Notes under the pieces: generated by a model
What the model saw: the letters and a program-made list of their open reading frames with translations, nothing else
What the model was told of the DNA's origin: nothing
Database searches by the model: none
Shown here: piece after piece, positions 1-64,000 of the stretch
Layout: each line of letters starts with the position of its first letter
Position numbering within the stretch: the first letter of the stretch is position 1
Made by a program: the position numbers and the translations under genes
From: an uncultured Chloroflexia bacterium
Lineage (GTDB): Bacteria > Chloroflexota > Limnocylindria > Limnocylindrales > CSP1-4
Assembly (NCBI GenBank): GCA_963748625.1
Contig: CAVVJT010000007.1
Span: forward strand, 352,001 to 416,000
Reading direction: 5' to 3'
DNA: 64,000 nt

Positions 1-625
1 GGACCGCGCGCCAGGCCATGGCCGCGCGCACCGGCTCGCTCTCGAACGACTCGGACACGAAGTCCGCAGCCGCCATCGCAAGCACGCGCAGGATCGCCCG
101 GCCATCGTCCTTGCCGAGGCCGCGGAACGCGCGACCCAGCCGCAGGCCCAGGAGCGCGTCGCCAAAGCCCGGACCGGCGATGTCCGGCGGGATCTCGTCG
201 CCGAGATCCGCGAGGAAGCGGGACAGGGACCGCACGCGGCGGTCGTACTCGACCAGCGAGGCGGCGTCGTTCTCGGAGAAGACCCGCATCGCCTCGACGC
301 TGCTGGCGAGGTCCGAGTAGAGCGTGACCGCGCGGCCGTCGGGCTGCGGCGCGAACAGCCGGACCTCCGGCGCCACGAGCGAGAGGCCGTACTTGGCCAG
401 CTCCAGCTCGCGGACCACGGACGGCTTGAGCCGCCCGACCGTGTGCGCCAGCGTGGGAACCCGGACCCCGCCCAGCTCCTCCGTGACCGCGGCGCCGCCG
501 ACGATCGGACGCGCCTCGAGCACGAGCACCCGCAGGCCCGAGCGGGCGATGTAGGCGGCGGCGGTCAGACCGTTGTGGCCGGCCCCGACGACGATCGCGT
601 CGTACTGGTTCATCAGCGTCGTCAT
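1..625 (-). CDS. Phytoene dehydrogenase-like NAD(P)/FAD oxidoreductase, N-terminal part (runs off the window edge)
   Basis: Manual translation MTTLMNQYDAIVVGAGHNGLTAAAYIARSGLRVLVLEARPIVGGAAVTEE has a Rossmann GxGxxG motif and is paralogous to 628..2256. Starts 2 nt after the upstream stop. Not in the ORF track because it is truncated. Confidence 0.85.
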   Translation of the reverse strand, partial: MTTLMNQYDAIVVGAGHNGLTAAAYIARSGLRVLVLEARPIVGGAAVTEELGGVRVPTLAHTVGRLKPSVVRELELAKYGLSLVAPEVRLFAPQPDGRAVTLYSDLASSVEAMRVFSENDAASLVEYDRRVRSLSRFLADLGDEIPPDIAGPGFGDALLGLRLGRAFRGLGKDDGRAILRVLAMAAADFVSESFESEPVRAAMAWRAV

Positions 626-627
626 CG

Positions 628-2256
628 TCAGGCCACCTTCCGGCCGCGGGACTTGAGGACCTCGAGCGCGGCGAGGCGCCCGTTGGCGCCCATCAGGCCA
701 CCGCCGGGGTGGGTGGACGAGCCCGAGAGCCACAGGCCCTGGATTGGGGTCTTGAAGCGGGCCCAGCCCGGGACCGGCCGGTTGAAGAACAGCTGCTCGA
801 GGCTGAGCTCGCCCTGGAAGATGTTGCCCTCGGTCAGGCCCATCGTCCGCTCGATGTCGAGCGGGGTCAGGACCTGGCGGCCGATGATGATGTCGCGGAT
901 GTTCGGCGCGAACTCGCTGATGCGGTTGATGACCGCGTCCCCGAACTTGTCCCGGTTGCCGTTGTCATCCCAGGTGCCCAGCTCTGGCGCCAGCTTGTAC
1001 GGCGCGTACTGGACGAAGCACGAGATCACGTGCTTGCCTGGTGGTGCCATCTGGGGATCGACCAGCGTCGGGATGATCATGTCGATGTACGGCTTCTCGC
1101 TCCAGCGGCCGTACTTGGCATCGTCGTACGCCTGCTCCATCTCCACCGTCGACGGCGAGTAGGAGATCGCGCCGCGCAGGTGCTCGCCCACGCCCGAGAT
1201 GGACGTGAACTCGGGCAGCCGGTCCACCGCGAGGTTGACCTTGCCGGAGCTGCCGCGGAACTTGAAGCGTCGGATACCCGCCTCGAACTCCGGGTCGAGC
1301 GTGTTGGGCTCGAGCAGGTCGAGGAAGGTCACCTTCGCGTCGGCGGAGCTCAGCACCACCGAGGCCTCGATCTCCTCGCCGGACTCCAGCGCGACGCCCG
1401 TGGCCTTGCCGTTCTTGACGATGATCCGGGCGACCGGAGCCTCGGTGCGGATCTCGGCGCCGAGGGCCTGGGCGGCCCGCGCGATCGAGTACGACACGCC
1501 ACCGGTGCCGCCCTTCGGGATGCCCCACGCGCGGAAGGCGCCGTCGATCTCGCCCATGTAGTGGTGCAGGAGGACGTACGCCGTGCCGGGCGAGTTGATG
1601 CCCTGGTACGTGCCGATGATCCCAGAGGCGGACATCGTTGCCTTGAGCGGGTCGGTCTCGAACCACTGGTCGAGGAAGTCCTTGGCCGACATCGTCATCA
1701 GCTGGACGAAGACCGCCTGCTGGCGCTCCGGCAGCTGGCTGAAGCGCTTCATGAGCGATGCCAGGGGCATCAGCGGCCGCGGGTCATTGTCGGTGGGGTC
1801 CGCCGGCACGATCCCGAGGATCGGCTTGATGAAGCGGGCCATCTCCACCATGAGCTGGCCGTATTCCTCGTACGCCTCGGCGTCGCTCTTGGACCAGCGG
1901 CGCAGCTCGCGGATGGTGCGGCCGTGGTCGTTGACACGCCACAGGTAGTCGCCGCCGCCGGCTTTCGGTCCTTCGCCGGGGCGGAGCGGGGTGAACGTGC
2001 CGTCGAGCGGAAGGATGTCCAGGCCGAACTTGGGCAGGTTCAGCTCGCGGATGACCTCGGGCCGCAGCAGCGAGACCACGTAGCTCGCGACCGAGAACTT
2101 GAACCCCGGGATGATCTCCTCGGTGACGGCGGCGCCGCCGAGGACGTACCGGCGCTCCAGCACCAGCGTCTTGAGCCCGGCACGCGCCAGGTACGCGGCG
2201 GAGATGAGCCCGTTGTGGCCTCCACCGATGATCACCGCGTCGTAGCGCTGCGGCAC
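628..2256 (-). CDS. Phytoene dehydrogenase-like (PYROXD2/COG1233) FAD oxidoreductase
   Basis: YDAVIIGGGHNGL...LERRYVLGGAAVTEE at the N-terminus; C-terminal GNIFQGEL and GLWLSGSSTHPGGG motifs. Confidence 0.9.
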   Translation of the reverse strand: MPQRYDAVIIGGGHNGLISAAYLARAGLKTLVLERRYVLGGAAVTEEIIPGFKFSVASYVVSLLRPEVIRELNLPKFGLDILPLDGTFTPLRPGEGPKAGGGDYLWRVNDHGRTIRELRRWSKSDAEAYEEYGQLMVEMARFIKPILGIVPADPTDNDPRPLMPLASLMKRFSQLPERQQAVFVQLMTMSAKDFLDQWFETDPLKATMSASGIIGTYQGINSPGTAYVLLHHYMGEIDGAFRAWGIPKGGTGGVSYSIARAAQALGAEIRTEAPVARIIVKNGKATGVALESGEEIEASVVLSSADAKVTFLDLLEPNTLDPEFEAGIRRFKFRGSSGKVNLAVDRLPEFTSISGVGEHLRGAISYSPSTVEMEQAYDDAKYGRWSEKPYIDMIIPTLVDPQMAPPGKHVISCFVQYAPYKLAPELGTWDDNGNRDKFGDAVINRISEFAPNIRDIIIGRQVLTPLDIERTMGLTEGNIFQGELSLEQLFFNRPVPGWARFKTPIQGLWLSGSSTHPGGGLMGANGRLAALEVLKSRGRKVA

Positions 2257-2438
2257 GCGACCCTCCTGGTTGACCCGCGAGCGGGGGCATCGCGCGCGAG
2301 CGCCCGCTGCTATTCACCCTGCATAGCGTTGATGCAGTCTAGCCGACGCCACCGGCGCGGGGGCCGCCGGGGTTGCGCGTCCGGCAGGTGCGCGCGGCGC
2401 CGGGTTGCGCGCCCCGTCGTGTGCGCTAGCGTGGCCGC

Positions 2439-2936
2439 ATGCGCACGCTGCAGCGGCCGGACGACCGCAACCCTGCCAGCGCTCCGGCGGACCGGCTGGC
2501 CGCGCTCGAGGCCGCTCTGTCCCGTCTCGCGGATGCCGCTCGGGCCCTTCCGGACGTCGACATCCCGGCCACGGGAACGTGGTCCGCTCGGATGGTGCTC
2601 GCGCACGTGGTGTTCTGGCACGAGAGCTTCGCGCGCAACGTGGCCGACATCGCGGCCGGGCGGCGACCGACGCCCCTGCGCGGCACCTATGCAGTCCTGG
2701 CCGGGCGGGCACGGGCGGAGCTGGGCGACCTGGACGTTCCCGAGCTCCTGGAGAGGGTGGCGGCCGCGCAGGCGGTGATCCGCCGGCACATCGGGGAGCC
2801 GGGCATCGACCTGATCCCCTACCGGCAGGGCTCCCGGCCGTACACGCCGGCCGAGCATCTTCGCGTGACGGCCGACCACGTCCGGCAGCATGCGGCAGAG
2901 CTGGAACGCGCCTACCCGGGGCCGGCGAGCGGGTGA
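2439..2936 (+). CDS. DinB/DfsB-like four-helix-bundle protein
   Basis: WSARMVLAHVVFW and late H-x3-H (DHVRQH) pattern; TAGCGT lies 6 nt before the ATG. Confidence 0.65.
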   Translation: MRTLQRPDDRNPASAPADRLAALEAALSRLADAARALPDVDIPATGTWSARMVLAHVVFWHESFARNVADIAAGRRPTPLRGTYAVLAGRARAELGDLDVPELLERVAAAQAVIRRHIGEPGIDLIPYRQGSRPYTPAEHLRVTADHVRQHAAELERAYPGPASG

Positions 2937-2939
2937 CCC

Positions 2940-3025
2940 GCAGGCGGCCGGATCGCAGGCGGCCGGATCGCAGGCGGCCGGATCGCAGGCGGCCGGATCG
3001 CAGTCGGCCGGATCGCAGTCGGCCG
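2940..3025. repeat. Intergenic 15-bp tandem repeat (GCAGGCGGCCGGATC, about 5.7 copies)
   Basis: Four exact copies, then two GCAGTCGG variants (last one partial); no spacers. Confidence 0.9.
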
Positions 3026-3080
3026 CCGCAGCGCCGCGTCGAGGTCGGCCTGGCGGCCCGCCGCGGCCATCGTGGCAGCA

Positions 3081-3130
3081 GATGTGTGTACGTCCGTGTG
3101 CTAGCATGTGTGCATCGCTCAGCACACATC
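3081..3130 (+). promoter_or_regulatory. Probable TA promoter/operator with inverted GATGTGTG...CACACATC repeats
   Basis: GATGTGTG at 3081, ATGTGTGC at 3106 and GCACACATC at 3122-3130 surround a TAGCAT -10-like hexamer directly upstream of an RHH antitoxin. Confidence 0.55.
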
Positions 3131-3140
3131 GGAGCACACC

Positions 3141-3434
3141 ATGAGCCTGGTCCGCACGAACATCACCATCCCCAAGGACGTCATGGACATGCTCGATGAG
3201 GTTGCAGGCCCCCGGGGGCGGTCTGCCTACATCAGCGAGCTCGTCGCCCGCGAGGTCAAGCGCCAACGGTCTCTCAAGATCATCCGGGAGACCGCGGGCG
3301 CACTGGAGGGCAACTCGGCCTGGGGCGCCACGCCGGAGGAGCGTGACGCGAACCTGCGCGAGGTCCGCGACAGCTGGGACCGCGACGACCGCATCTGGCC
3401 GACGCAGGAGGCAGCGGATGCCGTATCTGCTTGA
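3141..3434 (+). CDS. Ribbon-helix-helix antitoxin (VapB-like)
   Basis: GGAG RBS; VRTNITIPKDVMDMLDEVAGPRGRSAYISELVAREV RHH pattern; overlaps the downstream PIN gene. Confidence 0.8.
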   Translation: MSLVRTNITIPKDVMDMLDEVAGPRGRSAYISELVAREVKRQRSLKIIRETAGALEGNSAWGATPEERDANLREVRDSWDRDDRIWPTQEAADAVSA

Positions 3435-3810
3435 CACGACGGTCATCGCCGATCACGTGGACGGGATCCACGGTGCGCCCGGGGTACTCGAGCGGTTGTT
3501 CGCAGAGACTGGCGACATCTACATCTGTGATGCGACCGTCGCCGAGGTGATGTCAAAGGGGTCGGAGATGCAGCTTTCGCAGGCGGATCGGCTGCTCGGG
3601 GCGTTCGAGTACGTCTCGACGAGCCCGAAGGCTGCGCGGCGCGCAGGAGCCCTGAGGCGCGCGCGAGGACAGACGTCACACCGGCGGCTGGGAGATTCAC
3701 TGATCGCCGCAGTGGCCTGGTCACTGGACGCCACCGTGGTCACGCGCAATCCGAAGGACTTCGAGGGCTACGGAGTCCAAGTCCTGGCCTACGGTCAGAC
3801 GTCCGGCTGA
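3418..3810 (+). CDS. vapC: PIN-domain toxin (VapC family)
   Basis: YLLDTT, TVAEV, DSLIAA and VVTRNPKDF acidic PIN motifs; 130 aa. Confidence 0.88.
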   Translation: MPYLLDTTVIADHVDGIHGAPGVLERLFAETGDIYICDATVAEVMSKGSEMQLSQADRLLGAFEYVSTSPKAARRAGALRRARGQTSHRRLGDSLIAAVAWSLDATVVTRNPKDFEGYGVQVLAYGQTSG

Positions 3811-3822
3811 GGAGGCGCCGGG

Positions 3823-6777
3823 CTACCAGCCCTCGGCCAGCGTCCGGTCCAGCGCGTCCACCACCACGTCGGCGCTCTCCCGGGTGATGCACAGCGGCGG
3901 CTTCACCTTGAGCACGTTGTTGCCGTCGCCGGTGGGCTGGATCACCACGCCCAGCTCCAGCATCCGCTCGCAGATCGCGATGGCCTCCTCGGTCGCGGGC
4001 TCCAGGGTCTCCGGATCACGGACCAGCTCAACGCCCAGGTAGAGGCCCATCCCGTGCACGGCGCCCACGATCTCGGGGTGCCGGGCGGCGACCACCGAGA
4101 GACCAGCCTTCAGGTGCCCGCCGACGACCCGCGCGTTCTCCTGCAGCCGCTCCCGATCCATCGTCTCGAGCACCGTGATGCCGGCGGCGCAGCCCACGGG
4201 TGAACCGCCCACCGACGAGAAGAACGAGCCCTCCGCGGCGAACGCGTCGGCGATCGCGCGCGTCGTGACAACGGCGCCCACGGCCATCCCGTTGCCGGCG
4301 GCCTTGGCGACCGACACGATGTCCGGGACGACACCCTGCTGCTCGAATGCCCACTGGTACGCACCCAGCCTGCCGTACCCGGTCTGGACCTCGTCGGCGA
4401 TGGAAACGCCGCCGGCCGCACGCACGTCGCGGTAGACCTGGGCGAGGTAGCCGTCGGGAAGGACGATGCCGCCCGCGTTGCCGAACAGCGGTTCCGCGAT
4501 GAAGGCGGCGGGCGCCCTCCCCTCCGCGGCCAGGCCGGCCAGCGACGCGCGAACGTCATCCGCGTACCGGTCGCCTGCGTCGGGGCCGCGGAACGCGCCT
4601 CGGTAGGTGTTCGGTGCTTCGACAAGGCGTACCCAGCCCGGCCTGGTCCCGATCGCGCGCGGATTGTCGAGGTGCGACGTCGTGATCGCGTCGGTCGCGC
4701 CGGTCCAGCCGTGGTACGCGCCACGGACGGCGAGCACATCGTCGTTGCCCGTCGCGCAGCGCGCCAGGCGCAGGGCCAGCTCATTCGCCTCGGAGCCGGT
4801 GTTGACGAGGAAGACGGTGTCGAGCGGGTCAGGGAAGCGGGCCGCGAGCGCCTCGGCGAACTCCACCATGACGCCGTAGAGGAACCTGGAGTTCGTGTTC
4901 AGGCGGGCAAGCTGGTGCAGGACCGCCCGCTCGACGGCCGGGTGGCTGTGGCCCAGGACCGCCACGTTGTTGACGACGTCGATCCGGGCTCGGCCACGCG
5001 TGTCCACGAGGTGCTGCCGCCAGCCACGTTCGATGCGGGGAGGTGTCGCGTAGTAGTGCTCCTGGGTGGCCGCCAGCACGTGGCCGCGCCGTTCGAGGAG
5101 GGCGGCCGCATCGTCGGGCGGGGCGACCGCAAGCCCGGCGGGCAGGCCCAGCAGCGCCGACGGGTCAGGGCAGAGCTGCAGCCACGCGTCCGCGAGCGAT
5201 GGCACGGCCCGTCGGGGCGCGTCAAGTCCCGGCAGCGCCACGAGTTGGACGTGCAGGAGCGACGGCCGGTTCAGCGGGCCGTGCGGGTCCACGTCCCCCA
5301 CGATGTCGCCCGCCTGAACGGCCGTACCGGCGTCCACCGTCAGCACGACGCCGTCCAGCCGCACGTCGAAGTCGGGCGTTCCCAGGACGAGGCCCGCGGG
5401 CGTGGGCCGGACGACCCCCGCGACCGGGGCGCGGACCGCGAGCCCGGCCGGCAGGTAGAGATCCACGCCCAGGTGGACCGTGGCCGCCTCGATGGTCGCG
5501 TCGAGCTCCACGTCGGTGAGGCGCGCCTCGCCCCAGCGGCCCACAGGCATCAGCCCGTCATCCCGGATCCCTGTGACCAGCTCGCCGATCCGCTCCGGAT
5601 CGCCCGTCGCGCGCCCGGGCAGGGCGTCGGACGTGGTGGACAGGTCGAGCGCCTTGAGCAGGCGCGGATCCAGCACGACCGGGGACACGGCGCCTGCGGG
5701 CACGCTGAACCGGCGTGCCGGACCCAGCCCCGCCGCCTCGCGCAGCACGGCCTCCGCAAGCGGATACGGCATGGCCGCCACCGCCTCGAATGCGGCCCAC
5801 TCCTCATCCCGGACGGCGAGGACGTAGGTGTTGTCGGGCTCCAGTGCCGCTTGCTGGTCGCCACTCACGGCGACGGACGCTGCCCGGGCGACCACCATGG
5901 GCCAGATCGCGGCAATCTCCGCGTCCACGAGCGGCAGCAGGTCCATGAACCCCCTGGAGATCTCGCGCGCGAGCTGGAGCGGCTCCTCCAACGCGTGGAA
6001 GCTGTCGGCAGCGATCGTCACCGCGAGGTCCGACGCGATCCACGTCCGCGACAGGTCCCCGAAGTCGATGAGGCCGGTGGGCATCGGCCGTCCGGCGCGA
6101 TCCCGACGCGTGACCGTGTTGACGTCCGTCACGTCCGCGTGGATCGCACGAATGCGGAGGTCGGGTGCCAGCCGCTCCAGGGCGACCGCCGCGTCGGCCG
6201 TGGCCCGCTCGGCGAGCGCCCGGCGGGCCGGGGTGGAGCTGAACCGCGCCAGCGCGTCCACCACGTGGGCCGCGAACCGCAGGTCCCACTGGAGCTCCCG
6301 ATCCAGCGCCGGGTGGTCCCAGTCCTCGAGCGCCAGCGACATGCGGGCCGCCATCGCGCCATGCAGGCGGAGGACCGAGGGCGCCAGGTAGCCGGCGCCG
6401 TCCATCGGCTCACCGTCGAGATAGGTGACCAGCCGCACGTCGTGGCGGTCCCCGGCCAGCGTGCTCACGCTCGCGACCAGCGCCCCATCGAGCGCCGCCT
6501 GCGGCACGGGCACCTCGAACGGCAGGTCTGCGGCGGCCGCGCGCAGCATCGCCTCGTTCTCCGCCTCGAGCTCGGAGCGCGTGATCCCCTGGCGGGCCAC
6601 CTTCAGCACGAACCGCTCCCCCTCCGGGGTGTCCACCCGGAAGTTGCGGTCCTGGTGGGATCCCAGCTCGCGCAGGAGCCCGGTACGCCCGAAGGTGTGC
6701 TCGAGGAGGACGAGCGCCTCGTCGGCCTCGACGGCGGGCCGGCGGTGCTCATGACCGAGGAACGGGTTGTCCGACAT
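3823..6777 (-). CDS. Fusion of APH-type kinase, M23-like domain and class-III PLP enzyme (hydroxylysine kinase/phospho-lyase-like)
   Basis: Kinase motifs IHADVTDVN and LIDFGD; HLGVDL...APVAG M23-like segment; IADEVQTGYGRLG and PDIVSVAKAAGNG (PLP lysine). Confidence 0.8.
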   Translation of the reverse strand: MSDNPFLGHEHRRPAVEADEALVLLEHTFGRTGLLRELGSHQDRNFRVDTPEGERFVLKVARQGITRSELEAENEAMLRAAAADLPFEVPVPQAALDGALVASVSTLAGDRHDVRLVTYLDGEPMDGAGYLAPSVLRLHGAMAARMSLALEDWDHPALDRELQWDLRFAAHVVDALARFSSTPARRALAERATADAAVALERLAPDLRIRAIHADVTDVNTVTRRDRAGRPMPTGLIDFGDLSRTWIASDLAVTIAADSFHALEEPLQLAREISRGFMDLLPLVDAEIAAIWPMVVARAASVAVSGDQQAALEPDNTYVLAVRDEEWAAFEAVAAMPYPLAEAVLREAAGLGPARRFSVPAGAVSPVVLDPRLLKALDLSTTSDALPGRATGDPERIGELVTGIRDDGLMPVGRWGEARLTDVELDATIEAATVHLGVDLYLPAGLAVRAPVAGVVRPTPAGLVLGTPDFDVRLDGVVLTVDAGTAVQAGDIVGDVDPHGPLNRPSLLHVQLVALPGLDAPRRAVPSLADAWLQLCPDPSALLGLPAGLAVAPPDDAAALLERRGHVLAATQEHYYATPPRIERGWRQHLVDTRGRARIDVVNNVAVLGHSHPAVERAVLHQLARLNTNSRFLYGVMVEFAEALAARFPDPLDTVFLVNTGSEANELALRLARCATGNDDVLAVRGAYHGWTGATDAITTSHLDNPRAIGTRPGWVRLVEAPNTYRGAFRGPDAGDRYADDVRASLAGLAAEGRAPAAFIAEPLFGNAGGIVLPDGYLAQVYRDVRAAGGVSIADEVQTGYGRLGAYQWAFEQQGVVPDIVSVAKAAGNGMAVGAVVTTRAIADAFAAEGSFFSSVGGSPVGCAAGITVLETMDRERLQENARVVGGHLKAGLSVVAARHPEIVGAVHGMGLYLGVELVRDPETLEPATEEAIAICERMLELGVVIQPTGDGNNVLKVKPPLCITRESADVVVDALDRTLAEGW

Positions 6778-6860
6778 GGACGCATCGTCGCAGATCGCGG
6801 CCCGATCACACACGGCCAATCGACGGCCAATCTTGACAAGAGTGGCCGGCGACCCCGACC

Positions 6861-6889
6861 TTGCTGTAGGTTCGCCACATCGTCATACT
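6861..6889 (+). promoter_or_regulatory. Putative sigma70 promoter of the AbrB/PIN TA pair
   Basis: TTGCTG-N17-CATACT in an AT-richer patch with CTGTAG/CTACAG inverted and TCATAC direct repeats. Confidence 0.45.
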
Positions 6890-6921
6890 TACTCTACAGT
6901 TTCATACCGTGGCGGTGACAT

Positions 6922-7212
6922 ATGTCGAATGTTGTGGGCGAGCGGTACCAGATCACGATCGAGAAACGAGTACGGGAGCAGCTCGGGATCAAGCCCGGGG
7001 ACCGCGCCGTGGAGCGCGTGGAGGACGGGCGGCTCGTTATCGAGTTCCTCCCGGCTCCCCACCGGGATTCGATGCTGGGGATCTTCCATCGCCCCGGCAT
7101 GGAGCCGATCACGGACTGGCAGGCGGTGAAGGATCGAGCGTGGGCTGCCCGGACCGAGGAGATCATGGAGGTGCTCCGCGAGGACAGCCGGCGCCACCGG
7201 GGCGAGGAATGA
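6922..7212 (+). CDS. AbrB/MazE/SpoVT-family antitoxin
   Basis: VGERYQITIEKRVREQLGIKPGDR swapped-hairpin signature; ATGA overlap with the PIN gene. Confidence 0.88.
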   Translation: MSNVVGERYQITIEKRVREQLGIKPGDRAVERVEDGRLVIEFLPAPHRDSMLGIFHRPGMEPITDWQAVKDRAWAARTEEIMEVLREDSRRHRGEE

Positions 7213-7616
7213 CCGCCCAGCGTGTCTTCTGCGACACGAGTGTCCTCGTGCGGTACTTCGCTGAGGACGACCCCCCGCGGGCGTTCGCTGCGGCCGGGCT
7301 CATCGAGAGCGACGCCACCCTCGTGATCTCGACCGGCTCGCTGGTCGAGCTGGTGCATGTGCTGCGCACCCAACATCGGATCGAGAACCCGGAACTCGGC
7401 GAGGGCCTGATCCGCTTCCTCGCCCGTGACAATGTGGACCTCGTCGACGCCGACGAGGGGACGACGGTCGCCGCGATCCGGTGGGCCCTCCGGGCGTCAG
7501 CCCGGCGCATTCCAGATGCGATCCTGGCGGCCGCAGCGGAGTACGCCCGGTGCGACTGGATCGCCACGTTCGACGAGCGCATGGCGTCGCCGACGGTGCC
7601 GGTCAGGACGGTCTGA
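7209..7616 (+). CDS. vapC: PIN-domain toxin (VapC family)
   Basis: FCDTSVLVRY, LVELVHVL, DAILAA and IATFD motifs. Confidence 0.85.
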   Translation: MTAQRVFCDTSVLVRYFAEDDPPRAFAAAGLIESDATLVISTGSLVELVHVLRTQHRIENPELGEGLIRFLARDNVDLVDADEGTTVAAIRWALRASARRIPDAILAAAAEYARCDWIATFDERMASPTVPVRTV

Positions 7617-7687
7617 GCGTGGGACCCGGCATCCAGCCTGCATAGTCCTCATGCATACTCTCGGGGACATCAGTCCAGGAGGTCCTC

Positions 7688-8878
7688 GTGAGCGTCGGCA
7701 CCCCGTTCCATCCGCGCGCCGCGGCCATGAATCGCAAGATGCAGTGGCGCGAGTGGGCGGGCTATTTCGCGTCCTCGGTCTACGCCGACTTCCACGACAT
7801 CGAGTACAACGCGATCCGCGAGGCGGCCGCCGTCATCGACGTCAGCCCGCTGTACAAGTACCGGGTCACCGGGCCGGACGCGCTCGCGCTCACCGACCGC
7901 GTGATCACCCGCGACGCGACGAGGATGCAGGTCGGCCAGGTGGTCTACACCCCCTGGTGCGACGAGCACGGCAAGGTCATCGACGACGGCACGGTGCATC
8001 GCGTCTCCGAGACGGAGATCCGCTGGACCGCCGCGGACCCGCAGTACCGCTGGCTGACCATGAACGCGGCAGGTCTCGACGTGCAGGTCGAGGACGTCAC
8101 CGAGGCGCTTGGCGCGCTCGCGCTGCAGGGACCCTACAGCCGCGCCGTGCTGGAGGCCGCGACCGGGGAGAGCTTCGCGGACCTCAAGTACTTCCGCCGC
8201 CGCGCCAGCTCGATCGGCGGCGTGGCCATCGACGTGTCGCGGACCGGCTACACCGGCGACCTGGGCTACGAGCTGTGGGTGCCGGCTGAGGCCGCCCCAG
8301 ACGTCTGGGATGCGATCTTCGCCGCCGGACAGGCCTACGCCATCCGCCCGGCCGGCATGCACGCGCTCGACGTCGTCCGGCTCGAGGCCGGGATGATCAT
8401 GCTCGACGTGGACTACACCTCCGCGCGCCATGCGATGAACCCGGAGCAGAGCTACAGCCCCTACGAGCTCGGCCTGGGCAGGCTCGTGTCCTTCGACAAG
8501 GGCGACTACGTGGGCAGACGCGCGCTCGCCGCCGAGGTCGCGTCCGGCGGCCCGGCCCGCCGCCTCGTCGGCCTCCAGCTCGACTGGTACGACATTGAGG
8601 GGCTCTACGACGCCCAGGGTCTGCCACCCGGCATCTCGCCGTACGTCGACCGCTCGCCGGTCCCGGTCTTCGCCGACGGCAGGCAGGTGGGCAAGTCCAC
8701 CTCGCACGGCTGGAGCCCGATCCTGAAGCAGGCGCTGGCGCTCGCGCTCGTGGCGCCGCGGTACGAGAAGGTCGGCTCCCGGCTGCAGGTGGAGTGGACC
8801 GTCGAGGGCCGCCGCGGCAGGGTCAACGCGACGGTCGTGGAGCTTCCGTTCCTCGATCTCGATCGCAAGCGCGCATGA
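7688..8878 (+). CDS. GcvT-like folate-binding aminomethyltransferase family protein (DmdA/LigM-like)
   Basis: EYNAIREAAAVIDVSPL, GKVIDDG, ALQGP, SRTGYTGDLGYELW, RLEAG; no gcvH/gcvP nearby. Confidence 0.85.
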   Translation: MSVGTPFHPRAAAMNRKMQWREWAGYFASSVYADFHDIEYNAIREAAAVIDVSPLYKYRVTGPDALALTDRVITRDATRMQVGQVVYTPWCDEHGKVIDDGTVHRVSETEIRWTAADPQYRWLTMNAAGLDVQVEDVTEALGALALQGPYSRAVLEAATGESFADLKYFRRRASSIGGVAIDVSRTGYTGDLGYELWVPAEAAPDVWDAIFAAGQAYAIRPAGMHALDVVRLEAGMIMLDVDYTSARHAMNPEQSYSPYELGLGRLVSFDKGDYVGRRALAAEVASGGPARRLVGLQLDWYDIEGLYDAQGLPPGISPYVDRSPVPVFADGRQVGKSTSHGWSPILKQALALALVAPRYEKVGSRLQVEWTVEGRRGRVNATVVELPFLDLDRKRA

Positions 8879-10320
8879 GCGGCGACGACCCGATGACCGG
8901 CGCCACCGGGATGCCCGGCGCCGTCCCTGAAGCCGGCGTCGCCACCGACTTCACCGCCTTCGACCGCCTCGTGGAGGAGCGTCTCGGCGGCTGGGTGGAG
9001 GAGCTGCGCGAGTTCCTGCGGATCCCGTCCGTGGGCGGCGACGACGCCGCACTGCGCGACGCCGCCGCGTGGACGGCCGAGCGCCTCCGTCGCGCCGGCG
9101 CCACGGTGGACGTGGTGGAGCTGGCCGGCGCTCCCCCGCTGGTCGTCGGTGAGATGGGCGACGGCCCGCGCACGCTGCTCAACGTCGTCCATTACGACGT
9201 GCAGCCGGTGGAGCCGCTGGAGCTCTGGACGGACCCGCCGTACGACCCGGTGGTCCGCGACGGCCGCGTCTACGCCCGCGGCGCCACGGACAACAAGGGG
9301 GAGATGCTGCCCCGCATCTGGGCGCTCGAGGCCTATCGCGACGCCATCGGCCCCCTGCCCGTCCGGGTCCGCCACCTCGTGGAGGGCCAGGAGGAGACCG
9401 GGAGCGGCGCGCTCGACGCACTCCTTGACCTGCGCCCCCACTACCGGGAGGGCGACGCGGCCCTGATCGAAGGCGGCGACCTCGACTTCGAGGGGCGGGC
9501 CACCGTCTACGGCGGCGGCAAGGGCATGGTCGTGCTCGAGCTCGTCTGCCGGACCATCGCCCACGACGCCCACTCCAGCGCCTCGGTCGTGCTGCCCAAC
9601 GCCGCCCATCGCCTGGTCAAGGCGCTCGCCACCTGCTGGGATGACGAGGGGCGACCGGCCATCGAGGGGCTTTCCGCCGGCGCCCGCACCCCGACACCCG
9701 ACCAGCTCGAGGCCATCCGGACCACCGACCTGCAGCTGCTCGCCGACATTCGCGCGGAGTTCGGCGTGGAGCAGTTCGTGGGCGGGCTCGATGGGGTCGA
9801 TGCGCTCGAGGCGCTGACGTTCCAGACGACGCTCAACATCCAGGGCCTGTGGTCGGGTCATACGGACGCGACGCCCAAGACGGTCACGCCCGCGGAGGCA
9901 CGCGTCCGCCTCGACATCCGGATCATCCCGGACCAGGACCCGCCCGAGGTCACCGCGGCCGTGCGCCGCCACCTCGAGCGCCACGGCTTCGGCGACATCA
10001 ACGTCATCGAGCGCGAGGGCGAGCGCGCCTGGTGGACGCCACCCGCCCATCCCGTCGTGCAGCTGGCCAAGGTGGTGTCCGAGGAGGTCACGGGCATGCC
10101 CGCCAGCGTGGGGGTGTCGATGCCCGGGACCGTGCCGATGTACCAGGTGTGCGCGCTGCACCGGGTGCCCGCCACCATGCTGGGCGCCGGGCGCGCCGAC
10201 GGGAACCTGCACGCGCCCGATGAGAACATCCGGATCGAGGACCTGGCGACGGCCGTGCGAATGATGGGCCGGTTCGTGGACGCGCTCGCGCGTCTCCCCG
10301 AGGTGCCGAGGGTTCCCTGA
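8875..10320 (+). CDS. M20/M25/M40 metallo-dipeptidase/deacylase
   Basis: HYDVQP, ARGATDNKG, EGQEETGS, DAHSS, NLHAPDE; ATGA overlap with the upstream gene. Confidence 0.9.
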   Translation: MSGDDPMTGATGMPGAVPEAGVATDFTAFDRLVEERLGGWVEELREFLRIPSVGGDDAALRDAAAWTAERLRRAGATVDVVELAGAPPLVVGEMGDGPRTLLNVVHYDVQPVEPLELWTDPPYDPVVRDGRVYARGATDNKGEMLPRIWALEAYRDAIGPLPVRVRHLVEGQEETGSGALDALLDLRPHYREGDAALIEGGDLDFEGRATVYGGGKGMVVLELVCRTIAHDAHSSASVVLPNAAHRLVKALATCWDDEGRPAIEGLSAGARTPTPDQLEAIRTTDLQLLADIRAEFGVEQFVGGLDGVDALEALTFQTTLNIQGLWSGHTDATPKTVTPAEARVRLDIRIIPDQDPPEVTAAVRRHLERHGFGDINVIEREGERAWWTPPAHPVVQLAKVVSEEVTGMPASVGVSMPGTVPMYQVCALHRVPATMLGAGRADGNLHAPDENIRIEDLATAVRMMGRFVDALARLPEVPRVP

Positions 10321-10323
10321 CCG

Positions 10324-11028
10324 CTACGGGATCTGGACCGAGCCGCCCCCTGCGACCTCGACGGTCTGGCTGGCCGGCTGCTGGGTCAGCGTGAGCGTTG
10401 AGCCGCCTTCGGCGGCACCGGAGACCGACCCGCTGATCGACATGGTGGCAGCCGAGCCATCGGTCAGCTTGACCGTGGCGTCCACCACCTTGAACTCCGC
10501 GAGCTCGGCGTGGGATCCCTGGGCCATGGACAGCGTGACGTTGGGCGAGTCGCCGATCGCGGTCAGGATGGCCCCGCCCGAGATGTCGAGGCGGATGTCG
10601 TCAACCGTGGATTCGAGGGTGCCGATGCTTCCGCCGGCGATCGCGACGGACGTGATCGAGATCGCGTGGATGGTGATCCGCGGGTAGTTCTCGTCGCTGG
10701 TGGTGAAGCCCGGGGAGACCATGCTCACCACCAGCTGGCCGTCCACGATCTCGGTGCTCAGGAGCGGAAGCACGTTCTCCTGCGCCTCGACCGTGACCTT
10801 GGCCTCGTTCGCCTCACCGATCACCACCTTCACGGGCGCGCTGACGCTGATGCGCGTGAACTCGCCCTGCGTGCGGTCCTCGGTGACCATGCCGCCTTCC
10901 CCGGCGACGGGGGTGGCCGCCGGCGCCCACGAGATGTCGCCACAGCCGGCGAGGACACCGGTCAGCGAGAGCGCGGCGGCGGCAACGAGCAGGAGGCGGG
11001 TGACGCGGCGGGGCGCGCGTGCTGGCAT
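10324..11028 (-). CDS. DUF2807/head-GIN-domain lipoprotein
   Basis: Lipobox LAGC; FTRISVS...VTVEAQENVLPLLSTEIVDGQL and repeated S/G-G-S beta-helix-like units. Confidence 0.75.
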   Translation of the reverse strand: MPARAPRRVTRLLLVAAAALSLTGVLAGCGDISWAPAATPVAGEGGMVTEDRTQGEFTRISVSAPVKVVIGEANEAKVTVEAQENVLPLLSTEIVDGQLVVSMVSPGFTTSDENYPRITIHAISITSVAIAGGSIGTLESTVDDIRLDISGGAILTAIGDSPNVTLSMAQGSHAELAEFKVVDATVKLTDGSAATMSISGSVSGAAEGGSTLTLTQQPASQTVEVAGGGSVQIP

Positions 11029-11221
11029 GGTGTGACTCCGAGCGGCAGGACCACCGAGAGGATGCCCTGCCGCGGTCCGGCGAGGACGGGCCGGATCGGC
11101 CCCTTCGGGGGGCCGCAGGTCCGTACATGGCGGGCCGGTCGGGCCGGCGCCTCGTGCCAGTGCGGCCGAGCCAGGACCTTCGAGCCGGCCCTGCGCCCGA
11201 CGCCGGGGTCAGTCGGCAGGA

Positions 11222-11941
11222 TTAGCCCTCGACCTCCACCATCGCGTCGCCCAACGCGAGGACGGTGGGCTGGTCGAGGCCGGAGGCGACGAGCAGCCAG
11301 CTGGGGCTGAGGCCACGGTCCACGACGATCGCGAGACCACCGTCATCGAGACCCACCAGCGTGCCGCCGAGGTTGCCGAGTCCGGCTTCCCCCAGCTCGC
11401 CACCCGCCGGGACGCAGCCGTCATCATCGCTGCAGAACGCGCCCTCCGAGAGCGACAGCGTGGCACCGCCGGGCCCCTTGTACGAGATCAGGACCTTGCC
11501 CCCGTTCGCCTTGCGGTAGGAGCCCTCGGACACGAACCATCCCTTGGGCAGCACGGCGCACAGGACCGGCCAGTCCACGGCGTTCGCGGCCGCCTGGAAG
11601 AAGGAGCGGTTGGCATCGCTGCCGCTGCAGGCGGCAGCGCCGGTGGCGGTCACGGACGGCGAGGCTGCCTCGGTCTCCGGGGGCGCTTCGGTCCCGGTCG
11701 GTGCCTCGGTCTGCGCGAGGGTCGGCTCCCCGGTCTCGACTGCTGGGTCATCGGTCGCCGGGACCACGGGCGTTGCCTCGCCGGAGGCGGGGCCATCGGT
11801 CGAGCCGGCGCCTGCCGTCGCGGCGGGTGTCGTGCCCGGCGCACCGCTGCCAGTCGCGGCAGGCGTGGCGGACGTGCCGCCACTGCAGGCAGCGAGCACG
11901 AGGGCCAGCGCGACGATCAGGCTCGGACGGAGGTGACGCAC
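11222..11941 (-). CDS. Hypothetical lipoprotein with Ala/Thr/Pro linker and Cys-containing C-terminal domain
   Basis: GTG start, lipobox LAAC, low-complexity linker, WPVLCAVLPKGW. Confidence 0.7.
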   Translation of the reverse strand: MRHLRPSLIVALALVLAACSGGTSATPAATGSGAPGTTPAATAGAGSTDGPASGEATPVVPATDDPAVETGEPTLAQTEAPTGTEAPPETEAASPSVTATGAAACSGSDANRSFFQAAANAVDWPVLCAVLPKGWFVSEGSYRKANGGKVLISYKGPGGATLSLSEGAFCSDDDGCVPAGGELGEAGLGNLGGTLVGLDDGGLAIVVDRGLSPSWLLVASGLDQPTVLALGDAMVEVEG

Positions 11942-11975
11942 AAAGGGAGCGTACCGGCAGCGCGGTGAAGGCGCT

Positions 11976-12794
11976 TCAGGAGGGGCCGAACGACCGGGCC
12001 ACGCCGAACGCGGCACGCCGCGCGGCACGCCGGAGCGTCAGCAGGACCGCCGATCCGACCAGCGCGATCAGCAGGACGTTGGTGACGGCACGCCCGATGT
12101 TCCAGGCCATCGAGGTGATCAGCGAGAAGAGGAGCAGACGACGCAGGTTCTCCTCCACTGGCGCGCCGGGGACGAACGAGAGCGCCGGATCCTCGGCGAC
12201 GACGAAGGGCCAGAACCAGAGGTCCATCAGCAGTCCGAAGGCGACGGACGCGACCGCGCAGTAGACCATGAGCATCACGATCTCGGCCTTGCCGCGCAGC
12301 GGCGGGAGCAGCCCGGCCCCAAGTCCCACCCATGACGCCGCGAGCATCTGGAACGGGAGCCACGGGCCGATGCCGCCGCTCAGCAGCGCGGACGTGAAGA
12401 GCGTCGTCGAGCCGAGGACGAACCCGAACCCGGGTCCGAACACGCGCCCCGCGAGGACGAGCAGGAAGAAGACCGCCTCGATACCGGCGGTCCCAGCGCC
12501 CAGTGGTCGCAGGGCCGCCCCCATCGCCGACAGCACGCCCAGCATGGCCAGCGCCTTGGTGTCGATGCCCCCGGAGGAGAGCTGGCTCATCATCACCACC
12601 AGGAGGACCGGGAGGACGAGCACGAACACGAACGGCGCATCCGAGCCGTGGCCGATCCCGGCGCCGGCCACGGGGGCGGGCGCGATGAACAGCGGCCAGA
12701 AGAAGGCCGCGAGCGACGCGACCGACGCGACGATGAGGACGAGGCGCGCCTGGCGCCCCACGGCGACCGCGCCCGCCGGCCGGCCCGCGTTCAT
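11976..12794 (-). CDS. ECF transporter S component (probably cobalamin; CbrT-like)
   Basis: Multi-TM protein with LAMLGVLSA, RVFGPGFGF, GGIGPWLPFQM; last gene of the riboswitch operon; ATGA overlap. Confidence 0.85.
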   Translation of the reverse strand: MNAGRPAGAVAVGRQARLVLIVASVASLAAFFWPLFIAPAPVAGAGIGHGSDAPFVFVLVLPVLLVVMMSQLSSGGIDTKALAMLGVLSAMGAALRPLGAGTAGIEAVFFLLVLAGRVFGPGFGFVLGSTTLFTSALLSGGIGPWLPFQMLAASWVGLGAGLLPPLRGKAEIVMLMVYCAVASVAFGLLMDLWFWPFVVAEDPALSFVPGAPVEENLRRLLLFSLITSMAWNIGRAVTNVLLIALVGSAVLLTLRRAARRAAFGVARSFGPS

Positions 12795-14485
12795 GGTGCG
12801 GCGTCCGGTGCGGCGTCCGGTGCGGTGTCCGGTGCGGCGTCCGGTGCGGTGTCCGGTGCGGTGTCCGGTGCGGTGCGGCCCAGCGCCTCGGCAACGTCGT
12901 CCACGCAGAGCCACCGCTCTGGGGCGAGGATCCGGGCGACCTGCGGTGCGAAGGCGGGCGATGCGGTCAGGATCTCCGTGGCCGGCCCTGCGGCGATGAT
13001 CTCGCCCTGCGCCATCACGATGACGTCCGTGGCGACCGTCGCGACGAACTCGACGTCATGCGTCGAGAGGAGGATCGGCCGACCCTGGCCGGCCAGCGTC
13101 CGGATGATCTCCGCGAGCCGTGTCTTGGCGACGTAGTCGAGGCCGCGCGTGGGCTCGTCGAGGAGGAAGACCCGGGGGTCCGCGATGAGCTGGATCGCGA
13201 GCACGAGCGCGAGACGCTGTCCCTCGGACAGGTCGCGCGGGTGGCTCGCGGGGTCGATCCCGGTCACCAGCCTGTCGAGCAGCGCATGGCAGCTCCCGGC
13301 CTCGGCCCCGGTCTCACGATCCGCCTGCCGGCACTCGGCGTCGACCGAGTCGAGGTACAGCAGGTCGGACGGCGACTGCGGCACAAGCCCCACCAGCCGC
13401 CGTGCCTCGGCCGGCCCGAGCGTGGCCGGGTCGCGGCCGTCCACTGCGACCGTCCCAGCGTGGCGGCGGCCGGAGCCCTGCACGGCCCACAGGAGCGACG
13501 ACTTGCCGGAGCCGTTGCGGCCCATGAGCGCCGTCACGGCTCCCGGGCGCAGGGTGAGGTCCACCGACCTGACCGCGGCGACGTCCCCGTACCGGACCGA
13601 GACGCCGCGGGCCACCAGCACGGGTGCGGCCGTTGTGCTCGCGCCGGTCTCGTGCGGGCGAACGGGCTCGAGGCCGGCCAGCCGCGCACGCAGCTGCGGG
13701 GCGCGTCGACGCGCATCCCGCACCGAGAGGGGCGGCGGCTCCCAGCCCGCGAGACGGCCAAGCTCGATCACCGCCGGCACACGATCCATGCCCGCCAGGA
13801 TTGCGGCCGGCGTGCCGGTGACCACCGATCCGTCGCCGCTGACGTGCAGCATCTGGTCGGCAAAGCCGATGACGCGCTCCAGCCGGTGCTCGGCCAGGAT
13901 CACGGTCAGGCCGAGATCGTGGACGAGGCGCGTGATCGCCGAGAGCACCTCCTCGGCGGCCGTCGGGTCCAGGGCGGACGTCGGCTCGTCCAGGACGAGG
14001 ATCCGGGGGTGGGCGGTCAGGGCCGCGCCGATGGCGACCCGCTGCTGCTGGCCGCCCGACAGGGTCCGCATCGGCCGGTCGCGCAGGTCCGCGATGCCCA
14101 GGAGGTCCAGCGTCTCCTCGACCCGCTTGCGCATGGTGGACGGCGGAACGGCCAGGTGCTCCATGACGTACGCGAGCTCGTCCTCCACGCGATCGGTGAC
14201 GAAACCCGAGAGGGGGTCCTGCCCGACGTAGCCCACCACGTCGGCGAGCTCGCGCGGCGGATGATCCCGGGTCTCGCGGCCCGCCACGAGCACGCGTCCC
14301 TCGAGACGGCCACCCGTGAAGTGCGGGACGAGGCCGTTGACCGCTCCGAGCAGCGTGGACTTGCCGGACCCGGTCGGGCCGACGACCACGCACAGGGTGC
14401 CCTCGTCGACCTGCACATCGACATCGCGCAGCACTGGCTGTCGGGCGTCCGGGTAGGTGACCGACACACGGTCGAACGTGATCAT
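12791..14485 (-). CDS. ECF transporter fused double ABC ATPase
   Basis: Two Walker A motifs (GPTGSGKST, GRNGSGKSS), LSGGQQQ and LSEGQR signatures, two LDEPT; ATGA overlaps at both ends. Confidence 0.92.
   Translation of the reverse strand: MITFDRVSVTYPDARQPVLRDVDVQVDEGTLCVVVGPTGSGKSTLLGAVNGLVPHFTGGRLEGRVLVAGRETRDHPPRELADVVGYVGQDPLSGFVTDRVEDELAYVMEHLAVPPSTMRKRVEETLDLLGIADLRDRPMRTLSGGQQQRVAIGAALTAHPRILVLDEPTSALDPTAAEEVLSAITRLVHDLGLTVILAEHRLERVIGFADQMLHVSGDGSVVTGTPAAILAGMDRVPAVIELGRLAGWEPPPLSVRDARRRAPQLRARLAGLEPVRPHETGASTTAAPVLVARGVSVRYGDVAAVRSVDLTLRPGAVTALMGRNGSGKSSLLWAVQGSGRRHAGTVAVDGRDPATLGPAEARRLVGLVPQSPSDLLYLDSVDAECRQADRETGAEAGSCHALLDRLVTGIDPASHPRDLSEGQRLALVLAIQLIADPRVFLLDEPTRGLDYVAKTRLAEIIRTLAGQGRPILLSTHDVEFVATVATDVIVMAQGEIIAAGPATEILTASPAFAPQVARILAPERWLCVDDVAEALGRTAPDTAPDTAPDAAPDTAPDAAPDAAP
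12795..12873. repeat. 12-bp tandem repeat (GGTGCGG[C/T]GTCC x6 plus partial) encoding the APDT/APDA tail of the ATPase
   Basis: Read directly from the sequence. Confidence 0.9.
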
Positions 14486-15651
14486 GTCGCCGTCGCTCCC
14501 GGGCGACCCACCAGGGCCGGGGCATCGCTCGCCACGGGGGCCGCCAGGCGGACGGGAGGCGCGACCCACGCGGGCAGCATGGCCACGAGGATGCCGGCCG
14601 AGGCGAGGGGCACGAAGACCGGCCACTCGAGCGGCACGATTGACGGATGGAGGGCGGCCGGGTCGATGCTGCCCGCGGCGAACATGGCGATGGCGCTCGT
14701 CACGCCCGTGAGGGCCACGATCGTCTCCGGGATGTGCCAGGTGTCCGGGCGGTAGGCCGTCCGCTGGATCCGCCGGCCACCGAGCCACATCCCGGCCATG
14801 CCCATCGTGACCCCGAGCACCATCATCGGCAGGCCGAGCCAGCCAGGTGACGATCCGTCCAGCAGCCCGTAGAGCCCGACACAGATGCCCCCGAGCCCTG
14901 CGATCACCAGGCCGCCGGTCAACCGGCGCGTGCGGACCGGCACGTGCGCCATCCGGCCGTACCCCCGGGCGTCCATGGCAGCCGCGAGGCTGAGCGACCG
15001 GTCAAGCGCATCCTGCAGGACGGGCATGAACAACCCGAGCATGGCCCGGAAGCCCTTGGTGCTGCCACCGCGGATCCGACGCGCGCGCCTGACCCGGAGC
15101 ACGCTCTCGATCAGCTGTGGGGCCATCGTCAGGGCGACGACGAGGGTGGAGCCGATCTCGTAGAGGGCATTGGGGACGAGGCGCAGGAGACGCCTCGCGT
15201 CCGCCAGCACGTTGGCGGCGCCGATGCACAGGATCAGCGTTGCGAGCCGCAGGCCATCATAGAACGCGGCGAGGATGCTCTCGAGGGTGACGGGTCCCCC
15301 GAACCCGATGCCCTCCATCCAGTCCGGCAGCGGGAGCTCCGGCAGCACGAAGATCACGTGGGTGCCGTAGTCGCCACCGAAGAGGACCCGGAGCCCGACG
15401 CGCAGCGCGACGACGACGCCGGCAAGGATGAGGTACGCCCCGAAATAGCGGGCCCACGGGGCATCGCTGCGGCGCTCGTTCACCACGACGAGCAGGACCG
15501 CGATGATCAGCCCGAGGAGCAGCGGATTGGTCGTGTGACTTGCCGCGGCCGCAAGCCCCAGGGCCCAGGTCCACCACGCGAGCGGGTGGAGCGCACGTGG
15601 AAGCCGCCCCCCTGCAGCGCCGCGGTCCCGCTGGACGTCGGACGTCGTCAG
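14482..15651 (-). CDS. ecfT: ECF transmembrane T component (EcfT/CbiQ family), probable CTG start
   Basis: AMDARGYG and ARRIRG motifs. The open frame upstream of the track start encodes [26 protein letters not shown]. The only plausible start is CTG at 15651, overlapping the upstream TGA and preceded by GGAGG. Confidence 0.8.
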
Positions 15652-16583
15652 GTCCTCCTCCGGCGGCCCATGATGCCGAGGCCCAGGACGAGCACGACGA
15701 TCACGAGCGCGATACCCAGGAGGGTCCCGACCGGTGGCGCCGATGCGGCGGGGGATGGGTCGGGAGCGGGGGCGTCGCCCGGTGGTGTGCTGTCGGCCGG
15801 CGGTCCGGACGGCGCGCCGGCCACGACGCCGGCCACGGCCGAGGACGACGGGTCCGGCCCGGCCGGGGAGCCGTCGGGCATCGGGACCGATGTTGGCGTG
15901 GGCGTTGGGTCAGCGTCGGGCGAGGGTGTCGGGACGGGTGACACGGCCAGACCAGGCGTCGCCTGCGGCTTCGACGACGGCGTTCGGGTGGGCTTCGGCG
16001 TCGGCTTGGGCGTGGGCTTGGGCGTGGGCTTCGGCGTGAGCTTCGGGCTGGGTGTCGGCTTGGGCGTGGGCTTGGGCGTGGGCTTGGGCGTGGCAGCTGC
16101 GACCTTCGGCGGGTCGATGCCCGGCGGCGGCGGACCACTGCCGGCCGTGTCCTCCGCCCACGACCAGCCCTCGACCGTCCCGGGGGCGGGCGTGCGGCTG
16201 CCGGGACCCTTCTGCCCGTACTTCCACGTCCCGCCGGCGTCCGCATTCCAGTACGACCAGTACGCGTTGGCCGGCGGCGTGTTGACGCATGCCTCACGGT
16301 CGGGGCCAGGCTGGCCGTCAAGCCGGCACACGAACCCCGGCATGCTCGAGGGCTGGACGACGGTGAATCCGGCCTTCGCCAGCGTCTCGAAGCCGTTCCC
16401 GGGCGTGCCCTTGGCACAGCGCACCACGACGCCACCACCCAGCTGGTGGAAGTCCACCACCACCGTGACCCCGGTCGTCCCGGGACACGCACCGCTGGAC
16501 GCATGCACGCTGGGCGTCGTCCAGGCCGCCACACTGGTGACCAGCGCGAGCGCCACGAGCAGCGAGGCGAGTCGACGTGACAT
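15648..16583 (-). CDS. Membrane-anchored protein with transcobalamin-C-terminal-like (DUF4430-like) domain and PTPK stalk
   Basis: Signal peptide; GFVCRLDG...YWSYW...PGTVEGWSW; Pro/Thr/Lys linker; C-terminal TM helix followed by RRRR. Confidence 0.7.
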
Positions 16584-16647
16584 CGCGTGCACCCTCACAG
16601 CAGGGATCCGCGCCCGCCGGACGAACGGGCGCGAACCTCCTGCGCTC

Positions 16648-18576
16648 TCACTTCACGATGACGAGCGCGTCCACATCGATCCGTGGCTGCCCTGCGGTCC
16701 CGTTGGCCACGATCCGCAGGGTGTGCCTGTTGCTCGATGCGAACGACTTCGCGTAGACGAGGATCCGGCTGGCGGCCGGGTCGCTCAGGTTGACCGTCCC
16801 GACCTTCCTGCCGTCGAGGAAGAGCGTGGCCTTGCCACGGTTCCTCCCCTCGGGGGCGACCCAGGCGATGCCACGCCCGGTGAAGGTGATCGAAGCGGAC
16901 GCGCCTCGCGACGTGGTGGAGTGCAGGGTCGCTCCCGATGCCGACGCCGGCGCGGAGGTGGTCCAGGCACCCTTGTAGGTGACTTTCGCGCTGCGGTCGT
17001 CGACCAGCGAGACCGTGAGCGCCGGGCCGGTCTTCCAGGCCGACGTGTTGCCGGAGGCATCTGTGGCCTTGAGGCGGTAGCGGTGGCTCGCCGCGCCGGC
17101 GGCCAGGGTCGCGGTGCGGGAGTTGGCAGTCGGTGACGACAGCGTGACGCCCGCGTACGTGGTCCCTCCATCCGCGGAGCGCTCGAGCGTGAATGCGTCG
17201 ATGCCGGCGACGTTGTCCGTGCCGGACCAGGCGACCTTGACCGGGACGGCGGTGCCGGTGAGCTGCTGGCCGACGCGCAGGCTGACGACGGGCGTCGTGA
17301 CCACGGGCGCGGTGGTGTCAACGGTGACCCGGTTCGACAGCTCCGAGGACGGGCTCATCCCCGCATCGCTGATGGCGACCACGGAGAACCGGTACTTGCC
17401 ATCGGGAAGGCCCGTGACGACGCACATGCCCGCCGTGATCGGTCGCGGCGTGCATGCGTGCGAACCGGACTCCGACTGGGCGAGGTAGGTGAGGATCGGG
17501 CTGCCGCCATCCTGCGCCGGCGCCGTCCACAGCACCGTCGCCTGGCCGACGCCCGCGATGGCGGTGACGGCGGTCGGGGCATCGGGCGGGCACGCGAGGG
17601 TCGGAGCCGTCGCGGTTGCGCCCGCGATGCTGAGCTGGTCGAGGCGCCCGGCCCCGAACCCGAGGACGGCCTGCGGGGTGGACATCAGGAGGTAGTCGGT
17701 GCCACCGGCTGCCCACGGGATCGCGCCGATGTTCGCTGCCGCGGCGTCGCACCCGAGCTGCACGCTGGCGGTCCAGGCTGCGGCCCGGTCTGCCTCGGCG
17801 GTGTGGCCGAGGACGCGGTACGCCTGGCCGGCAGCGGCGGTGCTGCTGGAGTTCGCGGTGCCGAAGGAGGACAGGGAGCCGTCTGCCGCCTGCTGGGCCA
17901 GCAGCCAGGCGTCGGCCTTGCCGAGGGCGGTCGTCTCGCCGGCGGCCTGGAGGGCCTGGATGGCGATGGCGGTGCTGTCCGGATCCGGGGACCAGCTGGG
18001 GCAGCTGCCGTCGTACGAGTAGTCGCCGTCGGTGCACTGCCGGTCGGCAAGCCAGCCAACTGCCTCGTCGGGGATGCCGTTACCGGTCGCGGAAAGCGCG
18101 AGAATGCCGATCGCCTGCTCGAACACCTGCGCGCCGCCGATGTGGCCCTCGTCATCGCCGGTGCCGGCGACAAGGCTGCGAAGCTCGGCCTCGAGGTCGT
18201 GGCCACCGAAGGCGTGGATGTCACCTCCGCCGGCGGCGACCGCGAGCAGGACCTTGCCGAGGGCGCCGGCCTGACTCGTCCCAGGGGCGATGTACGAGTC
18301 GACCTTGGCCTCCAACTGGCCCAGCGCGGCCGTGGCGGCATCAGCCCCCACGCCTGCGGCCGCGAACGCGATGACCGCGTCCGCGAGGTTGCTCGCTGTG
18401 AGCTCTCCCGCGGCGACCTGCCCGGCCAGCCAGCCGGCGGCGGCCTGGCCCGGGTCGGCGGTCCTGGCCGGCAACGGTGTCGCGCCGACCGGCGTGGCGG
18501 CAAGCGGTGAGATGACCAGTACGCCCGTGAGCAGGATCGCCCGCCCGACGCGCACCCATGTCCGCGGAGTGCCCAA
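16648..18576 (-). CDS. Secreted prenyltransferase/squalene-oxidase-repeat (alpha/alpha toroid) protein with FN3 domain and C-terminal beta module
   Basis: AAGGAG RBS plus TTG; [10 protein letters not shown] and [10 protein letters not shown] repeats; [10 protein letters not shown]; FN3 (PDAPTAV...WTAP...DGGSPILTY...YRFSVVA). Confidence 0.8.
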
Positions 18577-18638
18577 CGTCGTTCTCCTTGACGAGGGCCG
18601 CCGGAGTTGCGGTCGGGACCCGGGCCCGCCGAGTGGCC

Positions 18639-18675
18639 AAGGAAATCGCCCACCCGTCAGCCGACGAATGGGCGA
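18639..18675 (-). terminator. Leader terminator-like hairpin (riboswitch expression platform)
   Basis: Minus strand TCGCCCATTCGTC-GGCT-GACGGGTGGGCGA forms 13 bp, followed by TTTCCTT. Confidence 0.6.
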
Positions 18676-18700
18676 GGTCAGTGGTTCAGTCTGCGTTCCG

Positions 18701-18826
18701 GACTCCGCCCGCTAACCTCGACGGGTGTGGAGTCGAGCCTCATCGGGCAGGCATTCCGGCTCGCCGTGGGATCACGGCATACGGTTGCGGGTCAGCGCCG
18801 GCGTCACACCGGCTTCCCCTGCCTGA
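18701..18826 (-). ncRNA. Cobalamin riboswitch (compact form) including P13 hairpin
   Basis: Minus strand GGCAGGGGAAGCCGGTGTGACGCCGGCGCTGACCCGCAACCGTA...GAGCCGGAATGCCTGCC matches the B12-element core and B12 box; it lies upstream of an ECF operon. Confidence 0.92.
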
Positions 18827-18991
18827 CAAGGCATTGTCGTTACGCGCCGAAGCCTACACCTCGACAGGGGCGCGCGCGACCCCTTCCGACGCGACGATCC
18901 GGCATAAGTGGCGCATAAGGCGGCCTGCCCACACTGGCCACCTCGCCCTCCTCCCGCCACTAGCCAACACCCGCCGGAGGAGGTCCATTCG

Positions 18992-20063
18992 ATGGAGCTC
19001 GATCGTTGTCGCCGTCTCGTCCCCCTCGCGGGACTCGCCCTTGCGGGCGCGCTGGCACTGGGTGGCTCGCCGCTGCTGGCGGCGGCCCCGCGACCGTGGG
19101 TGCCGGCAGCGTGCGGGGACGGCGGGGCGCCGCCGGGAGCAGGCAGCACGTGGTACCGGCTGGACCCGGTGCTCGACGGTGCCGGGTCCCTGGCGGGGAT
19201 GCGGCTGCAGGCCGGCGACGGGTTTGGACCGGTACGGGCGCTCGGGCTCCCCGCCGAGGCGTTCGCGAGCGGCCCGGTGCAGGGTCGGGTGATCGCCGGC
19301 GAGGACGACGGGTCGCGATCCCTGGTCCGGGCGCTGGACCCGGCACGGGGTTGCGCCACGGTGGTCGCGCAGGTGCGATGACGCGGTGGTCCGGAGCGCC
19401 GTGGCGAGCGCTGACGGGCGCGCGTTGTACGAGCACCGCGTGGACCGGCGGACGCGCGCGGACCTGGGCGTGTGGCGGCGCGAGCTGGTCGGCTGGAAGA
19501 CCGCGGGGCCGGGCAGACGTGTGCTCGATCCCCTGCCTGCAGATCCGCTCTACGGTCCCACGTTCACGACTGGACTCCTCGTGACCCAGGACGGCGCGAT
19601 CGTCGCGTCATCGTGCGGGGAGCGGACATGCCGCGTCCGGGTGCTGGCACGCGACGGGACGGTGCGGGTCATCGGGCCCACCGGACCGGCGGTGGGCGCC
19701 GCGGGGGACGTCGTGGTGGCGCGCGAGGCCTGCAGCGGCCTGCCCTGCCCAGTCGTCGCGCACCACGCGGACGGATCCAGGCGGGTCCTCTCGCCGGATG
19801 CGCGCCTCGCGGCCCTGGGTGGGGCCGGAGGGGCAACGCTCGTCATCGAAGGGGACGGAGGGCGCCTGCAGGCCGTCGACGTGCGATCCGGGGCGACCAC
19901 CGCCCTCGATGCGGTCGGGCTGCTCCCCGTGGAAGGAGGCTCCCTCGCGACCAGCGGCGCCGCTTCCGCACCTGGCGAGATCGTGCTCGCACCGGCCGGC
20001 CGGGCTTCCGGCTCGGCTGCCGTCCGCCGCATCCTGCCCGCCGCCAAGGAGGTGGCTCCGTGA
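18992..20063 (+). CDS. Secreted hypothetical protein (beta-propeller-like), frameshifted near 19376
   Basis: GGAGG RBS and signal peptide; 18992..19381 continues in another frame (DDAVVRSA...) to 20063; GTGA overlap with the next gene. Confidence 0.6.
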
Positions 20064-21115
20064 TCCGCAGGCTCTCCACCACGACGCGTCTTGGGCGGGC
20101 AGTGGTGCTCGCGGCAGGCGTCCTCGCCGCCCTCCCGGCGGTGCTGGGCACGGTCTCGGCGCATTCGCCCGATCCCATGCTCGACGGTGGGCTGTACGCC
20201 CAGAACCAGGCACTCGACTATCGCTGGGCGAACGGCGGCACGCCGCCCTCGGCGATGAAGACAGCGATCAACGCGGCGGCCGACGACAGCAACGCGTCGC
20301 GCCGGAGCAAGGCGCCCGTCTTCGACTACGTGACAGGCGCGTCGAACACCATCTACTACGGCGTCGATGCCCAGTGCGGCGTGAACGGCCTCGCCTGCTT
20401 CAGCCGCAGCGCTCCCGACGGCTTCCGCATGTGGCTGCGCGAGAACGGCCATCGCTATGACTGGGGCACGCTGCGCTGGTGCGAGATGACGGGCGATCCG
20501 GACGGGTGTTACGAGGCAGAGACGATCACGCTCGACGAGTTCGGCCATGTCCTCGGGCTCAACCATCATGTGAACTTTGCCGACGACTCCGACTACGAGG
20601 ATGCCGTCGTCCAGACCTACTCCCGGACGAAGCCGCGCGCCGGCTGGAACGCCCACGTCTTCGGCCGATGTGACATCGCCGCGCTCCAGCAGGCGTATGA
20701 CGTGCTGGCCACGACCACGCTCTACTCGACCTGCCTGGACCTGCCGAGCGTGCTCACGCTCTCAGCGTCGAAGACCAGCGTCATCGAGGGTTCGGTCGTG
20801 ACGTTCACGGCGACCCTCAAGAGCGCCGGCACAGGACGCCTGTCCAACAACTTCGTCAGCGGCCGGACCGTGGTCCTGCAGCGCCGCGTGGCAGCGGGGT
20901 GGACGGACATGCAGGCGATGGCAACGGGATCCACGGGCACGTACACGACGCAGGTCGTGATGTGGAAGGACATGGAGCTGCGGGCCCTGTTCCGCAAGCC
21001 CGCGAACGAGGGGCTGCGGGCGGATGCGTCCGGCGCAGTGACGATCGGGGTGAGCGCGGCGTGCACGGACCTGCTGTGCCCGCTTGGCTCCGGGAGCACG
21101 GAGGTGGAGCAGTGA
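20060..21115 (+). CDS. Secreted matrixin/metzincin-like protein with DEFGHVLGLNH motif and C-terminal Ig-like domain
   Basis: AAGGAGG RBS, signal peptide, variant zinc motif, several cysteines. Confidence 0.7.
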   Translation: MIRRLSTTTRLGRAVVLAAGVLAALPAVLGTVSAHSPDPMLDGGLYAQNQALDYRWANGGTPPSAMKTAINAAADDSNASRRSKAPVFDYVTGASNTIYYGVDAQCGVNGLACFSRSAPDGFRMWLRENGHRYDWGTLRWCEMTGDPDGCYEAETITLDEFGHVLGLNHHVNFADDSDYEDAVVQTYSRTKPRAGWNAHVFGRCDIAALQQAYDVLATTTLYSTCLDLPSVLTLSASKTSVIEGSVVTFTATLKSAGTGRLSNNFVSGRTVVLQRRVAAGWTDMQAMATGSTGTYTTQVVMWKDMELRALFRKPANEGLRADASGAVTIGVSAACTDLLCPLGSGSTEVEQ

Positions 21116-21629
21116 GATGGGGTGTGACCATGCCGGCGCTCGTGCTGGCCGCGGTGCTGGCGACCGGGTGCGGAACGGGGCCGGAGAGCGCGACCGCGTC
21201 TCCGCCGGCAGCGGCGTCCGGTCCTTCAGGCGCGCCCACGCCGATCGCCGGTGAAGGTCCGCCAGCCGCGTTCCTGCATGGCTGCTGGCCTGGGTCGAGA
21301 AGGGCGCGCCCGGAGCCGAGGGCTCGTACACCTGGAACGGGCAGGGCTCGGACACACCGTGGATCGTCATGCCCGAGGCCGCGGCCCGCGGGCGCAGGTC
21401 CGTGGAGTGTGACCTTCGACCCGGGCTGCCCGTGGGCCAGTGGATGGCGCGCTGGGCGCCTGTGCGCGACGGAGATGCCGGCGATCCCGGAGGCAGGCGC
21501 CGCCGGGGCTGGCTCCCTCATCGTGGTGCCGGCGCCGTCCGCTCCGGGCACGTGGAGCCTGCAGTTGGAGGCGTCGTTCGGCCCGGCCGCGATGCGTCCT
21601 GGTACTGGACGGTGGACGTCCTGCCCTGA
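21112..21629 (+). CDS. Hypothetical lipoprotein with several frameshifts
   Basis: GGAGG RBS, GTGA overlap, LATGC lipobox; coherent segments (GSYTWNGQGSDTPW, GTWSLQLEASFG, ASWYWTVDVLP) alternate between frames. Confidence 0.55.
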
Positions 21630-21634
21630 ACGCA

Positions 21635-21666
21635 CGGATGCCGCCGGGACATCCCGGCGGCATCCG
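21635..21666. terminator. Perfect GC hairpin between convergent genes
   Basis: CGGATGCCGCCGGGA-CA-TCCCGGCGGCATCCG; no U tract. Confidence 0.6.
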
Positions 21667-21724
21667 CTCTCTGGATCTCTGTCGCGACAGGTGTGACGCG
21701 GGCGGCCTCGGGCCCGCGGCGGTC

Positions 21725-22003
21725 TCAGGCGAGGGCGCCCACCGGCTGGGCGTCGAACATCGAGACCTGCGCCTCCTCGGGCAGCATCACGCCGAAGATC
21801 TTCTGGAGGGCCAGAAGGTGGACGCAGGAACCCCAGCTCTCGAAGTAGTGGCAGGTGCAGTGCCACTGGCCGGCATCGAGGCTGACGTGATGGGTGTCGT
21901 TGTCACCGCGGAACGTCAGGGCGACACGCTCGAGCGAGATGCGGTCCAGCTCACGAGCGTAGCGATTCGCCTTCTCGACCTTGCCGATGAGAGAGGAGTG
22001 CAT
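21725..22003 (-). CDS. Small SWIM zinc-finger-like protein
   Basis: WHCTC...CVH (CxC-xn-CxH); GGAGG RBS. Confidence 0.8.
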   Translation of the reverse strand: MHSSLIGKVEKANRYARELDRISLERVALTFRGDNDTHHVSLDAGQWHCTCHYFESWGSCVHLLALQKIFGVMLPEEAQVSMFDAQPVGALA

Positions 22004-22324
22004 CGCCGATCAACCTCCAGTCGCCCTGGTTTCGGGCGTCTACGAGGGCCGCCGTCCGGCTGGACCAGCGCGCCGGTGATGGCGGTCTTCACCACGAAGC
22101 CTACACCCGTCGGCGGCCGGCGGTCAGCCCCCAATCGGGCGCGTTCCGGCCCACGTGGGGGGCGTTTCGCCCCGGCCTGAGCACGGCCTGCGTCGAGAAC
22201 CTGGGCTTTCCTGCCCGGCCCACGCTCAGGTCGGGCCATTCTGGCCCCCACGTGGGGCGCCGGTGATCGGTGATCGGCGTGGGGAGCCGGTGACGGGCGT
22301 GGGACGTGGGACGCCGGCGATCGG

Positions 22325-23806
22325 TCAGGAACCGCGGACGATCTGCTCCCCGGTGACGACCAGCTCGTCACGCAGCTCCGGCGATGAGGCCTCGGTGTAG
22401 ACGCGGACCAGGGGCTCCGTCCCCGACGCCCGCACGAGCAGCCACGAGCCGTCGGCGAGGAACCACTTGAAGCCATCCTTGGTGGTCAGCACCTGCGTGC
22501 GGACGATCGCCTCGCCCGCGAGCGAGCCAGGCGGCGTGGCCGCGAGATCCACCAGCAGCCGCTTCTTGACCCCGTCGTACAGCGCGCGCTCCACGTGGAC
22601 GTCGATGCGCCGGTAGAACGACGGCCCGGCGAGCTCGTGGAACAGCTCCACCGCGCGCGAGACAGGCCAGTTGCCGCGCGCGCGCTCCTTGAGGAACAGG
22701 TCCAGCAGCATCAGGTCGGCGTAGATGCCGTCGCGCTCGGGGAGGTGCATCCCGAACCCGAATCCGCCGGACTCCTCGCCACCCATCATGGCGCCCGTCT
22801 CGATCATCCGTGGGGCGATGAACTTGAACCCGACCGGGACCTCGTGGATCTGGATGCCGTAGTGCGCGCCCAGGGTCGCCACGGTGGAGGTGTTGTTCAC
22901 CGAGACCACGACCGGCTCACGGAGACCGCGGTACTCGGCGAGGTAGTACATGAGCAGGCCCGTGACCTCCAGCTGGTGGATGAACACGCCACGCTCGTCG
23001 GCCGCGCCCGCGCGATCCGCGTCACCATCGAGCAGCAGCCCGATGTCGAACCCGCCCGCCGCGATCCGCGCGAGGGCCTCGTCCACGTGCGGCCGGATCG
23101 GCTCCGGGTTGACCCCGCCGAAGTAGGGGTTCCGCTCGCCGTGGATCTCGGTCACCCGGATGCGACCGCCCGCAAGGAGGCGCGGGATCCAGCCGGCACC
23201 TGAGCCATACAGCGGGTCGACCAGGACGGACACATCCGCCGCGCGCAGCTCGTCAAGGTCCAGGGTCCGCCGGACGTAGGCCTCATACCCGTCGAACGGG
23301 TCGAACCACTCGACCAGGCCTGCCGCCTCAGCGTCGGCGAACGGCCGGCGCTCGATCAGCGTGCCCCCGTTGGCGGCGATGCCGGCCTCGATCGTCTTGA
23401 GCATCTCGGCGCCGCCCGCCGCTCCCGTGGGCGCCTTGACCTTGAACCCGTTGTCGACCCACGGGTTGTGCGAGGCGGTGATCACCACGCCCGCCGCCGC
23501 CCCGCGCTGGACGACCTCGTACGAGCACATCTGGGTGGGGACCGCGGTCCGGCTGATCGCGATCGGGACGTCGTGGGCGAGCAGGACCTCCGCCGCTGCC
23601 TGGGCGAAGTGCTCCGACTGGAAGCGGCGGTCGTAGGCGATGACCACGCCTTTCGCCTGCTCACCTCGCTCCACCACGTAGCGGGCGACGCCATCGGCGC
23701 ACCTGCGCACGTTCTCGAAGGTGTAGTCCTCGGCGACCCGGGCCCGCCAGCCGTCGGTACCGAAGACGATCCGGGTCGGTGTGGGCACCACTGCCTCGTT
23801 GGTCAC
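22325..23806 (-). CDS. Phosphoglucomutase/phosphomannomutase
   Basis: FGTDGWR, ITASHNP, DGDADR, GEESGG, RASGTEP; GTGA overlap with manC. Confidence 0.93.
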   Translation of the reverse strand: MTNEAVVPTPTRIVFGTDGWRARVAEDYTFENVRRCADGVARYVVERGEQAKGVVIAYDRRFQSEHFAQAAAEVLLAHDVPIAISRTAVPTQMCSYEVVQRGAAAGVVITASHNPWVDNGFKVKAPTGAAGGAEMLKTIEAGIAANGGTLIERRPFADAEAAGLVEWFDPFDGYEAYVRRTLDLDELRAADVSVLVDPLYGSGAGWIPRLLAGGRIRVTEIHGERNPYFGGVNPEPIRPHVDEALARIAAGGFDIGLLLDGDADRAGAADERGVFIHQLEVTGLLMYYLAEYRGLREPVVVSVNNTSTVATLGAHYGIQIHEVPVGFKFIAPRMIETGAMMGGEESGGFGFGMHLPERDGIYADLMLLDLFLKERARGNWPVSRAVELFHELAGPSFYRRIDVHVERALYDGVKKRLLVDLAATPPGSLAGEAIVRTQVLTTKDGFKWFLADGSWLLVRASGTEPLVRVYTEASSPELRDELVVTGEQIVRGS

Positions 23807-24888
23807 TGGCGAGCCTCCGCTGCAGCACATCGGTCGAGCAGGGCCTGCACGACGTCGAACGCGTCACGCGCCCCGCGCAGGACGGCGACGGGACGATCGG
23901 GAACCATCCTACCCGCGGTGCCGTGGCGGACCGCCAGGGTCCCACCTTCGGACTGGACAAGCAGGTCGTCCTCGCCCAGGACCACGGACTGTCCCGGCTG
24001 CACGACGCCGCCGTCGGCCGGATGCCCGAGGGCATCGAGCAGGGCCGGCCACCCGCCGAGATCGCTCCAGCCCACGTCGAGCGCAGCCATCACGACCTGG
24101 CGGTCGCGAGCGGCACCCTCCATCACGGCGTGGTCGATGGAGAGCGGCTGGATCCGCTCGTAGGCCACGGCCAGTGCCGCCGCCGACACGAGGGCGGGCT
24201 CGAGCACCGTGGGCAGCATGGTGTATCGCTCGAGGGCCGCGCGGATCGCCCGACGGCGCCACAGGAACATGCCGGCGTTCCAGGCGACGCCCGCCGTTTC
24301 AAGCAGCTCCCGTGCCCGGCCCGCGACCGGCTTCTCCTCGAACGCGCGCAGCGGGTACGCCGAGAGCCCGAGGACCTGCTGCCCCTCATCCGCCCGGGGC
24401 ACGAGGTAGCCGTACTCGGTGGCTGCGTGCGTGGGGTGAACACCCAGCGTCACCAGCGGCGAGTCGATCCCGAAAGCACCCCCCGCAAGTCCGCTGGCCG
24501 CGTCGGCCAGAACGCGCCGGAAGTCGGCCTCGCGCTCGGGGTCGATGCGGTGGTCGGCCGGCAGGACGACCATCACGTCGTCGTCGTCGCGGTCGATGGC
24601 CAGCGCCGCGAGGGCGACGGCGGCTGCCGTGTTGCGCCCGGCCGGCTCCGAGATGACCCGCACGCCTTCGAGCTGCTCGCGGACGAGCGTGGCGTAGCGG
24701 CGATCGGTGACGACCGCGATCGAGGAGCGGTCCAGGCCACCGAGCTCCGGGCCCTCGACGAGGCGCCTGACCGTGGACTGGAGCAGCGTCTCATCGCCGG
24801 TGAGGGGCAGGAACGGCTTCGGCCGGTCTGGACGGGAGAGCGGCCAGAGGCGGGTTCCGCCTCCCCCCGCCATGATCACGACATACAT
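23803..24888 (-). CDS. manC: Mannose-1-phosphate guanylyltransferase
   Basis: IMAGGGGTRLWPLSR..PKPFL, EPAGRNTA, PADH, FEEKP, WNAGMF, WSDLG. Confidence 0.9.
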   Translation of the reverse strand: MYVVIMAGGGGTRLWPLSRPDRPKPFLPLTGDETLLQSTVRRLVEGPELGGLDRSSIAVVTDRRYATLVREQLEGVRVISEPAGRNTAAAVALAALAIDRDDDDVMVVLPADHRIDPEREADFRRVLADAASGLAGGAFGIDSPLVTLGVHPTHAATEYGYLVPRADEGQQVLGLSAYPLRAFEEKPVAGRARELLETAGVAWNAGMFLWRRRAIRAALERYTMLPTVLEPALVSAAALAVAYERIQPLSIDHAVMEGAARDRQVVMAALDVGWSDLGGWPALLDALGHPADGGVVQPGQSVVLGEDDLLVQSEGGTLAVRHGTAGRMVPDRPVAVLRGARDAFDVVQALLDRCAAAEARQ

Positions 24889-25034
24889 ACCCGTCATTCT
24901 ACGGGCCACACGCTACTGCCCCGAGGCCGTGACGACGTTGCGCCCAGCGGCACGCTCCGCGGCCCCAGGCGCGAGATTCGCAGCCCGATGAAGGGAACGC
25001 AACGAAGTTCGCATCGCGAGTGACGCATTTCGCG

Positions 25035-25063
25035 TTGACGCGGGCCGTTCGGCTCCCTACGAT
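25035..25063 (+). promoter_or_regulatory. Sigma70-type promoter of the pot operon
   Basis: TTGACG-N17-TACGAT. Confidence 0.65.
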
Positions 25064-25114
25064 GCGGCGACCGATGGCCCCGGGGATCCATCCCCCGAAG
25101 TCGAGGATGCCCGC

Positions 25115-26353
25115 TTGACCAACCCGGCGCAGTCCGACCCGTCCTCCACGTCCCACACGCACCTCCCCGAGGGCGCGGTCCCCGCCGAGCACCCCAATTC
25201 CCTGCGCCACCCGGGCGGCGTCCACCACGCCCACGACGTCAGGCCGGACGTGGAGATCAGCCGCGTCACCAAGCGCTTCGGGGACGTGATCGCGGTCGAT
25301 GAGATGACGCTCGCCGTCGAGGCGGGCTCCTTCTACTCGTTCCTCGGGCCGTCCGGCTGCGGCAAGACGACCACCCTGCGCATGATCGCGGGCTTCGAGC
25401 AGCCGACATCGGGCGAGATCTACCTCGCCGGCACCCCGGTCGCGGGCGTCCCGCCGTACCGCCGGAACGTCAACACCGTGTTCCAGCACTACGCGCTGTT
25501 CCCGCACATGGACGTCGCGCAGAACGTCGCCTACGGCCTCAAGCAGAAGAAGGTGTCCAAGGGCGACATCACGCGCCGCGTCGGCGAGGCGCTGGAGCTC
25601 GTCCGGCTCGGCGGCTATGAGCGGCGGCGCACCTGGGAGCTCTCGGGCGGCCAGCAGCAGCGCGTCGCCCTCGCCCGCGCCCTCGTCAACCATCCCACCG
25701 TGCTCCTCCTCGACGAGCCCCTCGGCGCCCTGGACCTCAAGCTGCGCAAGGAGATGCAGCTCGAGCTCAAGGCGCTCCAGCGGGAGGTCGGGATCACGTT
25801 CGTGTACGTGACCCACGACCAGGAGGAGGCCCTCACCATGAGCGACACCATCGTCGTCATGCACCACGGCCGCATCCAGCAGCAGGGCCAGCCGGCGGAC
25901 CTCTACGAGCGTCCGGTCAACCGGTTCGTCGCCAACTTCATCGGGGTGTCCAACCCCATCGATGGCAAGCTCCTCGAGCTCGATCCGGCCTCTGGCCGGG
26001 CCACCGTCGAGAGCGACCGCGGCATGCACCTGACCGGGATCGTGACGGATCCCGAGGCGCGGCCGACCCCCGGCACGCACGTCATCGTGGCCGTGCGCCC
26101 GGAACGCATGCGCGTGGAGCCCGCGGCTCACGCGGCGCCCACGGGGGAAGGCTGGAGCAGCATCGAGGGCCGTGTCCACCAGGGCACCTACCTCGGTGAC
26201 CAGACGGAGTTCCGCATCACCACGGACGCGGCCGGCGAGGTGGTGGTACGACGCCAGAACGCGGCAGGCGCGGCTGATCTCTCGGGCATCGGCCCGGGGG
26301 ATGCCGTCGTCGTCCGCTGGGAAGACTCGGCCAACCTGATCCTCGTCGCCTGA
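25115..26353 (+). CDS. potA: Spermidine/putrescine ABC transporter ATPase
   Basis: GPSGCGKTT, VFQHYALFPH, LSGGQQQR, LDEPLGALD, C-terminal TOBE-like region. Start position uncertain. Confidence 0.9.
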   Translation: MTNPAQSDPSSTSHTHLPEGAVPAEHPNSLRHPGGVHHAHDVRPDVEISRVTKRFGDVIAVDEMTLAVEAGSFYSFLGPSGCGKTTTLRMIAGFEQPTSGEIYLAGTPVAGVPPYRRNVNTVFQHYALFPHMDVAQNVAYGLKQKKVSKGDITRRVGEALELVRLGGYERRRTWELSGGQQQRVALARALVNHPTVLLLDEPLGALDLKLRKEMQLELKALQREVGITFVYVTHDQEEALTMSDTIVVMHHGRIQQQGQPADLYERPVNRFVANFIGVSNPIDGKLLELDPASGRATVESDRGMHLTGIVTDPEARPTPGTHVIVAVRPERMRVEPAAHAAPTGEGWSSIEGRVHQGTYLGDQTEFRITTDAAGEVVVRRQNAAGAADLSGIGPGDAVVVRWEDSANLILVA

Positions 26354-26398
26354 CGAGGGCATCGCCCCATCGCCTATCTCTGGAGGAGGAGACGGACA

Positions 26399-27586
26399 AT
26401 GGCGGAGAGCCTTGACGACATCCTGAAGCGCGCATCCGCGAACCGCGTTCCGCGACGGAGCTTCCTGGCGGCCTCAGGTCTGCTGGGCGCCGGCGCGGTC
26501 CTGGCGGCCTGCGGCGGCGGCTCGGGCAGTGCAACCGCGGCCCCGGCCGCATCCAGCGGGGGTGGCGGCGCAACGGCGGCCCCGGCGGGCGACGTCGAGA
26601 AGCAGCTGTTCATGTACAACTGGTCCGACTACGTCAGCCCCGACAACATGGCGAAGTTCCAGGAGCAGTTCGGCGTCGAGCAGTTCCAGTACGACACCTT
26701 CGCCAACAACGAGGAGCTCCTCGCCAAGCTCCAGGCCGGGGCCACGGGCTACGACATCGCGGCTCCCACCGCCGAGTACGTGCCCGCCATGGTCGATGGC
26801 GGCTACATCCAGAAGCTGGACTGGAGCCGCATCCCCAACCAGCAGTTCATCAACCCGGCGTTCAAGGGCCAGGGCTGGGACCCCAACGACGAGTGGCAGC
26901 TGCCCAAGGACTTCGGCACGACCGGCATCCTCTACCGGAGCAAGGTCGTCAAGGAGCCCGTGACATCGTGGAAGGAGTTCCTCGATCTCGCCAAGGGCAA
27001 GTACTCGGGCAAGGTGGTCCTGGTGGACTCGATGGGCGACGTCTTCGTGATGCCGCTCAAGATGCTGGGCAAGTCCCTCAACTCCACCGAGAAGGCGGAT
27101 CTCGACGAGGCTCGCAAGATCCTGCTCGACCTGGCGCCGCACGTGCTCGCGCTGGACTCCGACACATACCAGGACAAGCTCGCCTCAGAGGAGGCGGTCC
27201 TGAGCCTTGCCTGGACCGGCCCGATCGTGGAGCTGCGCGCGAACCCGGATACGGCGGACATCGCGTACACCGTCCCGTCGGAGGGGTCGTTGTACTGGCT
27301 GGACACCTGGGTGCTGGTCAAGGACGCGCCGAATCCAAACGCGGCCTATGCCTTCCTCAACTTCATCCACGAGCCGGAGATCCAGGCCGAGGAGACGAAC
27401 TTCACCGGATACGGCTCGCCCAATGACGAGGCCAAGAAGTACATCGATCCGGCAGTGCTCAACGACCCGGCGATCTTCCCGCCGGCTGACGTGATGGCGA
27501 GCCTCGAGGGGGCGGTCGACACGTCCTCCAGCCAGCAGCGCATTGACATCTGGCAGGAGTTCAAGTCCAAGATCGGCCAGGGCTGA
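26399..27586 (+). CDS. potD: Polyamine ABC substrate-binding Tat lipoprotein
   Basis: RRSFL twin-Arg signal plus LAAC; YNWSDY, NEELLAKL, PSEGSLYWLD. Confidence 0.88.
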   Translation: MAESLDDILKRASANRVPRRSFLAASGLLGAGAVLAACGGGSGSATAAPAASSGGGGATAAPAGDVEKQLFMYNWSDYVSPDNMAKFQEQFGVEQFQYDTFANNEELLAKLQAGATGYDIAAPTAEYVPAMVDGGYIQKLDWSRIPNQQFINPAFKGQGWDPNDEWQLPKDFGTTGILYRSKVVKEPVTSWKEFLDLAKGKYSGKVVLVDSMGDVFVMPLKMLGKSLNSTEKADLDEARKILLDLAPHVLALDSDTYQDKLASEEAVLSLAWTGPIVELRANPDTADIAYTVPSEGSLYWLDTWVLVKDAPNPNAAYAFLNFIHEPEIQAEETNFTGYGSPNDEAKKYIDPAVLNDPAIFPPADVMASLEGAVDTSSSQQRIDIWQEFKSKIGQG

Positions 27587-27605
27587 TCAGGACCACCCCA
27601 GGACG

Positions 27606-28523
27606 ATGGCAGCGGCAGGCGACGACATCACCAGCGCCCGGGCGATCAGCGGCACGGGCAGCAAGGCGAAGGCCCGGCTGCTCACGGCCGCGCTGGTCGC
27701 GCCCGCGGGGCTCTGGTACCTCGTGCTGCTCGTGCTGCCGCTGACCATCGTTCTCGTGTTCTCGTTCGGGACCCGGGCTCCCAACGGCGGCTACCAGCCC
27801 GCATTCACCTTCGACAACTACCTCACGCTGATCACCCAGCCCCAGCGGCTGGAGCCGTTCATCACGTCGCTCTGGATGGCGATCGCGGGCACGATCGGCT
27901 GTCTCGTCGTGGGCCTGCCGCTCGCCTACTTCATGGCCAGCCGGGCGGGCAGGCGCAAGGGCCTGCTCGTCCTGCTGCTGGTCATCCCGTTCTGGACATC
28001 CTTCCTGATCCGGACCTACTCCTGGCTGATCATCCTGGGCAGGGAGAACATCGGCGGGTTCATCGGCGCGGCCATCGGCGACCCCGACTTCCGCATCCTG
28101 GGCACGCCGTTCGCGGTGCTGATGGGCCTGGTCTACGGCTATCTGCCGTTGATGGTGTTCCCGCTCTACGTGACCCTCGAGCGGATGGACTGGACGCTGG
28201 TGGAGGCGTCGAAGGACCTGGGTGCCGCCCGCTGGGCCACCTTCCGCCAGATCACGCTGCCGATCGTGCTGCCCGGCGTGATCACCGGCTCGATCCTGGT
28301 GTTCATCCCGATGATGGGCGAGTACGTCATCCCGGCGATCCTGGGCTATGGGCGCACGTTCCTCGCGGGCAACGCCCTCGTGGACGCCTTCATCCAGACC
28401 CGCAACTGGCCGTTCGGCTCCGCGATGGCGGTGGGCCTGATCCTGATCATGCTGGTCTCGGTGTCCTTCTACGTCTGGTTCGTCAACCGGGGACGGGCCG
28501 GACGTGAGGTGAGCGTCCTGTGA
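27606..28523 (+). CDS. potB: Polyamine ABC permease
   Basis: IPFWTSFLIRTYSW, EASKDLGA, NWPFGSA. Confidence 0.9.
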   Translation: MAAAGDDITSARAISGTGSKAKARLLTAALVAPAGLWYLVLLVLPLTIVLVFSFGTRAPNGGYQPAFTFDNYLTLITQPQRLEPFITSLWMAIAGTIGCLVVGLPLAYFMASRAGRRKGLLVLLLVIPFWTSFLIRTYSWLIILGRENIGGFIGAAIGDPDFRILGTPFAVLMGLVYGYLPLMVFPLYVTLERMDWTLVEASKDLGAARWATFRQITLPIVLPGVITGSILVFIPMMGEYVIPAILGYGRTFLAGNALVDAFIQTRNWPFGSAMAVGLILIMLVSVSFYVWFVNRGRAGREVSVL

Positions 28524-29431
28524 CCGCATCGCGTTCCGCCGGCGGCGCCGGTGCCAAGGCGGGTGTCGACCGCTGGGCGGGGTTCGTGGAGTTCTGGCTC
28601 CGCGCCCACACGACGCTGGTCTACACGTTCCTCTACCTGCCGATCGTCATCGTGGTGATCTTCAGCTTCAACGCGAACCAGCTGGCCACGATCTGGACCG
28701 GCTTCACCACCGACTGGTACGGCATCGCCCTCGGCGACAAGGTCGTCATGGCGGCACTGCGCAACAGCTTCTTCGTGGCACTCCCCACAGCGATCCTGTC
28801 GACCCTGTTCGGGACGATGGCGGCCCTTGGCCTGCAACGCGTGCCCAAGCGCTTGCGGATCGGCTTCGACGCCATGACCTACGTCTCGATCATCGTGCCC
28901 GAGATCGTCATCGCGCTCGCAACGCTGGTCATGTTCGCGTCGAGCTTCGTGATCATCAACGAGACGTTCGGGACCAGGCTCCAGCTGGGCATCCCCACCA
29001 TCGTGGCCGCCCACATGCTGTTCAACATCAGCTTCGTGCTGCTCCTGGTCCGGGCCCGGCTCTCGGGCATGGACCGGACGATGGTGGAGGCCTCGTTCGA
29101 CCTCTACGCGACACCGTGGCGCACGTTCCGCCAGATCACGTTCCCGCAGCTGCTGCCGGCGATCATCGCCGGCTTCCTGCTCTCGTTCACGTTCAGCTTC
29201 GACGACTACGTGATCACGTCGTTCGTGTCCGGCCCGGGATCGTCCACGCTGCCGATCTTCATCTTCGGCCAGGTCAAGCGCGGCGTGACGCCGGAGACCA
29301 ACGCGGTCGCCACGATGATGCTGCTGACCACGCTGGCGATGCTGGCGGTGGGCCAGCTGCTGCTCAAGAAGACCTCGTCGAGCGGGGCGAGCGGCGGCGA
29401 GAGCATGGCCTCGATGATCGCGGAGCGCTAG
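28520..29431 (+). CDS. potC: Polyamine ABC permease
   Basis: FLYLPI..VIFSFN, EASFDLYA, FTFSFDD, GVTPETNA. Confidence 0.9.
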   Translation: MTASRSAGGAGAKAGVDRWAGFVEFWLRAHTTLVYTFLYLPIVIVVIFSFNANQLATIWTGFTTDWYGIALGDKVVMAALRNSFFVALPTAILSTLFGTMAALGLQRVPKRLRIGFDAMTYVSIIVPEIVIALATLVMFASSFVIINETFGTRLQLGIPTIVAAHMLFNISFVLLLVRARLSGMDRTMVEASFDLYATPWRTFRQITFPQLLPAIIAGFLLSFTFSFDDYVITSFVSGPGSSTLPIFIFGQVKRGVTPETNAVATMMLLTTLAMLAVGQLLLKKTSSSGASGGESMASMIAER

Positions 29432-29494
29432 GAGCCGACCAGGCACACGCGCACTCGCAGACGTCCCCGTGGTCCCCCCAGACGTCCCGCGTGG

Positions 29495-29607
29495 TCCCCC
29501 ACCATAGGGGCGATTCCCGGCATCGCCTGTACGGCTCATCGACAGATTCAACGATCCGTCGGTTGAGTCACGAGGGCCCCTGGTCGAATGGCCCCAGAGG
29601 TGGAGGA
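29495..29607 (-). ncRNA. Candidate structured RNA (long interrupted hairpin), unassigned
   Basis: Four nested helices with G-U pairs that favour the minus strand; lies in a ~470-bp gap between convergent genes. Confidence 0.4.
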
Positions 29608-29854
29608 AGAGCGGCTGGCGGCTGGTGGCCGGCGCGTCGGGGGTTCGGCGTCGGGGGTTCGGCGCACCACCGAGTGCTGGGGCCACTGCTGTCCACCGAT
29701 TTGGCCGGATCCCGCGCCAGGCAGCAGCCCGGAACATAGGTGGCGCGCGATACACCCCTCGGCGTGGATACGAGCGCTGTGGCTGCTGCCTGATGCGGCG
29801 TGGCGCCGTGGCGGGGGCGAGACCGCATCAGGGCCGCACCTCCGCATGGCGACG

Positions 29855-29884
29855 CCGGGGTCCCCTGCAACGGGGAGCCCCGGC
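29855..29884. terminator. GC hairpin just downstream of the CxxCH gene
   Basis: GCCGGGG-TCCCC-TGCAAC-GGGGA-G-CCCCGGC. Confidence 0.5.
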
Positions 29885-29901
29885 GTGCGAGTCGCAGCGA
29901 G

Positions 29902-31350
29902 CTAGTTGAGCGTCGCGATTGCGTCCAGGTCAACCCGGGGTCGGCCGAACGTTCCTTCGACCACGAGCTTGATGGTCCGCGGCGCGGCGTTCGTCCAGGC
30001 CGTCTGCCAGACGACCACGCGGTACCTGGTCGATGCGGACTTCAGGTTGTAGCGGCCCTGGAGGACGCCATTGACGTAGACCCTGACGTAACCGCGATTG
30101 CGAGCGGTCGTCGTCACTAGGGCAATGGACTTGGCGTTCGTCGTGGTGGTGGTGGCGGACGCCTTGGCTGCACTGGCGAACCTGACGCTGCGGGCGCTGA
30201 AGCGGCTGTCCCGCTGGCGCGTCCACTTGCCCTTGTAGACAACCGCGGAGCTGGCGTCCTGGGTGAGGCGCGGGGTGATGGCGGCCGTGGTGACCCAGTC
30301 ACCGATGTTGCCGGCCACATCCACGGCGCGGACCCGGAACAGGATCGAGCCCGAGGAGGACACGGTCATCCTAGTGGAACTCGCTGCGGTCGACGCGGTC
30401 ACGACGGCCCAGGTGGATCCCTCGTCCAGGGACTTCGAGAGTTCGAAGTGGGCGATGCCGGAGCCACCCGTGTCGCTTCCGCTCCAGCGGATCGTGACCG
30501 GGATCGCCGTGCCGAACAGGGCAGCACCGGAACGGATCGCGACCGTCGGCACGGTGGCCACCGGCTTGGTGGTATCCGTCGGATCAGGCGTCGGGGTCGG
30601 GGTCGGGCTGGGGGTCGGGCTGAGCGAGGGGCTCGGCGTCGGCGGGACCGGGGTGGGCGTCGGCGGGACCGGGGTGGGCGTCGGCGGGACCGGGGTGGGC
30701 GTCGGCGGGACCGGGGTGGGCGTCGGCGGGACCGGGGTGGGCGTCGGCGGGACCGGGGTGGGCGTCGGCGGGACCGGGGTGGGCGTCGGCGGGACCGGGG
30801 TGGGCGTCGGCGGGACCGGGGTGGGCGTCGGCGGGACCGGGGTGGGCGTCGGCGGGACCGGGGTGGGCGTCGGCGGGACCGGGGTGGGCGTCGGCGCAGC
30901 GGCCGGATCGATCAGGCCGATGTTGGACGGCGGCAGGTTTCCCGTCGAGACGAGCGACCCGTCGCCCACGTCGTACAACGTGTTGTTGGGACCATCCCGC
31001 CATCCCGGCTGGGCGTTGGCGGCGATCTCCTGGGCGTTCGTCAGGCCACCGGAATCGCCATCACTGTTGGCGCCACCGATCGCCAGGATCTGTGCAGCCG
31101 AGGTGCCGCCGTCCTGAATCGCCTTGCCGTACGCGTTGAGCAGACTCGTGTCGTCATCGGGCCCGTGGCACAGCGTGCAACTGGCATTGTCGTCCGAGAG
31201 GGACGTCGGATAGTCCGAGCGCCAGCTCGTGAGGAAGCCGCTCCTGCCGATGGCGCCGACCGGCAGGGCCATCACGACGACGAGCGCCGCCACCAGGAGC
31301 GTCGTGAGGCGGATGCCTCGGACCGCCCGAGCACGTGCGGTGTTGCGCAT
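29902..31350 (-). CDS. Secreted mono-heme c-type (CxxCH) protein with Pro/Thr stalk and C-terminal beta module
   Basis: AGGAG RBS (alternative start at 31419); signal peptide; [27 protein letters not shown]...PG; (PTPTPVP)12. Confidence 0.75.
30635..30896. repeat. Perfect 21-bp coding VNTR, 12 copies plus partial (GGCGTCGGCGGGACCGGGGTG)
   Basis: Counted directly; encodes PTPTPVP on the minus strand. Confidence 0.95.
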
Positions 31351-31659
31351 CTGCGAACTCCCTGTGGGCGTTGCAGGTGCTGGTGATGTGGGCGGCTGCG
31401 GGCGGGTATTGCCTGTCATACGCCGTTCCTCCGTGAGACCCAGGCGGGACGATCCCCCGGGTCGCGCCGCGGCGCTTCGTGGCGCCGCGATCTCACGAGT
31501 TTCGGCAAGCCGCACGGATCGGCCTATGGAGAGGGCGGCACAGTTCCGGCCCCGATGCCCGCAGCTTTGTACCGGTGTTTTTGTACCGGATGGGCGAAAC
31601 CCAGCCGATCGTCCTGTGCCGTCCGGTCCTCTTCCCGTCTCCTGTGATCGCTCGGGCCG

Positions 31660-32838
31660 TCAGGACGGGAGCGTGATCCCCGCGTCGGAGGCCAGGGCCG
31701 CGGCGCGGTCGGTGCGCTCCCACGGCAGGTCGAGATCCGGGCGGCCGAAGTGGCCGTACGCCGCGGTCTGCCGGTAGATCGGCCGGAGCAGGTCCAGGTC
31801 ACGGATGATGGCCGCGGGCCGCAGATCGAAGTGCCGCTCGACCAGCTCCAGGATCCGCTCGTCGGACACCTTGCCCGTGCCGAAGCTGTCCACGGAGAGC
31901 GACAGCGGCCGGGCGATGCCGATGCCGTACGCCACCTCCACCTCGAAGCGGTCCGCGAGACCGGCCGCCACCACGTTCTTCGCCACCCAGCGCGCGGCGT
32001 AGGCGGCCGATCGATCCACCTTCGTCGGATCCTTGCCCGAGAAGGCGCCCCCGCCGTGCCGGGCCATGCCGCCGTAGGTGTCCACGATGATCTTGCGGCC
32101 GGTCAGGCCGGCGTCGCCCATCGGCCCACCGGTGACGAACCGGCCGGTCGGGTTGACGTGCATGATCGGGTCCTGGGGGCGCAGGTGCTCCGGGATCACG
32201 GGAAGGATGACCTGGCCGATGACGTCGTTGCGGATCGTGTCCGCGGTGGCGTCCTCGTCGTGCTGCGTGGACACCACGACCGTGCGCACGCGGACCGGGC
32301 GCCCGTGGTCGTACTCCACGGTGACCTGGGTCTTGCCGTCCGGCCGCAGGTACGGGAGCTCCCCGCTCTTGCGGACCTCGGCCAGGCGCCGCGCCATCGC
32401 GTGGGCCAGCGAGATCGGGAGCGGCATCAACTCCGGCGTCTCGCGGCAGGCGAAGCCGAACATCATCCCCTGGTCACCGGCGCCCGTGTCATCGGAGCGG
32501 TCCACGCCCTGGGCGATGTCGGGACTCTGCTCCTTGACGCTCACCATCGTGCCGCAGGTCTGGTAGTCGAACCCGTAGTCGGCGCGGGTGTAGCCGATGT
32601 CCTTGACGGTCTCGCGGACCACGTCCTGGAACTCGACGTACGTGTCGGTCGTGATCTCGCCGAAGACGAGCACAAGCCCGGTGGTGGTCGCCGTCTCGCA
32701 GGCGACGCGCGCCCGCGTGTCCTTGGCGAGGATGTGGTCGAGGATCGCGTCCGAGATCTGGTCGCACATCTTGTCCGGATGACCTTCGGTCACGGACTCC
32801 GATGTGAACAGGTACTCACTGGCGTCGAGGATGCTCAT
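31660..32838 (-). CDS. metK: S-adenosylmethionine synthetase
   Basis: [49 protein letters not shown]. Confidence 0.97.
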
Positions 32839-32897
32839 GGATCTCCACGCTTGGGCTGGAACGAGTGCCGGCCGAGGGTATCACTCGCCTATGGAGA

Positions 32898-34889
32898 TCA
32901 CCGCAGGCCGGGTACCTCGAGCGGCGGCAGCACATCCGCCGGCGCGAACCCGAAGACCTGGCCGAGGAACGCCAGCTCCGCCGCGTACACCGCCCGCTTG
33001 GTCTCCGCCTTGCGGAACCCGTGCCCCTCGCCCTCGAACGTCATCGCCACGTGCGGCAGCCCGCGCCGGGTGAACGCCTCCACCATCGCGTCGAGCTGGG
33101 AAGGCGGCACGACCCTGTCATCGAGGCCTTGCAGGATCAGCAGCGGGGCGCGCACGCGGTCCAGGTAGTGGATGGGCGAGCGCTCACGGAAGACCTTGCG
33201 GCCCTCCTCGGTCCACGGGGCGAGGAGTCCCTCGTCGTAGCGGGCCTCGAACTTGTGGCCGTCGATGTGGATCAACTCGAGATCCGCGATCCCGTACAGG
33301 CTGATGCCCGCGGCAAAGACCTCGGGCTGGAACGTGAGGGCTGCCAGCGTCGTGTAGCCACCGGCCGAGCCGCCCTTGATCGCCATCCGGGCCGGATCCA
33401 CGTCACCCCGCTCCACGAGGAAGCGAGCGGCCGCGACGCAGTCGTCCACGTCGTAGACGCCCCACTTGCCGCGCAACGCGTCCCTGTACGGCCGCCCATA
33501 GCCGGACGAGCCGCGGTAGTCGACGTCCACGACGGCGATGCCACGCGACGTGAAGAACGCCCGGTCCAGGGAGAGCGCGGAGGAGGCGCCACCCGTCGGG
33601 CCGCCGTGCGAGAGCACCACCAGCGGCGGCCGCTCTTCCGCCGGTCCAGCAAACCCGGGGTTCGACGGCGCGAAGTAGAGCGCGCGGGCCGTGGCGCCAT
33701 CGGTCGTCGGGAAGCTGATCGCCTCGGGCTCGGGCAGGTACGCCGCGTCCGGGTGGACCCGCAGCGAGCGGGCGAGGACCCCCTTGGGCTCGCCGGTGGC
33801 GAGGTCCAGGCGCACGAGCACGCTGCCGTCGCGAGGGCCGGCGGCGACAGCCACGGCCTGGGTGCCGGTCACCCGAAGACCCTCGACCTCGGTGTAGACC
33901 GTGTCGATCCGCGTGACGACGCCATCGGGCGCGATCCGGATCAGGCCGTCATTGCCGTCCGCGCGCGCCACCGCGAGCACGGACCCATCGGGCAGGAACC
34001 CGTACGAGCTCCGGCCGAAGACCCAGGCGGGATCGCCAAGCTCGGCCTCCATCGGGGCCAGGTTGCGGGCCGCACCGTCGAGCCCGCCAGGCCCGTCGAA
34101 GGCGTAGAGGTTCCACCAGCCGGTCTCGTCGGAGACGAAGTGCAGGACACCGTCCGGACGCCACGACGCCTGGACGATGGACACTCCCGGGCCACCGGCA
34201 AGCGTCCGGGCATCGCCCAGGCCGCCATCGGCGAGCACCGGTGCCACGCGCAGCCGGACGCTGTCCCACGGCATCTCGGGGTGGTCCCACTCGAGCCACG
34301 CGAGCGTGCGCCCGTCGGGCGAGGGTCGCGCCCCCGCCACGAAATCCACGCCCGAGACCAGGACCTGGCCGTTGCCGTCCGATCCGTCGAGCGCAAGGGC
34401 GACGATCTCGTTCTCCACGAGCAACGGATCGTTCGGGCGCTGCACGTCGTGGGTCTCGCGGACCGCGTAGATCCGCTCGGCCGACGGGTCGAACCAGATG
34501 TCGGCGTAGCGCCACGGCCCCTCGGGGGTCAGCGGGTCGGCGTCGCGCAGGCCGTCGGGGTCGATCCGGTAGAGCCGGTCGTCCCGGCCCGATGCGATGA
34601 CCCGGCCGGCGTCGACGGCATACGAGCCTCCGCCGTACTCGTGCACGCGGTTGCGCACGGCGAAGGGGTTGGGGGTGAGCTCGTGGGTCGCCCCGTCGAG
34701 CGTGTGCCGCAGGAGGGTCCGGCGGCCACCCTCGGCCGCCCGACTCTCCATCCAGTACACGTCGTCCCCGTCAGGCCACGGCTCGCTGAGCGCGATGGTG
34801 GTCCCGACGAGCAGGTCGATATCGAGCGGCGATGCCCACGAGCCGTAGGCAGCCGTGACGGGCCCCCCGGCGGTCCTGTCCGGCGTCAC
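32898..34889 (-). CDS. S9 prolyl oligopeptidase-family peptidase
   Basis: HGGPT, GGSAGG (nucleophile Ser), QGLDDRVV (Asp), EGHGF (His). Confidence 0.92.
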   Translation of the reverse strand: MTPDRTAGGPVTAAYGSWASPLDIDLLVGTTIALSEPWPDGDDVYWMESRAAEGGRRTLLRHTLDGATHELTPNPFAVRNRVHEYGGGSYAVDAGRVIASGRDDRLYRIDPDGLRDADPLTPEGPWRYADIWFDPSAERIYAVRETHDVQRPNDPLLVENEIVALALDGSDGNGQVLVSGVDFVAGARPSPDGRTLAWLEWDHPEMPWDSVRLRVAPVLADGGLGDARTLAGGPGVSIVQASWRPDGVLHFVSDETGWWNLYAFDGPGGLDGAARNLAPMEAELGDPAWVFGRSSYGFLPDGSVLAVARADGNDGLIRIAPDGVVTRIDTVYTEVEGLRVTGTQAVAVAAGPRDGSVLVRLDLATGEPKGVLARSLRVHPDAAYLPEPEAISFPTTDGATARALYFAPSNPGFAGPAEERPPLVVLSHGGPTGGASSALSLDRAFFTSRGIAVVDVDYRGSSGYGRPYRDALRGKWGVYDVDDCVAAARFLVERGDVDPARMAIKGGSAGGYTTLAALTFQPEVFAAGISLYGIADLELIHIDGHKFEARYDEGLLAPWTEEGRKVFRERSPIHYLDRVRAPLLILQGLDDRVVPPSQLDAMVEAFTRRGLPHVAMTFEGEGHGFRKAETKRAVYAAELAFLGQVFGFAPADVLPPLEVPGLR

Positions 34890-34892
34890 GAT

Positions 34893-36170
34893 CTAGGTGC
34901 CGTGCTGCCAGCTGGACACGTACTCCAGCTGTTCGGGGGTCATCGCGTCGAGCGTGATGCCCATGGCGGCCAGCTTGAGCGCCGCGACCTCCTGGTCGAT
35001 GGCCTCGGGGACCACGTACACGTCAGGCACGAGCTCGGCGTGGTGCTTGGCCACGTACTCCGCGGCCAGCGCCTGGTTCGCGAAGCTCATGTCCATGACC
35101 GCGGCCGGGTGGCCCTCGGCGGCGCCCAGGTTCACCAGGCGGCCCTCGGCGATGAGGTTGATCCGCTTGCCGCCGATCTCGAACTCCTGGACGTTGGGGC
35201 GCACGTCACGGATGTGGCCCTCGGCCATCGCGCGCAGGGCCGGCAGGTCCAGCTCGGCGTCGAAATGGCCGGAGTTGGCCATGACCGCGCCGTCCTTCAT
35301 CTGCTCGAAGTGCTCGCGGCGGAAGACGTTCACGTTGCCCGTGGCAGTGACGAAGATGTCGCCCCAGCCCGCGGCCTCGCCGACGGTCTTGACCTGGTAG
35401 CCGTCCATGAGCGCCTCGATGGCGCGGACGGGGTTGACCTCGACCACCGCGACGTGGGCGCCGTGGCCCTGCATGCGCATCGCGATGCCCTTGCCCACCC
35501 AGCCGTAGCCGGCGACGACGACATTGCGCCCCGCGATCAGCAGGTTGGTCGCGCGCAGGATGCCGTCGATGGTGGACTGGCCGGTGCCGTAGCGGTTGTC
35601 GAAGAGGTGCTTGGTCTCGGCCTCGTTGACGGCGACCACCGGGAAGGTCAGGGCGCCGTCCTTGGCCATCGCACGCAGGCGGATGACGCCGGTGGTGGTC
35701 TCCTCGGTGCCGCCGAGGATCTCGGGCAGCTGGTCGCGGCGCTCGGTGTGGAGCATCGTGACCAGGTCGCAGCCGTCGTCCTGGGTGATCTGCGGGTGCG
35801 TGTCCGCGACCGTGCGCAGGTGCTTGTAGTACGTCTCGTTGTCCTCGCCGCGGCGGGCGTAGGTGGAGATGCCGTATTCCGCGACCAGCGCGGCGGCGGT
35901 CCAGTCCTGCGTGGAGAGCGGGTTCGACGCAGCCAGATGGACCTCGGCGCCACCGGCCTTGAGGGTCCGCATCAGGTTCGCGGTCTCGGTGGTGACGTGC
36001 AGGCAGCAGCCGATCCGGATACCGGCGAGCGGCTGCTCGCGCTCGAAGCGCTCGCGGATCTGGCGCAGGACGGGCATCTCGCGCTCCGCCCATTCGATCC
36101 GCCGGACGCCCTCCTCGGCCATGCCGAGGTCGGTGACGTCGTGGGGGACCAGGGCCCCGGTGTCGGTCAT
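34893..36170 (-). CDS. ahcY: Adenosylhomocysteinase
   Basis: [58 protein letters not shown]. Confidence 0.97.
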
Positions 36171-37129
36171 GGAGTCTCCTCAACGGTGCCGTCCGCCTCT
36201 GGCGGTGCCGGCTGGGTGGGCGGTTGCAGCGGATGCGCCTGGGCGAAGGTGCGGGGAGCCACGGGTGCGGGCTCCGAGCGCCGGCTCGCGAACAGGCGCC
36301 GGAAGGTTGCGGTGAGGTCAGGCCAGGCCGGCGTGCTGCGCCGGACGAGCCGCTCCTCGAAGCGGCAGTGCTCCTGGTAGCCGAGGCGCCGGTAGGCCGC
36401 GATCGCAGGCGGGTTGTCGGCGCGCACGTTGAGCACGACCTGATCACAGTACCGGAGGAGCTCGTTGGTGACGGCGCTCGTCACGGCCTTCGCATAGCCG
36501 CGACCCCGGTGCTCGGCGTGGGTGAGCACGTTGCCCACCACCGCAAGCCCGGCCTGCCGGGAGATGACATGGGTCCCCGCTGCGGCGACGAGACGGCCGT
36601 TGACGCGGATGCCGAAGTAGACGCCCTCGGCGACGGCGCCCGACGGGATCCACGCCGCGAAACCAAGGCCGTAGAGGCGGTTGAGCTCGCCGACCTCCAC
36701 GGGGAGCAGTCGCTCCACGGGGGACGTGAGCGGCGCGAAGGTGGTCCGGTCGACCCACATGCGGACCATCTGCGGGCCGGGGTCGATGCGGTAATGCTGG
36801 CCGACGGCCGGCAGCGTGGCCTCCAACGACGCGACGTAGGCGATGCGGGGCCGGATGACATCGCGCAGGATCGCGGCGATCCCATCGTCACGGCCCATGA
36901 CGAACATGGGCTGCGGGGTGAGGCCGCCGTACTCGAGGCCCACCGCGACCACCTGGCCACCTTCGACCGCGATCCCCCACCGGGTCCGGCTGAACTCGCG
37001 ATCCTCGAGATCGCAGATGGCGTACGCCGCGAAGAGGCGGTCGTGCTCGAGGAAGTCGCGCAGCAGGTGGCGGTCGGTCGTGGTGCGGACGGACGGCGCG
37101 GTTCGCCGGTCGACGGCCATGGTGGCCAT
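36167..37129 (-). CDS. GNAT (FR47-like) acetyltransferase
   Basis: [16 protein letters not shown] and [11 protein letters not shown] motifs; coupled to both neighbours. Confidence 0.85.
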
Positions 37130-38745
37130 CAGGCTCCGTGCTCCGCGACCGCCGGGTCGGGTCGCGGCCTCGAGGCATCGATGGGGGTTCGTGCGGGTGC
37201 GCTGGCCTCGCCGGCCTCGGCCTCACCGCCGGTCCCGGCCCCGGCCCCATCGCCACCGGATGCAGCCGCCACCCGCCGCGCGACGAGCGCAGCGAACCCT
37301 CGGGCCTCCGAGCGGCGGGCTTCCGCGGTCACCAGGGCCTCGGCGAGCGCCGGTCCGTACGGCGCCCGCAGCACCCCGGTCTCGGTCACGATCGCCGCGA
37401 CCAGCGCCGCCGGCACCAGGTCCTGCGTCGGGTTGCGGGCCTGGGCGCCCTCGAGCGCCGTCCGCTGGCCCGCGAACCGCAGCACCGCGGCCGGACGGCC
37501 CTCCTCGAGCGGCGCGTCGTCGCCCTCCTCGATGGCCGCGTCGATCGCCGTGGTGGGGGCGAACACCAGGAACGGGATGCCGGCGGCCTGCGCGGCGAGC
37601 GCGAGCGGGTACGCCCCCACCGTGGTGATCACATCGCCCTGCGCCGTGATCCGGTCCGCACCCGCGAGCACGGCCTGGACCTCACCGGCGGCGACGCACC
37701 CGGGGGCGGCGGCGTCGGTGACGATGGCGTGCGGGACGCCCGCCTGCTTGAGCTCCCACGCGGCAACCCGGCTGCCCTCCAGGCCCGGACGACCCTCCGG
37801 GACGAGCGCGTGGATCGGGCGGCCCTGGTGGTGCGCGGTCGTGACCACGGACAGCGCCGCGCCGAAGACGCCGCCGCCCATCGCGCCGGTGCTGCCGGCG
37901 ACCATGACGTGGACCCGGTCCCCGGCCGCGGGAGGCGCGCCTGCGGACGCCGCTGGCGCGCCGATGGGCGCCTCGGGCGCGCCGACGGGTGCATCGCCCA
38001 CGCCAACGGGCGCATCGCCCACGGCAGCCAGCTCACCGCGCGCAGGGTCGGCCGGCTCCTCGCCTGCCCCCGGCAGCACCGCCAATCCGTGGGTCACCAC
38101 CATCCCGTGGTCGTCGGTGGCCTCCTCGACGATCGCCTCGGCCTCCGCCTTGAGCGCCTGGGCCAGCACGGCGGCCTCCGCGTCCACGCCCAGCTCCTCG
38201 ACCAGCGCCAGCATCCGGTCCAGCGCCAGCACCATCGGCGCCGATCCCTGGCGGGCCTGGCGGAACGCGTTCGCCGCGCCGCGCAGCGTGGCCCGCCGGG
38301 CAAACCCGCGCGAGGACGTGGACCTGGCGGCGATCAGCGCGAGCGTTGCCGCCGCGACCTGGGCCTGCACCTGGGCGCCCACGAGCGCCCCGTCGTTGAT
38401 CGCCGTGACCGCGTCCGCGGCGCTGCGCACCTGGAGGTCGGCCAGGACGTCTGGCAGGCGGCGCTGGTCCACGAGGTGGATCACATCCGCGTCCCAGCGG
38501 AAGGGCGCCCGATAGCCGGCGTTGACGGCGCTCGTCTCGCTCGCGATCGCGGGCGGGCCACCCGCCGCACCGGGCGAGCCCGCGAGCGCATCCGGGTCCA
38601 GCAGGCCCTTCGCGGCCTCCATCGACTCCGCCTGGAGCAGCTGGGCCGCGCCGAACATCGACCCCATGGACGTCACTACATCTCCGGCGAGCTGCCGGAT
38701 GAAGGTTCGCCGGGTGGGATCGACGGGCGGGGGTTTCTCGGTCAC
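37129..38745 (-). CDS. MtnA/eIF-2B-alpha family protein, degenerate active site
   Basis: LVDQRRLP, EGRPGLEGSRVAAWEL, GADRI..GD, NPTQDLVP..LV.AIVTETG; lacks the HCNAG and NKIG motifs. Confidence 0.8.
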   Translation of the reverse strand: MTEKPPPVDPTRRTFIRQLAGDVVTSMGSMFGAAQLLQAESMEAAKGLLDPDALAGSPGAAGGPPAIASETSAVNAGYRAPFRWDADVIHLVDQRRLPDVLADLQVRSAADAVTAINDGALVGAQVQAQVAAATLALIAARSTSSRGFARRATLRGAANAFRQARQGSAPMVLALDRMLALVEELGVDAEAAVLAQALKAEAEAIVEEATDDHGMVVTHGLAVLPGAGEEPADPARGELAAVGDAPVGVGDAPVGAPEAPIGAPAASAGAPPAAGDRVHVMVAGSTGAMGGGVFGAALSVVTTAHHQGRPIHALVPEGRPGLEGSRVAAWELKQAGVPHAIVTDAAAPGCVAAGEVQAVLAGADRITAQGDVITTVGAYPLALAAQAAGIPFLVFAPTTAIDAAIEEGDDAPLEEGRPAAVLRFAGQRTALEGAQARNPTQDLVPAALVAAIVTETGVLRAPYGPALAEALVTAEARRSEARGFAALVARRVAAASGGDGAGAGTGGEAEAGEASAPARTPIDASRPRPDPAVAEHGA

Positions 38746-38800
38746 GGGACGGTAGCGGGACGCGGTGGGCGCGGTGGGCGCGGGGTGGCCTGGGCCACGC

Positions 38801-39322
38801 TCAGTAGGTGACGACGCTCGTGACCTTGCGTCCCTCGAGGCGCTCCCGACCCTTGAGGAAGTCGAGCTCCACGAGGAATGCCAGGCCGACCACGACGCCC
38901 TTCAGTCGCTCGACCAGCTCGATCGTGCCGCGGACCGTGCCCCCGGTGGCGAGCAGGTCGTCCACGATCAGCACCCGCTGGCCGGGCTGGATCGCGTCGC
39001 GGTGGATCTCTAGCGTGTTGGACCCGTACTCCAGCGCGTACTCCACGGTCAGCGTCTCGGCCGGGAGCTTGCCCAGCTTGCGCACCGGCACCAGGCCCGT
39101 GTCGAGCTGGTACGCCATCGGCGCGGAGAAGATGAAGCCCCGGGATTCCATGCCCACGACCAGGTCGATCTGCTCGTCCTTGTAGGGCTCGAGCATGAGA
39201 TCGATCGCCTCCTTGTAGGCCGCGGGTTCCTTCAGGAGCGTGGTGATGTCGTAGAACAGGATGCCGGGCTTCGGGAAGTCGGGGATCTCGCGGATCTTCG
39301 CGCGAAGCGTCTCGGCCGACAT
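38801..39322 (-). CDS. apt: Adenine phosphoribosyltransferase
   Basis: IPDFPKPGILFYDI, ESRGF, RKLGKLP, LEYG, VDDLLATGGT. Confidence 0.97.
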   Translation of the reverse strand: MSAETLRAKIREIPDFPKPGILFYDITTLLKEPAAYKEAIDLMLEPYKDEQIDLVVGMESRGFIFSAPMAYQLDTGLVPVRKLGKLPAETLTVEYALEYGSNTLEIHRDAIQPGQRVLIVDDLLATGGTVRGTIELVERLKGVVVGLAFLVELDFLKGRERLEGRKVTSVVTY

Positions 39323-39392
39323 GGTTCTCAGGAACCCTCCGTGGTGCCGCGCCCGCTCGTGCGGCGCGGGGGTGTGCGGGGACACCGGGCCG

Positions 39393-40832
39393 CTAGTCTA
39401 CCCCAGCCGAAACGCCACTCTGCCAGCTCCCGAACGGGCCGATCCGCCTTGCGGCGAGCACGCCGAGGACGGCCGTCACGCACGACACCCCGAACACGAC
39501 CGCGAGCGCGATGCCCAGCCCGTCGGGTCCCGACCGCCCGCCGATCGCCGTGATCGCACCGCCGATCCCCGCACCCAGCGTGGTGCCCAGGATGTCGGAC
39601 AGCTGGAGCGAGGACGAGGCGCTCCCCTGCTCCGCCGTGGGCACGCCGCGCAGCACCGCCAGCGTGACCGCGGAGTACATGAGCCCCATTCCCAGGCCCG
39701 GGATCGCCCACGTCAGGATCGCGATCTCCGGCGGGACGGACGCAAGCACGGTCGGGATCGTGAGCGCGGCGCCCAGCGCGACGGCACCGAACCCCAGCGC
39801 GACGAAGATGGCGGGCCCGTAGCGTTCGATCCGGCGGGCCTGCACCCAGGTGGTGATCGTCCAAGCGAGCGTGGTGGCCGTGAACACGATGCCGGTCAGG
39901 GTCGCGGGCGTGCCGCGCCAGCCCTGGAGCAGCAGCGGGATGTAGGCGTCGGCGACGAAGAACGAGAACGTCATCAGGCCGCGCAGCAGGATGGCGGCCG
40001 GGACGCCGCGGGCCAGGCGGAGGGTGCCCGGTGGGGTCAGGCTTCGGAAGGCCGGCAGCAGGATGGCGGCCCCGACGACCGTCACCACGACCGCGAGCAG
40101 CGGCTCCTCCAGCCCGAGGCCGGCGACGAGCATGCCCGCGCCGAGCGCCGCGACCAGCGCCCTGGCCAGGCGTCCGCGCCCTGCCGACGTCGCGTCCGAT
40201 GCGTCCGCGGGCGGCGGGACATCCCCCTGCACCCGGTGCAGCGCGTGGAGCGCGATCGCCCCCGACACCGCGAGGATCGGCAGCAGGCCCAGGAAGATCC
40301 AGCGCCACCCGAACAGCTCCCCGACCACCGCTGCCAGCGACGGGCCGATGACGCCCGGCACCACCCACGCGGTGGACAGCAGCGCGAACATCCGTGACTG
40401 CAGGTGCTCGGGCATGCAGCGGCCGATTGCGACGTACGCCGTGGGGCTGAGCGCCCCGCCCCCCAGGCCTTGGACGAAGCGCGCCAGCACGAGCACCGGC
40501 ATCGATGGCGCCAGGCCACCCGCGACGAGGCCGATGGCGAACAGGGCGATGCCGATCGCGAACGGCCGATGGAGGGGCTGCCGGTCGAGCGCGCCGCCCG
40601 TCACCACGATACCGACGAGGTTGCCCAGGAAGAACGCGGTGTAGACCCAGCCGTAGAGCGGCAGGTCCCCGAACTCCAGGAGCACCTTGGGGAGCACCGT
40701 GCCGATCGCCAGCGACTCGACCGCGACCAGGGTGATCGTCAGGACGAGCCCGATCGTCAGGCCGCGCAGGCCCGGCGCGAACAGGTCCGCCGTGCGCGCG
40801 GGAACCGCGGGAGTGCTCAGGCTGGAGGACAC
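39393..40832 (-). CDS. MFS transporter (drug:H+ antiporter-like)
   Basis: About 14 hydrophobic segments; LARFVQGLGGG, GPSL...GWRWIF. Confidence 0.88.
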   Translation of the reverse strand: MSSSLSTPAVPARTADLFAPGLRGLTIGLVLTITLVAVESLAIGTVLPKVLLEFGDLPLYGWVYTAFFLGNLVGIVVTGGALDRQPLHRPFAIGIALFAIGLVAGGLAPSMPVLVLARFVQGLGGGALSPTAYVAIGRCMPEHLQSRMFALLSTAWVVPGVIGPSLAAVVGELFGWRWIFLGLLPILAVSGAIALHALHRVQGDVPPPADASDATSAGRGRLARALVAALGAGMLVAGLGLEEPLLAVVVTVVGAAILLPAFRSLTPPGTLRLARGVPAAILLRGLMTFSFFVADAYIPLLLQGWRGTPATLTGIVFTATTLAWTITTWVQARRIERYGPAIFVALGFGAVALGAALTIPTVLASVPPEIAILTWAIPGLGMGLMYSAVTLAVLRGVPTAEQGSASSSLQLSDILGTTLGAGIGGAITAIGGRSGPDGLGIALAVVFGVSCVTAVLGVLAARRIGPFGSWQSGVSAGVD

Positions 40833-40916
40833 GCCCCGATTGTGCCCGACCTCAGGTCACCGCGACCCCGGAGGTCCAATTGCTGGCCGGGTGAGTCGGC
40901 GCGCCAGGAGATCGGC

Positions 40917-41780
40917 CTACGCGTGGTCGATCGCCACCTTCGCGAGCTTCACCGCGATGCTGCCGCCGGGGATCAGGAGGCCCGCGGTGTCGGCGCCCAG
41001 GTCGAACACGATGTCCCGGTTGATCCGCCGGGTCAGGTCGCTGACCTTGAGCGACTGCGCGTTGTGTGTCTCGCCGGATACCGCGTCGACCTCGATCACG
41101 CCCCGCTTGTCCTTCGCCGGCAGCCGGTACTCGAAGGCCCAGATCGGGCGGTACACGAGCTCGAGCGCTTCGACCGACAGCGACTCCTCGAAGACGGCGT
41201 CGGCCTGGAGCGGGCGCATCACCTTGGCCAGCAGCTGGCGGACGATGGCCGACGCGCGCTGCTCCGGCGCTATCACGAGAGTGCCATCGGTTCCCATCTC
41301 GGCGGGGTCCTGGACCTCCAGGCGCGGGCCGGACGCATAGGCCTGGCCCTTGCCGAACGGCTGGCCGGTGAGACCGTCCACGAAGAGCTCCTCGCGCGGG
41401 TCCTCCGTGCAGTGCTCGAGGACGTCGAACCCGAAGGCAGGTCCCGCGGCCCCCGACGGCACCACGTTGAAGTCCGAACCGAGGAAGCTCACGGAGCGGA
41501 CGTCGGGCGCGGACGCCGGGACCGTGTAGCGCCGGGTGCGGTCGTAGACGTAGTGGGCGGTGCAGGCGACATGCCAGAACGGCTCCAGCCGACGCTGGCT
41601 CGCGACCAGCTCCACGTCGTCGGCCTTGGGCCGTGACAGGAGCCCGCCGATGCCGGAGCCGACCGCGCCGGTCTTCTTCTCGTCCGCGCGACGGCGCATC
41701 TCGTCGAGGCTGATGCGCTGATCGAGCGCGAAGATGCGCGGTGTGCCGAGCGTGATCTCCACGGTGTCGCTGGCCTCCAT
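40917..41780 (-). CDS. Hypothetical cytoplasmic protein
   Basis: Clean GC3-biased ORF of 287 aa; LEPFW and YRPIWAFEY...VDAVSGE segments; no family recognised. Confidence 0.75.
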   Translation of the reverse strand: MEASDTVEITLGTPRIFALDQRISLDEMRRRADEKKTGAVGSGIGGLLSRPKADDVELVASQRRLEPFWHVACTAHYVYDRTRRYTVPASAPDVRSVSFLGSDFNVVPSGAAGPAFGFDVLEHCTEDPREELFVDGLTGQPFGKGQAYASGPRLEVQDPAEMGTDGTLVIAPEQRASAIVRQLLAKVMRPLQADAVFEESLSVEALELVYRPIWAFEYRLPAKDKRGVIEVDAVSGETHNAQSLKVSDLTRRINRDIVFDLGADTAGLLIPGGSIAVKLAKVAIDHA

Positions 41781-41835
41781 GTGCGCTGCACGCGAACGAT
41801 AGTCGAGCCGGTCGGCTCCGTGCGGCCGTTCCGGG

Positions 41836-42777
41836 TCAGGAGATCAGGCGCAGCAGCTCGCCGAGGACCGCGATCTGTTCCGGCGAGGTGTAGGTGGTGT
41901 TGTTGAACGTGAAGCCCGTGAAGCCCGCATCGAGGTACGGCCGGAGGCCATCAGCTGCCTGCTCCGGGGTCCCCACCACCACGTGCGCCCGGCGCTCCTC
42001 GGGGATCAGCCCGCGCATCGCGTCGGCCTCAGCGGCCCGCGCGGCCACGAGCACCGGGGCGGCCATCGTGCGCTCGACGGTGGCAGGGTCGCGCCCGATG
42101 TCCTCGCAGTAGCCCTTGAGCAGGTCCGTCTTGCGGGCCATCGCTGCAAAGCCCAGCGGGAACCAGTGCGTCATGTCCGCGTGCCTGGCCGCGATGCGCA
42201 GCGTCCGCTGCTCGCCGCCGCCGCCAACCAGGATCCGCGGGCCCTTGGCCTGGATTGGGCGCGGGATGTTGATGACGTCCCGGGTGACGAAGTGGGTGCC
42301 CTCGAAGGAGGACCGCTCCTGCTCGAACATGCCGCGCGCGATGGTCAAGGCTTCGTCGAGGCGGTCCATGCGCTCCTTGATCGGCGGGAAGGCGAAGCCG
42401 AACGCCTCGTGCTCGGCCTCGTACCAGGCGGCCCCCAGCCCGAACACCGCGCGGCCCCCGGAGATCACGTCGAGGGTGGTCGCCGTCTTCGCCAGCATGG
42501 CCGGGTTGCGGTACGTGACGCCCGTCACGAGCGTGCCCAGGCGGACGGTGCTGGTCTCGCGGGCCAGCGCGGCGAGGACCGACCAGCCCTCGAGCATCGG
42601 CTCCTCGGGGCGGCCCACACCCGGGATCTGGTTGAGGTGGTCCATCACGGTGACCAGGGAGAAGCCGGCAGCCTCGGCCGCCGTGGCCTGGGCGACCACG
42701 CGGTCGAACATCTGCGCCGGGGGCGTGTCAGGAAAGGTGAACAGCGGAAGGTGGAGGCCGAACCAGGGGGTCGTCAT
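41836..42777 (-). CDS. LLM-class (probably F420-dependent) oxidoreductase
   Basis: VMDHL, LGTLVTGVTYRNPAMLAK, TLDVISGGR, GAAWYEAEH, GGGGEQRTL. Confidence 0.9.
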   Translation of the reverse strand: MTTPWFGLHLPLFTFPDTPPAQMFDRVVAQATAAEAAGFSLVTVMDHLNQIPGVGRPEEPMLEGWSVLAALARETSTVRLGTLVTGVTYRNPAMLAKTATTLDVISGGRAVFGLGAAWYEAEHEAFGFAFPPIKERMDRLDEALTIARGMFEQERSSFEGTHFVTRDVINIPRPIQAKGPRILVGGGGEQRTLRIAARHADMTHWFPLGFAAMARKTDLLKGYCEDIGRDPATVERTMAAPVLVAARAAEADAMRGLIPEERRAHVVVGTPEQAADGLRPYLDAGFTGFTFNNTTYTSPEQIAVLGELLRLIS

Positions 42778-42848
42778 GGCGCCAGTCTGCACCTATGCCA
42801 CACAGGGTGCCAACGGCTCCGGGTCTGGCGCTGGGCGCTGCGGCCGGA

Positions 42849-43889
42849 TCAGGCCGGGTCGCGCTGCATGAACCAGACGCGGGGCCCGCCGCCCGGCGCA
42901 TCCTCGGCGAGGATCACCCGGAATCCGAACCGCTCGTACAGTCCGACGTTGGCGGGCGTGCCCGTCTCGAGGATCAGGGGGTGTCCGTCGGCGGCCGCCA
43001 GCCCGATCGCGTGCTCCAGCAGCGCCCTGCCGATGCCCCGACCCTGCGCTGCAGGCTCCACCGCGAGCTGGTCGAGAAACCAGTGCGGCTCCTTGGGCGT
43101 GCGCTCGGCCACCCAGTCCCAGAACGCCTGGTAGCGGACGGCGCCGTCCGGGGTGAGCGCGGCGAGCGCGTCGTCGGCGTCGTGGAGGAGATCCGCCTCC
43201 CGCTCCATGGAGCCCGGCGGCTCCAGCACCATCGCGCCGAGCCCGTCGGCCGCCTCCCACATCCAGCCCTCGCGCGCGAACACGTCGTCCACCACGAGGA
43301 ACTGGTCGCGGACGCGGCGCGGGCGGTCCGGGCCGTCGCCCATCGGCCACCAGGACATGGGCTCCGTGGCCATCGCGCGCGCGAGCACACCGGCGAGGTG
43401 CGGCACACGCTCGCGGCCGGCGGCGACGACGAGGCGGGACGCGGCGGGCGGCGATGGGACGTCGAGACGCTCCACCACCCGGAAGCGCTCGAGGACGACG
43501 AGCGTGTCGTCGTCCAGCACGAGGTCCGGGCGCCTGGCCTGGACCCGAAGGTCGTCCAGGTAGCTGCCCCAGAAGCGCTCGTGGGTGACGCGGAACTCGG
43601 CGGCATTCGCGTAGCCCTCGCCCTCGTCGATGGCGTGCGCATCGTCGACGTCGGCCAGGCGGGCCACGCGGACGGCCGTGGTCTCCACGATGGCTACCGG
43701 CTTGCCGTCGGAGTCCAGGAGCACCTGGCGGTCACCTGGTGCCTCGACCTCCTCGCCGTCGAGCTCGAACTCGAGCAGCAGGCCCGCGGTGGCGGTCTTC
43801 GTCCCGGCAAGCGCGAGCGCCGTGAGCTCGTCGCGGATGGGGCCCGGGAATGCGAAGCCCCAGGAGGGCAGCGGATCGGCGTGGCGCAT
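42849..43889 (-). CDS. ASCH domain-GNAT acetyltransferase fusion
   Basis: LALAGTKTATA...HAIDEGEG...W...VVLERF (ASCH), then LDQLAVEPAAQGRGIG...NVGLYERFGF (GNAT). Confidence 0.85.
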   Translation of the reverse strand: MRHADPLPSWGFAFPGPIRDELTALALAGTKTATAGLLLEFELDGEEVEAPGDRQVLLDSDGKPVAIVETTAVRVARLADVDDAHAIDEGEGYANAAEFRVTHERFWGSYLDDLRVQARRPDLVLDDDTLVVLERFRVVERLDVPSPPAASRLVVAAGRERVPHLAGVLARAMATEPMSWWPMGDGPDRPRRVRDQFLVVDDVFAREGWMWEAADGLGAMVLEPPGSMEREADLLHDADDALAALTPDGAVRYQAFWDWVAERTPKEPHWFLDQLAVEPAAQGRGIGRALLEHAIGLAAADGHPLILETGTPANVGLYERFGFRVILAEDAPGGGPRVWFMQRDPA

Positions 43890-43931
43890 GCGCGCATCGT
43901 ATGGGCTGGCGCGATGGGCGAAACTACCGCC

Positions 43932-44507
43932 ATGGAACCCACGCCCGCCGCCGCCACCGACCAGCAGGCGCCTGACCGCGTCCTCGACCCCACCTACGCC
44001 GACCTGCGCGCGGCGCCGCGCGACGCCGCGCCCGTGCTCTCGCTCGTCGCCCGGCCCGGCACCGACGAGCGCGTCACCGTCACCGAGGCCGTCCTCGACG
44101 AGGTTGAGGGCATGGTCGGCGACGACTGGAGAGCGCGCGGCAGCTGGTCCAAGGCGGGTCAGGAGGCGAACCTCGAGGCCCAGCTCACGCTGATGAGCAC
44201 GCGGGTGCTCGCGGCGATCGAGCCTGACCCTTCCCGCTGGCCGATCGCGGGCGACCAGGTCCTGCTGGACCTCGACCTGTCGGAGGAGAACCTCCCGGCG
44301 GGCACGCGTCTGCTCCTTGGCGACGCCGAGGTGGAGGTCACCGCGCTCCCTCACACCGGCTGCTCCAAGTTCGCGGCCCGCTTCGGCCGTGACGCCCTGC
44401 GCTGGATCTCCACGCACGAGGGGCGGGCTCTGCGGATGCGCGGGATGTACGTGCGGGTCGTCCGAAGTGGGACGGTGCGCACCGGCGACATCGTCCGCAA
44501 GGCCTGA
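43932..44507 (+). CDS. MOSC-domain protein
   Basis: GDQVLLDLDLSEENLPAGTRL, PHTGCSKF..RFG, RGMYVRVVRSGTVRTGD. Confidence 0.88.
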   Translation: MEPTPAAATDQQAPDRVLDPTYADLRAAPRDAAPVLSLVARPGTDERVTVTEAVLDEVEGMVGDDWRARGSWSKAGQEANLEAQLTLMSTRVLAAIEPDPSRWPIAGDQVLLDLDLSEENLPAGTRLLLGDAEVEVTALPHTGCSKFAARFGRDALRWISTHEGRALRMRGMYVRVVRSGTVRTGDIVRKA

Positions 44508-44732
44508 TCGCCGGCGTCGCGCCCGGTGCCGTCGCCCAACGCACGCTCCCATCGGTCGCCCGGGGCGTGGGAAGCTCCGGATACGACCATGCTCGGTCGG
44601 ATTGCGGCTCCCCATGCCCCAACGCGACGGCGATCAGGGGCGACGAGGGGCGTTTCGGGGCCTGCAGCGCCCCAAGCCGCCGGTGGGCGGTCGAAACCGG
44701 GGCATGGGAAGCCCCGGCCGACGGCGCATGAC

Positions 44733-45293
44733 CTACCAGACGTCCCCTGCGCGCCAGTCGCAGGCGATCGGGCCGTGGACATCCAGGCCGGCTGGCGTGC
44801 GCGGCGTGCGCAGGATCATGATCCCGCCGTCCTCGTCGGGCGTGGGCTGTGGCCCGGTGGCGAGCTTCACGAACGACGGCCCGCGCCAGTGTTCCCAGCC
44901 GCTCGAACGGTAGACGGCCGCAACGTCGGTCGAGAGCGCGCCCAGGTCGAAGCCGTCGCGGATGTGCGCGTTCGCCTGCCCGAGCAGCCTCGACGCCACC
45001 CCACGCCGCTGCCAGGTCGGGTGGGTGCAGACGGCCTCCACGTAGCCGACGAGCGTCCGCTGCCCGCCGACGTCGAACCAGCGCGGCACCACGCTCGCGT
45101 GGCCCACGATGCGCCCGCAGGCCTCGGCCAGCCAGTGGACTCCGCCCATCGCGTGGTTGACGTCGTCCGCGGTGAACTCGCCGGTGGGCCAGCAGACGCC
45201 GAACAGGTCGAGCAGCTGCGCGAGGTCGGCGGCCCCGAGGTCCTCGGCCGTCACGCGCCGGACCTGGACCTGCTCCGGCATCGGCGAGGTCAC
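44733..45293 (-). CDS. Aminoglycoside 2'-N-acetyltransferase-like GNAT (AAC(2')-I family)
   Basis: FTADD..HAMGG.H, HASVVPR, GYVEAV, LGALS, GW..WRGP, TPDEDG, CDWRAGDVW terminus. Confidence 0.85.
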   Translation of the reverse strand: MTSPMPEQVQVRRVTAEDLGAADLAQLLDLFGVCWPTGEFTADDVNHAMGGVHWLAEACGRIVGHASVVPRWFDVGGQRTLVGYVEAVCTHPTWQRRGVASRLLGQANAHIRDGFDLGALSTDVAAVYRSSGWEHWRGPSFVKLATGPQPTPDEDGGIMILRTPRTPAGLDVHGPIACDWRAGDVW

Positions 45294-45297
45294 GAAG

Positions 45298-45675
45298 CTA
45301 CCGCTGCTTGGCGGCGATGGCGTCAGCGACCTCCTCGCAGCGGATGCGCACGATCCGCCCGATGAGATCGACCGGCAGCTCCAGCTTCGTCGGGAACTGC
45401 AGGGTGCCGCGCCCTTTCACGTAGGGGGCGACCTCGTCGCCCAGCTGCTCCACCACCACGTCGCTCGCCGGGAACAGCGAGTCGTGCGCCTTGAACGCGC
45501 CGATCGAGCAGACGAAGTGCGGACCCACCTTGTAGGCGGGCATGTCGTAGGAGATCACCTCGACGGCGTCACCCGCCGACGCGAGCACGGTGGCCCGCAG
45601 CAGCTCGAAGCGCTCCAGGCGCTCCGGGGACAGCGCGCCGAGGTACTCCTCGACGCTGGAGGGCTTGAAGGGCAT
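45298..45675 (-). CDS. DUF1801 (YdhG-like) protein
   Basis: VEEYL, EVISYDMPAY, KGRGTLQF...LP..LI..IV. Confidence 0.85.
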   Translation of the reverse strand: MPFKPSSVEEYLGALSPERLERFELLRATVLASAGDAVEVISYDMPAYKVGPHFVCSIGAFKAHDSLFPASDVVVEQLGDEVAPYVKGRGTLQFPTKLELPVDLIGRIVRIRCEEVADAIAAKQR

Positions 45676-45678
45676 CGC

Positions 45679-50120
<4,442 letters not shown>

Positions 50121-50124
<4 letters not shown>

Positions 50125-50852
50125 CGACGGCCCTTCCCGCCGTCCGCCTCACCGGATCCGCTGCCCCCGCCGAGGATCCTGCGCCAGCCGGTCGTGGTGC
50201 GGCGGATGCCGTCGCCACCGGCTGGGCCACCGGGCTCGCCGGGCGCCGGGAGGCCCGGGCCATCGCCGGGGTCCGCACCGGGCGCCTGCATCTCGAACGC
50301 GTTGAAGCGGTTGGCCGCCTTGGAGGTGCCGACCCGCGCCCACTCCTCGACGGCATCCGCGGCGGCGTCGAGCAGGATGGGCAGCCGGGTCCGCTCGTCG
50401 GGCGCGAACGTGCTCAGGACGTGGTCCACCGCGCCTCGCCCGGGCTCCCCGATCCCCACCCGCAGGCGGCTGTACTTCTCGGTGCCCAGCTCGTCGATGA
50501 TCGAGCGCAGCCCGTTGTGGCCGCCGTGCGATCCGGACTCGCGGAAGCGCAGCTTGCCGAACGGCAGCGCGAAGTCGTCGGCGATCACCAGCATCTCGAG
50601 GAGCGGCACCCGGTTCGACGCGAGCAGCTTGCGCACCGCGACGCCCGAGTCGTTCATGTAGGTCTGGGGCTTGGCCAGGATCAGCTCCAGGCCCCTGGTG
50701 CGCAGCTCGATCACGGAGGACGCGTCGCGGTTGCGGCCACGCCCGGACCGCCCGGCACGGTCGGCAAGGCGGTCCAGGACCATCCAGCCGATGTTGTGGC
50801 GGGTCTCCGCGTACTGGTTGCCGGGGTTCCCCAGGCCGACGACGAGCTTCAC
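50121..50852 (-). CDS. pth: Peptidyl-tRNA hydrolase
   Basis: VGLGNPG..Y..TRHNIG, KPQTYMN.SG, GGHNGLRSI, RLRVGIG. Confidence 0.96.
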
Positions 50853-51302
50853 GTGCGGGGCGCTGCCTCATGCGACCGTGCGCCCGGCCGGCGGACCCGG
50901 CGAGGACACGGCGAACGGCCCCGGGACGGCGTCCGACGGGGCTCGCCGTGCATGGTACCGCGCCCGTCGAGGCGGGCTCGCGCGGCGGTCCGAAGCCTCG
51001 TCCGCATCACATCACTCGGGAGGACGCGCCTCAGGGCCCGTTGGTCGACCACCCGCTCAGCGGGCCTTGCGTGCGGACTTCCACGCAATCGTGCCGCCCA
51101 GCGGCAAGCCAGGCTCCCAGGGCGCCGAAACCCGGTTCAACGGCCCGCCCGGCGGCCGATCTGTGCAGGATCCTGCACGCAGTGCCCGATGGGCGGGAGA
51201 TTCGGGGCGAGCTGCCCGGTGGACGGGAGCACGAGGGGAGCGAGACGTTCGGCCATGCCTGACGCCCCTTGCCGCTGCAGCCCGGCGGCGCCATACCTCT
51301 GT

Positions 51303-51344
51303 TGTCACGCCCCGCGGCCTCGGGGCGTCACATATCGCGGTTGC
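51303..51344 (+). promoter_or_regulatory. ECF-sigma-type promoter motif TGTCACG-N16-CGTCACA-N5-CGGTTGC (copy 1)
   Basis: Same three boxes and spacing recur at 56532 upstream of the paralog. Confidence 0.7.
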
Positions 51345-51397
51345 CACCCACGGACCCTGCCATGCACCCGATCCGCGGCGACCCGGGAGCTGACGCC

Positions 51398-54300
51398 ATG
51401 ATCGGCACACCCACGCCGCGTCCTTCCACCTCGCTTGATCGCCGGCCCTGGCTGACGCGCCTGGGCGCCCTCGCGGCGGCCGTCGTGCTGGTGGCGACCT
51501 GCGCCAGTCCGTCGCCGACACCGTCGCAGAGCGTCACGTCGGACGGCCGAACCCCTGGAACGGCGGCCGCCCCCGGCACCACCGCGGCGCCTGGCGCAAC
51601 GCCCGAACCCGAGTGGGAGGCCGTGACCCCCACCCTCGCCGATGCCGTCGCCACGCTTGAGCCGACACGCACCGTGCCGGCCGGCATCCCGCTGAATTCC
51701 GCATTCCGGCTTGCAAGCCTCACGGGCGAGGACGCCGTCGCGCTCGCCGCCGGTCTCTCGGCCGAGCCAGCCGTGGAGCTGCAGGTCGCCCGCGCCGATG
51801 ACGGGGCCGCCATCGTCACCCCCGTCCTCCCGCTCCGCGCGTCCACGCTGTACCGCTTCACGCTCACCGGCGAGGACGGCACGGTCCGGGGCTCCTGGCC
51901 CGTCCAGACGATCCGTGACCTGCGGATCGCGCACACCATCCCGGCGGAGGAATCCGACTTCGTCCCGGTCACCACCGGCATCGAGATCACCTTCAACGTC
52001 GACGGGGTGCGTCTCGCCGACGCCGAGCCCTACATCACCTTCGATCCGCCCATCAGCGGGCACTTCGAGCAGAGCGGCCGCAGCATCGCCTACGTGCCCG
52101 ACGAGCCCCTCACCCCCGCATCGCGCTATCACCTCAGGGTGGGCCGGGGTCTCCCGCTCGCCGGCACCGACCGGGTGCTCGAGGACGAGTTCGACCTCTG
52201 GTTCTCGACCACCGGCTTCACCGAGCCCGAGCTGCGCGTGTGGTTCCAGCGCACGCTCGTGGAGGCCGGCACCGCCGACACGGCCGTCTTCCCGGTGTCG
52301 GTGAACCGCCGCTACGACGAGAACGACGAGCCGATCGGCAAGGTCCCCGCCCGCCTCGACATCACCGTTCACCGCCTCCCTGGCATGACCGAGGCCATCG
52401 CGGGCTGGCGCAGCGTCGGTGCCTACTGGTGGGACATGTCGTCCGTCCTGGGGGCGATCGAGACGGCAGGCCTGCCGCTCGTCGTCGACGCCAGCGTGCG
52501 GCTCCGTGACTTCGGCCCCACGCAGCAGGACGACGACAGCCGGTGGTTCCGCCTGCCGGCGGCGCTGCCCGCAGGCTGGTACGTCGCCACGGTGGCACTG
52601 CCCGGGTCCACCAGCCAGGCCGTCCTCCAGGTCACCGATGTCGCCGTGTACGCCCTCACGACCACCACCCGGTCGGTCGTCTGGGCCAATGACCTCGCCA
52701 CCGGCGACCCACTCGACGGGGCCACCGTCCACCTCGGCGACCGGGCGCTCGGTGCCACCGATGCCCGCGGCCTCCTGGAGACCCGGATCGGGACCGCCAC
52801 CGACGAGACGCCCTTGCAGGAGCTGCCCGTGCTGATCGTGCGCGATGGCGACCGCGCGGCCTTCACCGTCGCGGGCGACCCCGAGTGCGGCAAGTGCGGC
52901 GGCGGCGAAGGCAACCCCTGGTGGCGCCTGTTGCAGCTGGACCGCTCCCGCTACCGCACCACCGACACAGTCGCGGGCTGGGGCGTCGTACGCGCCCGCA
53001 ACGACGGCTCCGTGCCGACCACGGTCACCGTCAGCCTGACGGCCTGGGACGATGCGTCCGGCGCCGACATCGCCATCAGCAAGACGACCATCACACCCGA
53101 TGCCAGGGGCGCATTCCTGGTCCAGCTCCCGCTGGACGACGTGCCCCCCGGCGACTACACGGCCGAGGTCGAGGTCGGAGGCGACACCATCGCGTCGGCC
53201 TCCTTCTCCGTCGGCGAGATCCTCAAGCCGGCCTGGTCCGTGGAAGTCGCGCCCGCGCGCCACGCCGTCCTCGCTGGGGCCAAGGTGGGCGTCGATGTTC
53301 ACGCGGCGTTCTTCGAGGGCACCCCGGTCGCCGGGACCACGCTCAAGGTCGGCCAGCGCCGACCGCTCGTGCGGGTCACCACGGACCTCGAGGGCAACGC
53401 CTCGGCGTCCGTCACCATCAGTCCCCGCCGCTCCGAGTCCGAGGGCATGCCCTGGTGGATCACGTCCGTCGGCGCCACCCCTCTCGACGCGGAGGAGGCG
53501 CAGATCAGCGGGGCCGCAGAGATCGCCGTGTTCCGGGCCAAGGTGCTCCCGGTGGTCGAGGCGGTGGCGACCGCGTCACGCCTGAAGGTGACCGGGCGCG
53601 TCCACGACGTCGCCTTCGGGCGGTTCGAGAACCCGCCTGCGGGCGGCCTCTGGGCCGTGGACCCGTACGGCGCTCCGCGCAAGGGCGCCCGGGTGGACGT
53701 CCGTGTCCGCCAGCACTTCTACACGAGCACCCGGATCGGCAGCACCTACGATTTCATCTCCAAGCAGACGATCCCGCTCTACCAGACGCGTGAACGGATC
53801 GTCGACCTGGGCACCCGGACCCTCCGGACGAACGCCCAGGGCCGGTTCGGGCTGCGGCTGCCGGTCAGCGGACCCAGCAACGGGTACGAGGTCATCGTCA
53901 CCGCCTACGACGCCAAGGGGCGTACGGCGAAGGTGGAGACCTGGGGCGATGCGCCCGCCACGGTCGACGTGCCGGAGATCGGCGCCAGCCTGGAGGGCCC
54001 CGGCACCTGGGACTTCCCGGTCGAGCTGTCCATCGGCGAGCGGGCACGCGTGGACTTCACGGGTGGCGCCGGCACCACGCGTGACAGCCGGTACCTCTGG
54101 ACGATCGCGCAGTCCGGCCTGCGGGACGTGGTGCTCACCACGCGCCCGAACATCTCGCTCTCGTTCAAGAAGGCGTGGGTCCCGGCCGCCCACGTGAACG
54201 CCGTGCGGTTCACCGGGGACGGGTACGAGGTCCCCAACAACAACGTGGCCCTGCTGTTCGACACCGGCGACCGGCAGCTGTCGGTGGCGATGTCCGCCGA

Positions 54301-56422
54301 CAAGGCCAGGTATCGGCCGGGCGACTCGGCGACCGTGGACATCCGGGTCCGCGACCCGCAGGGGAACCCGGTCAGCGCATCCGTCTATGTGCGGGCCATC
54401 GACGAGAAGTTGTTCGCAATCGGCGCGGCCGGCATGGAAGACCCGCTGGCGCAGCTGTACGTGGACGACGGCTCGGGGGTGATCGGCATTGGCTGGACCC
54501 ACCACGACCCGCGGCCGGTGAGCGACGGCGGTGGCGGAGACACCACGGGCGGTGGCGGGGAGCGCTCGGACTTCCGGGACTGGCTCGTCAACACGATCGT
54601 CAGCACGGACGCACGGGGGCACGCGTCCGTCACGTTCCCGGTGTCCGACGATCTCACCTCCTGGCGGATCATCGGGGAGGCGGTCAGCGACGACCTGTCC
54701 CTGGGTTCCGGCATCGTGAGCATCCCGGTGTCGATCCCGTTCTTCGCCGAGGCCACCATCGCGCCCTCGTACCTGGTCACGGACCGGCCGATCGTGGCCG
54801 CACGTGGCTTCGGCGGTGGCATGGCGGCCGGGTCGACTGTCAGCTTCACCTTCTCGTCAGACACCCTCGGCCTGGCGGCGACCACCGTCACGGCCAAGGC
54901 ATTCCGCCCCGCGGAGATCCGCCTGCCGGCCCTGGCGCCCGGCACCCACACGCTCCGGATCGAGGCCGTGACGGGCACCGGCAGCAGCGCCCAGCGCGAC
55001 GTGCTCGTCCGGACGTTCGAGGTGGTGGGGCCACGTGCCGTCCAGGCCCGGACCACGTCGTCCGAGCTCACGGCCCGGACCCCGGTCACCGCGGGCGAGG
55101 GCTTCACCACGCTCATCCTCTCCGATGCCGGCCGCGGCCGGGTCATCCCCACCCTCCAGGAGCTCGCCGACGGCACCCCGACGCGCGGCGACAGCGCATT
55201 GGCCGCAGGCGTCGCCCGCCGTGTCCTCGCCGACACGTTCGGCATCGACGATGGCGGCACCGCACCGGACGTATCCGGCTTCATGCGCTCCGGCGGCTAC
55301 TCGGTGGTCCCGTGGGGCGGCGGTGAGCTCCAGCTCACGGCGCTCGCGACCATGACCGGCGACCCGCGCGTGCGGGGCGTCGCCTACTGGTTCGAGGAGG
55401 CTGAGACCGGCACCCGCGAGAGCGATCTCTACGCGCTCGCAGGGCGCGCGGCGGCCGGCGAGCCGGTGCTCGACGAGATCCGTGCCTTCCTGGACGCCAC
55501 CGACCTGACGGTGGCCGAGCAGGTGGCCCTGGGGCTCGCACTCGTCGCCGCCGGCGACGAGGCGGGCGCGCGCACCATCGAGCAGGGGCTGGTCCGTGAC
55601 CATGCCCAGCGGTACGGGCCGTGGGTCCGGATCACCGGTGGCGGCTCCGTGGGTGACAGCCTCATGACGTCGCGCGCGGCGATTGTGGCCGCATGGCTGG
55701 GCGATCCGCTTGCGGCCGGCATGGACGCGTTCGTGGCCGACAACCCGCCGAAGGACACGCTGCTCGACCTCGAGCGCGCGCTGGCTGCGGCAGCCTGGGC
55801 CGCCCGGATGCCGGCCTCGAAGGCATCGGCGACGCTCACCGTCGACGGAAGCGCCCGCACGCTCGACATCGTCGGCGGGCAGGCGGCGACGGTGGTGCTC
55901 ACGCCCGCCCAGGCCGCAGCGGCTGTGCTGGAGCCGGCCTCGGGGTCGGTCGTCGTGACCACCCGCACGGCGGTCCCGCTCGGGACGGACACCCTGGAAC
56001 CGGTGGACGGCCTCACGGTCCAGCGCACCATCTCGCCATCTGATGGGCTCGATGCCACCGACAGGGTGCGCGTGACGCTCCGGGTGACGGTTCCGTCACC
56101 CACCGCCGAGGGCTGCTGGATGGTCACCGAGACGGTGCCGTCCGGCCTGCGGCCAGTCGTATCCATCGGCGATGAGTACGACGAGGACGAGGGCGGGTCC
56201 GCCGAGGCCGAACCCTGGAGCGTCGCGGGCCAGCAGCTGCGCTGGTGCGTGACAAGGGACGAGGCGGGCGGGCAGCCGCCCACGATCACCTACCTCGCGC
56301 GCGTCCTCACCGCGGGGACGTACACGTGGGAGCCGGCGGTGGTGCAGTCGGCGCTGGCGCCGGACCACGGGACGATCCTGCCGGCGACGACAGTCACGAT
56401 CCGGGGCCTCACAGGCGACTGA
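51398..56422 (+). CDS. Alpha-2-macroglobulin-like surface (lipo)protein, no thioester motif (copy 1)
   Basis: GGGAG RBS; signal peptide with Cys; two Ig-like domains; LDRSRYRTTDTV, ADKARYRPGD, AIDEKLF, RSDFRD...DDLTSWRI, YLARVLTAGTY macroglobulin motifs. Confidence 0.85.
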   Translation: MIGTPTPRPSTSLDRRPWLTRLGALAAAVVLVATCASPSPTPSQSVTSDGRTPGTAAAPGTTAAPGATPEPEWEAVTPTLADAVATLEPTRTVPAGIPLNSAFRLASLTGEDAVALAAGLSAEPAVELQVARADDGAAIVTPVLPLRASTLYRFTLTGEDGTVRGSWPVQTIRDLRIAHTIPAEESDFVPVTTGIEITFNVDGVRLADAEPYITFDPPISGHFEQSGRSIAYVPDEPLTPASRYHLRVGRGLPLAGTDRVLEDEFDLWFSTTGFTEPELRVWFQRTLVEAGTADTAVFPVSVNRRYDENDEPIGKVPARLDITVHRLPGMTEAIAGWRSVGAYWWDMSSVLGAIETAGLPLVVDASVRLRDFGPTQQDDDSRWFRLPAALPAGWYVATVALPGSTSQAVLQVTDVAVYALTTTTRSVVWANDLATGDPLDGATVHLGDRALGATDARGLLETRIGTATDETPLQELPVLIVRDGDRAAFTVAGDPECGKCGGGEGNPWWRLLQLDRSRYRTTDTVAGWGVVRARNDGSVPTTVTVSLTAWDDASGADIAISKTTITPDARGAFLVQLPLDDVPPGDYTAEVEVGGDTIASASFSVGEILKPAWSVEVAPARHAVLAGAKVGVDVHAAFFEGTPVAGTTLKVGQRRPLVRVTTDLEGNASASVTISPRRSESEGMPWWITSVGATPLDAEEAQISGAAEIAVFRAKVLPVVEAVATASRLKVTGRVHDVAFGRFENPPAGGLWAVDPYGAPRKGARVDVRVRQHFYTSTRIGSTYDFISKQTIPLYQTRERIVDLGTRTLRTNAQGRFGLRLPVSGPSNGYEVIVTAYDAKGRTAKVETWGDAPATVDVPEIGASLEGPGTWDFPVELSIGERARVDFTGGAGTTRDSRYLWTIAQSGLRDVVLTTRPNISLSFKKAWVPAAHVNAVRFTGDGYEVPNNNVALLFDTGDRQLSVAMSADKARYRPGDSATVDIRVRDPQGNPVSASVYVRAIDEKLFAIGAAGMEDPLAQLYVDDGSGVIGIGWTHHDPRPVSDGGGGDTTGGGGERSDFRDWLVNTIVSTDARGHASVTFPVSDDLTSWRIIGEAVSDDLSLGSGIVSIPVSIPFFAEATIAPSYLVTDRPIVAARGFGGGMAAGSTVSFTFSSDTLGLAATTVTAKAFRPAEIRLPALAPGTHTLRIEAVTGTGSSAQRDVLVRTFEVVGPRAVQARTTSSELTARTPVTAGEGFTTLILSDAGRGRVIPTLQELADGTPTRGDSALAAGVARRVLADTFGIDDGGTAPDVSGFMRSGGYSVVPWGGGELQLTALATMTGDPRVRGVAYWFEEAETGTRESDLYALAGRAAAGEPVLDEIRAFLDATDLTVAEQVALGLALVAAGDEAGARTIEQGLVRDHAQRYGPWVRITGGGSVGDSLMTSRAAIVAAWLGDPLAAGMDAFVADNPPKDTLLDLERALAAAAWAARMPASKASATLTVDGSARTLDIVGGQAATVVLTPAQAAAAVLEPASGSVVVTTRTAVPLGTDTLEPVDGLTVQRTISPSDGLDATDRVRVTLRVTVPSPTAEGCWMVTETVPSGLRPVVSIGDEYDEDEGGSAEAEPWSVAGQQLRWCVTRDEAGGQPPTITYLARVLTAGTYTWEPAVVQSALAPDHGTILPATTVTIRGLTGD

Positions 56423-56531
56423 GTTGGCAGGCCTGGCGCCGGGCCGGCGGGTCCGGCGCCAGGTCGATCTCAGGCCGACACCAGGCAGCAGCAGGCGACG
56501 TCCGTCAGCACCGAGCGGCGCATGCTGTGCA

Positions 56532-56573
56532 TGTCACGTCCCGGGGCAACGACGCGTCACACAGCACGGTTGC
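56532..56573 (+). promoter_or_regulatory. ECF-sigma-type promoter motif (copy 2)
   Basis: TGTCACG-N16-CGTCACA-N5-CGGTTGC with unrelated spacer sequence. Confidence 0.7.
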
Positions 56574-56624
56574 GATCGCGGAGCCGGCCCATACCTGACC
56601 CGCGACGACCTCGGGAGCAATGAG

Positions 56625-59600
56625 ATGACCAGGACTCCGATGCGTCCTCTGTCCACTCCCCCGCGGACTGCCCGCCCGTCCGGCATTGTCGCCGTGCTCA
56701 CGGTGGTGGCGGTCCTGCTCGGCGCCTGCGCGACGCCCGTCCCCACACCTGGCACGACGACACCACCCGCATCCCCAGGCGCCGCCCAGTCGACACTACC
56801 GCCGGCAGCAGACGCATCGCCCGGCATCACCCCGCTGCCGACCGAGCCGCCCGCCACGGGTTGGAAGCGGCTCGACATCGCGGTCCCCCAGCCGTCCGCT
56901 CGCCTTGTGGCCACGAGGGCCGGCGCCGCGAGCGTCCACCCGGCCACTGCGTTCCACCTCACGAGCGTCGGCGGTGAGGCGATCAGCGGGCTCGCCGCCC
57001 GTCTCCGCACCGAGCCACGCCTCGATCTGCAGGTCGACCGGGTGGATGGCCCGACGGCGGTGCTCCGGCCCGCGGCGCCGCTGCGCCAGGGCACCGTGTA
57101 CCGCTTCGAGCTGGAGCGCCCAGACGGCTCCGTCGAGGCCGCGTGGGCGGTGCAGGCCGGCTGGCCGCTCCACGTCGACACGATGCTGCCCGGGGACGGC
57201 GCGCAGGACGTGCCGACGACCACCGGGATCGAGATCACCTTCGACCAGCCTGGCGTCAGCACGGCCGCGCTCGCGGACCACGTGAAGATCACGCCGGTCA
57301 CGCGGGGCAACTGGGTGGTGCGTGGCCACACGCACGTGTTCATCCCCCGATCGCCCCTGAAGCGAAGCACGCTGTACACCGTGACCGTGCGCGCCGGGGT
57401 CCGCCAGACCGGGACGGGCATGCAGCTGGAGGAGCGGCTGGTCACGAGGTTCGAGACGAGCGGGACGAAGGCCCCGAACGTCCACATCACCTTCGGGCGT
57501 GCGCTGTACGACGCGGACCCCGCCGACCGGCCCGCTCTCGGGCTGCGGATGTGGTCCGAGGACGAGGAGGGCGACACCAAGAACGTCCGCCGGCTCGCCG
57601 TGAAGGTCCACCGGCTGGCGGGCCTCCAGGATGCGCTGACCGCGTGGCGGCTCGTGCGCGGGGCCCCCGACTGGACGTGGTCCGGGACCACCCCGGTGAA
57701 GACGGCGTCGCTGCCGCTCGTCATCGAAGCCAGGGTGCCGCTCGTCCGTGACGGGCACAGCGAGGAGGCCTACTTCCGGCTGCCTCGACGCCTCGGGGCC
57801 GGCTGGTACGTCGTGGCCATCACCCACGCCGGCGTGAGCCGCCAGGCGATCCTCCAGGTCACGCCGGTCGCCACCTACGCCATGGCGACCACCTCGAGGA
57901 CCGTGGCCTGGGTCAACAACCTCGCCAGCAACACCCCGGTCGCGGGGGCGCGCGTGGCGGTCGATGGCCAGCTCGTGGGCACCACGGATGGTGACGGACT
58001 GGTCGTCGCACGCACACCGGCGGACATCATCGAGAGCGAGGCTCGCGCGACCCGGGACGAGGAGGAGGCCGAGACGCACGTCGCGGTCGTGCGAGCGCCC
58101 GCCGGGACAATGTTCGTGCCGCTCGACGATGACAGCTGGTGCTGGTCGTGCGGCATGTCGGGCGCGTCCTCGTGGACCCTGTTCACGCTTGACCGGGAGC
58201 AGTACCGCCAGACCGACACGATCAACGCCTGGGGCGTGGTGCGTGACCGGACGGATGGCTCGGTTCCCGACAAGGTCCGCCTGACGCTCGAGGTGTCCGA
58301 CGAGCTGGCCGGCCAGGGCGCCGTCCCACCGGTAGCGACTGCGACCGTCACCCCCGACTCGACGGGCAGCTTCCTTGCCCGGATCCGCTACGCCGATCTG
58401 CCGCCCGGCAACTACCGGGTGCATGCCACGGCCGCCGGCGCAACCATCGCCGACTACTGGGTGCGTATCGGCCCGATCGCCAAGCCGTCCTGGAAGCTCG
58501 ATCTCACCGTGGACCGGCACGCCGTGATCGACGGGGAGCAGGCAACCGTCACGGCCTCGGCCGCCTTCTACGAGGGCACGCCCGTCGCAGGTGCGTCGCT
58601 GCGGTTCAGCACGGGCTCCTGGGACGAGGAGGGGACATCCAGGCCGACGACGTCCGCCACCGGCGCCGACGGCGTCGCCGGGATGACGCTGGCCTTCCGG
58701 ATTGGCAGCGAGGAGGGCCAGTACGGCCCGACCACGGCGTACGTCCGCGGCGAAGAGCCCGAGGAGGCCGAGATCGCCGCCGAGCAGCCCGTGATGGTCT
58801 TCCGGTCCTCCGCACTGCTCGACGCGGAGCTCGACCTGCGCGGCACCCGCCTCGTGGCGACGGGCGCCGTCCACGCAGCCGACCTTGCCCGCTACGAGCA
58901 GCCGGGGATCGACCTGTACGAGGTGGACCCCCGGGGCGCCCCGATGGCGGAACGCCGCGTCACCCTCGCGATCACCGAGGTCACACCCGTACGCCACAAG
59001 GTCGGGACCCGCTACGACTTCATCGCCAAGCGCGTGATCACCATCTGGAACGTGTCGCAACGGCGCAAGCAGCTCGGCCGGTTCAATGTCGTCACCGAGG
59101 CCGACGGGACCTTCCGGCTGGTCGTCCCGGTCAAGGCCGGGGAGCACAGCTATGAGCTGGTCGCCACCCACGCTGACGACGCCGGACGCCGGATCCACGC
59201 AGACGCCGAGGCGTACGACGACCACGACTGGTACGCCCAAGGCGGCCAGGTGGTGTCCACGGGAACAACCAACGACGAGGGGGCCGGGGAGTACGGGATC
59301 GGGGAGCGCGTGAGCGTCCGCTTCGTCAACGGGACCCGGAACCCCGAGACCGAGCGGTACCTGTTCCTCGTCCTTGCCCGCGGGCTGCGCAGCTCTGCCA
59401 TCCAGGCCGGACCCTCCTTCAGCACCCGGTTCGGCAGGTCGCTGCTCCCCGACGCCCACGTCGGCGCTGTGCGCTTCACCGGCACGGGCTACGAGGTGGC
59501 CGTCCCGGGCTTCACGGCGGCGTTCCGGGCGACGGATCGCCAGCTCACGGTCCAGCTGACGGCTGATCGCGCACGCTACGAGCCAGGCGGCAAGGTCACC

Positions 59601-61727
59601 GTCGGGGTCCGCACGCTCGACGGCAACGGACGTCCGGTCGCGGCATCGGTCTTCCTGCGGGCCGTCGATGAGAAGCTGTTCACGATCGGGGCGGCGCGGC
59701 AGGACACGCCGCTCGAGTCGCTCTACGAAGGCACCACTCCCGGCATGCTCGGCAGCGGCGCCTCGCACAGCGCGCCGGGCAGCGGATGGGGAGACGGCAA
59801 GGACACGACGGGAGGCGGGTCTGGCGACACCGGCCGGTCCGACTTCCGCGACTGGCTGCTCGCAAGCCTCGTCCGCACCGGCGCCGACGGCCGCGGCTCC
59901 GTCTCGTTCGACCTCTCGGACGACCTGACCTCGTGGCGCGTTCTCGCTTCCGCGGTCTCCGCCGACCTCGAGGCGGGCGCCGGCAGCGTATCCGTCCCGG
60001 TGGGCCTGCCGCTGTTCGTCGAGGTCGTCCTCGCCCCCGAGTACCTGGCCGTTGACCGGCCGGTGCTGCGGCTGCGTGCCCACGGCACGTCCCTGTCCGC
60101 GGGCGACCCGGTCACCTTCGAGGTGTCGTCGCCCACGCTGCCGCTCGCGCCCGTCTCGGTGCCGGGCCTGGCGTTCGAAGCGGCGTCGCTGGCCCTGCCG
60201 GCCCTGTCCGAGGGCACCCACAGCATCCGCGTCGCCGTCAGCGCCGGCACAGGCGCCGCCCGGCGGATCGATGCCCTGGTGCGCACCTTCCGGGTCGTCG
60301 ACACGCGCACCACGCTGATGCACACCGCCTCCGGGACCGTCGAGCCTGGCACGACGGTTGGCGGGGCGGACGGCACGACCGTGGTCACGCTGGCCGACGG
60401 CGGGAGAGGACGCGTCGTGCCGGTGCTCGACGGGCTCGCAGCCGCGGACCCGTTCCGCGCCGACACGGCGATCGCCGCCGCGATCGCCCGCGACGTGCTC
60501 GCGTCGGCATTCGCCCTGCCGGACGACCCAGCGCTCGGCGAGATCGACCTGCTCCGCTTCCAGGACGGGAGCGGCGTGTCGGTGATCCCGTACGCGTCCG
60601 CCGGCCTTGAGCTCAGCGCGATGGCTGCGTTCTCGGGAGACGAGCATCTCAACCGGTCCCAGCTGGCCGGCTACCTGGGCGCCTACGAGAGCGAGCGGGA
60701 CGGCCAACTGCCGCCGACCAGCCGCCTGTACCTGCTGCTCGGACAGGCGTCGATCGGACAGGCGTCCATCGGCGACGTGATGCTGGCCGCGACCGACGAG
60801 TCCCTCACGCCGTCCCAGGTCGTCACGGTTGGCCTCGCCGCCCTCGCGGTGGGCGACGATGCCCTCGCGCGGACCCTCTACACCCGCCTCCTTGGACGCT
60901 GGGGCGAGCGGCAGGGCCCGTGGGTCCGCGTCAACGCCGGCAACGCGGAGACCACGGCAGTCACGACCGCCCGGGCGGCGATCCTGGCAGCGGCGCTGGG
61001 TGATCCGCTTGCGGTGTCGCTCGATGCCGAAGTGGCCGTGCGTCCCCCGCGCACGACGACCGTCGCGCTCGAGCAGGCGATCGCGGCGCGCTACTGGGCC
61101 GCTCGCCAGCCAGCGGTGAACGCCACGGTCGCAGTGACGGTCGACGGCGAGCGCCGCGAGGTCACCCTGGCCGGCGGCCTGCCGGTGCGACTGGAGCTGA
61201 CGCCGGCGCAGCGTGCGACCTTCCGCCTCGACCCGGTCTCGGGCGCGGTGCTCTGGTCGGCTCGCTGGGACGGCCCGCTCGCTGCAGACGACCTGCGAGC
61301 TCCTGCCGGCCTGTCCGTGACGCGCACGGTCACCCCGGCGGGCACCATTCCGGCGGTCTCCACGGTCATCGTCACACTCGACGTGACCGTTCCAAACATC
61401 AAGGGTGCCGACTGCTGGCGTCTCGTGGAGCTCGTGCCGTCCGGCCTGGCGCCCGTGGACTCCGCCGGACGGTGGGAGGAAGCGGAGGACGAGGGGCAGG
61501 GACCGGGCCCGGGCGTCGTACAGCCCTCGCAGGTCACCGGGCAACGCGTGGAGTTCTGCACGGCCTACGACCCGCAGCGGCCGGTCCACCACCTGCGCTA
61601 CCTGGCACGGGTCGTGACCCCCGGCGACTACCGCTGGGAGGAGGCGTCCATCCAGGCGGTGATCATCCCCGACGCCGGCCTGGTGCTGCCCGCCTTCGAC
61701 GTCTCCATCGCGAACACGGGCTCGTAG
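56625..61727 (+). CDS. Alpha-2-macroglobulin-like lipoprotein, no thioester motif (copy 2)
   Basis: Lipobox LLGAC; collinear with copy 1 (LDREQYRQTDTI, ADRARYEPGG, AVDEKLF, RSDFRD...DDLTSWRV, YLARVVTPGDY). Confidence 0.85.
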   Translation: MTRTPMRPLSTPPRTARPSGIVAVLTVVAVLLGACATPVPTPGTTTPPASPGAAQSTLPPAADASPGITPLPTEPPATGWKRLDIAVPQPSARLVATRAGAASVHPATAFHLTSVGGEAISGLAARLRTEPRLDLQVDRVDGPTAVLRPAAPLRQGTVYRFELERPDGSVEAAWAVQAGWPLHVDTMLPGDGAQDVPTTTGIEITFDQPGVSTAALADHVKITPVTRGNWVVRGHTHVFIPRSPLKRSTLYTVTVRAGVRQTGTGMQLEERLVTRFETSGTKAPNVHITFGRALYDADPADRPALGLRMWSEDEEGDTKNVRRLAVKVHRLAGLQDALTAWRLVRGAPDWTWSGTTPVKTASLPLVIEARVPLVRDGHSEEAYFRLPRRLGAGWYVVAITHAGVSRQAILQVTPVATYAMATTSRTVAWVNNLASNTPVAGARVAVDGQLVGTTDGDGLVVARTPADIIESEARATRDEEEAETHVAVVRAPAGTMFVPLDDDSWCWSCGMSGASSWTLFTLDREQYRQTDTINAWGVVRDRTDGSVPDKVRLTLEVSDELAGQGAVPPVATATVTPDSTGSFLARIRYADLPPGNYRVHATAAGATIADYWVRIGPIAKPSWKLDLTVDRHAVIDGEQATVTASAAFYEGTPVAGASLRFSTGSWDEEGTSRPTTSATGADGVAGMTLAFRIGSEEGQYGPTTAYVRGEEPEEAEIAAEQPVMVFRSSALLDAELDLRGTRLVATGAVHAADLARYEQPGIDLYEVDPRGAPMAERRVTLAITEVTPVRHKVGTRYDFIAKRVITIWNVSQRRKQLGRFNVVTEADGTFRLVVPVKAGEHSYELVATHADDAGRRIHADAEAYDDHDWYAQGGQVVSTGTTNDEGAGEYGIGERVSVRFVNGTRNPETERYLFLVLARGLRSSAIQAGPSFSTRFGRSLLPDAHVGAVRFTGTGYEVAVPGFTAAFRATDRQLTVQLTADRARYEPGGKVTVGVRTLDGNGRPVAASVFLRAVDEKLFTIGAARQDTPLESLYEGTTPGMLGSGASHSAPGSGWGDGKDTTGGGSGDTGRSDFRDWLLASLVRTGADGRGSVSFDLSDDLTSWRVLASAVSADLEAGAGSVSVPVGLPLFVEVVLAPEYLAVDRPVLRLRAHGTSLSAGDPVTFEVSSPTLPLAPVSVPGLAFEAASLALPALSEGTHSIRVAVSAGTGAARRIDALVRTFRVVDTRTTLMHTASGTVEPGTTVGGADGTTVVTLADGGRGRVVPVLDGLAAADPFRADTAIAAAIARDVLASAFALPDDPALGEIDLLRFQDGSGVSVIPYASAGLELSAMAAFSGDEHLNRSQLAGYLGAYESERDGQLPPTSRLYLLLGQASIGQASIGDVMLAATDESLTPSQVVTVGLAALAVGDDALARTLYTRLLGRWGERQGPWVRVNAGNAETTAVTTARAAILAAALGDPLAVSLDAEVAVRPPRTTTVALEQAIAARYWAARQPAVNATVAVTVDGERREVTLAGGLPVRLELTPAQRATFRLDPVSGAVLWSARWDGPLAADDLRAPAGLSVTRTVTPAGTIPAVSTVIVTLDVTVPNIKGADCWRLVELVPSGLAPVDSAGRWEEAEDEGQGPGPGVVQPSQVTGQRVEFCTAYDPQRPVHHLRYLARVVTPGDYRWEEASIQAVIIPDAGLVLPAFDVSIANTGS

Positions 61728-61780
61728 GCGCGGCCGCCCGCTCGGGGAACGCCCCGGCTGGCGACAACGGGAGAGCGGCG

Positions 61781-62318
61781 TCAGCGCTCCAGCAGGCGCC
61801 GCTCCGTCGCGCGCATCGCGGCCTCCTCCTCGGGTTCGGCGTGGTCCCAGCCGCACACGTGGAGGACGCCGTGCGTCACGAGGAGGCGCAGCTCGTCCCG
61901 GGCGTCCCACCGGACGTCGCCGGTCTGGCCGCCGCGTCCGGCCTCGGCCTGGTCCACGGCCCGCTCGACGCTCACGATGATGTCGCCCAGGTGCGTGCGA
62001 ACGCCCGGGGGCATGGGGAAATCTGGCGCGCCGTCGGTGTCGTCGGCCTTGCCCGGGTGCGGCGGGTAGGACGACGGCGGCAGCATCGGGAACGAGAGCA
62101 CGTCCGTGGGGCCGGGCTTGCCCATGTGGGCCTCGTTGAGCTCCTCGAGCTCGGCGTCGTCGGCCAGGATCACGCCCAGCGAGGCGGGCGCGGGCGCGCC
62201 GGCCGGCGTCCAGCGCCGCGGCAGCGGTCCGGGCGAGCACGGTGTCGGGAAGGAGACGCGCGACCCCGTCACGACGCTCGATGTCGATCCGCCAAGGTCC
62301 GAGGTAGTGGCTGCGCAT
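61781..62318 (-). CDS. ybeY: rRNA maturation endoribonuclease YbeY, frameshift near 62200
   Basis: PTDVLSF, LGDIIVS, HGVLHVCGWDH; the N-terminus (MRSHYLGPWRIDI...) is in another frame. Confidence 0.85.
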
Positions 62319-62371
62319 CCGTGCACGGTACGCCGTTGGGCGGGTCGCGCGTGGCGTGCGCGGTGGCGACC

Positions 62372-63337
62372 TCAGCCCGGGACGATGTGCGTCCCCGTCT
62401 CACCCTTCACGGCGCGGGAGATGTTCTCGGGCGTCGTGATGATCGGCGCGCTTGCCGCCCGCCTCCAGGTACCAGACGGCGGCCTGGATCTTGGGCGCCA
62501 TGGAGCCCTTGGCGAAGTGCGCGCCTTCGGCGAGGTAGCGCTTGGCCTCCGACACCGTCATGCGGTCGATCCACTGCTGGTCGGGCTTGCCGAAGTTGAG
62601 CGCGACCTTGTCCACGCGCCGTCGAGATCAGGAACAGGTCGGCGTGGATCGTCTGGGCGAGCAGGCTGCTGGCGTAGTCCTTGTCGATCACGGCGGCGAT
62701 GCCGACGTACTCGCCTTCGCCCTTGTCGACGACCGGGATCCCGCCCCCTCCGACGCTGATGACGACCACCCCCGCGTTGATCAGCGCCCGGACGGTGTCG
62801 AGCTCGACGACCTCCTTGGGCATCGGCGAGGCGACCACGCGGCGCCAGCCGCGGCCGGCGTCCTCGACCACGGACCAGCCCATCGTCGCCTCGCGCCGCC
62901 TTGGCCTCCTCCTCGTCCATGAACCCGCCGATGGGCTTGCTGGGGCTGTCGAAGGCCGGGTCGTCGCGGTCCACGAGCACCTGCGTGATGACGGTCGCGA
63001 CGTTGACGTGGATGTCGCGCTTGAACAGCCAGTTCTGGAGGGTCTGCTGGAGCGCATAGCCGATCGCGCCCTGGCTGTCGGCGCCGCACACGTCGAGCGG
63101 CAACTCGTGCATCCCCTCGACCTTGTGGGCGATCTCCGAGCGACGGAGGATGAAGCCCACCTGGGGCCCGTTGCCGTGCCCGATCGCCACCCGCCACCCC
63201 GCCGCGATCATCTCGGCGACGTGCGCGGTGGTCTCCTTCGCGGCGAGGTACTGGTCCTCCACCGTCTGGTGGTCCTTGTCGCGGATCAGCGAGTTGCCGC
63301 CGATGGCGACGACGGCGATCCTGCGCGACCGACTCAT
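62372..63337 (-). CDS. arcC: Carbamate kinase with three apparent frameshifts (about 62893, 62620, 62447)
   Basis: VVAIGGNSL, HGNGPQVG, PSKPIG | GWRRVVASP, GGGGIPV, AVIDKD | GSMAPKI | GETGTHI spread over different frames. Confidence 0.88.
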
Positions 63338-63450
63338 GCGTGCTCTCCTCCGCGGTCACCGGTGCCCGGGCGGGCAGCGTGGACCCTGCCGGCCTTCATG
63401 ATGGCACCTCATGGTTGCATCCCGAGCCCGCTGCGAGGCGGTCAGGGCCG

Positions 63451-63480
63451 CGCAACATCGTGGTGACGGGGCACGTCTCA
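63451..63480 (+). promoter_or_regulatory. Variant ECF-type promoter CGCAACA-N16-CGTCTCA
   Basis: Same spacing and similar distance to the start codon as the motifs before copies 1 and 2. Confidence 0.5.
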
Positions 63481-63534
63481 CCGCCGGTCGACAGGCGCAG
63501 CTCCCTCGCGCCCCGGCCACCTGGAGACACTCCG

Positions 63535-64000
63535 ATGCGCGATGCCACCACGCGGCGTCCCGTGCGTCTCGCTCCCGTCCTCTGATCGCCACGGCACTTG
63601 TCGTTGGCTGCGGGAGCCCTGCGCCCAGCCCGACTACCACGCCAGCAGTCCCCGGCGAGCCCTCAAGCCCGGATCCGAACGGGCAGCCGTCGGCGGCACC
63701 GGGCGTCCCTCCTGCACCGTCCCCACCGCTCGATCAGCCTCGTCGGGGCGCCCGACGCGGACGGCTGGTCCGCCATCGCCGTCGCCGAGGCTCCGCCGGT
63801 CGCGACCCTGGAGCCGCTGAGCGCGGGGGCCGGGGCGGTCGCGCGCGGACACCGAGTTCCGGCTGCGGAGCCTGGACGGGCGGCGATCCGGCGCAGCTGG
63901 CGCGGGCGCTCGTCGCGGAGCCGCCAATCGACGTTCGACGTCGTGTCGGCGTCGGGCGACACCGCGATCATCCGACCGCAGGGCGGCCTCGTACCGGCGA
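63535..64000 (+). CDS. Third macroglobulin-like lipoprotein paralog, N-terminal fragment with frameshifts
   Basis: GGAG RBS; LVVGC lipobox; VATLEP, EFRLRSLDG, LARALVAEPP, TAIIRP match the first Ig domain of copies 1 and 2 (VATLEP, AFRLASLTG, LAAGLSAEP). Confidence 0.65.

Follow-up and report, generated by a model that had tools for sequence, protein, structure and literature searches.

The window analysed in this work is a stretch of 64,000 nucleotides from an uncultured Chloroflexia bacterium. A sequence-only reading of this DNA had described a five-gene operon headed by a cobalamin riboswitch, in which a gene for a secreted toroid protein and a gene for a membrane-tethered, stalked protein precede the T, A-A' and S genes of an ECF transporter. 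All of these elements were found where they had been placed, on the minus strand (Table 1).

Table 1. Features of the riboswitch-headed operon, in order of transcription (positions are those of the window).
Feature	Position	Strand	Size	Basis or remark
Cobalamin riboswitch aptamer (RF00174)	18729..18841	-		Rfam 40 bits, E 1.2e-6
Terminator-like hairpin	18646..18675	-		13-pair stem (8 G-C pairs), 4-nt loop, tail TTTCCTT
Gene 1, alpha protein	16648..18576	-	642 aa	ORF and start
Gene 2, beta protein	15648..16598	-	316 aa	ORF
ECF T component	14482..15486	-	334 aa	CbiQ PF02361
Fused ECF A-A' ATPase	12791..14485	-	~564 aa	From ATG overlapping the T stop codon; two ABC_tran domains
ECF S component	11976..12794	-	272 aa	From ATG overlapping the A-A' stop codon; Atlas clusters

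The aptamer exceeded the Rfam gathering score of 31.5 bits and covered model positions 1–189 of 189. Rfam gave no other match in the window, and no second cobalamin riboswitch was found in the genome. The hairpin, with its T-rich tail, lies between the aptamer and the start of gene 1. Terminator-like sites were more frequent in the region than in shuffled sequence (4 found, 0.7 expected). This hairpin is probably the expression platform of the riboswitch.

The junctions T/A-A' and A-A'/S were both ATGA overlaps, as seen from coordinates and translations, and the start codon of the A-A' gene was assigned from its overlap with the T gene. The T component matched CbiQ with 31.1 bits (E 2.4e-7; cut-off 25). 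For the A-A' protein, the two ABC_tran domains gave 169.7 bits (E 6.4e-50), and the score against the cbiO subfamily model TIGR01166 was 224.2 bits, compared with a cut-off of 211.8; scores for ECF_ATPase_1 (257.9 bits) and ECF_ATPase_2 (251.5 bits) were both under the equivalog cut-offs. In the Atlas, the S protein fell among clusters named 'ECF transporter S component' (0.97). PF12822 was matched by 29 of 37 S orthologues (E≤1), the window copy being unmatched in Pfam. When the S protein was searched against the PDB with HMMER (E≤10), as a single sequence and as a 37-sequence profile, only chance hits were obtained and no solved S component, CbrT included, was retrieved. It may be noted that S components diverge fast.

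Gene 1 starts with TTG, preceded by the Shine–Dalgarno sequence AAGGAG. The alpha protein contains the motifs quoted in the sequence-only reading, LMSTPQAVL among them, and consists of a signal peptide, an alpha/alpha toroid (about 38–310), an Fn3 domain (333–412; PF00041, 26.9 bits) and a beta-rich C-terminal part (about 420–642). No membrane anchor was present over the 642 residues examined; most of its relatives are anchored, by LPXTG or transmembrane segments. Relatives are often annotated as 'prenyltransferase/squalene oxidase repeat-containing protein'. Against SCO2321_fam (NF053823) the protein scored 47.6 bits, below the cut-off of 300, and it matched neither a Pfam enzyme family nor Cobalamin_bind (PF01122) at E≤10. 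PF01122 was reached at E≤0.1 by three of 51 alpha relatives (best 0.0059, below cut-off), and a relative with alpha and beta fused (P0191) gave 21 bits compared with a cut-off of 25. SQHop_cyclase_C and Prenyltrans were each matched by 24 of the 51 family members.

The alpha model (pLDDT 91.2) has 12 helices. Its first-ranked Foldseek match was rat transcobalamin (E 1.6e-4), and in VIA the toroid aligned with transcobalamin at Z 20.3 over transcobalamin residues 28–322, the range for the animal carriers (transcobalamin, intrinsic factor and haptocorrin) being 19.9–20.3. However, the nearest structures in VIA were class II terpene cyclases, with a top Z of 23.8; drimenyl diphosphate synthase and squalene-hopene cyclases scored 22–24. 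Because the terpene cyclases score higher, the likeness of the toroid to transcobalamin is not specific. Hence, of the proposal that gene 1 encodes the alpha half of a transcobalamin, the fold match stood, whereas a resemblance peculiar to the B12 carriers did not.

The beta protein comprises a signal peptide, a beta-grasp domain (about 38–154) with four conserved Cys, a Pro/Thr/Lys stalk and a C-terminal transmembrane helix followed by RRRR. The motif quoted for it earlier is present, as is GTVEGW, and the (K)PTPKPTP stalk follows. When the beta model (pLDDT 83.3) was compared with 48161 chains in a wide VIA search, five chains stood apart at Z 9.1–9.6, the next chain being at 5.6. These were 2bb6, 5no0, 4kkj, 3u7z and 2pmv (rmsd 2.7–3.0 over 93–97 residues), that is, transcobalamin, haptocorrin, intrinsic factor and the DUF4430 structure 3u7z, and the same proteins occupied Foldseek ranks 1–12. 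By DSSP, just short bridge residues were assigned between helix 69–75 and strand 113–120 of the model. The fold match thus bears out the assignment of gene 2 as a transcobalamin-beta-like half.

Profile comparisons of the beta protein gave weaker signals. The DUF4430 HMM search that had been proposed as a check was negative: PF14478 was matched neither by the beta or the alpha protein in a Pfam scan (E≤10) nor anywhere in the genome in six frames (E≤1). The beta protein, like alpha, was also unmatched by PF01122. No transcobalamin chain was retrieved when beta-family profiles were searched against the PDB. Alignment of the beta family profile with eight DUF4430 sequences by hhalign was weak (E 0.0021, probability 13.6%, 69 columns), and three motifs were in register in it. 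Against SCO2322_fam (NF040672) the beta protein scored 31.2 bits, under the cut-off of 85, and PF28005 is present in most of its close relatives. Judged from these below-cut-off profile scores, the alpha and beta proteins of the window are distant relatives of the SCO2321 and SCO2322 families. The DUF4430 model misses the PF28005/SCO2322-type domain, whose predicted structure has the transcobalamin beta fold.

Linkage was counted in 77 related loci anchored on beta. All five genes were present in 51 of these; alpha was found in 65, T (beside beta) in 68, A-A' in 61 and S in 55. Most of the loci short of five genes are on cut contigs. In 13 of 16 loci scanned for riboswitches, an alpha or beta gene was immediately preceded by a Cobalamin or AdoCbl-II riboswitch; the remaining three had none at the gathering score. 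In all nine beta-carrying relatives longer than 553 aa, alpha and beta formed a single chain, with either domain first; such fusions argue that the two domains work together. Paralogous alpha–beta pairs co-segregated in 30 of 34 cases, which is weak evidence since related sequences share labels. Some loci (L052, L067 and L081) carry additional beta-only paralogues, of which one follows a riboswitch of its own. The beta family numbers 4081 representative clusters at E≤0.001; it occurred in 37 of the 301 genomes sampled from the phylum, and also in many Streptomyces, Micromonospora and Salinispora. The linkage of the alpha–beta pair to a dedicated ECF module is thus supported across many genomes.

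The genome, which is 98.3% complete, gave no match to either CbiC or CobS, and nine matches to B12-binding_2, a domain of corrinoid proteins. This gene content suggests that the organism is auxotrophic for B12 and has many proteins dependent on corrinoids; the operon would therefore be its main B12 supply.

We consider it likely that the operon encodes a B12-repressed corrinoid salvage system that combines riboswitch control, capture by the alpha–beta pair and ECF import. At high intracellular adenosylcobalamin, the riboswitch would fold and the hairpin would presumably end transcription. When B12 is scarce, two surface proteins would be made: a beta-grasp domain tethered on a long proline-rich stalk, and an exported alpha/alpha toroid. 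The two would most likely clamp one corrinoid between them, as in transcobalamin, and pass it to the S component of the dedicated T/A-A'/S transporter, which would import it using ATP.

In this lineage, the alpha protein lacks the usual anchor of its relatives and carries instead the Fn3 domain and about 220 residues of beta-rich domains. A further and rather improbable suggestion is that alpha is set free as a 'corrinophore', doing for B12 what a hemophore does for heme. It would pick up corrinoid at a distance from the cell and dock on the tethered beta protein, closure of the sandwich triggering hand-over to S. If so, the system would be a binding-protein-dependent ECF importer. To our knowledge, no ECF transporter is known from biochemical work to depend on a binding protein.

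Clamping by alpha and beta together may be weighed against a receptor made of beta alone. Here the toroid would serve in docking, ligand protection, recognition of another corrinoid form or cell-wall attachment, and no transcobalamin-like sandwich would form. PDB entry 5np4 is the isolated human transcobalamin beta domain with cyanocobalamin bound, which shows that alpha is not required for a beta domain to bind B12; the beta-only paralogues, including the one with its own riboswitch, and the generic fold of the toroid point the same way. However, the presence of alpha at 65 of the 77 loci, its fusion to beta in nine of nine longer forms and the duplication of alpha–beta pairs as units all speak for joint action, and we regard a receptor of beta alone as unlikely, though it fares best among the alternatives.

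It is also conceivable, but very unlikely, that the system imports no corrinoid but heme or some other tetrapyrrole, the proposal made for lsa1836-1840 of Lactobacillus sakei. L. sakei is the one relative with bench data, and what they showed concerned heme and not B12, which speaks against corrinoid salvage. Deletion of that operon lowered heme uptake, and heme was docked into a modelled alpha–beta dimer, according to the available part of the preprint (Verplaetse et al., bioRxiv 10.1101/864751). The uptake result is a whole-operon phenotype that does not establish specificity, and a heme cargo would sit badly with the cobalamin riboswitch on the window operon and on 13 of 16 related loci, and with a genome that has nine corrinoid-protein domains yet no B12 synthesis markers.

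That gene 1 encodes a prenyltransferase or terpene cyclase adjoining the transporter by chance can hardly be credited: the cyclase structures nearest to it, the SQHop_cyclase_C and Prenyltrans matches in its family and the annotation of its relatives would fit an enzyme, but the signal peptide and extracellular-type domains (Fn3; LPXTG or transmembrane anchors in relatives), the conserved neighbourhood of beta and ECF genes, the fusion with beta in some organisms, the riboswitch control and the lack of any Pfam enzyme family match in the window protein would not. This supports the earlier view that the toroid is not an enzyme: an enzymatic role is unlikely for an exported protein whose gene belongs to a B12 regulon.

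With regard to corrinoid salvage by the alpha–beta pair, the usual teaching is that ECF transporters work without extracellular binding proteins. The wide occurrence of this operon type suggests an exception to that rule, for the largest vitamin. We found no report in the searchable literature in which B12 binding had been measured for any such alpha–beta pair, and the prediction of B12 capture by alpha and beta is nearly twenty years old. The layout is common and was predicted years ago; the present locus adds little beyond another example.

Several known systems share parts of this arrangement. In freshwater acI Actinobacteria, a riboswitch-led ECF module in a B12 auxotroph was interpreted as transporting cobalamin (Kang et al. 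2017, PMC5301498). These modules have a cobalamin riboswitch like that of the window, and the part of the report at hand mentions no accessory surface proteins. ECF-CbrT of Lactobacillus delbrueckii, which imports cobalamin and cobinamide, follows the same logic of T, two ATPase domains and S (Santos et al. 2018, PMC5997447). As described in the available text, its ECF module is of the shared kind (group II) and works without extracellular helpers, whereas the window has a dedicated module with putative helpers; the S protein of the window gave no HMMER match to CbrT, either as a single sequence or as the 37-sequence profile.

The animal carriers transcobalamin, intrinsic factor and haptocorrin (2bb6, 8ixu, 2pmv, 4kki/4kkj) have the same two folds as those predicted for the window pair and, like it, are extracellular. 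In contrast to the two genes of the window, each is a single chain, with neither a membrane tether nor an ECF partner, and there is no HMM-level similarity between the animal carriers and the window proteins.

The sequence-only reading knew of no mechanistic description of such a system. In this it was mistaken, since two accounts are in print, each consulted here in part. In the first, Verplaetse et al. (10.1101/864751) described in L. sakei lsa1836-1840 a split alpha/beta pair with S, A-A' and T, modelled the heterodimer and proposed that it scavenges ligand for delivery to S. By described gene content, these are the same five parts as in the window operon. However, that operon belongs to a Firmicute, and its genes stand in a different order from those of the window. 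The claimed ligand is heme, though the operon is annotated for cobalamin, and the portion of the preprint available mentions no riboswitch. The L. sakei proteins matched transcobalamin by HHpred, whereas the window beta domain escapes the DUF4430 HMM.

In the second and earlier account, Burroughs, Balaji, Iyer and Aravind (2007, PMC1796856) predicted that bacterial toroid and transcobalamin-like beta-grasp (SLBB) proteins encoded in CbiO/CbiQ operons are B12 scavengers. The available sections of that paper stress fused toroid–SLBB proteins of Gram-positive bacteria, whereas the window has separate genes; the beta family of the window is PF28005/SCO2322-like, occurs in Actinomycetota and Chloroflexota, and is linked to DUF4430 by fold and by the weak profile match. 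As described there, the proteins resemble those of the window in being secreted or anchored, and in that toroid and beta-grasp are predicted to bind B12 jointly. Their operons share CbiO-like ATPase and CbiQ-like membrane genes with the window, and the hosts are usually without B12 synthesis. The same authors proposed a bacterial source for the animal B12 carriers (PMC1796856), and the type of system found in the window may be that source.

The riboswitch and the five-gene operon described in the sequence-only reading were all present, as five co-directional genes on the minus strand of a G+C-rich window, from 18841 to 11976. The Cobalamin aptamer was the only Rfam match in the whole 64 kb, and no second cobalamin riboswitch was found in a search of the whole 4.6-Mb genome. 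The hairpin that follows the aptamer looks like the terminator of an off-switch. Overlaps of four bases (ATGA) were observed at the T/A-A' and A-A'/S junctions. Between the stop of the second gene and the longest possible start of ECF T there is a gap that contains no start codon and no Rfam match, while the downstream genes overlap by four bases. A short tandem repeat was also seen at the A-A'/S junction. It gives the fused ATPase a proline-rich end of about six APDT/APDA units, and, when translated in the frame of the longest S-component ORF, it yields repeated HRTP/HRTG units.

Features of the operon and its surroundings (positions in the window)
Feature	Position	Strand	Remarks
Cobalamin riboswitch aptamer	18841..18729	-	Rfam, 40 bits against a gathering score of 31.5, E 1.2e-6; full-length on the model
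13-pair hairpin and T-rich tail	18675..18646	-	between the aptamer and the first gene
Gene 1 (alpha)	18576..16648	-	642 aa; TTG start, AAGGAG in front
Beta-rich end of alpha	16648-17320	-	about 220 residues (~420-642)
Gene 2 (beta)	16598..15648	-	316 aa
Gap between beta and ECF T	15487-15647		161 bases
Short tandem repeat	12791-12914		A-A'/S junction
ORF, lipoprotein-like signal	11222-12028	-	268 aa
ORF, lipoprotein-like	10324-11028	-	234 aa; DUF2807 (putative adhesin head GIN domain), E 1.9e-14

The product of gene 3 matched CbiQ/EcfT (PF02361, 31.1 bits). That of gene 4 carried two ABC ATPase domains, for which the best-scoring models were those of the ECF ATPase. No Pfam match was obtained for the window's own S component, encoded by gene 5; it was placed with 'ECF transporter S component' clusters in the protein atlas (0.97), and PF12822 was matched by 29 of 37 S orthologues from related loci. 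Against solved chains, the S component gave no match as a single sequence or as a 37-sequence profile, and no link to the B12-specific CbrT was obtained.

In the beta protein, the signal peptide is followed by a domain of some 115 residues, then by a Pro/Thr/Lys stalk and a C-terminal hydrophobic helix with RRRR behind it. It matched no local Pfam model even at E<=10, and among NCBIfam models SCO2322_fam alone appeared, below its threshold (31.2 bits, cut-off 85). PF28005, which postdates the Pfam release used for the scan, is carried by its relatives. A structure model built from 56 sequences (pLDDT 83.3) was compared with 48161 chains. The top five were bovine and human transcobalamin, haptocorrin, intrinsic factor and the DUF4430 protein 3u7z, with Z of 9.1-9.6 over 93-97 residues, and the next-ranked chain had a Z of 5.6. 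With Foldseek, these same proteins took ranks 1 to 12, at an E of only ~0.01.

An HMM search for DUF4430 had been proposed in the sequence-only reading; the DUF4430 HMM found no match in the beta protein or in the genome. Profiles of the beta family found no transcobalamin chain among the solved chains; the single sequence and the family profile A1 gave low-complexity stalk matches only, and the domain-only profile A3 gave one chance match (E 2.5). When the beta family was aligned by hhalign with eight DUF4430 sequences of the same phylum, an E of 0.0021 and a probability of 13.6% were obtained with three conserved motifs in register, suggesting a faint sequence link. In the family alignment four cysteines are conserved and the aromatic cluster AYWSYW ... 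EGW is invariant, which would fit an oxidising, extracytoplasmic ligand-binding domain. The conserved motifs of beta are GFVCR.DG, AYWSYW and EGW. As modelled, the beta domain of this locus belongs to a family missed by the DUF4430 model, yet has the transcobalamin beta fold, a feature specific to the locus. In PDB 5np4, cyanocobalamin is bound by the human beta domain on its own, and beta alone could be the receptor, with another role for alpha; we regard this as rather unlikely.

Residues 38-310 of alpha were modelled as a twelve-helix alpha/alpha toroid (pLDDT 91.2). Foldseek ranked rat transcobalamin first (E 1.6e-4), with squalene-hopene cyclases level, whereas by VIA the class II terpene cyclases came top (Z 23.8), and transcobalamin and intrinsic factor reached Z ~20 over their alpha domains. 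Because terpene cyclases are ahead of transcobalamin by VIA Z, the predicted toroid fold suits the transcobalamin idea without singling out transcobalamin. SQHop_cyclase_C and Prenyltrans were each matched by 24 of 51 alpha family members, and the eukaryotic cobalamin-binder family was touched by only three, all below threshold; the window's own alpha matched none of these models. As a single sequence, alpha gave only Fn3/titin matches among solved structures.

The toroid is followed by an Fn3 domain and then by the beta-rich residues listed in the table. No membrane or LPXTG anchor was found in alpha, whereas most of its relatives, at ~400 aa, terminate with a membrane helix or LPXTG motif. 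Among the 77 related loci analysed, the long tail is common only to that of the closest relative (L014, 82% identity). In the protein atlas the tail gave Big_7/CE2_N-like leads, of Ig or carbohydrate-binding type, all below 0.9 except for one unnamed cluster (0.91). At this locus, then, the anchor of alpha is swapped for an Fn3-plus-beta-domain tail, again a locus-specific feature.

In a survey of one genome per species, at least 635 stretches encoded the beta domain, and the best 77 loci were searched with HMMs made from the window's own parts. These loci came from Streptomyces, Micromonospora, Salinispora, Dactylosporangium, Embleya, Acidimicrobiia and several Chloroflexota MAGs, the nearest (89% identity) being labelled Chloroflexia. 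Besides beta, on which the loci were anchored, alpha was found in 65 of the 77, T in 68, A-A' in 61, S in 55 and all five in 51; the incomplete loci were mostly on cut contigs. The commonest order, alpha-beta-T-AA-S (13 loci), is that of the window, followed by alpha-beta-alpha-beta-T-AA-S (11 loci) and beta-T-AA-S-alpha (8 loci, mostly Streptomyces). Rfam was run on 16 of the loci, picked for taxonomic spread. In thirteen, a Cobalamin or AdoCbl-II riboswitch reached the gathering score, and every one of these stood immediately 5' to an alpha or beta gene; none at that score was found in L018, L020 and L040.

Two alpha-beta pairs of distinct paralogue classes were observed in many Micromonosporaceae and Embleya loci (L031, L033, L049, L075, L026, L022), and divergent alpha-beta pairs in L075 and L085. 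A locus with two pairs frequently has a riboswitch for each, and the two pairs may bind different corrinoid forms. In 30 of 34 cases at such loci, alpha and beta fall into matching paralogue classes. Tree distances of alpha and beta are correlated (r = 0.73). As support for alpha-beta pairing both statistics would be weak, because related sequences have a common history. In L052 (13667-16097), L067 and L081, all of Microthrixaceae, the S gene is directly followed by extra divergent beta-only paralogues encoded on the other strand; those of L052 stand behind a cobalamin riboswitch of their own (31.8 bits).

The ORF at 11222-12028 shares 53 bases with the 3' end of the S gene, has the lipoprotein-like signal LVLAACSGG and gave no Pfam match. 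It was considered as a sixth member of the operon and rejected: its sole relative among the 77 loci (L019) lies away from the cluster and on the opposite strand, so that the ORF probably does not belong to the system.

Of the relatives with a beta domain, nine exceed 553 aa, and every one of these contains the alpha toroid as well, in beta-alpha or alpha-beta order. One metagenomic protein (P0193, 761 aa) has the toroid at 48-328, a 13-residue linker, beta at 341-455 and three CWB2 cell-wall-binding repeats (E 3.1e-31). By its domains, P0193 is a bacterial, wall-anchored counterpart, in one chain, of the transcobalamin architecture; against solved structures it gave the cell-wall-binding repeats and a weak MstE match, and no transcobalamin match. 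The beta family comprises 4081 representative clusters at E<=0.001, 1891 at 1e-10 and 444 at 1e-30, and was present in 37 of the 301 genomes sampled from the window's phylum (canonical DUF4430 in 6 of 301). A search of 40 relatives with A1 gave, outside the window's genome, almost only low-complexity stalk matches. The beta domain was not found by A1 in 24 same-genus genomes (62-96% complete) and was present, by domain-only search, in another genome of the genus (G119); its distribution among close relatives is therefore patchy.

A heme ligand is claimed for the corresponding L. sakei operon, lsa1836-1840, which according to Verplaetse et al. (bioRxiv 10.1101/864751) encodes S, fused A-A', T and secreted beta-like and alpha-like proteins; a heterodimer was modelled there, and operon deletion led to less heme uptake. 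For the present locus the cobalamin riboswitch speaks against heme, which we consider improbable. That alpha is an enzyme is disfavoured by its export, synteny and fusion, and is hardly credible.

Capture of B12 by alpha and beta together is the reading we prefer. In the genome (98.3% complete, 7.7% contamination), neither CbiC, which marks corrin-ring synthesis, nor CobS, of nucleotide-loop assembly, was matched. The B12-binding_2 cap domain had nine matches (contigs C4, C7, C8 and C10), including one within a frame of 968 aa, the size of a methionine synthase. Several B12-binding_2 genes encode 230-370 aa, the size of corrinoid methyltransferase partner proteins. This gene content points to heavy dependence on imported corrinoid. 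The operon would fit the main B12 supply line of the organism, because the gene content is that of an auxotroph, corrinoid proteins are many and the single B12 riboswitch heads the operon. With the riboswitch, the folds or families of the five products, their conserved linkage and the natural fusions established, a mechanism can be proposed. B12 would stop transcription by way of the hairpin; beta, tethered by its stalk, and the exported toroid would close on one corrinoid, as in transcobalamin, and the corrinoid would pass to the S component and enter at the cost of ATP.

The split-transcobalamin reading is thus supported in part, as regards folds, regulation and linkage. Its remark that no mechanistic description is known is contradicted by two papers. 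Burroughs et al. 2007 (PMC1796856) defined a transcobalamin-like clade of the SLBB beta-grasp superfamily. In bacteria they noted its fusion to alpha/alpha toroids, placed before or after it, as well as signal peptides and anchors; the operons contain CbiO/CbiQ genes, and the hosts lack B12 synthesis. They suggested that these proteins scavenge B12 and that the animal carriers are of bacterial origin. Since such systems are described there and by Verplaetse et al., the idea of B12 capture by a toroid and a beta-grasp domain is not new. In the open literature that was searched, we found no measurement of B12 binding by such an alpha-beta pair and no publication on SCO2321-2325. Riboswitch-led ECF modules of acI Actinobacteria were interpreted as cobalamin transporters (PMC5301498). 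ECF-CbrT, which was studied in an E. coli strain without btuF, btuC and metE, is a proven B12 importer without helper proteins (PMC5997447). The present locus is one of a predicted and already described type, in which B12 capture by the alpha-beta pair is a prediction; what it adds is a beta domain of transcobalamin fold that escapes the DUF4430 model, and an anchor-free toroid with an Fn3-plus-beta-domain tail.
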